64,000 nucleotides of DNA. Origin: Bugula neritina. Its lineage: Eukaryota > Animalia > Bryozoa. Below, in pieces: positions 1 through 64,000 of the stretch. Every line of letters begins with the position of its first letter. Within the stretch, counting starts at the first letter, position 1. The notes below the pieces were generated by a model that saw only the letters and a list, made by a program, of their open reading frames with translations, was not told the origin of the DNA and did no database searches. The translations under genes were made by a program, and so were the position numbers. The stretch is taken from the NCBI GenBank assembly GCA_964035545.1, contig OZ037765.1, forward strand, positions 25,295,504 through 25,359,503, in the 5' to 3' direction.

Positions 1-833
1 ATAAGGGTATGTGCAATATTTATATAAATTATTCACACAACACCTGTAGAGTGTTTGCATTGAATCAAGCCTAGCTTTGGTAAATAAAATAATAATATAT
101 ATGTATATATCCCAGGTTGATCTCAGATTTTGAGTTGCATGCATTTATTGAAACAGTTTTTAAAGTCCCATGGTTTGGTGAACCAACATGATAATATCAC
201 ACCATATAAAGCTTATACTCTTTCGAGTTAATCTGTCAAACTAGAACCTCGTTTAGCTATGAGCTAGATTAGGTTTACTGGCAGCCCACAATAACTCTTA
301 CCTGGCTGATGACTCATTTCAGCTAAGATTATAGAAAAATAAACAAACTCCCACACTGAGTACAAGGGAGCACAATTTCCTATTATTTTGCAAATATATT
401 GGAAGCTGGTACTTTGAAATAAAAAATTTAACAGATTTATTATTTAAGCTTTAGCATGCTTATTTTAATAAGTTATACTGGTATATCATTGATAAAGACT
501 AATTACAAAACAGGGATCACTTATAATATGGCTTATATAGGTTTTGAAACTGGAAATAATAACAGTCATTCTTAACACATCATTTCAATACATAAAAATT
601 TCATGCAATCATGTTAAAACTGCTTCCTAAATACTAATTATATAGATTTATGTATGTCAGCCATCAACTAGGCATTTAATACATGTTGTATTGTATTCTT
701 AGTTAAGACTGGGTGTTGCATTGTGAAAATATCCTCATAAAAAATATGTCTGAAAAATATGAATATATATAGTAAAATAATGAGAATACTACTTCTATAT
801 AAATACAAATTTATACCCATATGTTGTTTAGGT

Positions 834-1158
834 CAAGGGTGTCCAACCTTTTCAGAGTAAGGGCCACTGGAAAGGAATATTTCGGTGGTGAGGGACACAT
901 TGTAAACTTTAGCTTGCACGGTATCAGTATTTTTCAAATTATTTTATTCCAAATTCCTACGAATCCTTACATAATAAAGTCCCAATATCTAATGCAGGCT
1001 ACATGTTTTGTAGCATAATATGTATAAATAAGATATTTAAAAGGTGGTTTTTCACTTTAATTCATCATTAATTCATGTATACTACAAAAAATATTTTCAG
1101 TTTTATGCCTTTGAGGACCACATAAATGTAGGCTGGGGAGGGGGCATATTCTGCCGTG
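834..1158. mobile_element. Degenerate hAT-like MITE remnant
   Basis: Left end CAAGGGTGTCCAACCTTTT...AGGGCCA resembles the left end of the MITE at 23130. Near-identical 8-bp flanks GTTTAGGT / CTTTAGGT. Right TIR not recognisable. Confidence 0.35.
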
Positions 1159-2341
1159 CTTTAGGTGATATTATGTAATAGACTATGAAAGCAGGCAACT
1201 CCTAAAACAAAAGGGCTACTTTGTTGTGACGTCATGTGATATTAAGATTGAAAGTAATAGACAAGAAATCTAAATAGACTTACATTTATTTTTCATCTGC
1301 TAAAGGATGAAAATTAGCAAATTTAGAAAAGTTTTCACTTCTACATTACTATAATTGCTGAGTAACTACGAGTGTATAACATTTGCTGAATCACTGACTA
1401 TATGATATAATTAATTTAATCAGTTTTAGCAAGACATTTTGTACAGATTGTTCATAAAACCTTGCTAAAATTTAATCTCTTAATTAACTAATTTGTCACT
1501 TTGAAAATTTTAAATTTTTTTGTTAACTATTTGTAATATCAACTCAAAAGTATACAAAATTCTGTACCCAATTCACATATAGTCGTAATATCTGCTGCAT
1601 CTACAATCTATACTAACAACCTAAGTCAGAACTATATTAATATATGCAATTATAGCACCTACTGTAAAGACAAAACTGGTCCAATTATTAAACTCTGTAC
1701 TTTCCCTGAAAGCGACTAGCATGGCAGTGAATCATAACTTACCTGTTACTAGCTACAGGTGAAGGCTTTTAATTAACAAAAATATACAGTTGCCACTTTA
1801 GCATTCCGCTAAGGGACTAGCCTGCTGTGAATTGTAACAGCTGAATGGTAACCTGCTTTAATAGCAACCTAATTTCACTATTGTTTGCACAGCATCTAAT
1901 CACAACCAACTAAACAATGGCTGGGCCCAAAACAATGCTACTGAATTAATACAAGTTTAATAAAGTGATGGTGAAAATTTGATTTGGCACTATACAGAGT
2001 GTGTCACAAACACAAAAGCCGTATTAAAAACTTGCACTTGGGAACTGTTAGGGCAACAAAATAACTGAATATTTTCAAATAAAGAAAGACCACAATCTCA
2101 GGTAGGCAAACACAGTAAACACACCGCAGTTATGATAGAATATAGGAGACTTCATCTTTTCATCTCACTGTATCAACAAATATCTAATAAAATATTATTT
2201 AGTCAACTTTTGCAACAATGGAATCAAATTATGTTAAACATGGGAAAGAATAATTGTGTATCTACAAGTGGTCTGTGTAGTTAAATGACACTGTAGTATT
2301 ATTTTACTGGTATTGTTATGGTGACCTCGTCAAAATTAGAC

Positions 2342-2342
<1 letters not shown>

Positions 2343-2378
<36 letters not shown>
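2343..2378. repeat. (TG)n microsatellite
   Basis: About 18 perfect TG units. Confidence 0.95.
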
Positions 2379-2383
<5 letters not shown>

Positions 2384-5300
2384 TTGAGTAATTATTAGAG
2401 AAAAGTGAAATATAAAATATTTTATCAAACTAGTCAAATTTACTTTTATAGGCCATCTACTACTAATAGTTTTATACATTTATATATAATATAGAAAATA
2501 TTAGCATTGGATACACATAGATTATATTGGTGCTGACATTATATAAGGGGATATTCTCGTTATGCAACATATGTCCAGAATAATAATATCATATGCAAAT
2601 GAGTCGCATTAGCATTATTCCCATTTGTCATACAAATAAAATCTAAATTTATATTTTAGTTAAGTACTAGCTAAACGACTAGTACAACAGTTATAGTTAG
2701 CAGAGATAATCCTTGCAGATGACAACGTAAAATATAATGAATTATACAGCTCACTATATAAAGCTAGTATTTATACATATTTTAGAGGCTCAGCACAATA
2801 CTAATTGGCGTTTAGATGCAGCAGTGGAGAAATTCTGGTTTGAGAAAGGGTTTAAATTCTTGAGAGAGCATAACTTCTCATCTCACTTACAGAATATTCT
2901 CAATTTTTCCGTTACTGCATCTACTTCCTGAACAGGTAGTGCATAGCCCAACAGCACTCAAAACCAGAGGGCATAAATCCAATAGAAGAAATACTCCAAA
3001 GACAGGGTCAACAGATAGTCTGTTTTGTAACCTATTTTTTGAATAATAAAAATGAAAAAATTTGTCTAGGAGCAGAAAGTAGTTGTGGTTCACCATTTTT
3101 TTTTGAAAAAATCCTGTCTGTTAGTATTGTCCATGACAAGCACCAGTCCAAAATAGAATAGCTTCAAATCACATGGCTTTGTGTAACTCAAGTTGTATTT
3201 TTGACCAATTAATGCTAAACTCTCAGTACTAGCTAGACTGGTGCTCACTTTACAACGTTGCGATCAAGGTTCAAATCCCAGCTTCCATCCTCCCCATTTT
3301 TAGAACTGGCATAATGCATCAAGTACTGAAGCACATCACAAACTATTGATATTCACTTCTATAACATAATTGTGTATTCATGATAGTTTTATTTCTTATA
3401 GCTCGGGTTTCTAACATTTTAGTAGTCATTATTGGGGAAGGTTAAGCGAATAATGAATACAACAATTATGTGCTTTTAAATTTGAGGGAAAGGAAATATT
3501 TATAACACTGGCTAACAAATACCTCTTCAAAACACCAGTTGTCGAAATCTAGAGTTCATAGCAACCCTTGACAGACACCAACTCACAGACTAGTCAATCA
3601 ACTCTTCAACATTATGAAGGAGAAAGAGAAGAGAATTTACTTCATCCTGTTCTTAACTTGTAATCCACTATTACCAGTCATTAAACAAATATAAACTTGT
3701 AAGTATTATTACTGTGGAGATATAATATTATAGAGTGGTGGTCCGTGTGAAACATAATAGTATTAGTATACTGTTGATACTATGTATTATGTGAGTGCAA
3801 AATCCCTGTAAGCTTTGAATATGTTCTGATGAAGTAGTGATTGACAACATAATCTGCAATGTACACCACCATTCTACTATTTCAAACATTCCTTTACACA
3901 AAGTGACCAAAGCCTACATTCAATCTTCTACTCACTAGCAACTTTTACTTTCACATGCTTCAAGATTGGGAAATTTATTATGCCAGATTATTTTAAATAC
4001 TTATTTGGTATGTGATTATTACGCCTTTAGTAATACAATAACATATAGCAAACATAACTATAGTGCACTGTGGAAGAAGATGACAACTTCAAATCAATTC
4101 AATATAAATGAAATAGGAGTAAGTAAATACTATATTGTTTTGTACTAAGAAAGCAAAACTTGTTACTTTTGTATTACATGCAAAAAACCATGACACTGGC
4201 AACAAAATAATTTTAAAATCTTCATTAAAGATGCTTAGATAGAATAAAACCACTGACCACTATGTTTACAAAATATGAAAGCTATATTGCAAGTAAAAAA
4301 TTTCTTTAAATATACCAAAAGTGCACGTTATAAGTTCAATTTTGGAAATACATTGCTCTAATAAGATGTTAGAATGCTGTATTGCAGCCATACATTAATA
4401 AACCTTAAGGCTGTGTGGTCTTGAACTACCCTAGGATAGCAAAGTATGACAGAGTAAGAGCATTAGGCGATACATCAGCTATCGAACCTATCCATATATC
4501 CTAACCATTGAGATTCTATATTATAAAAAGCTATCAACTCTCGCTTACAAATATGCTATTGCAGCAACTAATTGATCTTCACACAAAACAAAACTTTGCA
4601 AACAGGAAATAATATTGATTTCAATGAGTTGGTTGTTTGTTTAAACAGCAGGATGTTATTTTAAATAAAAGAAATTGTAGCAAACAGGTAATTATTATTT
4701 TATATTCGTTCTCTTATTTCTGCAATAGAAGCTAGCAGTTTTAATAGTTTCAGTATGACAATAAAGTGGTCCATATATTGATACTTTATCACAGAACCTG
4801 CTAGAATTCCTATCATGCATGTTATTATATTCATAAGTAAAGCAAAGACCACATGTTATAGCTTGTAGCAGTGATAACTAAGCAAATGGTCGCTATTATA
4901 GAAGCCATTGATCTGGCTGACAGATCAATCTATACAGCGTATCATTAGATCACATGAGATGGTGATCTCTAGTGGACATGTCTACCATTTATCACAGTGT
5001 GGGATTATGGTACACGTGCACATGGACAGTTGGTTCTAATAATATGCTAGTTCACTGTAATTTTAACAACATAATAATATTGTAAGAATAGTAATTTATA
5101 TCTAGAATGTTCTATACCCAAGTAAACCATTAATTGCCTACTTCAACCTCACTCTTCTGACATAATGTTATCCATATGACGTTTTCTTGCACAAAACTTC
5201 AAGTCCATCTATTGTACAGTTCAACTGATGCTTGGCAGTCAGTCTCTTAGCTTTGCTTCTACTGCCTTAATAATATTGTGTGATACTCTAGTACTTGGAA

Positions 5301-5520
5301 TTTCTTGACTGAGTCAACTTGCTTAAGTGATGGACTGGAAAATTTTGATACATTTGCTACAAGCCTTCAAAATATTAAGTCAACTTGCCTATAATTTCAT
5401 TTTTAGCATTCAAAACAAGCTTCGAGTTAATTTCTTAGTCTTAATGGCTTCAAAGGGTTTGAGGAAACATTTCAGAAACAAACTTTAGTTTCAAAGTTAT
5501 TAGAGAGATTACACGGTTAT

Positions 5521-5622
5521 TGTGTTTGTGTGTGTTTGTGTGTGCTTGTGTGTGTTTGTGTGTGTTTGTATGTGTTTGTGTGTGTTTGTGTGTGTTTGTG
5601 TGTGTTTGTGTGTGTGCGTGTG
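5521..5622. repeat. 10-bp-period TG-rich tandem repeat (TGTGTTTGTG)n
   Basis: About 10 units visible; accounts for the spurious ORFs 5450-5665 and 5522-5746. Confidence 0.9.
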
Positions 5623-8600
5623 TATTGCTTTGGACATATTGACAATCCAGTTTAATCTGTTTCATATTGTTACAGAGTTAACCACCTGTATCAAACACCT
5701 GGCCGGTCTATTACCTTTACCAATATTTCACATAACAAAGAGATGATTCTTATTATTTAAAAATGATTTTAGAAAATTGTAATTTCATGTATTTCCTACA
5801 AAAATTTAGATAAGTTGGCATCTGATATCTCAAGCCTTCCGAACCAAATTAAAAACCAATTATACAAAACTTTTTCAATATTCTATTAGTTTTATGTCTA
5901 AATGTTGGTGCATCATGACAAAATAGAAAACATCATTCTTATAACATAACAATTAGTGGGAGTAGTGAAGTGCACAGAGCTTAGCATGCATGGACTCTTA
6001 CAGCAACATAAAAAAAGAGAACACAACTCTGAATATTGGCCTGCTTCAATAGTGTAAAAGCTATAACTATTTCTTAGAAATTTAAAAGCCCCTGCAAGCT
6101 ACATGTAAAGCTCTTAAAGGCAGACATAAAAATAAATTAAAAAAGTCCAATATACTGTGAAGCTGATCAATTTGTATCAAATATCATTTACTGTATTGTA
6201 TATTCAATTACAAACTTAATTTCCTAATTGATTACAAAACGTGGAAATTTTTGTATAAGAATAAGACTTTAGTAAAACTTGAAGACAGGCATTGAACTGG
6301 TAGTAATCATTTTAGTCACCACTCAAGATAAATAATGCAGCTTAGTCATGAGCTGCAAATCCCAAAGGGCACTGAATATAGTGAATATTCAACACGAGGC
6401 TGCATATCCCACTGACATACATAAATACACACAATCTATAGTATATTGAAATGATAGAATAAGTGATGAGTACAAGTAATGAGCTACAGTTTGCCGGCAG
6501 CGCTAGATGCTGCCAGTAAAATCCCAAAGGTTGACTAATGATTCTATGCTACAGACGTTAGACAAACATGCATACTAAATAGTAAATCGCTGAAAGCATT
6601 TTATGGTTTGATGGTAACATTTTTACCATGTCTCCGGAACTAGTAGAACTTTTCTATTAACATGTTTAGTATAACTAAATACTGCAATCAAATAATGTTT
6701 GTTAGATAAGTTAAAAACATATAAATACCATATATTTGTTATTCTACTTATCACTGAAGGCACAAAATTGCAAATAGAAAATGCTTTTTGCAAAATGCAT
6801 TACAATCTTATCACATATTTAACCAGAACTATATTTGAAGGTTAACTACTGTGCAATAAGTATCTATTGCTTGTTTAATTGTTATTGTTTTTTAAATTTT
6901 AGAGCATATTATTTATGATGAAGAATTTCCTATTCCTACTATAAGCTCAGGTATACCGAGGAGACAGCCTTTAGAGCTTGTGTGAACATGCATGGATTAT
7001 ACAACAATAGTTTTATAGCTGACATTAGTATTGACTATTCTGCACATTTCTAACGTATGCGTAAATTAATACTAATTTTCTAATACACTTTACAGCAGAA
7101 TATTGTAATTTGCTTTACGTGAAATCTTGCCCATAATAAATATAGATTTATTATTCAAGTTTAGAATGCAATTATAATGTAAAAGCTGTCTGAAGAGGCA
7201 GCAAACATAAGCAGAGAAGCTCACAGTATTATGCAGAACAAGTATTACATACACAAATAATTACCCTGCTGGTAAATGATCAATTTAGCAAAGGACAGCT
7301 TTTATATAGTTAGCTCATCAACTCAGAATTCATGTATAGAGTAGTGTATACTAAATATAGCATGTACTATAGATTGAATAGACATTGATTTTACACAAGA
7401 TATGAGATTGTTTGTCATTCCACGCAAAGCTAAGACTAAACCATGCCAACCGGCTGTCAATCTGCCAAAACAATTCTGAAGCTCACAAAAAGCAATCCTG
7501 ATCTGAAGATAAATCATGTCTCCAGAACTTCTAACTTCTCAGGAAATACGAATGGATGAGAAAGTATTGGATGGAATATCTTTGGTACTGAGCAGGTTGT
7601 TCTAGCAACAAGGCTACTTAAACTACTTCTGCTATAATAATATGGCTTATATTTTCACATCTTGACATGTTTTGGACCACCTCTATAATTAATTTGATGC
7701 ATAGTGCAAAGTGTTTACATGTTTTCGAGGGATAAAGTGACCAAAGGCCATCAGATAAATCTTGTTCATCTAGTGAAAAAATATGGTTCTTAACTAGAAA
7801 TAAGCTGTATTTCCATAAGCAGTGCGAAGTAATTAAGAAATTCAGGGTTTTTTGGTGATCTTGGTTACCAGATGTAAGTCCAACTGTTTCAGTTTTGGCT
7901 AATGGAGTAATTTACCACTATCTGTACAACTTTGCGAACCTGGTCTTCTTATAAGATATTCTGCAGATTACCAAGAATTTAGGCTTAGGATTAATTTGGA
8001 TCAATTGAAAGCCAGTTGAAAATCCTAATAAAATCTAGTATAAAATATGCAACAGAAAGTAAAAAGCAAAGATTATAATAGCAATCAACAATTAAAATGT
8101 AGAATTTTGATGATATGCACAGAGTACCTGGTATCAGTAATATAAAAGTTGATTAATCATTAGTCTTTGCTGTTAGATGGTTTGCTCATAGAATTCAGGG
8201 TAAAGCAGAGAATACATTTGCATGGAAATACAAGTTGCAATAACTTCTAACTTTATATTCAGCCTTCTACATTCACTCCTTCAATATTCTACAGCCCTCA
8301 GCATAGACATGCATTAGCTCTCTTTCTGTATATCAGCTATGCTATGCATATAAATTAAACTGATGCCTAACAGCTGAACTATAAACAATAGCAAAAACTA
8401 ACTTCTCACAACTATGTCGGGCACCTAATTAAGCTCCCCCAGCATTTCGCACTCAAGTTTGACAGTTAAACATATTGCTTTGAAAATCTTTAGCAAGTAT
8501 ATTGACATTACATGATTAAAAACGACTCCGGTATATCAAATTTTGTTAAAACTGAAGTGCTTGAATATTGAAACCTGTAAACAATAAGATTATATAGTAG

Positions 8601-10449
8601 TTGTGGAGCTTTGGCGTACCTTAGTTTTATATAGGGCAAGAGTATATCAGTTTAAGTCTGTAAGAAGTAATGACTCTAGAAATATTATTACCATGATACC
8701 ATTGATGCGTGACACAATTTATCATGTGTGTGGTAAAACATCAACCGAGAGGTAACAGTATTGGTAAGCAACTAGTAGACGCATGCACCATGGTATGGAA
8801 GATGATTGAATCAACTTGCCTCATAATCTGGATACAATGTAAAAATCTATTAATTCAATTGAAATTAAAATCTTTAACTATGGTAATTGTTTTCTAGGTT
8901 TTCCGCTTATTAGGAACATATCAGATGAGTGTTAAATGCCTGGCATGCAGCCGATAGCTCTATCATTTAGACAGAAAGCTCTCTTGCTCTGCTTACAGCG
9001 CATCAGTTTATGCAACAACCCTAGCCGGCTTAGACTTTCTAGTTGAATAGACTTTCTAGCCGGGCTTTGCATTGTGACAGTGTCACTTTAGAAACCTAAT
9101 AGCCATATCATGATCTGCAATTAAACTATAAACGTGTAATGAGAATGGCTGCTTGCTAGTCACGCTACAGTGAGATGTCAATAATTAACAAAAACTGATA
9201 GCAAGATACCTGAAAAAACTATTTATTACAAGCATAATCTTCATTTTAAACTTAACCAATGATGGTTAATAACTTGTTGGCACAAATAAAATGCTCAGAA
9301 AACAAACTAAAAGAGAAAAGGATAAACTAGCCAGAACTACTTTATGTTTTATATGCATGCAGTAAAATGCAGCATAATATCATACATATAGCTATTATGT
9401 AATAATATTGTGCTGATAAATGTTTTCAAAAAAGGCAGACAACAATAAGTCTACAATAAATAAATAAATAATGTGCTTTATATATAAATAGCACTTAATT
9501 AGGTGATCTATTTTTATAGAGTAACTTTAGTGTAATATTGTAAAACATAAGTTAGCAGCTGAATCTACTTTTGTGCAGCTTGGTCTGTGGTTGAAAAACT
9601 GGCTTACAAAAGAGCTTATTAGTACAATATATTTAGGGGAACATAATTTTGGTGTTGTACACTAGTGGACATTGAAATTGTAAGGCAAGCATTTTTTCAC
9701 ACATTTACATAAAATATATACATTTAATTGAATAATTATTGAGTTTTTGCGAATTAATTAAATTCAAATTGGAAGTAAGCTGTTACCTGGATGTTGGCTT
9801 ATATAGTTATAGGAAAAACTGTCACCATAAAATTAAATTCATAATTTATACCTGCTAGCTTAGCAGTATAAAAATAATTGTTATTTAACCAAATGGTGTT
9901 GTTGTATTACTGCTAGACAGTTGAGAACATGCATTACATAATATTGCTTTCAATTTATTAAAAAGGGTATGTAGAAACACCCTGCATTGCATCCTCTATT
10001 AAACTATTGCCATTGTGTAGAAAAATACATAAATGTACACTTACCAAATTTTCCTTCAAGTTTTATTATCCACAAAATCAATAACATTTGTTTATACTCA
10101 GCGAAGTTTGTATTCCGAGTATAGAGAAAAAGGTTTACTGTAATGATTACTACAGCTTACCCACGTACACACTGTTGATCATATGGAATTATCCCATTAT
10201 AATACTATGCTTGGCAATGCCCATCAATACAAGCCTGCTCACAAAGATAAATGTATAAGCGCAACAAAAGAAAATAGTACTTTTTATCATTACAAATTTC
10301 AATTAGCAAAAAGAACTTATTGCAATTTAATAACAAAAAAAGTAAAATTTTGTACAATTTTAAAACGGAATATTTACAATTTTGATTTAAATGTGTCTTA
10401 GATCATTATTTTCAAGAAAAATAAGGGAACTTTGATGAATTCATACTCA

Positions 10450-10590
10450 GTTGCTAAGCAAATGTGGGAAGTTGAATAGGCAGTATACGTTAATATAATT
10501 TGCTAAAGTAGTATTAGCACGACCAATCAAAAGCTTCTTACTATATGGTTGCTACACTCCTTGGTAACAAAACAAAGAGGATCATAAACA
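10450..10590 (+). promoter_or_regulatory. Putative TEKT2 promoter with RFX X-box-like and forkhead-like motifs
   Basis: GTTGCTAAGCAAA (10450), CCAAT (10523), GTTGCTAC...CCTTGGTAAC (10548-10568), AAACAAA and TAAACA (about 10570-10590). Followed by a candidate non-coding exon ending AAG|GTATAG near 10694. Confidence 0.5.
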
Positions 10591-11357
10591 GCCGTACTTC
10601 TATATCAGTATATGCATTTCGGTTAGAAGTTCAATAGTTTCTAAATTGCGGAGAAGTGCTAGAAGCAAATTTGAATTTAAGAAAATTCTAAAAGGTATAG
10701 TACTACATCATATTTTTTAAATCTAAAATTGCAATTGTTTAAAATTACTGCAGATAAGTTACTGTTAGTTAAAACAAGTATTTCCACAAGCGATCAGGAT
10801 GGATGCCATTACATTTACTACTAGTCTTAGATTTAAACTAGCATTACACTTACAGTTTACATTCGGCTGGACAATTATGCAATCACTGACTTACATCATT
10901 ATTATTATAATTTATAGTTTAATTCTTACGGCATGGTGATTTTCTAAAACTGTGTCAAAGCAATATTAGAGTGATTGACACGCTCATATTGATTGCCAAA
11001 CGAAGTTGACCGTTTTCGCCACAAGTTTAAACCCGAGATTGCAGGCAATAGATTAACATATCATCTAGACTTTTTCAAAACACTTCTTTTTACATACGCA
11101 CCAAGTTTTAAATTCATACGAAATAAATTAATCACCTGATCATAAAGCTGAGTAATGGGAGACAGCAATTATATAATGAACTTGTTGCTACTATTCAGTG
11201 ACACTAAATTATTATAATATTGCAAATAATTATGTTATTTTATTTAAAACTTATACTTGAAATAAATCTTTAATAAAATCATGCAATTCTGCTCTTCAAG
11301 ACTACATCATAACTCAAAACCTGCCTCAATTGAGAAATAAATCAATTTGTAGCATAG

Positions 11358-13296
11358 ATGGCTTCCCATGTGAAGAATGCTGTAAGATACCAGCCAGCTG
11401 ATTGGTTTACTTCTAACTATACTATATCTACGAATGCTGAACGTCAAAGAGAAGGCTCTTTTCAAACCAGACAAGAGGCAAGATTTCTGAGTAACGAGAC
11501 TGACAGCAAAACCAAGTGGGATCAGTATGACAACAACACCAGACTTGCTGATAGAGTTGATGAAATTAGAAAATGGAAGGAAATATTGGAGAAGAGTTTG
11601 GCTGATTTAGATAAGGAGGTAAAGAATAATATTGGGTTTCCCAGTCGATTAACATCTTATGTTATGTATTGTGAGTGTTTTTATTAGAATTATTAGTCAA
11701 AAGTTTAACTTTTTTGTAGATTGCTGATTTAACAGAAGCTAAAGACCTGACAGAAATATCATTGCAAGAAAAAGAAGTTCCACTAGATGTCTGCATTGAA
11801 AATCTAACCACCAGAGAAGGTCGACAAAGCATTGATCTTGTTCAAGATGAAGTAGAACACCAGCTGCACAAGGTACATTAACATATGTACTATTCTACAT
11901 TGTGGTGAGGCATATAATTATACCAACTTTGAGCTCCAATATAATTCTAATACTTTTTCAACTACAAACTATTTTTATTTTGCTAGGAAATGGAAGTCAT
12001 CAACAAAATTAAAGAAAAACTGCAACAAAAAGTAGATGAGTCATTTGAGCAGTTATGTCTTCTTCAAGAAGCCAGGCAGCAAGTTCTCTTGGACCTGCAA
12101 GATAAGAACATAGCCTTAGGTATTGATATTGACCAATATAATCTGACTGAAAACTCACCTGGTATCAGCTACAAGCCTAACCCGACAAGAGTACCCAAAG
12201 GGTAAGTAATTTTGTAGCCAACAAGTAACAACTTCTACATATGAACCCTGGTGACCACACAGTCAGTCAGTATGTAACATATAAACACATTCGAATATAA
12301 TCTTTTTCCAGGAGCACAACCCCACAACAGTGGGAAGACTTTAGCCGCTACAACAAAGAGCGGGCAGATGCTGAAATGAGATCGTCTACTCGACTGAGGG
12401 AAGCCATTCACCACACTCTCCAAGAATGCGACAATGACTTGGAGGCTCAGAAATTGGGTACAGAATATGCTTTCCGCAAGAGGATTCATGAGACTGAAAG
12501 AGCCAAAAAGGAACTCGAATGGCAAAAAGCTAACGTAAGTGAAAAACACAACTTTATTGCAATTTTAAATATAATGCTAACATTATGAAACTGAATTAAA
12601 TCAGCTTAGTAATAGTGAGAAATTAAATAGCAATATACCAATCATTGATATGAAATAAATGAAGTGGAAAGAATTCCATGCTCAATAAACTAATTAGACA
12701 TTTATATGTAGACGGAAAAGGAGATTGCAGAGATGGAGGAAGACATACGGAATCTCGAACAGAAGATCCGAGACAAGATCAACCCTACTAAGTTGGCTCA
12801 GACAAGACTTGAGAATAGAACTTACAGGCCAAATGTTGAGTTGTGTAGAGACGAGCCACAATACGGCCTGACCGATGAAGTCAAACAGCTGGCTGCGACA
12901 AAAGCAGCTCTTGAAGAGAAACTGCGGCAAGCTCAGTAAGAACGTTTATCATGTTTACAGTGTGAACATTCAACATAAAACCTCTAGATTGATGTACAGC
13001 GAATATAACTTGAAAGAACATAGAGTTATTGTCTAGGTTCATGATAATTTGATAGTACTTATATTGCTTTATATATTGGCATTTTAATTTTTTTTCCTTC
13101 TAGACATGGCTTAGACTGTCTGCAAAAGCAGTTGCAGAGAATCAAGGATGATTTGGACGTCAAGAATAACTCTCTGATGCTCGACAACAGATGTATGGCT
13201 TCCAGAGAGAAGCTAAATGTCCGTCCCAAGACTGCTACTGATAATAACCGAGCGTTAACCGGAATACACCGCGAGAGGTCCATGTATTTAGCTTAA
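11358..13296 (+). CDS. TEKT2: Tektin-2 (tektin B1), 6 coding exons, about 422 aa
   Basis: Exons 11358-11618, 11720-11872, 11987-12201, 12312-12534, 12712-12935, 13104-13296 join in frame (1269 nt) with GT-AG introns. Tektin signature RPNVELCRD. N-terminus RYQPADWFTSNYTISTNAERQR and FEQLCLLQEARQQ match TEKT2. Confidence 0.93.
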
Positions 13297-14265
13297 ATCA
13301 GCTGTCTTCATAAATATGCTTTTAAAAAGGACTTTGATAGAATAAGGGTACCTACAAAGGTAACATATAATTTGCTCAAAAATTGATTTTAGAATGAAGG
13401 AAATAAATGACTAACTCATTTTAAAAGGTTTTGTCATACATATATTAAAAACTACCAATGGACTGTGTAAATAATCTCGTGCATTTAGGTAGTTTAAATT
13501 TGATAATCTATTCCAAAATGAATGGCAGATACTTTATAAACAGTGTAACGCTACAACTGTGCGCCCAGTACGAAGGGCTTGCTATTCAGCAAATAAAATG
13601 AGCTACTGTTATGTTGCGACGATTTTGATGTTTTCTGATACTTTAATGTTACTTTCCACTTTTCATGATTTCCGACATTGTGTTTATTTATTCTGTAGGA
13701 TAACATAATAATATTTATCATAATAATATAAACGAAGTACTAATATATCTATTTGCTTATAAAAAGTAATGCCTTATTGTGGAAATGGTAACTGTGCACC
13801 AAAATATATCATTATTTTCAAAACAACACGATTTAATCATTAACCGATAAACAAAATATTACCAAAACATACAACTAAGAGAGCAATAAGTAGACTAGTA
13901 CTATTTTATAACAACCCAACCAGACATTATTGATGTGGACTATGAGTGACTATAATGGCTTTTTATACCCTTTAGTGATGCTAATCTAATAATCAATGGC
14001 ACAATGATACACCACAGAATTTTTTTTTATATTGAATTAGCAGTTGAAATGTGCTGCACTATCAGATTTAGGGCTAGGACTACATGATGACAATATAATA
14101 TATACAGTATTCTTTGAATACAAAATATATTAATAAACAATAATATACTTCATCATGTACAGCAGTGAGTAAACATGAATATCATGATTCTTTCATTCAC
14201 CAGTTTACCATTTTATGCAGGAAGTTACTATCTTGAAATGAGAGGGCTTAGAAAGTAACTGCCGT

Positions 14266-37590
<23,325 letters not shown>

Positions 37591-37891
37591 TTTTATCTGA
37601 TTCAAATGAGCTTTGGGCGAGCCTTGATTATATTCTTAATTCAATGGTTGCCAACGTTACTCAGTCATCCAGACAATGTTTGTTAACATTCAGAATGAAT
37701 TGACTCAAATTAAATTTTCATGAGATTTTGCAGTTTACCACTGCATTTCTTTAATACTATTCTACAACACAAACACAAAAAATGAGCACACTTTGCAATA
37801 CTAAAACTTAAATAAACAATGAATATGAAAAACTAGAAAACTAGATATTTAATGGGGGATATATTACTAAAAAACAATAAATACTTGCAGC

Positions 37892-38374
37892 CAGGGTTGG
37901 GGTCAATTACATATGAATGTAATTAATTACAATTACATGAGAATTTGTCAATTACAATTATAATTACCGTTAAAATAAATGTAATTAATTACAATTAAAA
38001 TCACATGGCAATGTAATTAATTACAATTACTTATGTTCTCACAAGAGACCAATAGAAGTTATATAATCGCCCTTCTGGGGTGTAACTACCAGGGGCAATT
38101 TTGACAACGGAAAACCTTCTTTGTTCTCAACAGTAACCAATAGGGTGACAACTATGACATGAAATTAATCTAAACTTTTTATTGAACAGTATGCAAGACA
38201 GGAAAGATATGAATTTTATAAGATTTAAAAATTTGAAGTATTTGTTATGTAATTATAAAGTAATTGTAAAATTCAATTACATTAGCAATGTAATTAATTA
38301 CAATTACATTTTTATATATCAATTACTTGAAAAAATGTAATTAATTACAACCAATTACAATTACCCCAACCCTG
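37892..38374. mobile_element. hAT-type MITE (483 bp) with perfect 8-bp TSD
   Basis: Ends CAGGGTTGGGGT... / ...ACCCCAACCCTG. TSD CTTGCAGC at 37884-37891 and 38375-38382. Several subterminal TGTAATTAATTACA palindromes at both ends. Confidence 0.92.
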
Positions 38375-38699
38375 CTTGCAGCAAGAATTAAATTTTTAAC
38401 AGCTTAGAATTTTCAATTGCATCAAAGGCACATAATAATAATCAGATTATAACTATCACAACAAGTACAACCATAATGAAATTGAATCATAATTATATAA
38501 AAATAGTAAATATAATTATAATAATAATAATAATAATAATATACCTGGGCTTGACGACTGAATAAGCTTATACATAATCATAATGATAAATATTATTATT
38601 ATAACTATTATAATTATAACAATTAAATGATAATTATTATAAATATAATTAATATTTTTAGTTACTTATTAATATTATAAGTATAACTTCAACTTATAA

Positions 38700-39020
38700 G
38701 ATTAACTCTAAAAGTCAGAACTGTAAGAGTAACTCACAACTGTAACAGTAACAGTAACACTAACAATAACTATAAGTGTAACACTAACAGTAAGATTAAG
38801 AGTAAGACTAAGACTAAGAGTAAAAGAGTAACCAACACTAACAGTAAGACTTAGACTTAGAGACTAGTACTATGGCTATAGGCCATGCCTATGGCTATAG
38901 TGATAGTCATACTCATATCTCGTAGGGTAAGTCATAACTCATAAGTGATAAGACTAAGAGTAAGTGGCAGTGCTAACTCACTGTTAAGACTAAGACTAAG
39001 AGTAAGAGTAACTGTAAGTT
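38700..39020. repeat. Low-complexity hexamer-periodic tract (TAAGAG/TAAGAC/TAACAG)
   Basis: Visible 6-bp periodicity upstream of the POLE ATG exon. Confidence 0.7.
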
Positions 39021-39671
39021 AATTTCGAAACTATATTCTCTTGAATGCTTATACTTATAGTGAAGAGTGCAAGAGTTTCTAACTTGGAGCTACACTATCA
39101 CTATAATTATCAAGTATATATTATAATTACGCCATTGACTGTTCAACTTCAAGTTTGTGGAATCTCAATAATATACTTATTTACTACTGATAATTATTGC
39201 TTACAACAAAATCAATGATTCTATGATTAAAGAGAAACTACAAAATTTGAGGATGGCGGGAGATTTTTTCACGAATAAAAACTTACTAAAACACAGACCT
39301 AATTACCGACCCTTTTTACAAACCAGCATGTATCAATATTATATCGTATTTCAAAATTTGCTAAAACGGTCTTTTACTCCCAGTATCCGTTGTTGTCTTT
39401 TTCTTGCTCTTCAATATGACGTCCCCCAACTTTCTTGTTTGTGTAATAGAAGAAATTGCAGAGCTACGCGGAGGAGCTCAATTTGTTACCCGACCATAGA
39501 AAGAGAATGTACTGGTAGTCCAATTTATATTTATAAGACAAGTAACTATTAGAGTACTCGTAGTTGTAAATATTTCACCACTTTGCCCAGTTAGAAAACT
39601 GTCAAGTGCTGTGTTATTAAACGGTACCAGAAAATATTGTACATACATAACTTATAATATATGAATCTGCC

Positions 39672-42600
39672 ATGTTTAGACAAATTTCACGGACACCTAC
39701 TTCTACTTCTAGCAATAGCCATGCAAATTCTTTGAAGTTGAACTTCAAGTTTAATTTCATCACTATCGCTATATTATGTTTCGTTTTACTCAATCATATT
39801 TTATCGTGTGTTTCTGAAAATTCTCAAGCTGATTCTTCAACAGGTAATCAAGCCAAATCTGCCTATATTAGCAATGGGCATGGCATAAATCACTTGGACT
39901 CTGAACCCCAAAACCACGTGCTTGAGCACAAGACCAAGAATAAAATTACCGGCAAAAAGAAACCTACATCTAGAGGCAAATATCAAAGTAATGTTAAATA
40001 TGAAACTGATTCTCATCACCGAAATGTTGAGAATTCTCCCACATTCAAAAGCAAGAAAGCATCATTGATTTGGGCTAAGGCATTGAAAAAATATCAATAT
40101 GGGCATGAGGCAAGTATAACTCACTACTACTACTAGTGCTACTAGTAAGTCTAACGGTAACTGAACGGCCCAAGGCAACACTAAAAAGTGGGAGGGTTTT
40201 AGATTATCTCATCCACACTATAATTATCATTATGAGTATGAATATGTTTACATTATGATTATCATTATCCAGTTGTCATACCCATAATAATGGACTTTGG
40301 ATTTAGTTTTACATTAAAATTTTTGTTTCAGTTTCTGCTGACTAAAATACAGTAGTGAAGTTGTTGAATAAAGCGCATGAGTTTACTATGCCTGGTTTTA
40401 TTTTAAAAAAGAAATCTTCAATCAATACACAATCATCCTCGTAGAATTGGATCTTTCGCAGTTCCACTGTGATAGGGTGACATTCACTAGGCTTAAATGG
40501 GTAAAATAAATTATGAAGTTTCAATTACAGCGGTAGCATACGTTATAATAATCACGTTGAATATCATTTTGTTATTATTTGAATTTTAAATTTGTTTCAT
40601 ATTGTCAACAAAAAACTAATGTAACATTATTGCAGGACCAATCAAAGCTTTTAAATTCCCTGGTTGGAGATCTCACTTCAATTGATAAACAGCTCATTGA
40701 ATTGAAGCACCTCAAATTTGATGGTAAAGATCCTTATGGGGAAGAAGAAGATCGTGTCGAGAGTACTATTCAAGGTATCAAATTTAGAAAAATATCCCTT
40801 TTAACTACTGCTATGTCAAAGTTTCTTTAAGTGATAGTTTATTTCCTGGGGAGCAGCTCAAATTTGAGTAACATGGCAAACCTTGAAATTTTCAATGATG
40901 CTCAATTTGTTAATGCTTTTTATTTGTAATAAATTTATGTGAGTATAGATACTTTAAGAAGGTCAATATGACCAGGAAAACTTATAATCACGAACACTCA
41001 TTTTATCAGGAAAGCTCATTCTATAAATTTAAAAACACGATTTCTTTGAAACATCATAGTATTATATAACTCCAATTTTGTAGAAAGATGTATCCTCTGC
41101 ACTCATGAGCTGACGAGATGTTAAAATGAAAACTATAAATTTATTATTCATTGTTGTGCATCCTCAGTCTACATTATTAACAGTGCAAAATTGTATTTCT
41201 ACTCCCATCTCCTGTACAACTATCTCATTACTTTTATATATAGAATATTTCAATCTACATGTTTATTTGTAGACTTGCTTGAAAAATATGAACTTAAAAA
41301 GAAGTCAGATGATGTGAAGGAACCTATGAGCAATCGAATTGAGGATTATGTGAACAGAGACGACAGATTGGAGGGAATGTACAGAAAAGCTCAGTCTTTA
41401 GGATTTAGTGGTAGGTCTAGTAGCCATGTTTCATTAACATAATCAATGAAATAGTAAATTTCTGTTTAATTTTCCATTATAGATGTTCTGTAATGGTAGC
41501 ATTTAATATCGGGAATTTAAAATGCCAACATGCTTATTTATAGTCTAATTATTTCTGGAGTATATTTAAGTTATTATATAAGTTATTAAATATTTTTGTG
41601 AAGACGCTGAATTGAACGATTTGAAGAAAGAAATATTTCATCACAAACGCACAATGGCAGAATTAGATGATCTAGTGGGCAATCTGAAAGCATTGGAAGA
41701 TGAAGGTAATACATATGTTATTCCGGGCTTTCAGCACATTGTTTTAATTACGCCTTCTATTACCCATCAAGCTAAATTATATATTTTATTTATCCATTTT
41801 GTTTTTTACAGCTAGAGTTTCTTCTAATGATGTTGATGATGGCTCAGATTCGTATCAGCAAGAAGCAAAACAGCTCAAAATACAGGAAGTTCAAACAGCA
41901 ATAAAGGTAGCAGTTTATCTTATAACCTGAAATAAACCAGATTCTCATAATATTTAGGAGCGTTAGATTTCTGATAATTATGTTTTTAGTTCAAATTTTA
42001 AGAAAACTCTATTTTATAAAGCAATGAGTGTATACTTCAGTGAGAAAAATCTTGGAAATTGATCATTGTGACAGTATAAACGCACCTTTACACATGTACT
42101 GTGTTGTAGTATGGGTTGCCAACATCAAAAGCATTTTAGCCATTCTGTTATCCTTTGCAGAAGAAAAAAAGAGAAGTTAAAGAAGGTTACAGTAGACTAA
42201 ATGTCATGTCAGACAATCCTGAACTTCCAAATGATGCAACATTCACCCAAACTAAGGTTTTAAAGTTATGGATGTCAATACTGAAAGCAAATTTCACTCC
42301 AGAAGAAAGATACTCCCTGAAGGTAGCTATTGTTTCTCAGGCAGAAAGTTTTTCTTTTGTTTTAAATTCTTGGATATAGATTAAATGATTAAAATACAAT
42401 TTTTTGAACTGTAAATATGAAGCAAGCTTCCCGGTCTATCTTTTGATTTAAGACTTTTATTTTAGGAAGAATTGATGCATTTGGAGAAGAAGATGAACAA
42501 AAGAGACAAGCTGGAGGAAGAGAAAGCCTTGTTAGAAAAGCATGAGCAGCTTTTGCACCCATCACACTCGGCCAAGAAGGAAAAGTATGCCGAGAAAAAA

Positions 42601-42877
42601 GAGAAAGTTGACAAAAAGGCACAACATTTAGAGAAACATGTAAGTCTCATTTAGTAAATACTTGTCACTAATAACGTGTTGTAGATGATATGGACAGAGC
42701 TAGTATATGTGTAACATAAACCAAACTTGCGTAGCTTTGTTTAGCTTTGATTAAGTTATGTTATAATCTGTCTATACCGTGCAGATGTATTTAGGAGTAT
42801 ATTTTTAACTTTAGGTCCACAAATATATCAAAGACATAGATAGAAGAGTTTTAGAGCGCCAGCACACCGAGCTATGA
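39672..42877 (+). CDS. LRPAP1: Alpha-2-macroglobulin receptor-associated protein (RAP), 8 exons
   Basis: Exons 39672-40109, 40636-40774, 41273-41410, 41604-41705, 41812-41906, 42161-42322, 42466-42639, 42815-42877 join in frame. Hydrophobic N-terminal segment, three RAP-like repeats (IWAKA; MYRKAQSLGFS; KVLKLW...ANFTPEERYSLKEELMHLEKK), C-terminal ER-retention signal HTEL. Confidence 0.88.
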
Positions 42878-44828
42878 AGTCTACTGTTTCATAACCATTG
42901 ATCTCAACCAACTGTTTTATAGACATTTACTATTAAAATATCACTCAGCATATTGGCAGTTTTTTACATCAATTTTAAAAAATATTGAGCAGCTGTTGAT
43001 AAAATAGATACCTGCACATTTTGTTAGATAGCTGAAATATTATTGGCTTTTGATGAGCATGACTCATTTCAAAATTTGTCCAAGTGCCTGTTCAATGCCG
43101 AGGGAATTCAACAACTCGTAATTTATCTGAAGAATTCGATAGAAGCATGAATTAATCACTACTCTTGAAAAATTACGAAGCTCTTTAATATTCAGAATAA
43201 TTTTTGAAATGATATATAACTTTGTTGTCTTATAATCAATTTCTTTGCAATTCAATTTTAATTTGGTTTGCCATATGACAGTCTTACAGCTTATATTTTG
43301 TACATAGGTATAGTTCATTCATAATTTATAGCTGAGCATAATAATGCTGCTTATAATAAGTTTTTTACTACAATAAATTGTTTATTGCACTAAACTTAGG
43401 TTTAGGCAACCAAATCATAAAATAGACATTTTCACATATTACAAAGTGGGAGCAATTACTTGACTAGTTAATAATAGTTGATAACAATTATTTCATTTAT
43501 TTATTAATAACTATAGCTTTTAGAACTTCCCCCCCCCCCCAATTATGGCCATATACATGACAAAACCAGCGTTGACCTAAATAATTACAATTAAGGATCA
43601 TAGCTCCTAGTTTAGAGTTATGTAAGTTGATACATGCAACAATTGCAATATGTTTCTTCATAAGGCAGCTACTATAGGGGAAAACAATTTCATAGTGTTA
43701 AAAACTTGGCAAAGTAATATCAAAGCTTTTTATGCCTTCAAAATAGACTGAAAAATTTGAGCACTAGCTATCATACACCTATTTTAATCAATTATAAGAA
43801 CACTCATTGTTATTGAGTAAAGATATTAGGATTAACCACAGTAACTATAATAATAATATTATTATTATATTTGTAGCCTGTAGGTACTAGGTACCGTGCC
43901 TAAGCCTGCATATAATATATGAATAATAATATCATGAAATACCGGCGTTATAACATTATTATAATGCTGGTATTTCATGTTGGAGAGTTATCTCTCTAAT
44001 TGGAGGCTAGTGTGATTGGCTCCCCGCACACATTACTAATTGTTTCTATAAAGTTTCTGTAGAAGCTTCCTATTTCCGGTTTTCGCCCGACAGTACACCA
44101 GACTCAAAAATAAAACGGATTAATAATTGTTACATTTGCTGCAATTATAGTCAGCATTAAAAATCTATACACTTGTAGAATTTCTAGTTAGTTTGTGTTG
44201 ACTGCCCAGAGTCCACAAACTACCACATATAAATCTGGTTAGTATAATTATGAAGCTTTATGCAAATGTCTAACTAAACCTTTAACAATATGAATAACTT
44301 ATTAACTATAAGTATAACTATTACTATTACTACTATTAGTATTAGTATAACATTAACTGAGTTTCAGTTTAAGTTGAACTTAAAGTTCATCATAACTTCA
44401 TCATTGTCATTATAATTATTTTCATTAAATTTATTTCTTATGATTTAGATTTTAGACTATTAGTATTATTGTCAAATTTAATTAAATTTAATATTATTAT
44501 TATAATTATAACTATCATTATGATTAAATTTAAAATTTTAATATCAGTAGTTATGTTATTATTATAATCTAAACTACAGTCGCGATCATAATGATATTGA
44601 TAATGATAGTTTTTATGAAGGGTATTTATATTTTGGTTGATCTTCTAATAATAATAATAATAATAATAATTAATATTCATATTCATATTGCCTATGGTAT
44701 TTGGTTAACAATAGATTTATTGTAGTTATTATATATAAGGCATATATATTTATGGCTATTCAAGACCGCTTTGTATTTTTTACATGGTGGTTATTTTTTT
44801 TTGTTGGATGCGTTGGCATAAGTGTTAT

Positions 44829-45180
44829 TGTAGTAATTTGTGCAATTACTGAGCGTGAGTTATTTACTTGCGTATAGTTAGCTGGTTATTCTGTTATCAA
44901 TTACTAAGGTAGCTGTCGAGTAATTATATTTATTATCCACAATAAAGCATAAACCAAACATCACATCAAATTATCCTATACAAGAGTCAACTACTAACAC
45001 ATGTTACTACTACAAGCCTCCGCTTACAACAACGTGATATAATGTTAATAACCCGGGAAGTGTCACGTGAATCGGAAGCATATCTTCCGGAGCTGCTAAT
45101 TGGTTGCTACATAAGAGTCTAAGTATTCCAAGAGTAGGGAGAGGGCGATTCCTGTATTTGTACTTGCACTACTCACTACA
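44829..45180 (-). repeat. 3' LTR
   Basis: No differences from 49740-50091 seen on reading both copies. Confidence 0.96.
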
Positions 45181-45191
45181 CCGTCCCCCCC
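45181..45191 (-). promoter_or_regulatory. Polypurine tract (GGGGGGGACGG)
   Basis: Directly abuts the 3' LTR on the element strand. Confidence 0.85.
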
Positions 45192-45470
45192 AGCAGAAAG
45201 CCCTACTTTCTGATAACACAATAAAAAAACATAATGAAAAACCATACAATAATCCAAAAAGAAAAACATACATAAGTAAACCCACAAAGAGTAAGAAAAG
45301 AAATAGTTGAGCACGACAACGTTTACATTAGAAGACAACAGGGTGATCGATCACACACATCTAGTCAGCTATTAAGAGAGAGGGTGCTTACCAGCACGCG
45401 GGCCAATGTCGGAGCGCTCGTCACATTCCAAACGAGTATCGCTCAACGAAGGTGCCTACCCCAGGCATTC

Positions 45471-46237
45471 TCATTGGTTGGGCTCTGATTCTTGTAGCGA
45501 CCGTGCTCGGTGTCGAGCCTGTCGGGCACGTAGCCGCCTCTTCAATCGCCCCACTGAGTCCTTCAACTGGTATAGACCTGTCGTCGTATCCAGCAGGTCA
45601 GGGGCAAGTTGTGTGAACTCGGCTTGCAGTCTTAGAAGCCGCTCTTCTACGTTAGCCAGCTGGCTAGGCCTTGGTGGGGTTGTAGTGGTCTCCGTTAGAC
45701 GGGATATGGTTGTTTCTTCTACTTCTGGGGTGTTGCTAGGGTTGACGGGGGTAGGAGGAGGGCCCTGAACCATAGGGGACTTATGGCGGGCAGATAGTAG
45801 CAGTACGTGAAACCCTGACGTTAGTGCGGCCAGGGTGATAGCCTTCCTGATGACTGGCTTGATGGCATCCAGGTATAGGGGGAAACTGTCTTCATCAACA
45901 GTGTGGTTCTCTCCGGCGAAGCAGCTTAGCTTATGTACTGTCACGGGATACGGGTAGACGTCGTGGAACCCGCAGGGACAGAAGTGGAGTAGGAAATGGG
46001 CGTCTACATGTAAACGCAGGGAGCGGTGCGACGGGCACTCCTCAAAGCAGACCTGGCAGGTTCGGTGTGGTCCACTGGGTCCCCAGGCTTCTTCAATTCT
46101 CCTCTCTGTCGTGGGTGACACCCAACGGTGTCGTCGGCGGAGTACTACGGGTATGCCATTCTCCATTACAGGCTCTTCTTCCATAGACAGAGAGGTTGGC
46201 TGGTCCCGTGACCGGGAGGTGGTCACTCGAGTGTGAT
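45471..46237 (-). CDS. Retroelement ORF3: C2H2 + C2HC zinc fingers and C-terminal coiled coil (main exon of a probably spliced gene)
   Basis: CQVC-x12-H-x3-H, then CPC-x12-H-x3-C, a Pro/Thr-rich linker, a leucine-rich heptad region and the basic tail LKRRLRARQARHRAR. Preceded by the acceptor CTACTCTTTCAG| (AG at 46239-46238). First in-frame ATG within the exon is at 46184. Confidence 0.8.
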
Positions 46238-46546
46238 CTGAAAGAGTAGCAGTGTTAAAGATTATACACTGAGGCACCGTCGGCGTATACAGCCTGACCG
46301 GTACTCTGTTCAGTTACACTCGTGAGATTCAGGCTAATGAATAGTTGATGGAGAACACACTCGCTATGACAGATTATTTAAAATCAAAGTCGACGTGTAT
46401 TCCCACCACTGTTTATCATTATCGAATCTCCAGCTAGCTAGTGTAGCTAAGCTGACTGATGCAGTCTAGTTATCGTACCAAAAACATAATTAACTCACCC
46501 TTCGATCCAGAATAGTAAGACATTTTGGAATGAGAGTGGTAACTGA

Positions 46547-48805
46547 TTACTGTTTACTGGCACGTCTACTCTCGACTGCATCAACATAGGAAAAGACCGG
46601 ACAGCGTGGTTGTGAAACGTGACTAGGGCTTTTCACTTCCAGCGGATGAATCTCGTGTGAGATTCCGCCGAGGCAAAAGTTGAGATTCTCGTGGTGATCA
46701 CAACTCCCACGGCTCTTTGCCTGCTTTCCCATGCGAGGCCTCTCTAGACTTTTGTTACTGCCGCTTATACCGCGGTCACGTACACAGTCTCTGAGACACG
46801 CTGGAAGTTGCCTAGTGTGTGGTCCTGGTCCTATGTTGGTATCTCCTTGCGGAGCCCCTCCCACGGGGGGTTTTTGCACTTCCGGACCTGTTTCTGGTTC
46901 CGGAAGTGGTGATGATGGCAGGCTTGACGTTGGGGGCGGTGAGCGCACTTTCAAGGACGGAAGTGGCCTTTCTCGCCTCGCCAAGTCTTCCTGACGTGTC
47001 ATGGAGGTGTTTCCGGCCAGGTTGACAGTCTCCGCCTGCCGAGACCTTCTCGCACAATGCGTCTGCCGCCCCGCTTCACCAGGGAGACGGCTATGCTTGT
47101 TGGTCTGGCAGACTTTGCACCGTCTCACTCTGCGTCGGATATCCCGTTCCATGTTAGGCCAGTACCACCGGAGTTGTAGCTTAGTGACCACCCCTTGGAC
47201 TCCTCCGTGAGTCTCCTCGTGGGTGTCTTGTATCAACTTCCGGCGGATGGCAACTGGGCAGACAACCCTCTTCCTGGCTGGCTGTCTGCTGTTGGCGGCC
47301 AAGGTCATGGTTAGCAGACCATCTGGCCCGACCCGCAGAGAGCTCCAACGTTGACAGTACAGCCGTAACTCGGCGCATCCCTGTCGCCGTTGTGTACTAC
47401 TGGGTCGTCGCCCCTCCTGTTTCGCTCGGTACACGTCGGCTACCACCCCAGGAAGGCATTCCTGGAGCTTCGGCAGCTCCCTAACGTTACCAGCCCATAC
47501 AGGTTTGGCGCGGAGGCTCTGGGCAGCCTCCGGGGGCGTGTCAGCCCTCTGTTGGAGTAGCTGAGCAGGGGCGGTCCTCGCCGCCCGTGGTACCTCACGG
47601 CAGCCTGCTCTATTTAGGCGGGCTCCGTGGTCTGTGTGGCTGAACGCCTCACTGTACCCATGTGGCAACCTAGCCATAGCCTGGCGCTTCCCGTTGCCTG
47701 CGCAGCCACGCGTCCCTGAAGGAGGGGAGGCGTGGGTTGGGACGGTCCTCCGCCCTCGAGACGGGCTCTGCTGAGGACCTTCCGTCGTAGCTCCCGACGA
47801 CGGCCCAATGGCTTCCTCCTGGACAGGATGGAAGCGACCCAGCATGGATCTGGGTGGTAGGTCTACTGTCTCTGAGAAGGGGTTGACACACTGCACTGAG
47901 ATCTCTCCTTGCCCCGTGAGCCGGCTAAAACTACGGGCAAGTTGGACTCTCGAGTGCGTACTTTCGACAACTCCCAACTTAGAGGTTTGGCCACCGTCTA
48001 CCTTGCAGCGGACGGTAGCCCGGGAGTGGCCTGGTATAGTACAGCTCCGTACTACCTGCACTGCTCCCGCTAGAGGACGACCAAACTTATCGACACAAGC
48101 GAGCTCCTTGTCGCCCATGATCATCGCAGATTTACTGAAATCGATGCGACAACCGTGTCGTTGTAAGAATGGCATCCCGAGGATAGCATCCTCGTTGAGC
48201 TGCCCGACGATAAACGTCTCTTGGATGGCCTGGTTACGGATGTAACCAGTTAGCTCAATAATGCCGTAGAAGGGAATGCACGACCCGTCTGCCAGGGTGC
48301 CATGATCCCCCTCATACGGTGCCAACCCGTCCTTGACCTTAGCGCTGAGGGTGTCAAAGAACTGACGGCTAAGGAGGTTGGTGGTGCAGCCGGAGTCCAG
48401 GAGGAAGTTGGCAGGCTTGCCGGCTAGCTTCCCTGGTAGGAAGTAGCTACTTCCGTGTGGCTGCAATTGAGTGTGCCGTGGTTGCACCTCCCTCGCTGTG
48501 GGTCGAGGGGTCCACGGTTGGCGGCGACTATTGACCAGCTGCCGAGGTTGGGGCGGTACACCTTGCGGCGCTTGTACCGTTTCCCTCGCAGGCTCTGTGG
48601 TCAACCGTCTGCCGGCTCCGTGTTGGTGCCGGAGTGGCGTAGGGGACCCAGGCGGCGAGTGGCTTGAGCCTACTTGCCGCGGGGGTCGCCACTTCACAGC
48701 ATCTCCGCGCGGCGCCCAGCGGGGCGACAGACGCGCGGGCCTCCCTGGGTGATTCACAGACGGCCCGCAGGAGGTGGGAACATCTGCGGGCCGGGGTAGT
48801 TTAAC
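46547..48805 (-). CDS. Internally deleted pol: aspartic protease + integrase HHCC finger; no RT, RNase H or DDE core
   Basis: Open frame, -1 relative to gag. LLDSGCTTNLL (about 48400) and ILGMPFL protease motifs. HEETHGG...YWPNM...CKVC integrase zinc finger (about 47225-47108). No YxDD, RNase H or D,D35E motifs in the translation. Confidence 0.85.
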   Translation of the reverse strand, partial: VKLPRPADVPTSCGPSVNHPGRPARLSPRWAPRGDAVKWRPPRQVGSSHSPPGSPTPLRHQHGAGRRLTTEPARETVQAPQGVPPQPRQLVNSRRQPWTPRPTAREVQPRHTQLQPHGSSYFLPGKLAGKPANFLLDSGCTTNLLSRQFFDTLSAKVKDGLAPYEGDHGTLADGSCIPFYGIIELTGYIRNQAIQETFIVGQLNEDAILGMPFLQRHGCRIDFSKSAMIMGDKELACVDKFGRPLAGAVQVVRSCTIPGHSRATVRCKVDGGQTSKLGVVESTHSRVQLARSFSRLTGQGEISVQCVNPFSETVDLPPRSMLGRFHPVQEEAIGPSSGATTEGPQQSPSRGRRTVPTHASPPSGTRGCAGNGKRQAMARLPHGYSEAFSHTDHGARLNRAGCREVPRAARTAPAQLLQQRADTPPEAAQSLRAKPVWAGNVRELPKLQECLPGVVADVYRAKQEGRRPSSTQRRQGCAELRLYCQRWSSLRVGPDGLLTMTLAANSRQPARKRVVCPVAIRRKLIQDTHEETHGGVQGVVTKLQLRWYWPNMERDIRRRVRRCKVCQTNKHSRLPGEAGRQTHCARRSRQAETVNLAGNTSMTRQEDLARRERPLPSLKVRSPPPTSSLPSSPLPEPETGPEVQKPPVGGAPQGDTNIGPGPHTRQLPACLRDCVRDRGISGSNKSLERPRMGKQAKSRGSCDHHENLNFCLGGISHEIHPLEVKSPSHVSQPRCPVFSYVDAVESRRASKQ

Positions 48806-49704
48806 CCTGGTGGGAGCTGAGGGCAGTTTCTCTGGAAATGTCCTGGCCTTCCGCATTCCCAGCAGAAGTGGTGCCCCATGCCTGGTGATTGTACCTGCGG
48901 CCCGCAAGGCTCACGGGCAGTATCTACCTGGCTTGGGGAGGCTAATGTGGTGACCAGTTTATCTAGCATGTCAGTCATCTGTGAGATTTTTGACGCTAGT
49001 GACATCTGGTTCACACTAGCCACCGCGGAGGGTTCCGCATTTAATTCGGTGTGAGCAGTAGAGTGCTCCGTGGTCACCTGGCGGGAGGCCACGCGGTTGC
49101 GGTGCATATGAGTCGCCAAGAGGTAGGCTTCTCCCACCGCAAGTGCATCTTCGACTGTGGTGACTCCCCTCGCTTGGAGTTGATGGTGGAGCCCCAAGTC
49201 GTTGATAGACTGCACGAAGGCATCATAAGTATACCTCTCACGGTGTACCGGAGGCAGATCGCGGAATGCAATCTGCGCTAGTGGGTACACCGTGGCAGCG
49301 TGCTCTTCTAGTGACGTGTGAGGATCACGCCGCATCCTCTGTAGACGGGCCCGCGCATCTATGGGAGAGATGCCAAAACGGGCCCGCAGGGAAGCAAAGA
49401 TTCCGTCTATGTCAGGTCCCGCTCCGTACGGCTTAGCTTTGCCCGTCAGCGCCATCCTGAGCTTGAGCAGCGCCACCCTTGGCGGCCACTCTGAAATCTC
49501 CATCACATCTTGGAATATTTGGATAAACTGCTCCACTGCTTCTTCGCCTGCGAAGGTGGGCGCCTTCATCCGGTATCTGTCTTCACCATACTCTCTAAGA
49601 ATTCTCACTTCTTCATCTAACACCACTGGTTCCACAGGTATATCAACATTATCTCTCTCACCTTCATTCAGTGGAATGGGTAGCTCCGTGCCGTCTTCTG
49701 CCAT
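48754..49704 (-). CDS. gag: Gag (capsid + CCHC zinc knuckle)
   Basis: ATG at 49704 just after the PBS. Gypsy-type capsid region (KAPTFAGEEAVEQFI...LRMALTGKA). CWECGRPGHFQRNC knuckle. Confidence 0.92.
   Translation of the reverse strand: MAEDGTELPIPLNEGERDNVDIPVEPVVLDEEVRILREYGEDRYRMKAPTFAGEEAVEQFIQIFQDVMEISEWPPRVALLKLRMALTGKAKPYGAGPDIDGIFASLRARFGISPIDARARLQRMRRDPHTSLEEHAATVYPLAQIAFRDLPPVHRERYTYDAFVQSINDLGLHHQLQARGVTTVEDALAVGEAYLLATHMHRNRVASRQVTTEHSTAHTELNAEPSAVASVNQMSLASKISQMTDMLDKLVTTLASPSQVDTAREPCGPQVQSPGMGHHFCWECGRPGHFQRNCPQLPPGLNYPGPQMFPPPAGRL
48761..48805 (-). promoter_or_regulatory. Programmed -1 ribosomal frameshift signal
   Basis: G_TTA_AAC in the gag frame (48805-48799), 5-nt spacer, perfect 10-bp stem CGGCCCGCAG / CTGCGGGCCG with a 13-nt loop. 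Confidence 0.8.
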
Positions 49705-49720
49705 GACTGCTATACGCAAG

Positions 49721-49738
49721 ATCCCACTGCTGCCACCA
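49721..49738 (-). promoter_or_regulatory. Primer-binding site, tRNA-Leu type
   Basis: TGGTGGCAGCAGTGGGAT, 1 nt inside the 5' LTR; complementary to a tRNA-Leu-like 3' end ATCCCACTGCTGCCA-CCA. Confidence 0.85.
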
Positions 49739-49739
49739 C

Positions 49740-50091
49740 TGTAGTAATTTGTGCAATTACTGAGCGTGAGTTATTTACTTGCGTATAGTTAGCTGGTTAT
49801 TCTGTTATCAATTACTAAGGTAGCTGTCGAGTAATTATATTTATTATCCACAATAAAGCATAAACCAAACATCACATCAAATTATCCTATACAAGAGTCA
49901 ACTACTAACACATGTTACTACTACAAGCCTCCGCTTACAACAACGTGATATAATGTTAATAACCCGGGAAGTGTCACGTGAATCGGAAGCATATCTTCCG
50001 GAGCTGCTAATTGGTTGCTACATAAGAGTCTAAGTATTCCAAGAGTAGGGAGAGGGCGATTCCTGTATTTGTACTTGCACTACTCACTACA
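49740..50091 (-). repeat. 5' LTR
   Basis: 352 bp, TG...CA ends. Contains AATAAA on the element strand, TCACGTGA, and an inverted CGGAAG/CTTCCG pair. Confidence 0.96.
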
Positions 50092-50143
50092 TTATTCATT
50101 TATACCCAATTATATGTTATTTTTTAGTTGAACTCTTAATAAA

Positions 50144-52736
50144 ATGGCTACGCAATATCGTTTTGGAGTAGAACCAATTACCTGCCACGCCTGGAATAAA
50201 GAGCAAACGCGTAAGTATAGGCTAATTTTAGTGATGTAATTTTAATAAATTCTTTATGTTTATGGAAATATGTAAAAAGCTAAAATGGGCATGATAGTGT
50301 ATTATTAATTTGTATGTTTACAAACTGTGGTATTAATCACTATTATGATAATATATTGTGGCATTGTAGAACTTGCCTTGTCTCCTAATAATGATGAAGT
50401 TCATATTTATGGATTGAGTGGAGGTCAATGGGTGAAGCAGCACACTCTTTCTGAACATACTCAACGAGTGACTGGCATTGACTGGGCGCCTAAAAGTAAC
50501 AGGATTGTGACATGCGGAGTGGTGAGCTATCAGAATATTGTGATGCCTTGTCAGTAATTATCATTTTGTATGCGGTAAATCAATAATGTTATGCTATTTA
50601 TATAACAGGATAGAAACGCCTATGTGTGGACTTTCAATGGGACCAAATGGGAACCAGTGCTGGTTATTCTCAGAATCAACCGTGCTGCAACTTGCGTCAA
50701 ATGGTCTCCTGAAGAGAATAAGTTTGCTATAGGTATTGGTGGCTAATTGGTGTTTGTGGTGGAATTTATTCAACATTTCAAATAACATTTTTGTTAAATT
50801 GTGCATAGTGTGCTGGAGATGAATGTTTGTTAAAGTTTTGCAACATATAATTATAGCATTGGTAAAGGCATATAAAATGTAGTGATGCATCACCACCACA
50901 GCACATTATATTTTGTTACTAATAGGAAGTGGAGCTCGTCTCATTAGCGTCTGCTATTATGAGAGTGAAAACAACTGGTGGGTCTCAAAGCACATTAAGA
51001 AGCCCATCCGATCCACTGTGACCTGTTTGGACTGGCATCCTAACAATTATCTGCTGGCCTGTGGTTCTAGCGACTTCAAAACAAGGTTTGCTTTTTCTTC
51101 ACTTTTTAAAATCTTATTGCAGCTTTGTTGCATTTTGGTAATAATTATTACCTGCAATTTATTTCAGAGTTTACTCTGCGTACGTCAAGGAGATTGAGTC
51201 GAAACCCAGTGCCAATGAATGGGGCAGCAAACTTCCTTTTGCTGCTATGCTTGGCGAATATTCAAATGGTGGAGGTGTGTTTGCACTGTTATATAATCAG
51301 TTTGTATACATCTCAGTTTAGAATGTCCGTAGCGTAGCGTGCTTGCCTTTACGTGCATAGTTATGTAAGATCTTATGCAAGTGTTTGTTTCTATGTAGGC
51401 GGCTGGGTACATGCTGTCTGCTTTTCTTCAAGTGGAACCAAGTTGGCTTGGGTTGGTCACGATTCAAGTATATCTATCGTAGATGCAGCTAATGGCTTCA
51501 AGTATGTTGCACCAATATTGTTTGCTCAATCAAAGAGAGCAGCGCATTATAATTCTAACAGTATGATGTATTTTAAAAGTATTTTTATTAATTTCGTATT
51601 AATGAATGTTTTGCAGTATTTTGACTGCCAAGACAAGCTACTTACCCTTCACCAGCTGTTTGTGGGTTACTGAGAACAGTCTTGTGGTTGGTGGATATGA
51701 TAATCTACCTCTCCTCTTCAACTGCTCTAAAGGTTAATTCAAGTTTTACCTTTTTTAAATTATGAAAATGAATTCGAAAGGTGAGGAATTGAATTTGGCT
51801 TCAGTATTGAAGTGCACCATTTTACGATTCAAGATGTAAGAATTTCTATTAAGTGTGAATGTTTGTAGCGTACAATAAAAAATAATGCTACTCTTACCAG
51901 GTGCCATAAACTTTGTAAATAAACTTGACATTCCAAAGAAATCTGGTGGCGGCAGCATGTCAGCCATGAAGAGATTTCAGCAAATGGATACTCGCGGTCG
52001 AGACAGTGAGGACAGCAAAGTGGTGACTCTTCACCAGAATGCTATTAGGTATTAGAGATCTTGTTACTGTTCATACATCATAGTTTCTGTTCTAGTGTGT
52101 CCTACAAACACCATTTGTGTAGTGCTAATGGTGATCATAGTTATGGCTAGATTAGTAACCGTGTTGGTGTTATTGCAGGCAGCTAACTCTGCACAGTGGT
52201 AGCAAGAGCTCTTGTGCTAAATTTGCTTCCGGTGGCAATGATGGACAAATCCTTGTATGGGATATCAGAGTAAGTACTATATTTAAACTTTACTTTGCTG
52301 CTTGGCACATTTATGTAAGTTTAAGACTTTATATAAATTGTAACCAAAATAATCTCCTATACACTCACCCAAGGATATATTTTAATATTCGACAATACAA
52401 AAAGAAAATCATGATCTCTTTCCCAAAATTATTATTGAAGTATTCAACTTTTCATAATGCTGAGACACTTTTGCCCTCCTTTATCATATAATTTATTTTG
52501 AGTGCATACACCTTTATACAGTTAATTTTAAGCTTTCTGGTGTTGTAAAAAAATGCTTTGTGGTGTGTGTCAAGATACTACCATTCACTATGCCCATCTG
52601 CTCATTGATAAATTTGTCAAGTGTTTTTGTCACCATGAATACGTTTTATATAACTGTTCATAAAAGTTTCAAGTAATTCTTGCACAACTTGTTTTAGACT
52701 TTGGAAAGTCAGATCGCTGGGCTGACCATTTCATAG
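50144..52736 (+). CDS. ARPC1: Actin-related protein 2/3 complex subunit 1 (p41, WD40)
   Basis: [95 protein letters not shown]; last exon [16 protein letters not shown] introns. Confidence 0.95.
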
Positions 52737-53406
52737 ACAGATGGATATTAGAAGTTAAAACTTTTCATCTTATGCTAAGTGTAGTTTGCTTCAAAATCTA
52801 CTTGCTTGATTTTACCTTGCTACCTATAACTTGTTCACAGTGATAAATAATAATCAATATTTTTTTCTAATTCTATGTGTAGATTTTTACCGAATAGCTT
52901 ACTGTTAATTTCTTTTTAAATACATCTTATTATAATGATTGATAACACTTTTAAATGTGGATTCATGTATCAAGTCAAGTCACCCAGTTGTCAATTAATC
53001 AACATGCCTAACTGTAAAAAAATTTCATGAGTTTTAATGAAAAATAAGCATAGCAAAATTCAAACATGATTAATTCAAAATATGATACAATAATGGCGTA
53101 GTGATACCTTTCAAGTAAAAAAAACTTCATGGAACTGGATTGTGACTGTAAAAAGCTAAATCACCACAATTTACTACTGCAATGGCTAATAAATAAACTA
53201 TGGTATATTATCAAAATTAGTATAAGATTTATATCAATGTAAAGAAAGTTAAAATTCAACTGCTTTATCTAATATGCATTGATATTTGAAATATTTCTGG
53301 CAAATAATGGTTTTACTCTTGGCTAGAATTAGCATGATAAGTAAGGCATTAAACTTGTACTTTAGGTCACTAAAAGACATCCGCATCTATTCGAATAGAT
53401 ATTCAC

Positions 53407-56560
<3,154 letters not shown>

Positions 56561-56930
56561 TGTACTGCAAATAATAAATTTCTTTTGCTAGAGAAATTTC
56601 AACACGGAATATCTTAAGGAAAAACACACAATGCATGGTTATGCTAGCGCTATCCAACCACAACCCAACAGTAAGTTGCCCACACAAATGAAGAAAATTA
56701 TCATTATATTATATCATGTTTTATTAACAATAAGCCTCCAACATCAATAAAAAAATCTCACAACATTTACAACAATTATACCAATAAGATAATATTAAAT
56801 ATGATGATAGTAGAGAAAACTATTGACATTTTCACCATTTTGCTTACAAATAAAATTGGAACTATGATATTTTTACAACAAAAGATTGATAAATATTTAA
56901 TAGCTTTGAATAAATGTCAATAGTCAAAGC

Positions 56931-59900
56931 TTAGTTTGAGGTGTCTAATGGGTTGCCATCTGTAAGTAATTCTTGCAAAGCTGAACATGTTTGCTGAACT
57001 CTCTCCAATTCCGTCTTGCTCTTGATACCTACAAAGACATACTTATGTAAAGTTACAGAAATTTAAGATATTTACCCATTTACATAACTGTCGTAATAAG
57101 CAATGAAATCAACAGCTATTTCAAGACATCTAACATAACTAAAAATACACATTTTCATAAAATGAAATGCAAACTAATTGTTCATAAAATGCATTGACAA
57201 AAAGTTTAGCCAAAAATGAAGTAAAGGAACATTGGGCTCTAATGTTAGCGGAAAGTTCTCTTTACAGGAGAGATACACTCACAGTTGTTTTGTAGATCAA
57301 GATGCTTGAGACATGGCATGTTTAATAACCCTCTGCAGCAGACAATTTTGTTGTTTGAGAGACTAAGAGTAGTTAGCTTCTGAAGATGGTTTAAACCATC
57401 AGCATTGATCAAATCATTATTAGAGAGATTGAGTTCAGTAACAGCATACAGTAGATGAGTGTTGTAGCATCTGGTAAGGTGTTGGCTGCTCATGTCAACT
57501 TGTGGAGTGGATAACTCTGTTATGACTTCTTCCCAAATAAACTTACTTCCTGTAAATTTGATACCAGAAATCTTTACAAAATCACAAAAATATTCAACAG
57601 ATGCTTTCAATTCAATTAAATAAAAATATTCGAAAAGTTCTAATTGAACTCACTAATAATCATGAATTGAAATATAGACTTTATGCTATGTTGAGATATT
57701 ACTATGGCCAATAATGTATCATAACCTGACAATTATTGAAATAGTGGACACAATAAAAAATGTATCTTTGTAAAGAAGTTGTTACACCTTGCTGCCTTTA
57801 TCACTACATTGAAAATTTATATTATAACTATTGCATCAAAGTCTTAGTCTCAAATTCTTGTGTCAATTTCATGATAGAAAAGTTAGGTACCTGGTAGACA
57901 CTCTCAAAAGCATTAACAAATGAGAACCTAATGTCATGTGCTGAGAGTTTAATTTCTCAGACTGTGCACCAAAGTCAACAGCACTATCAGAAACAACTAA
58001 CATAGACAACTTTGATGTTGCTTCTATATTCAAACTGCTCATCAGAAATTTGCAAAACAGCAACAGATATTTATATAGAACTCTGTTACATAAAAGCCAC
58101 TAATAAGCACGTAGATTTCAATAATGAATCTTCTCAAAATTACTACATGAGAAAAAGCATCACAACCAGGCCAGTATGTCTAATTTTCAAAATAAAAAAC
58201 AGCAAGGGAAAACCTTACTTTGGTTTAAAGCTACATGTGGAGATACTTACGAAGATCACTGTAGTAGTTCCGTCTCAACGAATCAACTTCTTCAAGTTGT
58301 TTGAGATTAGACATTATTTCATTCTTAAATTTGTTAGGGTCGATAGATTTCATCAACCAAATTATTGTCAACAGAACCCCTACAGAACACGGAATTCAAA
58401 GTAAACCGTCAGTGTTTGCTTACTTTAATCTAGCCATAATCAGTAAAAGAACGAAATCTGTTAAAAATGCAACTCAAGAGTTTACCATCAAGACCAATTC
58501 TTTTCCCCAATTTTGTATTTTAAGCAAGTTTAGACAAATGTTAACCTTTTATCAACAGCATGTATGTGAGTCAGCAACAATACATTCAAAACAGATCCTA
58601 TATATTGCTTTTCATAACATTATTGGGATGCTATGTTTTCAGTCTTCTAGATGTTAGCACTACTGTGATAGCTTTATTGTTTGGTGTCTCATGAATTGAT
58701 TGTTTAATAGCATGTATGGAGTACTTTTGCAAATTCAGCATTAATGTGAAAAAGTTTGATCCTCAAAATGACAAGCCAATAAAAAGCTGAGCAAAATTTG
58801 TGTAATTAATATTCGAAACTAGGAGATTTAAAAGAATAACTCTCTTGAGAAAAATGGGTTTTGGAATGGCAGTTTTCAGATTTCGCTTGTTTCACTACGT
58901 GACTAAGCTCAGGCAGTAAGATATGGACAATAAAACTAAAAAAGCAGAGACAAGTGATTTTGGAAATGAGCTCCTATTTTCCTTTTTTGTCAATAAAAGT
59001 TAAGATAACATCCTCAGAATTTTGACTTAATAAACAGTCAAAGTTTTATTATTGTTAAATATTTCTATCCGATAGTAATTTTTTTATTATTAAAAGGTCT
59101 CTGACTTTCTGATTTGAATGAAGATAATTCTCTATCTTGTAAAAGTGTATTTACAATGCAAAATTCCAAACCAGGTATCATCTAAGAATCCTCTAACTTA
59201 AGCAAGAAACTAGTTGGAGGAAAGTTATTCTAAATTAGAGGAATTGTGTTTCTATTGTACAAATGGGTATCTTCAGAAAGCCTCAAGTTTTTTACTACAC
59301 TGCAGACACAATTATTTATAAAAACATAACCTTGGAATTATCATAATGAAAAGTGCATCTTTTACAAGAGTCACAATGAGAATACACCAACCAGTTGCCT
59401 TACATTTATTATCAGGCTCCAGTAAAAACAACTCTTGACAGCTATCCAACTCTTGCATTAGAAGGTCAGTAGTAGTGGCAGTTAACTCATGTCTGTCAAA
59501 AAAATAAAACAAAATAACGATATACTTGGTACGCATTTACATCTTGAAGCATTCTCAACCATATAACCAGGGCACAAGGCTTATCAATTTAGTGCTGTAG
59601 ATTAAAAAAAGATGGGCTAAGAATTTACACACCTGACAACTCAACACAGTTAAATAAAATTATGTATGTACTTTTTAAAAAAAAACAAGCTTTTTGTATC
59701 AGTGAAATAGTTGAAAGTGGCAAACCTGAAATACAGTTTCATGGACCTAGCTTGTGCATCTACAACGTCGTTTAAGGTAAACTGGTATTCCTTGAGTTTA
59801 TGCTTCACTTTAACACTAGTACATTTGTCTCCAGTCAGAGAGCACCACACCGGAGAGAATACTTCATTCGATGGAGAAAACCAACTGAAGGGCAAATCGA

Positions 59901-62900
59901 CAGAATCCGATGAGGTTGTTTCAGTGACCTGCAGATGAATTAATAGGTGCATAGCTGCTGATTTGAAGGGAGTGACTGCTACTGATACTGGTGTAGTTAG
60001 TAGATATTGTGTCGAATGCAGTTTTTTACACTTACTAATAACTGCTTACAAAAGCAGGCTATTTTATTTTCAAAAAAGACCATACACAACTGCTAAAGCT
60101 TACTTTTATGTTGAATATTATGTTTTCAACACTCCACAATTATCATTCAATTTAAATGAAATTAGAAAAGCACAATATTTTTTACAAAAATTGTATTCAA
60201 GAAACCAAAATATTCTTCAGTTACCGTCAACGAATTATTACTCACTTTCACAGGCATTGAGAAGGTTAAAACCATCAGACCTTTATCTGGTAGTTCGCCA
60301 ACATTGAGCAGCTCCAATGAATTCTCAACTGTGAAAATAAAGTCACTAGCGCTTCACAAGAATACCCTTTGAAGTGATCAAGTTACAATAAATATCAAGT
60401 ATAACAAGCTGTATGTTTTGTTCATGAGTTAAAGAACCTTACCTCGTCCAAGTAACCACCTGTGATAAAACCAAGCACTTTGGTCATTGGGATCTGTAAA
60501 GAAGGCATTTTGCACCAACTCCATTTCTGTAAAACATAAAATAATTAATATATAAAAATAACACAACAGAACATGTAAAATAATACTAAAATTCGTACAA
60601 CACTAAATCATATTATTATAGGAATGTGTTACTAAGAAGGCAAACTTTACTAGATAAACAACAGAGGTTGTATTATTGCAAAATGAGTATAAAATACAAT
60701 AGAGTATAGTAGTTATTTGCAACAACCTTCAAGCAGCGTTGACTGTTGAAGCCCAGAACTGTGATTAGTTTGTGCAGAAAAAAGTTGAGGAAGCAACTTG
60801 CTTCTATAATGCCACGATGAGTAATTGGAAAAGTTACTAGCAATCTTTTCAAATGTAAACTTGAGTTCATCTTCGGGTTTAACATTTGACTGCTTGATTA
60901 TAAATCGTCTGTAGTCCCAGCAATGAACTAAAAACACACATCATACTTTTTAGATTACATATCATAGAGAAAGCAAAAAAAGATTAGGGTCAATGCATAA
61001 GGAAACTTTCATGAGCTGTGGTCAGCAATAAAGTTTTGCACAGAGAGCAAAAATAAATTGAAAAAAACCTCGTAAAGGCCTGGCCACACGATCGTGAGAA
61101 TTACACGAAATCGTCTATTTGGCACGAAAAAACATTCGTACGAGAAAATTTGAGGGAATTCAAACGAAATCGTCATCGTTGGGTGTACACAACGATGACG
61201 ATGGACGAAAATTCACAATCGACGATAAGTGCCATTTGATTGGTCAATAGAATTTTAGCAACAGTGATTATTTCATTTCTACTACGTTTCTCTATTTGGC
61301 AATTTTCTGCTGCTTGTATCTCGTGCAAAACTCATTCACGGAATAATAAAAATGACTTGTTGCCATCAAAGTGGTATATATTAGGGGTATATATATATTA
61401 TACGCGCCAAATATTTATCACAAATTTCAAAAATAGCATAAATTAAGTAGTATTACTATGCCTATTTGCATCCAATTTACTAGTCTTGTATTTATAGCAA
61501 CTGTAATGTATTTTGCGTAAAATAGCTATTGCAAGCATTATTCAATTCATATTCACATTGTAATCACAGCGAAGCTTAAACTTTATAGCTTTGTATTTAC
61601 GTGCATGAGTGAGTTTTAAATTTTTTTTTAAATTTTATACGCATAAAAAGTGTGTTTGAAAACTTTACCAATAAACAAAACTAAAAAAAATGTACACATA
61701 AAATACCAAAAAAATAACAAAAATGGCAAAATTTTTCCTTTATAACTTATATAAACTTGCGGTATCAATCTCGGCATAATGACTTTTCGTCTAACGAGCG
61801 TGTGGCTGGTCAATACGAAAAGATAACTCACGAAAATCGTTACAAGAGTTTCGTGTGATTCTCACGATCGTGTGGCCAGGCCTTAAGAATGTTTTTTCGT
61901 GTCAAATAGACGATTTCGTGTGATTCTCACGATCGTGTGGCCAGGCCTGTACACCCAACGAAGACGATTTCGTTTGAATTCCCTCAAAATTCCTCGTAAG
62001 AATGTTTTTTTGTGTCAAATAGGCGATTCCGTGTGATTCTCACAATCGTGAGGCCAGGCCTTTAAGCAATCAAATATGCACATTTTTTTCATTAAATGGC
62101 AAATTTTGTTTTACAAAATTGCACTTCGTTACATTTTGCTCAATATAATGATTTTAACTTTTGCCTCAAAAAATATCTAAAACCCAGTCCAGTGTTGCAC
62201 TTACAATTTCGCTCATCATAGGAAAGAAAAGCATTGCATAGTGAAAGTTCTCTTTCCCAATCTGGCTTTGGAGTATGCGTCATTACATAACATCTGTGTT
62301 CCCAACTACCGTATGATTTGGGATTATATTTGAGACATTCTTCCAGAAATGTCAACTCATCAGAGAACAGTGCAAGAAGTTCATCTGAGCTCCTGGAAAT
62401 CCAACGTTTACATCAATTTTTATACAGATTAGACTGTTAAAAGCTATAATGAGCAAAAGAAATAACAGAGGCTAAACTTTACTCACACCTAAGTTAATTC
62501 TTCCATTTATTTAATTTTTGCAACAGCAAGTTATAAATTTGGCATCAAGTTTAGCATTTTCTATTTATAGCCAATATTATAGTAGTTAAATCGATACAAT
62601 ATTAGTACATTTTGCTAAGACATTTTGAGTATAATACTACAGTACAAAATTTTCATGGCAGAGTATCATAACTTACACAGATTTCTGTAAAAAATTAAAT
62701 ATCTCTTTCCTGTAATTCCACAAGGTGTATACATCTGGATTTTTGGAAAGCACGCCACTGGTGAGTTTGAGGGCTTCCACATCATATTCCCCAGCAGCTC
62801 TCTGTGTAACAACAAAATATAAATACAAAGACAAAACACTTGCGTCAACAAAGTATGAGCTGACTAAAAAACAATCATGATTTTGATGCACTAACCTTAG

Positions 62901-63006
62901 CAAAGATTTTATCAGTAGCAGCTTGGTAAAGTTTTTGTTTTTTTAATCTCTCAATACGTTTGGCTTCTTCTTGCTCTTCTGTGGTCTTTACTTTTAATCT
63001 TCCATG
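56931..63006 (-). CDS. RABGGTA: Rab geranylgeranyltransferase type II alpha subunit (5'-incomplete: ATG on an upstream exon not identified)
   Basis: ag|[99 protein letters not shown]-terminal leucine-rich repeats; stop at 56933-56931. Confidence 0.94.
61076..62061. mobile_element. PIF/Harbinger-type MITE cluster: one complete copy (61076-61883) plus two inverted left-end fragments
   Basis: About 35-bp TIR AGGCCTGGCCACACGATCGTGAGAAT(T/C)ACACGAAA. TAA TSD at 61073-61075 and 61884-61886. Further TIR copies end at 61948 and 62061. Confidence 0.85.
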
Positions 63007-63266
63007 CTAAAACCATAATTCTTTGTTTCTTTTTGTGTTGAAATAGTTTGATGCAGTGCATATTAATGCGCAAGTTGGCTGAGTAATTGAACATATAAGC
63101 AGGAAATTTGAATGTTGAAAACTTTTTCTTAGTGTGTTCTTCATAGAGAAAATTTGAGAATTGCCAAGTACCTAGTGTACTTCCATAAATATCAAATTTT
63201 CTATGATTAGTGTGCACAAGTTTTGAAATTTCAGCCTGCTGTGACATTCTCATTAAAAAGATATAA

Positions 63267-63466
63267 ACTCACGCTAGTTTATAGTCACCATCCCCGTAAG
63301 AACCCCTGATGAAAAGGGTTTTTTGTTAAATCGAGCTAAGGACTTATTTCATATGTGGTACAGGAGCAATTATGACTGGATGCTCTTCCTAACGTCACCA
63401 ATGGCCTTTGTTTGGGTTCGAACCCATGACATTGTGCTTACTAGGCAATCACTCTAACCCCTAGAT
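63267..63466 (-). mobile_element. tRNA-derived SINE, copy 2, with TSD
   Basis: Reverse complement aligns with 17604-17800. B-box GGTTCGAACCC. Flanked by the direct repeat CATT(A/C)AAAAGATATAA (63251-63266 and 63467-63482). Confidence 0.85.
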
Positions 63467-64000
63467 CATTCAAAAGATATAATTTAGTTAAATAGTATAA
63501 AGCTATGAATAGAAAAAACATGCTATGTCCAACATGATTGCTAAGTTTAATGAAACTGCATCATGGTTACAAGTTAATTTACTCTACTTACTTTTCTTGA
63601 CAAAAGACTTAAATAACACCCACAAAGGCTATTTAAAAGTTATCACCGTAATTTATGCTGCTGTAATGTGCCAGTTAAATAACATAAGCTTTTACCAAAG
63701 ACAATAATGCATCACAGACATTTATGCGGATTGTATGTATATTTTAAAAAGGCAAAATAAAATTGCTTCCATATAACTAAAAAAAACTACAAAACTAAAA
63801 ATAGATTAGATAAATTGAAAAAAAATCATTTTGTATGTTGCACAAAAACATCACTGCACAAAAATTAGTATAACAAATTTAAAGGAATTTAAAGTTGAAG
63901 AAATGTTACTTAACTATTTTTGTGAAATATTGAAATTAGCTTGCTCTCAGTACCCTAAATTTCAAAGTTAACATCATGATCATCAGTAGGTCATTCCATT

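Follow-up and report, generated by a model that had tools for sequence, protein, structure and literature searches.

Results

A young Gypsy insertion with an incomplete pol

The window, that is, the whole stretch of 64,000 nucleotides of Bugula neritina contig OZ037765.1 analysed here, carries a Gypsy element at positions 44829-50091, whose gag, pol and ORF3 frames are all open on the minus strand. The 352-bp 5′ LTR (49740-50091, minus strand), with TG...CA ends, is identical to the 352-bp 3′ LTR (44829-45180, minus strand) at 352 of 352 positions, and the element is bounded by a perfect 4-bp target-site duplication, TTAT (44825-44828 on the left, 50092-50095 on the right). An 18-nt primer-binding site (PBS) beginning with TGG, which we take to be of the tRNA-Leu type, lies 1 nt inside the 5′ LTR (49721-49738, minus strand), and a G-rich polypurine tract (45181-45191, minus strand) abuts the 3′ LTR; both were recognised by sequence. 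These features, already listed in the preliminary description, are those expected of Ty3/Gypsy ancestry. In addition, the complete relatives P0031 and P0036 show the domain order PR-RT-RH-IN by Pfam, and a profile built from the relatives matches the reverse transcriptase (RT) of Ty3 Gag-Pol (E 9e-18). The element lies antisense to a host ARPC1-like gene (first coding exons at 50149-50557, plus strand; E 1.5e-22 to ARPC1A), about 55 bp upstream of its ATG, and the insertion site is likely within a 5′-UTR intron of this gene.

The gag frame (48754-49704, minus strand; ATG at 49704, stop at 48754) is intact, as had been noted, and encodes 316 residues with a CCHC knuckle (Pfam zf-CCHC), which is the only part recognised by Pfam and by sequence search of the PDB; a Catalase match (E 0.003) was put down to chance. 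Its identity to the gag parts of eight relatives is 35-57%. The gag and pol frames overlap, with pol in the -1 frame, and a putative frameshift signal (48761-48805, minus strand) consists of a slippery-like heptamer at 48799-48805, a 5-nt spacer and a predicted 10-bp stem, the folding z of the segment being only -0.88. From the overlap and this predicted signal, -1 frameshifting between gag and pol appears likely. In elements that use frameshifting, most ribosomes should terminate at the gag stop.

The shortened pol frame (46547-48910, minus strand) spans 787 codons from stop to stop, about 750 of them after the probable slip site, in agreement with the length first given. It begins with an aspartic protease (48146-48469, minus strand; Pfam Asp_protease_2, E 6e-5), whose catalytic DSG (48389-48397) is retained in all nine deleted-type rows that cover the site. 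The protease is followed by a predicted dUTPase-like beta domain (47816-48145, minus strand), an addition to the domains listed before, and by a decayed relic of the pre-RT segment and the start of RT (47561-47760, minus strand), delimited by identity comparison. At junction 1 (47559-47560), comparison with relatives shows that RT and RNase H are absent, a loss of about 420 residues across the family and of about 30 more in the element's own subfamily. The integrase finger had been placed directly after the RT relic; instead, a conserved linker of about 90 residues (47276-47558, minus strand), which in complete relatives lies between RNase H and the finger, intervenes. The HHCC zinc-binding domain itself (47087-47275, minus strand; Integrase_H2C2, E 1e-14) has its ligands at H564, H568, C598 and C601 of the pol frame. 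A decayed start of the integrase core (46995-47086, minus strand; identity comparison) leads to junction 2, placed approximately at 46990-46997, where the core, the SH3-like domain and a further segment are absent (about 184, 72 and 29 residues, respectively). The frame ends with the Pro-rich C-terminal tail of the former integrase (46547-46993, minus strand), which is common to relatives. Of the two large deletions initially proposed, the regions of loss were confirmed, but not their origin as single events, the two together being the sum of several successive deletions.

As anticipated, no Pfam match to RVT_1, RNase H or rve was obtained in pol at E up to 1, while the same library detects all three in the RT-bearing P0031 and P0036. 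The element thus has no RT, RNase H or DDE integrase core of its own, and the family would have to borrow these enzymes. A Gmr1-like order, with integrase before RT, was considered for the proximity of protease and finger and rejected, since relatives carry RT and RNase H between them.

Two accessory parts: a dUTPase-like domain and ORF3

The model of the dUTPase-like domain aligns with 3h6x over 96 residues (VIA-align Z 8.4, rmsd 3.4), and VIA-align ranks 1-6 are all dUTPases. The identity to the top dUTPases is 10-16%, with a model pLDDT of 70-89 in this region, and Pfam and PDB sequence searches gave no match to dUTPases. Seen by fold only, at such identity and without a Pfam match, the domain is likely not an enzyme. 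RT-bearing relatives also carry it. The A2 structure model has low confidence over the protease part.

ORF3 (45471-46184, minus strand; 237 residues from the first ATG, within an open frame at 45471-46313) combines, by sequence and model, a Cys/His zinc-finger-like domain, a variable linker and a C-terminal coiled coil. We found 106 homologues; in the 43 that were aligned, C42, C45, H58, H62, C68, C70, H83 and C87 are retained in 93-100%. Searches of Pfam, Foldseek (PDB and viral) and VIA gave no significant match, the VIA rows reflecting the coiled coil only, and some distant homologues show weak C2H2 matches. An envelope-bearing, errantivirus-like Gypsy was ruled out, since ORF3 has this Cys/His and coiled-coil layout and no transmembrane stretch (highest 19-residue hydropathy 1.43). 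It is more likely to be an accessory regulator, retained by inheritance, than an envelope.

Many copies share the junctions

A 139-bp contig of host run X1, which may be the source sample of the window assembly, spans junction 2 with an exact match at a depth of 4535, against 120-122 for unique flanks, and this ratio corresponds to about 37 identical copies; the summed contig depth over the interior (10,000-30,000) was not taken as a copy number. In the related sample X4, the insertion site is empty, in a flank that differs at 39 of 461 letters. X4 carries the same RT-RNase H fusion, longer by 60 letters (a multiple of three), and junction 2 is also covered. An independent plankton run, X2, contains a record across junction 1 of the subfamily, with 2 differences in 151, and the junction is also present in P0001, a 99% identical protein from another collection. 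No RNA run was listed as carrying the element, a result that is neutral as to expression. These copies make up a multi-copy family with a common deleted structure and recent insertions, of which the element at 44829-50091 is a young copy; the family is old and still multiplying. Since the junctions are common to the X1 copies and to a clade of divergent relatives, the insertion is not a damaged single copy, which agrees with the preliminary description.

Stepwise loss of pol among relatives

Among 165 related proteins, near-duplicates included, the pattern of junction 1 was found in 30 and that of junction 2 in 47. Because these protein relatives are by their nature ORFs, open frames are over-sampled; the rows are also non-independent and come without DNA context. 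RT-bearing relatives are known as proteins only; no DNA locus of a relative was confirmed in either of two metagenome scans or in a scan of viral contigs. In a tree of the protease and dUTPase-like columns alone, without the relic columns and without P0011 and P0307, whose coverage is short, the deleted-type rows (13 of 13) group as a single clade (100/98). In a linker and finger tree, whose root we do not rely on, as it depends on a single long outgroup, 21 fully reduced rows, including the window's element, form a clade (98/97). On the finger tree, three of the 30 deleted rows (P0303, P0344 and P0336) fall on the RT-bearing side, and P0336 appears to have lost its core by a separate deletion. 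As judged from these alignments, the deleted clade is nested inside RT-bearing relatives and the loss of RT and RNase H has one origin.

Intermediates among the relatives display a stepwise, mostly in-frame loss of pol. P0303, P0340 and P0344 go out of frame at junction 2, and P0021 lacks the finger altogether while keeping the frame.

Likely selection on the kept fragment

Between deleted-type and RT-bearing rows, identity is 0.66 for the protease, 0.64 for the dUTPase-like domain, 0.58 for the linker and 0.65 for the finger. The RT-start relic, in contrast, has a median identity of 0.38 in this comparison against 0.68 among RT-bearing rows, and the core-start relic 0.54 against 0.88. Relative to crown relatives, the core-start relic has a median identity of 42%, in keeping with the decayed core start described at the outset. 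Residual pol is therefore not neutral, in line with the initial proposal: finger and linker match the protease in conservation, whereas the relics decay. In 34 crown rows, the zinc ligands are retained in 128 of 136 cells (neutral expectation at that depth about 0.4-0.6), and the ligands and nearby Trp/Cys are kept in 91-100% of the rows. This retention, while the adjacent core relic decays, points to protein-level selection on the finger. Constraint is nevertheless relaxed in the deleted clade, since 32 of the 43 rows without a core have all four ligands, compared with 19 of the 20 that have a core (a count made without curation, with one misfiled outgroup among the rows), and since branches are longer in the deleted clade, in trees with and without the relic columns.

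At the DNA level, the signal of selection is modest. The 21 variant sites among X1 copies comprise 11 synonymous, 10 missense and no nonsense changes (p 0.04), and the four gag variants listed comprise three missense and one synonymous. Across codons 451-787, 8-11 stops would be expected at d 0.3-0.5, and the frame has none. The proposal of selection for a Gag-PR-IN(N-terminal) product is thus supported by differential conservation, but P0021, without a finger, shows that this part is not indispensable in every copy.

Discussion

The element probably belongs to a semi-autonomous family that makes its own Gag and a fused protease-to-tail protein and takes RT and integrase from a complete relative. 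The family, devoid of RT, RNase H and integrase core, would likely supply its own Gag; the predicted -1 frameshift would yield a Gag-protease-dUTPase-like-finger-tail protein; and particles, either the element's own or mixed ones, would be matured by the element itself, with RT and integrase supplied by a complete relative. We infer expression, frameshifting, particle formation and the helper alike. Finger and linker are likely retained since the fused fragment still functions as a protein. HHCC domains are oligomerisation modules, and the likeliest role of the finger, though a tentative one, would be to bind the helper's integrase, or RNA, inside co-assembled particles. A bolder version, which we regard as doubtful, is that pol has been pared down to a catalytically empty adaptor, whose finger and linker, fused downstream of the protease, recruit integrase or RT of the helper to the particles of the parasite.

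That only Gag and protease matter, the frame being kept open for RNA translatability or since a stop would harm the frameshift product, with the finger as a passenger, seems improbable. Such a passenger would agree with the in-frame loss of the finger in P0021, the three relatives out of frame at junction 2, the continuing stepwise loss of pol and an X1 missense/synonymous ratio only modestly under neutral. However, an open frame selects no residues, and it is ligands and Trp/Cys that persist beside a decayed core relic; successive deletions cut on both sides, yet linker and finger were spared in all relatives seen but one; and most ribosomes should end at the gag stop anyway. We consider it very unlikely that the finger is conserved only through repeated recombination with co-packaged complete elements: P0303 and P0344, whose position among RT-bearing rows is unresolved in the finger tree, would fit such refreshing, but the fully reduced rows form their own finger-region clade, in agreement with the protease tree.

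Persistence through host use of the Gag or ORF3 product is scarcely probable. The conservation of ORF3 in its many homologues and the precedent reported for zebrafish BHIKHARI Gag in a review speak for it, while copies are many and young and insertion continues, as the empty site in X4 illustrates, no fixed orthologous copy was seen, and selfish spread suffices. Finally, the chance that the locus holds a lone, decaying copy that suffered its deletions after insertion, or that it reflects an error of assembly, is practically negligible: junction 2 recurs in identical copies and junction 1 in an independent run and in P0001 from another collection, and the shared junctions refute both. We regard the semi-autonomous reading with a functional fused protein as likely.

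Gag-protease semi-autonomous families are already known in plants (ATHILA, Sabrina); the comparisons that follow draw on parts of the sources cited. ATHILA elements with a pol deletion of about 3 kb keep Gypsy gag and protease, with RT, RNase H and integrase deleted; they are recently active and abundant (934 of 2,322) and often have one more ORF, of unknown function, downstream of pol (bioRxiv 10.64898/2026.03.20.713144). The present family resembles them in gag and protease without RT, RNase H and integrase, in recent activity and in an ORF after pol. The plant deletion, however, is described as a single one that includes integrase and arose in several families, whereas the B. neritina family is from an animal, has one RT-RNase H loss and successive deletions, and keeps the finger and the dUTPase-like domain. 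The wheat semi-autonomous RLG_Sabrina_SA (PMC9744471) and RLG_Quinta (PMC11302176), as well as TR-GAG (PMC13570524), are likewise long-lived with an intact Gag or Gag-protease frame, and are proposed to contribute proteins while a partner gives RT and integrase. Their partners were identified by shared PBS and LTR ends, whereas the helper in B. neritina is a presumed one. In beet families, extra pol domains are described as partly decayed and patchy, while here conservation of the finger extends throughout the clade. With intact gag and protease, the element is a probable semi-autonomous Gag-protease element, but it is not reduced to these two, as finger, linker, tail, dUTPase-like domain and ORF3 are also kept.

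In bdelloid LTR retrotransposons, a dUTPase lies between protease and RT, and the ORF3s are diverse and of non-envelope types; one non-autonomous family retains its ORF3 (PMC5408684). The position of the dUTPase-type domain and the non-envelope ORF3 are thus shared, but the B. neritina domain is detected by fold alone, and a zinc-finger/coiled-coil ORF3 is not among the types in the part of that source considered here. The literature searched gave no animal family with a retained integrase finger, and PMC3286476 and PMC3104679 yielded nothing on such retention; repeat libraries (Repbase) may already include such a family.

Overall, the family would extend to animals what has been described mainly in plants, a long-lived semi-autonomous family based on Gag and protease, and its surviving intermediates reveal the order in which pol was shed. 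It also brings to light an unannotated ORF3 family and a cryptic dUTPase-like domain in these invertebrate Gypsy elements. If the adaptor idea were true, it would amount to enzyme theft at the protein level, arrived at through in-frame deletions whose succession can still be read, with a zinc-finger ORF3, widespread and undescribed, travelling alongside. Natural deletion mapping marks the integrase finger and linker as the parts kept without the catalytic core, so that non-catalytic roles of Gypsy integrase, and the recruitment of helper enzymes by parasites, become directly testable.

Structure of the element

The Gypsy element lies on the minus strand (44829-50091). Its recent transposition, as proposed in the preliminary description, is borne out: both LTRs are identical (352/352; divergence below 0.85% at 95%, a bound from zero differences), the target-site duplication is 4 bp, and there is an 18-nt primer binding site, presumably of the tRNA-Leu type, and a G-rich polypurine tract. 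The three frames are indeed open: gag encodes 316 aa including a CCHC knuckle, pol runs for 787 codons and overlaps gag in the -1 frame, and ORF3 is the third. A slippery-like heptamer followed, after a 5-nt gap, by a predicted 10-bp stem (segment folding z -0.88) is suggestive of a -1 frameshift signal for gag/pol. Pfam matches the protease and the HHCC finger (Integrase_H2C2); as anticipated, it finds no RT, RNase H or integrase core in the element's frames, and it detects all three in complete relatives.

The beta domain after the protease (47816-48145) is predicted to fold like a dUTPase: over 96 residues the match has Z 8.4 and rmsd 3.4, and dUTPases fill the top six rows. There is no sequence-level match, Pfam included. 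The domain also occurs in complete relatives and probably lacks catalytic activity; a cryptic fold of this kind may be common among invertebrate Gypsy elements. Bdelloid elements, in the accessible part of their description, have a dUTPase at the same position, along with diverse ORF3s (PMC5408684).

ORF3 (45471-46184) has 106 close homologues and 135 representatives by profile. Across 43 homologues, eight Cys/His positions are retained at 93-100%; a variable central part is followed by a C-terminus that forms a long, conserved helix, and ORF3 contains no transmembrane stretch. Because its distant family is wide, the data suggest that ORF3 was inherited by the family. The Cys/His domain defines an unnamed protein family (P0177, P0192-P0290), whose distant members reach 596 aa; some contain the domain twice, and most end in a coiled coil.

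Copies and insertion polymorphism

The element was compared with contigs from four of the six sequencing runs listed. Reads nearly identical to it turn up in runs of marine plankton, which, together with the ARPC1-like gene beside the element, speaks for an animal as host. The host run X1 agrees with both flanks with zero differences (depth 120-122); the window possibly derives from this sample. There, a 139-bp contig crosses the integrase-core junction exactly at depth 4535, corresponding to about 37 copies, and a 103-bp contig next to it implies about 36. X4, a related sample, carries a copy that shares the RT-RNase H fusion, with a junction 60 letters longer, and a piece across the core junction, while the plankton run X2, from a different study, bridges the window's own RT-RNase H junction. 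A single copy damaged after insertion has next to no probability in view of these shared junctions, and the element belongs to a multi-copy family.

The X1 flank contig enters the LTR by 25 letters at full depth, which suggests that the insertion is homozygous. In X4, the flank differs from the window at 39/461 letters and one contig connects both flanks via about 200 letters, against 5,500 in the window; therefore the site is empty. This insertion, apparently homozygous in one sample and absent from the other, is antisense and just upstream of an ARPC1-like gene (first coding exons 50149-50557), with a splice-acceptor-like site and then the ATG following it at about 37 and 55 bp, respectively.

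Elsewhere in the window, long inverted repeats of 117 nt (91%), lying about 760 nt from one another, together with internal direct repeats (61062-62064) are likely a MITE or nested MITEs. A dispersed repeat of about 100 nt has two inverted copies 45 kb apart (17637-17737, 63348-63447), a tRNA-Asn(GTT) gene lies at 21944-22017, and a degenerate 9-11-20-nt minisatellite (27592-27813) sits in an apparent intron of what we take to be a DNA polymerase epsilon-like gene.

Stepwise loss of pol

Three protein searches and one cluster look-up yielded 165 pol-related proteins. By pattern, the RT-RNase H junction occurs in 30/165 and the core junction in 47/165, RT or RNase H motifs in 42/165 and the core in 23/165; these counts include near-duplicates from shared clusters and leave out P0336. 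Identity to the window is 52-66% for deleted-type proteins and 99% for P0001, from another collection. On protease and dUTPase-like columns alone (2/14 relatives left out for coverage), all 13 deleted-type rows group in a single clade (100/98) lying within 11 RT-bearing rows. In the linker and finger tree, a 97/87 branch has 27/30 deleted rows on the same side, and the 21 rows with full reduction, the window among them, form a 98/97 clade; the deleted P0303 and P0344 sit without resolution among RT-bearing rows. The junctions are shared by relatives, against the preliminary description's refuting condition of a single copy with these deletions. P0336, in another sub-lineage, appears to be a separate, independent core deletion that kept the finger.

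The two large deletions described earlier are real as losses of RT-RNase H and core, but each junction shows a graded series. The RT-RNase H loss amounts to about 421 aa, with P0346 as the longest remaining form, shorter junctions in P0021, P0307 and 26 rows of the most reduced group (crown), and the shortest in the window and P0001. At the core junction, about 184 aa are lost with the SH3-like domain kept in six rows (3 in frame, 3 out of frame), the SH3-like domain is gone in 2, and a further 29 aa in 39. Less reduced forms branch outside the crown in the linker and finger tree, as expected for successive loss, in whichever order the two large deletions came.

Selection on the residual pol

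Between deleted-type and RT-bearing proteins (hand-curated groups of 54 and 43 rows), median identity is 0.66 for protease, 0.64 for dUTPase-like domain, 0.58 for linker and 0.65 for finger, versus 0.38 and 0.54 for the RT-start and core-start relics; among RT-bearing proteins the values are 0.70, 0.75, 0.71, 0.76, 0.68 and 0.88, respectively. The catalytic DSG is retained in 9/9 deleted rows covering the site. In 34 crown rows, whose core relic adjoining the finger is 42% identical to the window, zinc ligands persist in 128/136 cells (all four in 26/34), where neutral drift to the same depth would be expected to preserve about 40-55% of the ligands and introduce 8-11 stops into codons 451-787; the rows are related and ascertained as ORFs, so ligand and stop counts overstate independence. 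Among 21 listed X1 variant sites at 46900-47700, 11 are synonymous, 10 missense and none nonsense (synonymous share expected about 32%; p 0.04), with dN/dS roughly 0.4. Of 33 indels, 12 are listed; among these, the two that reach depth about 2,000 in X1 fall within the non-coding spacer preceding ORF3, and those in coding sequence are either confined to one copy or belong to a pair that compensates. Selection on the residual pol is supported, modestly so at the DNA level; the listed gag variants, 3 missense to 1 synonymous (39/40 listed rows typed, of 540), count against it.

Discussion

Transposition needs RT and a DDE integrase, and the fresh target-site duplication shows integrase action; hence the enzymes were supplied in trans. 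A semi-autonomous family is the simplest account: Gag and, through frameshifting, protease would be the element's own contribution, and these products would assemble together with the Gag-Pol that a complete relative makes. Within the fused product, finger and linker probably retain a function; our best guess is that they would bind helper integrase or RNA.

That the finger is a passenger, its frame staying open on some other account, is unlikely, though it is the most credible of the alternatives. P0021 lacks the finger and three rows are out of frame at the core junction, both of which count against selection; all ligands are retained in 32/43 core-less versus 19/20 core-bearing rows, and the deleted clade has longer branches. 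Refreshment of the finger via recombination is improbable, and host use of the product slightly more so.

In the accessible parts of the sources, ATHILA elements reduced to Gag and protease, which have a 3-kb deletion and carry an additional ORF, occur in large numbers in Brassicaceae (bioRxiv 10.64898/2026.03.20.713144), Sabrina_SA (PMC9744471) and Quinta (PMC11302176) are long-lived semi-autonomous wheat families, patchy pol remnants persist in beet families (PMC13570524), and a review cites zebrafish BHIKHARI Gag (PMC13269885). An animal family keeping the integrase finger without the core was not found in literature searches that covered mainly openly accessible papers. The element's lifestyle is already known from plants; new here are an integrase finger conserved as an orphan, a reduction series that can still be traced, and a host among the animals.

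Follow-up and report, generated by a model that had tools for sequence, protein, structure and literature searches.

The window analysed here, a stretch of 64,000 nucleotides, is gene-dense animal DNA with a GC content of about 32%, and the host exons in it belong to tektin, LRPAP1-like, WD40, mu-crystallin-like and prenyltransferase genes. A GC-rich element of 5.26 kb, running from 50091 to 44829 on the minus strand, lies between the LRPAP1-like exons (to ~42600) and the WD40 exons (from ~50900) (Table 1). Because its LTRs are identical, with TG...CA ends and a 4-bp target duplication, the insertion is considered to be recent. These ends, together with a primer-binding site (which we take to be tRNA-Leu-like), a polypurine tract, a gag with a CCHC knuckle, an aspartyl protease with a D-S-G motif and an integrase zinc-binding domain of the H2C2 type, place the element among those of the Ty3/Gypsy (Metaviridae) type. 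In a Pfam search, the reverse transcriptase (RT), the RNase H and the integrase core (rve) were absent from this copy, so that it is predicted to be non-autonomous, though more than its third open reading frame (ORF3) has been kept, namely gag, the protease and the integrase zinc-binding domain. The initial annotation, which had regarded the enzymes as lost, was correct for RT, RNase H and the integrase core, but not for the protease and the zinc-binding domain, which remain in a frame of 787 codons. This pol remnant still reads as a single open frame although both RT/RNase H and the integrase core have been lost from it. The same pol tail is matched by two homologues of ORF3 (P0034 and P0096), suggesting that pol-deleted relatives of the element are old. 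In X1, a run of unspecified type, the contigs of the element reach depths of ~4,300-6,200 versus 53-122 for the flanking bins, figures that are not a copy number and that hint at a multicopy family.

Table 1. Features of the element and of its third open reading frame (positions within the window; residues counted from the Met at 46184)
Feature	Positions	Strand	Description and basis
5' LTR	49740..50091	-	352 bp, ends TG...CA, identical to 3' LTR; 4-bp target duplication on both flanks
Primer-binding site	49721..49738	-	Adjoins 5' LTR; from sequence and position
gag	48754..49704	-	316 aa, intact, one CCHC knuckle; Pfam zf-CCHC, E 5e-5
Predicted ORF3 first coding exon A	49662..49704	-	43 nt: first 14 Gag codons and one further base, with a phase-1 donor; donor scan and P0016 match
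Pol remnant	46547..48910	-	One open frame, 787 codons; Pfam protease and integrase zinc-binding domain
RNA unique to the unspliced transcript, candidate cis element(s)	46238..49327	-	Predicted to be more structured than shuffles: ten consecutive 309-nt windows, z -2.8 to -5.9; synonymous-shuffle and host controls
Predicted alternative ORF3 first coding exon B	46499..46523	-	ATG at 46523, phase-1 donor at 46499; donor scan, frame and X1 contig joint
ORF3 coding exon	45471..46237	-	767 nt; begins after AG acceptor at 46239-46238
ORF3 folded N-terminal domain	45765..46172	-	Residues 5-140, encloses both fingers; AlphaFold2 pLDDT 93.9, pTM 0.86
ORF3 finger 1	45996..46058	-	C-x2-C-x12-H-x3-H; sequence, Pfam zf-C2H2_4 in 18/44 family members, PDB C2H2 matches
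ORF3 finger 2	45921..45980	-	C-x-C-x12-H-xn-C, with n = 3 in this copy and usually 3 or 5 across the family; sequence
ORF3 variable Pro/Thr linker	45669..45779	-	Mean identity 35% (close homologues); pLDDT 55-59
ORF3 58-residue heptad helix, then Arg-rich tail	45489..45668	-	Modelled helix 175-232; mean identity 83%
Polypurine tract	45181..45191	-	Adjoins 3' LTR; from sequence
3' LTR	44829..45180	-	352 bp; AATAAA at 44934

The minus-strand frame from 46313 to 45471 is open for 280 codons and sits between the pol stop and the polypurine tract, where the initial annotation had placed a third ORF. Of the bounds that it gave (45471 to 46237), the coding exon is real, but position 46237 is the edge of a splice acceptor, i.e., the first base past a pyrimidine-rich AG, and not a start codon; the earliest Met of the exon lies at 46184. 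The zinc ligands are C43-x2-C46-x12-H59-x3-H63 and C69-x-C71-x12-H84-x3-C88, followed by a Pro/Thr linker (about residues 136-172), a heptad helix (173-232) and a basic tail (9 K/R vs 2 D/E), all of them exactly as previously noted. In the best register, 12 of the 17 a/d positions of the helix are hydrophobic, against at most seven in the other registers. The AlphaFold2 model consists of a confident finger domain, a disordered linker and one helix, and finger 1 is of the C2H2 kind both in its spacing and in its modelled beta-beta-alpha fold. An envelope protein, already discounted in the initial annotation, is likewise discarded here: the hydropathy scan revealed neither a signal peptide nor a membrane-fit segment that could serve as a transmembrane anchor (top 19-residue value, 1.43), and a value of 1.8 was reached by 8 of 198 homologues. 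A pattern scan found no NES-like patterns outside the folded domain.

A word-index search retrieved 151 close homologues of ORF3, of which the 120 listed span 49-98% identity and nearly all are nameless assembly proteins, while an exhaustive search yielded 85 representatives at E <= 0.001, about half of them with 25-45% identity. The family appears to comprise several deep subfamilies, with 25-35% identity; the tree serves only to show these, being a quick version built on 87 of the 198 eligible rows, with the close group thinned by hand. Each of the eight zinc ligands is retained in 89-99% of the close homologues covering it, and in an alignment of near and far members (n = 44) H63, C69 and C71 are invariant and the remaining five are present in at least 90%. 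Because all eight ligands are kept in near and distant homologues, the motifs are not a product of chance. Among the 120 listed homologues, mean identity amounts to 76% for the fingers and 83% for the helix and falls to 35% in the linker, an unevenness that reads as a pattern of constraint and is not a dN/dS. These data bear out the earlier view that the accessory gene is real, conserved and not an envelope gene, and that its product combines two zinc fingers with a long heptad helix. The full tandem motif was found in 104 of 215 family proteins (many being fragments), with the domain doubled in three, and the heptad stretch, by our own unshuffled criterion, in 14 of the 21 distant proteins whose tail is of sufficient length. 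No longer fused form of ORF3 was detected among candidates of 1044-2980 aa, which is weak evidence, and a search with the most distant family alignment recovered only 2 of its own members. Among the best-supported X1 variants listed, the silent-to-replacement counts were 13:11 in pol (p 0.01), 10:10 in gag (p 0.04) and 6:5 in ORF3 (p 0.09), with ~30% silent expected; the synonymous excess follows the same trend in all three genes, but in ORF3 it is not significant.

A look-up of 26 proteins by cluster gave four clusters with a name: two are 'uncharacterized proteins' from Watersipora subatra, one is a hypothetical protein from Bugula neritina and one is labelled simply 'hypothetical protein'. 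Because the named relatives are from W. subatra and B. neritina, the family is probably bryozoan. In addition, 11 of 214 proteins had matches in other parts of the element (its intron, the start of gag, the tail of pol or the 3' UTR), a count from which two more that merely overran the exon edge were excluded, and these matches link close homologues to the element at the sequence level. Scans of metagenome contigs and of viral contigs gave no DNA locus for any ORF3 relative. The bryozoan gene models P0131, P0207, P0156, P0180 and P0213 share the ORF3 domain, three of them in two copies, and the analysis defines in this way an unnamed zinc-finger domain occurring in annotated bryozoan genes.

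Profile and structure searches, of the kind that had been proposed for ORF3 and run here with Pfam, PDB, AlphaFold2 and Foldseek, resulted in a confident domain and in no match to a characterized ORF family. ORF3 itself had no Pfam match, and its PDB sequence matches, at E 1e-6 to 1e-4, were C2H2 fingers (HIC2, SALL3/4) covering finger 1. Foldseek searches of the PDB and of viral models gave nothing at E <= 0.001, and VIA-align found no chain at Z >= 5 among 48,161 for the ORF3 domain, an absence that is no proof of a new fold. The best likeness was Kaiso (Z 3.9), with only the finger part aligned, and recognition in the ESM Atlas was low, the leads being generic C2H2 only. In the libraries searched, generic C2H2 fingers were thus the only family or fold that ORF3 matched, and no paper on the family was found in the literature covered; subscription journals, Repbase and GyDB lay outside that scope, so a database entry may exist. 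Finger 1 resembles those of classical C2H2 proteins (HIC2, SALL3/4, Kaiso, CTCF) in pattern and fold. However, the ORF3 linker between the fingers is a hydrophobic one of five residues and not of the TGEKP type, the second finger is CxC...H...C, so that two canonical fingers in tandem are lacking, and the flanking helices fold with the fingers into one 136-residue domain. Position 6 of the recognition helix is hydrophobic in 63 of 63 near fingers and V/I in 26 of 37 far ones. Linker, CxC finger and position 6 all differ from those of classical DNA-reading arrays, and the frequent Arg at helix positions 2, 3 and 5 fits nucleic-acid contact.

A consensus splice-site scan of the element, which preceded the finding of the joints described below, listed 14 donor-like and 6 acceptor-like sites; the acceptor ahead of 46237 was one of them, as were donors that follow 49662 (gag codon 15) and 46499. 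Joined in frame to the ORF3 exon, exon A would give a predicted product of 269 aa; the donor of exon B, which is also of phase 1, would be equally in frame. In P0016, a protein 67% identical to ORF3, residues 1-14 match positions 49704-49663 (Gag) at 86% and are followed by the ORF3 exon at the predicted junction, this being the only Gag-leader fusion among 214 proteins tested. As for the second donor, one X1 contig skips 46238-46498, joining 46499 to 46237 with GT..AG ends on the element's (minus) strand; this joint comes from a single contig with 29 letters on its short side and was flagged as weak by the tool. The gag-to-46237 joint was not among the X1 joints listed (5 in one listing and 15 of 41 in another). 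An acceptor-compatible motif is retained in 29 of the 32 homologues reaching upstream. The P0016 and X1 records (one per junction, and not from RNA reads) may represent spliced RNA that was copied into DNA, in which case splicing would be implied all the same, and a spliced mRNA with gag-pol in its intron is represented by one sequence record for each junction. Expression of ORF3 is likely to proceed through splicing of the gag start, or of a mini-exon that follows pol, to the exon at 46237. As judged from sequence, this accessory gene is conserved and bears signs of being spliced to the start of gag.

The intron RNA is predicted to be structured, on z values each computed from 14-25 shuffles. 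The stretch from the pol stop to the acceptor (46238-46546) reached z -5.0 relative to shuffles, and its candidacy as a response element by itself was weakened by a sliding control, in which the whole intron was likewise structured. When 309-nt windows were anchored by us on the acceptor, 10 of the 11 lying wholly within the large intron scored between -2.8 and -5.9, and six other windows between -1.6 and +2.5; with 150-nt windows, the mean z was -1.76 inside the intron (n = 44) versus +0.11 outside (n = 21). In synonymous-codon shuffles, 9 of 10 gag/pol windows kept z <= -2.3 and two ORF3 windows gave -0.2 and +1.3, and the host control windows (n = 11) averaged -0.08, one of them at -3.0. 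The 3' UTR of the element was not structured (z +1.3). The opposite strand is also low in places, with z <= -3 in 3 of 69 windows versus 8 of 69 on the element strand. Covariation lent the intron structure no support: of the 7 variants listed, 2 disrupt a predicted pair, and a further two would be mismatches should they lie on the same molecule. An Rfam search gave only four matches, all at chance level. Over its full ~3.1 kb, up to the ORF3 acceptor, the RNA of gag-pol and intron is predicted to be ordered, in a way that resembles the genome-scale ordered RNA structure of RNA viruses.

In the account consulted, most extra env-position ORFs of LTR retrotransposons are of function not known, and CERV, the ORF of the C. 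elegans Ty3/Gypsy element Cer1, was shown to export unspliced RNA (PMC10309623). As described there, CERV shares with ORF3 the env position without envelope features, a spliced mRNA with a 5' end common to gag and splice sites within the full-length RNA, a leucine zipper or heptad helix, a basic segment (in CERV, a localization signal) and a Cys finger. The same description gives CERV 517 aa, five exons, an essential C4 loop and a G-protein-like domain, and reports no homologue outside Caenorhabditis (PMC10309623), whereas ORF3 has ~265 aa, two exons, C2H2 and C2HC fingers and a C-terminal helix. Compared with CERV by description, the modelled ORF3, a double-finger domain plus one helix, lacks the CERV-family domains (H, M with the C4 loop, G-protein-like), and the two proteins appear unrelated, with no homology evident. 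Similarly, Rev and ORF3 are both small accessory proteins from a spliced mRNA, with an Arg-rich segment, an oligomerizing helix (predicted in ORF3) and a structured RNA confined to the unspliced genome; Rev, however, is devoid of zinc fingers, and for its compact response element and its clear export signal no counterpart was identified in the case of ORF3. Rex and Rec are retroviral export proteins of the Rev type with the same general layout.

The ORF3s of bdelloid LTR retrotransposons, of GDSL, DEDDy, coiled-coil and TM types, are likewise family-specific third ORFs after pol, typically produced from spliced messages, and one non-autonomous family retains ORF3 while most of pol is gone; these are enzymes or membrane proteins, and 'zinc finger' is absent from the main text of that paper (PMC5408684), as it is from the main text of a work on metazoan errantiviruses (PMC13524379). 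The literature covered also included work on Troyka (PMC12440569), and bryozoan repeat libraries are scarce according to the Flustra genome paper (PMC13326412). CERV of Cer1 is a precedent for the general design of a spliced 3' accessory gene with a 5' end common to gag, a Cys finger and a leucine zipper. Of the undescribed system that the initial annotation had suspected, what stands is the absence of a match to any described family in the libraries and papers searched: on present sequence comparisons ORF3 is an undescribed protein family within a known kind of arrangement.

The role that we favor, to which we assign a probability of roughly 0.4, is that the ORF3 product would bind the unspliced RNA of the element in the nucleus and license its export or its protection from splicing, by analogy with CERV and Rev. 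The element would need a means to keep or export unspliced RNA because its full-length RNA holds splice sites that remove gag-pol, and a regulator of RNA fate is our best guess because of the CERV-like layout, the Arg-rich tail and the structured intron. According to this proposal, early transcripts would be spliced by default to a short, unstructured ORF3 mRNA; the protein would enter the nucleus through its basic tail, oligomerize through the heptad helix and recognize structure in the 3.1-kb region found only in the full-length RNA, which would then yield Gag and protease and be packaged, with RT and integrase borrowed from an autonomous relative. What is directly at hand for it are the ORF, its motifs and conservation, the anatomy of the element and both joined forms (one record each). 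The proposal gains from the occurrence of both joints at sites listed beforehand, from the constraint on ligands, fingers and helix, from the 11 proteins tied to the element, from a structure excess that is present in the intron and absent from the ORF3 windows and the host mean, and from the precedent of CERV, as far as it is described in PMC10309623. It is weakened by the X1 joint resting on one contig, by the missing gag-to-46237 joint among those listed, by the lack of covariation in the intron and by the non-significant synonymous excess of ORF3 (6/11). Moreover, the NES-like patterns fall only within the folded domain, homology to CERV is not evident, and the structured region, 3 kb long and with no single compact response element, may serve packaging. 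Many retroelements also export unspliced RNA without an accessory protein, which counts against such a role.

The sole sequence and fold likenesses of ORF3 are DNA-binding C2H2 arrays, and this fact, together with the conserved Arg on the recognition helix, argues against an RNA target and in favor of a regulator of DNA or chromatin, either a dimeric activator of the LTR promoter, like foamy-virus Tas, or an anti-silencing factor recruited to element copies. Such a regulator is unlikely but ranks close behind the control of RNA fate: finger 1 is a bona fide C2H2 finger, the heptad helix and basic tail would suit it, and some bryozoan relatives carry two domain copies and an acidic N-terminus, in the manner of transcription factors. 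Nevertheless, the linker and the second finger are non-canonical, position 6 is hydrophobic, features that instead favor action on RNA, the fold scores are weak (Z <= 3.9, over the finger part), no enzyme domain is attached and the structured intron would be left unexplained. Less likely are two further explanations. That the first 14 residues are common to Gag in one joined form could mean that ORF3 acts on particles or copy number, co-assembling with, tethering or restricting virus-like particles through its helix and binding RNA non-specifically; the helix is the best-conserved region among close homologues, and ORF3 was kept with gag and protease in a lineage without RT and integrase core. 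This is nonetheless improbable, given that a second exon form has no Gag leader, that the basic tail would point to nuclear import and that deep conservation concerns the finger domain and not the helix. The least probable is a captured host zinc-finger gene riding as a passenger of little benefit to the element, as might be read from the homologues annotated as genes in W. subatra (RefSeq isoforms) and B. neritina, from distant subfamilies without a DNA locus in the metagenome- and viral-contig scans and from the non-significant synonymous excess; it fits poorly with conservation that is strongly uneven over the 120 listed homologues, down to ~50% identity, with dedicated in-frame splice sites tied to gag and with a frame that is intact in a copy that lost RT and the integrase core.

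A broader version of the control of RNA fate, which we hold to be rather unlikely in its entirety, is that bryozoan Ty3/Gypsy elements would have independently evolved a Rev-like switch, in which an old double-zinc-finger domain spliced to a Gag leader reads a genome-long structure unique to unspliced RNA, while a long-lived non-autonomous lineage keeps Gag, protease and regulator and relies on borrowed RT and integrase, the domain having also been exchanged or domesticated by hosts. The literature found shows one Ty3/Gypsy accessory export factor, CERV; if the idea were true, there would be a second, unrelated solution in another phylum, and regulation in the style of 'complex' retroviruses would arise repeatedly in retrotransposons. 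As the protein is small and folds well, the splice sites are defined and there is a candidate for the RNA target, the RNA-fate proposal is directly testable.

Elsewhere in the window, the region 61062-62064 contains inverted repeats that measure up to 117 nt and are separated by ~760 nt, along with internal repeats of 68 nt, and looks like a MITE or a nested small DNA transposon. A dispersed repeat of 61 nt occurs at 17637-17697 and, in opposite orientation and 84% alike, at 63387-63447, and its 17.6-kb copy resembles by eye a tRNA-derived SINE. Finally, the observations at 27592-27813 and 37896-38326 were a degenerate tandem array, which is built of 9-20-nt units and lies in a large multi-exon gene, presumably DNA polymerase epsilon-like from its peptides, and short AT-rich 40-nt repeats.

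What the first reader, a model, noticed from the sequence alone, without database searches (positions are those of the whole stretch)
46238..49704. Two in-frame splice routes to ORF3: retrovirus-like subgenomic RNA or a retained internal intron
Seen: a strong acceptor (CTACTCTTTCAG|AT CAC, exon starts at 46237) needs a phase-1 donor, and two exist. (a) GAAG|GTGAGA at 49661, 43 nt after the gag ATG, gives MAEDGTELPIPLNE-D-HTRV... (269 aa). (b) AAGG|GTGAGT at 46498, after a mini-exon starting ATG at 46523, gives MSYYSGSK-D-HTRV... (263 aa) across a comparatively AT-rich 261-nt intron. Established: avian leukosis virus and errantiviruses express env by splicing from a donor near the gag start. 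Inference: a sense-strand intron can persist in a retroelement only if splicing is regulated, which implies complex-retrovirus-like control.
Basis: partly seen in the sequence, partly recalled or inferred. Interest (0 to 1): 0.7.

Follow-up and report, generated by a model that had tools for sequence, protein, structure and literature searches.

The report
Retrotransposon splices a zinc-finger accessory gene
A recently inserted jumping element carries an extra gene for a predicted zinc-finger protein, likely a regulator of the element itself, that two splice routes can reach; some genomic copies lack the short intron exactly, and a relative shows the long route joined.

Summary
The locus is a young 5,263-bp Gypsy-type LTR retrotransposon (identical LTRs, 4-bp target duplication) of an old lineage that lacks reverse transcriptase. 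Both splice routes have physical traces. Route (b): run X1, which behaves as DNA, holds a contig that skips exactly 46498-46238 (GT..AG), so intron-less genomic copies exist. Route (a): a relative's protein record (P0012) has a Gag-like first 14 residues joined in frame to ORF3, and three diverged Gags keep the donor's E-G-E-R codons. ORF3 is not env: it has no membrane segment, but a confidently modelled two-zinc-finger domain and a basic coiled coil, with over 100 unannotated relatives. Still, a spliced non-structural gene is what defines 'complex' retroelements. Most likely ORF3 is a nuclear self-regulator made from the LTR and from an internal promoter, as with foamy-virus Tas; a CERV/Rev-like export role is the close rival. 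Function and internal promoter are untested.

The parts
49740..50091 (-). 5' LTR, 352 bp, TG...CA
   Evidence: 100% identical to the 3' LTR
49721..49738 (-). primer binding site (tRNA-Leu type, assignment recalled)
   Evidence: TGG-starting 18-mer one base behind the LTR
48754..49704 (-). gag, 316 aa, with CCHC knuckle
   Evidence: zf-CCHC E 5e-5
49662..49704 (-). coding part of the first exon of route (a); donor GT at 49661
   Evidence: E-G-E-R kept in 3 of 3 diverged Gag starts; joined form in P0012
48757..48808 (-). candidate -1 frameshift site (GTTAAAC) and 10-bp hairpin in the gag/pol overlap
   Evidence: z -3.85; role inferred
46547..48910 (-). pol frame, open for 787 codons: protease and integrase H2C2 finger, no RT, RNase H or integrase core
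   Evidence: RT/RNase H missing near 47560, integrase core missing after about 47010
46541..46546 (-). initiator-like TCAGTT about 20 nt before the mini-exon ATG: candidate internal start
   Evidence: the majority variant at 46543 still fits TCAKTY; consensus recalled, promoter untested
46499..46523 (-). mini-exon coding part of route (b), 25 nt from ATG
   Evidence: ATG and donor compatible with the C-terminus of P0246 read in the overlapping frame
46238..46498 (-). intron (b), 261 nt, GT..AG, branch-like TTAAC at 46258-46254
   Evidence: skipped exactly in a contig of X1; present in contigs of X2 and X3; folds at z -4.3
45471..46237 (-). ORF3 main exon: C2H2 finger plus second Cys/His finger (about 46058-45918), Pro-rich linker, basic coiled coil (about 45662-45489)
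45181..45190 (-). polypurine tract
   Evidence: G-run abutting the 3' LTR
44829..45180 (-). 3' LTR
44825..44828 (-). 4-bp target-site duplication ATAA (second copy 50092-50095)
   Evidence: empty site spanned by contigs of X4 and X6

Best explanation
This is an RT-less Gypsy-type LTR retrotransposon whose third gene encodes a predicted two-zinc-finger, coiled-coil protein that likely acts in the nucleus to switch on the element's own expression, and that is likely made both from LTR-started RNA spliced out of gag and from an internal promoter through a mini-exon. Shown: the element's anatomy; exact loss of intron (b) in genomic DNA; the gag-to-ORF3 join in one relative; the zinc-finger pattern. 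Inferred: splicing is incomplete, so unspliced RNA serves Gag/Pol and packaging; full-length RNA that lost only intron (b) was copied back into the genome by an RT supplied by a related element; the mini-exon ATG, 3.2 kb behind the gag start, is translated from a separate internal transcript; that early supply of ORF3 then activates the LTR, as foamy-virus Tas does.
For: Joint 46237->46499 in X1, depth 843 against 122 for the single-locus flank; X1 is DNA-like, with one 11,042-nt contig flat across 8.3 kb of host exons and introns. A same-length skip with 3 other letters in X4 and X6 (table 5c). P0012 begins MAEEGTELPIPRNE, 12 of 14 identical to the window's Gag start, and runs straight into DHTR. 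3 of the 46 pol-search hits reach the gag start, and all 3 keep E-G-E-R at 40-49% Gag identity while the residues before it differ. P0002 starts V-S-Y-V-F-G-T, the reading of donor (b) and its intron. 36 of 125 ORF3 relatives reach the acceptor: S or L before it in 34, D or G after it in 36. Cys/His ligands are invariant or nearly so down to about 20% identity; the profile hits classical C2H2 fingers (best E 5e-6); domain model pLDDT 93. Precedents: PMC3185809, PMC1224871, PMC4402516 (passages).
Against: No transcript start was mapped, so the internal promoter rests on a six-letter recalled motif in an unidentified animal. Route (b) rests on one contig per run, with 29 letters on the short side, under the tool's 31-letter bridging rule; its depth is a contig mean, not a copy number. 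Route (a) rests on 1 of 36 junction-reaching relatives, whose DNA I could not fetch. ORF3 has an internal Met, also in 45 of 55 scored relatives, so the spliced N-termini may be dispensable. Conservation was read from proteins, which shows compatibility with the splice sites, not the bases. Only two 8-mers are shared between the LTR and the putative internal promoter. Zinc fingers also bind RNA and proteins.
Confidence: 0.5

Rival explanations
1. Both splices are real, but ORF3 works after transcription, like C. elegans CERV or HIV Rev: it is made by default splicing, binds structured RNA in the retained part and lets unspliced RNA leave the nucleus.
For: CERV comes from a spliced RNA sharing gag-frame exons, has a cysteine loop and coiled coils, and is needed for export of genomic RNA (PMC10309623, abstract, passages, section 15). 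ORF3 ends in an Arg-rich helix after a Leu-rich coiled coil. The part removed by route (a) is structured: z under -2 in 21 of 44 windows against 0 of 21 exonic windows (4 straddling windows left out).
Against: A second start codon with its own mini-exon is not needed for default splicing. The ORF3 profile matches DNA-binding C2H2 proteins. Intron (b) is no structural outlier: four windows elsewhere score lower. Windows overlap and are not independent.
Confidence: 0.3
2. One promoter only: route (a) is the functional route; donor (b) is a secondary site used in genomic RNA, or part of a multi-exon LTR transcript, and translation starts at the gag ATG or at ORF3's own Met.
For: Internal ATG at 46184, Met in 45 of 55 scored relatives. 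The X1 joint shows splicing, not translation. Donor near the gag start is the common pattern (PMC12992720, PMC4402516, passages).
Against: Mini-exon ATG and donor are in frame with ORF3 and compatible with conservation in P0246 and P0002; intron-less copies lose the acceptor's branch point and pyrimidine tract, so they could make ORF3 only by route (b) or the internal Met.
Confidence: 0.15
3. The joints are ordinary deletions or assembly chimeras and ORF3 is a passenger.
For: Many imprecise joints appear at 88% likeness (36); short side of 29 letters; P0012 is a single record.
Against: At 94% only 2 joints remain in X1 and one matches both predicted splice ends to the base; P0012 joins at the predicted phase and residue; ORF3 ligands are conserved at about 20% identity.
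Confidence: 0.05

Closest known systems
Foamy virus internal promoter, Tas, and the splice-derived defective provirus (PMC3185809, PMC1224871; passages)
   Same: A 3' non-structural gene for a DNA-binding regulator; genomic copies that lack an intron because the pregenome was spliced (301 bp there, 261 bp here).
   Different: Here a Gypsy-type element without env; intron loss opens the mini-exon/ORF3 frame rather than breaking the regulator; no homology found; promoter untested.
C. elegans Cer1 CERV (PMC10309623)
   Same: Gypsy-class element; ORF at the env position that is not env; spliced from gag-frame exons; Cys finger and coiled coil.
   Different: CERV is 517 aa from 5 exons with a G-protein-like domain and a C4-type loop; ORF3 is 263-269 aa with a C2H2 finger pair and a second, independent first exon.
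Oikopleura Tor elements (PMC4402516, passages)
   Same: Third ORF reached by a donor near the gag start (Tor3a) or from an internal promoter after pol (Tor3b/4b).
   Different: Tor ORF3 is a membrane glycoprotein, the two modes are in different families and the internal transcripts are unspliced; here both routes sit in one element.
Errantivirus env splicing (PMC12992720, passages); non-env ORF3s of bdelloid rotifers (PMC5408684, passages)
   Same: [quoted passage not shown]
   Different: No env features here; the passage search of the rotifer paper found no 'zinc'.
Non-autonomous, protein-coding partners such as wheat RLG_Quinta (PMC11302176, abstract)
   Same: Old RT-less lineage that keeps open reading frames beside autonomous kin.
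   Different: This one keeps protease, an integrase finger and ORF3, not Gag alone.

Membership tests
Ty3/Gypsy LTR retrotransposon | LTRs TG..CA, target duplication, PBS, PPT | tested here: met
Ty3/Gypsy LTR retrotransposon | Gag with CCHC knuckle; aspartic protease | tested here: met
Ty3/Gypsy LTR retrotransposon | pol order protease-RT-RNase H-integrase in the lineage | tested here: met
   relatives P0255, P0280 (63-64% identity) and P0274, P0277, P0281; P0277's best solved match is Ty3 (E 4e-119)
Autonomous Ty3/Gypsy element | RT, RNase H and integrase core in this copy | tested here: not met
env-bearing element (errantivirus, Tor, ERV) | third ORF with transmembrane anchor | tested here: not met
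   highest 19-residue hydropathy 1.43; no Pfam hit; soluble zinc-finger model
env-bearing element (errantivirus, Tor, ERV) | third ORF spliced from a donor near the gag start | tested here: met
   joined form in relative P0012; donor codons kept; not seen as RNA
CERV-type export factor | homology to CERV H, M, G domains | not tested
   no CERV sequence in hand; described architecture differs
CERV-type export factor | needed for export of unspliced RNA | not testable with these tools
   needs cell work
Foamy-virus Tas-type system | internal promoter before the regulator gene | tested here: inconclusive
   initiator-like motif only
Foamy-virus Tas-type system | genomic copies from spliced full-length RNA | tested here: inconclusive
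   exact intron-less joint in DNA, but the contig is too short to show LTR-bounded copies
Foamy-virus Tas-type system | homology to Tas | tested here: inconclusive
   no match at E<=0.001 among predicted viral structures
C2H2 zinc-finger protein | C-x2-C-x12-H-x3-H with conserved ligands | tested here: met
   C60, C63, H76, H80; profile hits; 9 of 88 members hit zf-C2H2_4 at E<=0.01, the window's own does not

The most novel reading that the evidence does not exclude
An animal Gypsy lineage has independently evolved foamy-virus-like logic: a self-encoded zinc-finger regulator made early from an internal promoter with its own intron and later from the LTR, with an old RT-less sister lineage that keeps this regulator, Gag and protease and trades them for reverse transcriptase.
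Probability: 0.3. Interest if true: 0.82.

Novelty: new variant of a known kind. Interest (0 to 1): 0.64.

Why it matters
Self-encoded regulators are the mark of complex retroviruses; among the papers found, CERV was the only tested case in an animal LTR retrotransposon. ORF3 defines a widespread, unannotated zinc-finger family at the env position, with two mapped splice routes and natural intron-less copies, so the question of how retrotransposons balance spliced and unspliced RNA, or switch themselves on, can be tested directly with reporters.

Tried and rejected
No RNA holder listed, so expression was not tested. No route-(a) joint appeared in X1 contigs at 94% (2 joints listed) or among the 15 of 36 joints shown at 88%; contigs show presence, not absence. 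No whole genome held. No loci for DNA-level splice-site alignment: metagenome contigs, viral contigs, prokaryote genomes gave none. No longer fused form of ORF3 among 593-2000 aa candidates (weak evidence). Fold searches gave no significant match: full model (only generic coiled coils), domain model (best rows Z 3.9-4.0, among them the Kaiso fingers, rmsd 3.5 over 59). ESM Atlas gave no answer. Intron (b) as a unique RNA element: z -4.3 alone but not an outlier in the element. Earlier scan findings: none. The Ogre splicing paper was not held. Literature searches (listings) showed no description of a C2H2-finger third ORF in a Gypsy element; Repbase and Dfam could not be searched and no supplements were read, so the family may be catalogued there. 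No complex prediction was run.

Full report
Observation. The two donors rank first and second of 315 sense-strand GT sites, and the acceptor second of 393 AG sites and alone among the top 12 in having a branch-point-like motif (recalled consensus, my own crude score). Intron (b) has several stops in the ORF3 frame.

The element. It spans 44829-50091 on the minus strand, with 352-bp LTRs that are 100% identical, a 4-bp target duplication, PBS and PPT. Contigs of X4 and X6, one sample, cross the empty site, so the insertion is recent and polymorphic. Gag has a CCHC knuckle. The pol frame is open for 787 codons and holds protease and the integrase H2C2 finger but no RT, RNase H or integrase core. 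This is a lineage trait, not a one-off: of 14 relatives I picked from 46 pol hits, 10 bridge the same gap with similar breakpoints, 3 run into RT and 1 is too short; contigs of X4-X6 bridge both gaps with only 61 and 87 extra letters. 16 of the 46 hits carry an RT domain, 10 of them at 53-67% identity; they are candidate helpers (inference). A complete relative's best solved match is Ty3.

Route (b). Laid at 94%, run X1 gives two joints; one is 46237->46499, skipping 261 nt with ends CT..AC, which is the predicted intron to the base. X1 has no library record but behaves as DNA: one 11,042-nt contig lies at depth 122.3 with no differences over 50067-58400, across host exons and introns. It may be the window's own source, so it is no independent witness for the element, but the joint is not in the window. 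Joint depth is 843, 6.9 times the flank, against 34-51 times for pieces identical to the window; these are contig means, so read them as a few copies among some dozens. Weak points: one contig, 29 letters on the short side. X4 and X6 show a skip of the same length with three other letters, compatible but not proof. The unspliced form stands in two other studies: an X2 contig crosses donor (b) and an X3 contig crosses the acceptor. P0002 (68% identity) begins with the reading of donor (b) and an intron of about 265 nt, and the end of P0246 is compatible with the mini-exon ATG and donor.

Route (a). Whether its contig is a retrocopy or a transcript is unknown; its length suggests genomic DNA (inference). 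The 3 of 46 pol hits that reach the gag start all keep E-G-E-R, the reading of GAAG|GTGAGAG, though the residues before it differ in sequence and number. Of 125 ORF3 relatives 36 reach the acceptor (89 do not; I required T at +2): residue -1 is S 30, L 4, E 1 (P0012), V 1; residue 0 is D 34, G 2. Intron sequence upstream of the acceptor is read in a different frame in relatives, as expected of non-coding DNA. Against necessity: an internal Met occurs in the window and in 45 of 55 scored relatives.

ORF3. 134 relatives in the near search and 125 in the deep search; none of the 120 listed has a name or Pfam family. No membrane segment. C-x2-C-x12-H-x3-H and a following C-x-C-x12-H are invariant or nearly so in alignments of 25 and 88 sequences. 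The profile hits classical C2H2 fingers and coiled coils. The 142-residue domain models at pLDDT 93, pTM 0.86 with no significant fold match beyond weak finger pairs. A 58-residue helix ending in an Arg-rich stretch closes the protein.

How it likely works. LTR-started RNA is partly left unspliced for Gag, frameshifted Pol and packaging; part is spliced by route (a). The mini-exon ATG lies 3.2 kb behind the gag start and 23 nt behind the pol stop, so it likely needs its own transcript. An initiator-like TCAGTT lies about 20 nt upstream, and the majority variant there still fits the recalled consensus. When full-length RNA uses donor (b) and is copied back, intron-less copies arise. A regulator with its own early supply route fits an activator of the LTR, as in foamy viruses (PMC3185809, passages), which also yield proviruses from spliced pregenome (PMC1224871, passages). 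A CERV-like export role (PMC10309623: abstract, passages, section 15) is nearly as good, helped by the finding that the spliced-out part is structured and the exons are not (21 of 44 against 0 of 21 windows at z under -2). I put the two splices being real at about 0.9, the internal promoter at 0.6, a self-regulatory role at 0.7-0.8.

Comparison and novelty. Spliced third ORFs are known (PMC12992720, passages), as are internal promoters (Tor, PMC4402516, passages), non-env third ORFs (PMC5408684, passages), introns in Ogre and EVADE (PMC12786077, passages) and coding non-autonomous partners (PMC11302176, abstract). PMC13524379 gave nothing relevant (passage search). The combination here, two first exons on one acceptor feeding a C2H2-finger protein in an RT-less Gypsy lineage, did not appear in nine searches (listings only); repeat databases and supplements were not seen. 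Verdict: real, a new variant of a known kind, function untested.

Noticed in passing
window 50144-52500 (+): Host ARPC1 (Arp2/3 p41) gene starts at ATG 50144, only 52 bp from the 5' LTR end, head to head: the insertion sits in its promoter or 5' UTR.
   Followed up: partly
window 46547-48910 (-): The RT-less pol frame stays open for 787 codons and the lineage has diverged to 50-65% identity with shared breakpoints; protease and the integrase finger may still be used.
   Followed up: partly
window 46238-49661 (-): The region spliced out by route (a) is far more structured than the exons and LTRs.
   Followed up: partly
window 48757-48808 (-): GTTAAAC followed by a perfect 10-bp hairpin in the gag/pol overlap: candidate -1 frameshift signal.
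   Followed up: partly
window 48451-49725: X1 holds a second joint skipping 1,273 nt, not GT..AG, depth 52.7: an internally deleted copy that loses gag.
   Followed up: no
runs X4-X6 against X1: Same organism label, but X4-X6 hold mostly 90-95% relatives, differ in the flank and lack this insertion, while X1 has dozens of near-identical copies: possibly a recent burst in one lineage.
   Followed up: no
window 54172-55523 (-), 57245-57649 (-), 25440-25826 (-), 21944-22017 (+): Host exons: mu-crystallin/ornithine cyclodeaminase and an LRR protein, a DNA polymerase epsilon-like exon (recalled, no Pfam hit), tRNA-Asn; gene-dense, AT-rich animal DNA.
   Followed up: no
window 61062-62064: Inverted repeat of 117 nt, 91% complementary, with further direct copies: possibly a small DNA transposon.
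   Followed up: no
P0137, P0154, P0161, P0169, P0174 and others: Distant ORF3 relatives (about 20-30% identity) keep the two-finger domain, often with basic clusters and a C-terminal coiled coil; their genomic context is unknown.
   Followed up: partly
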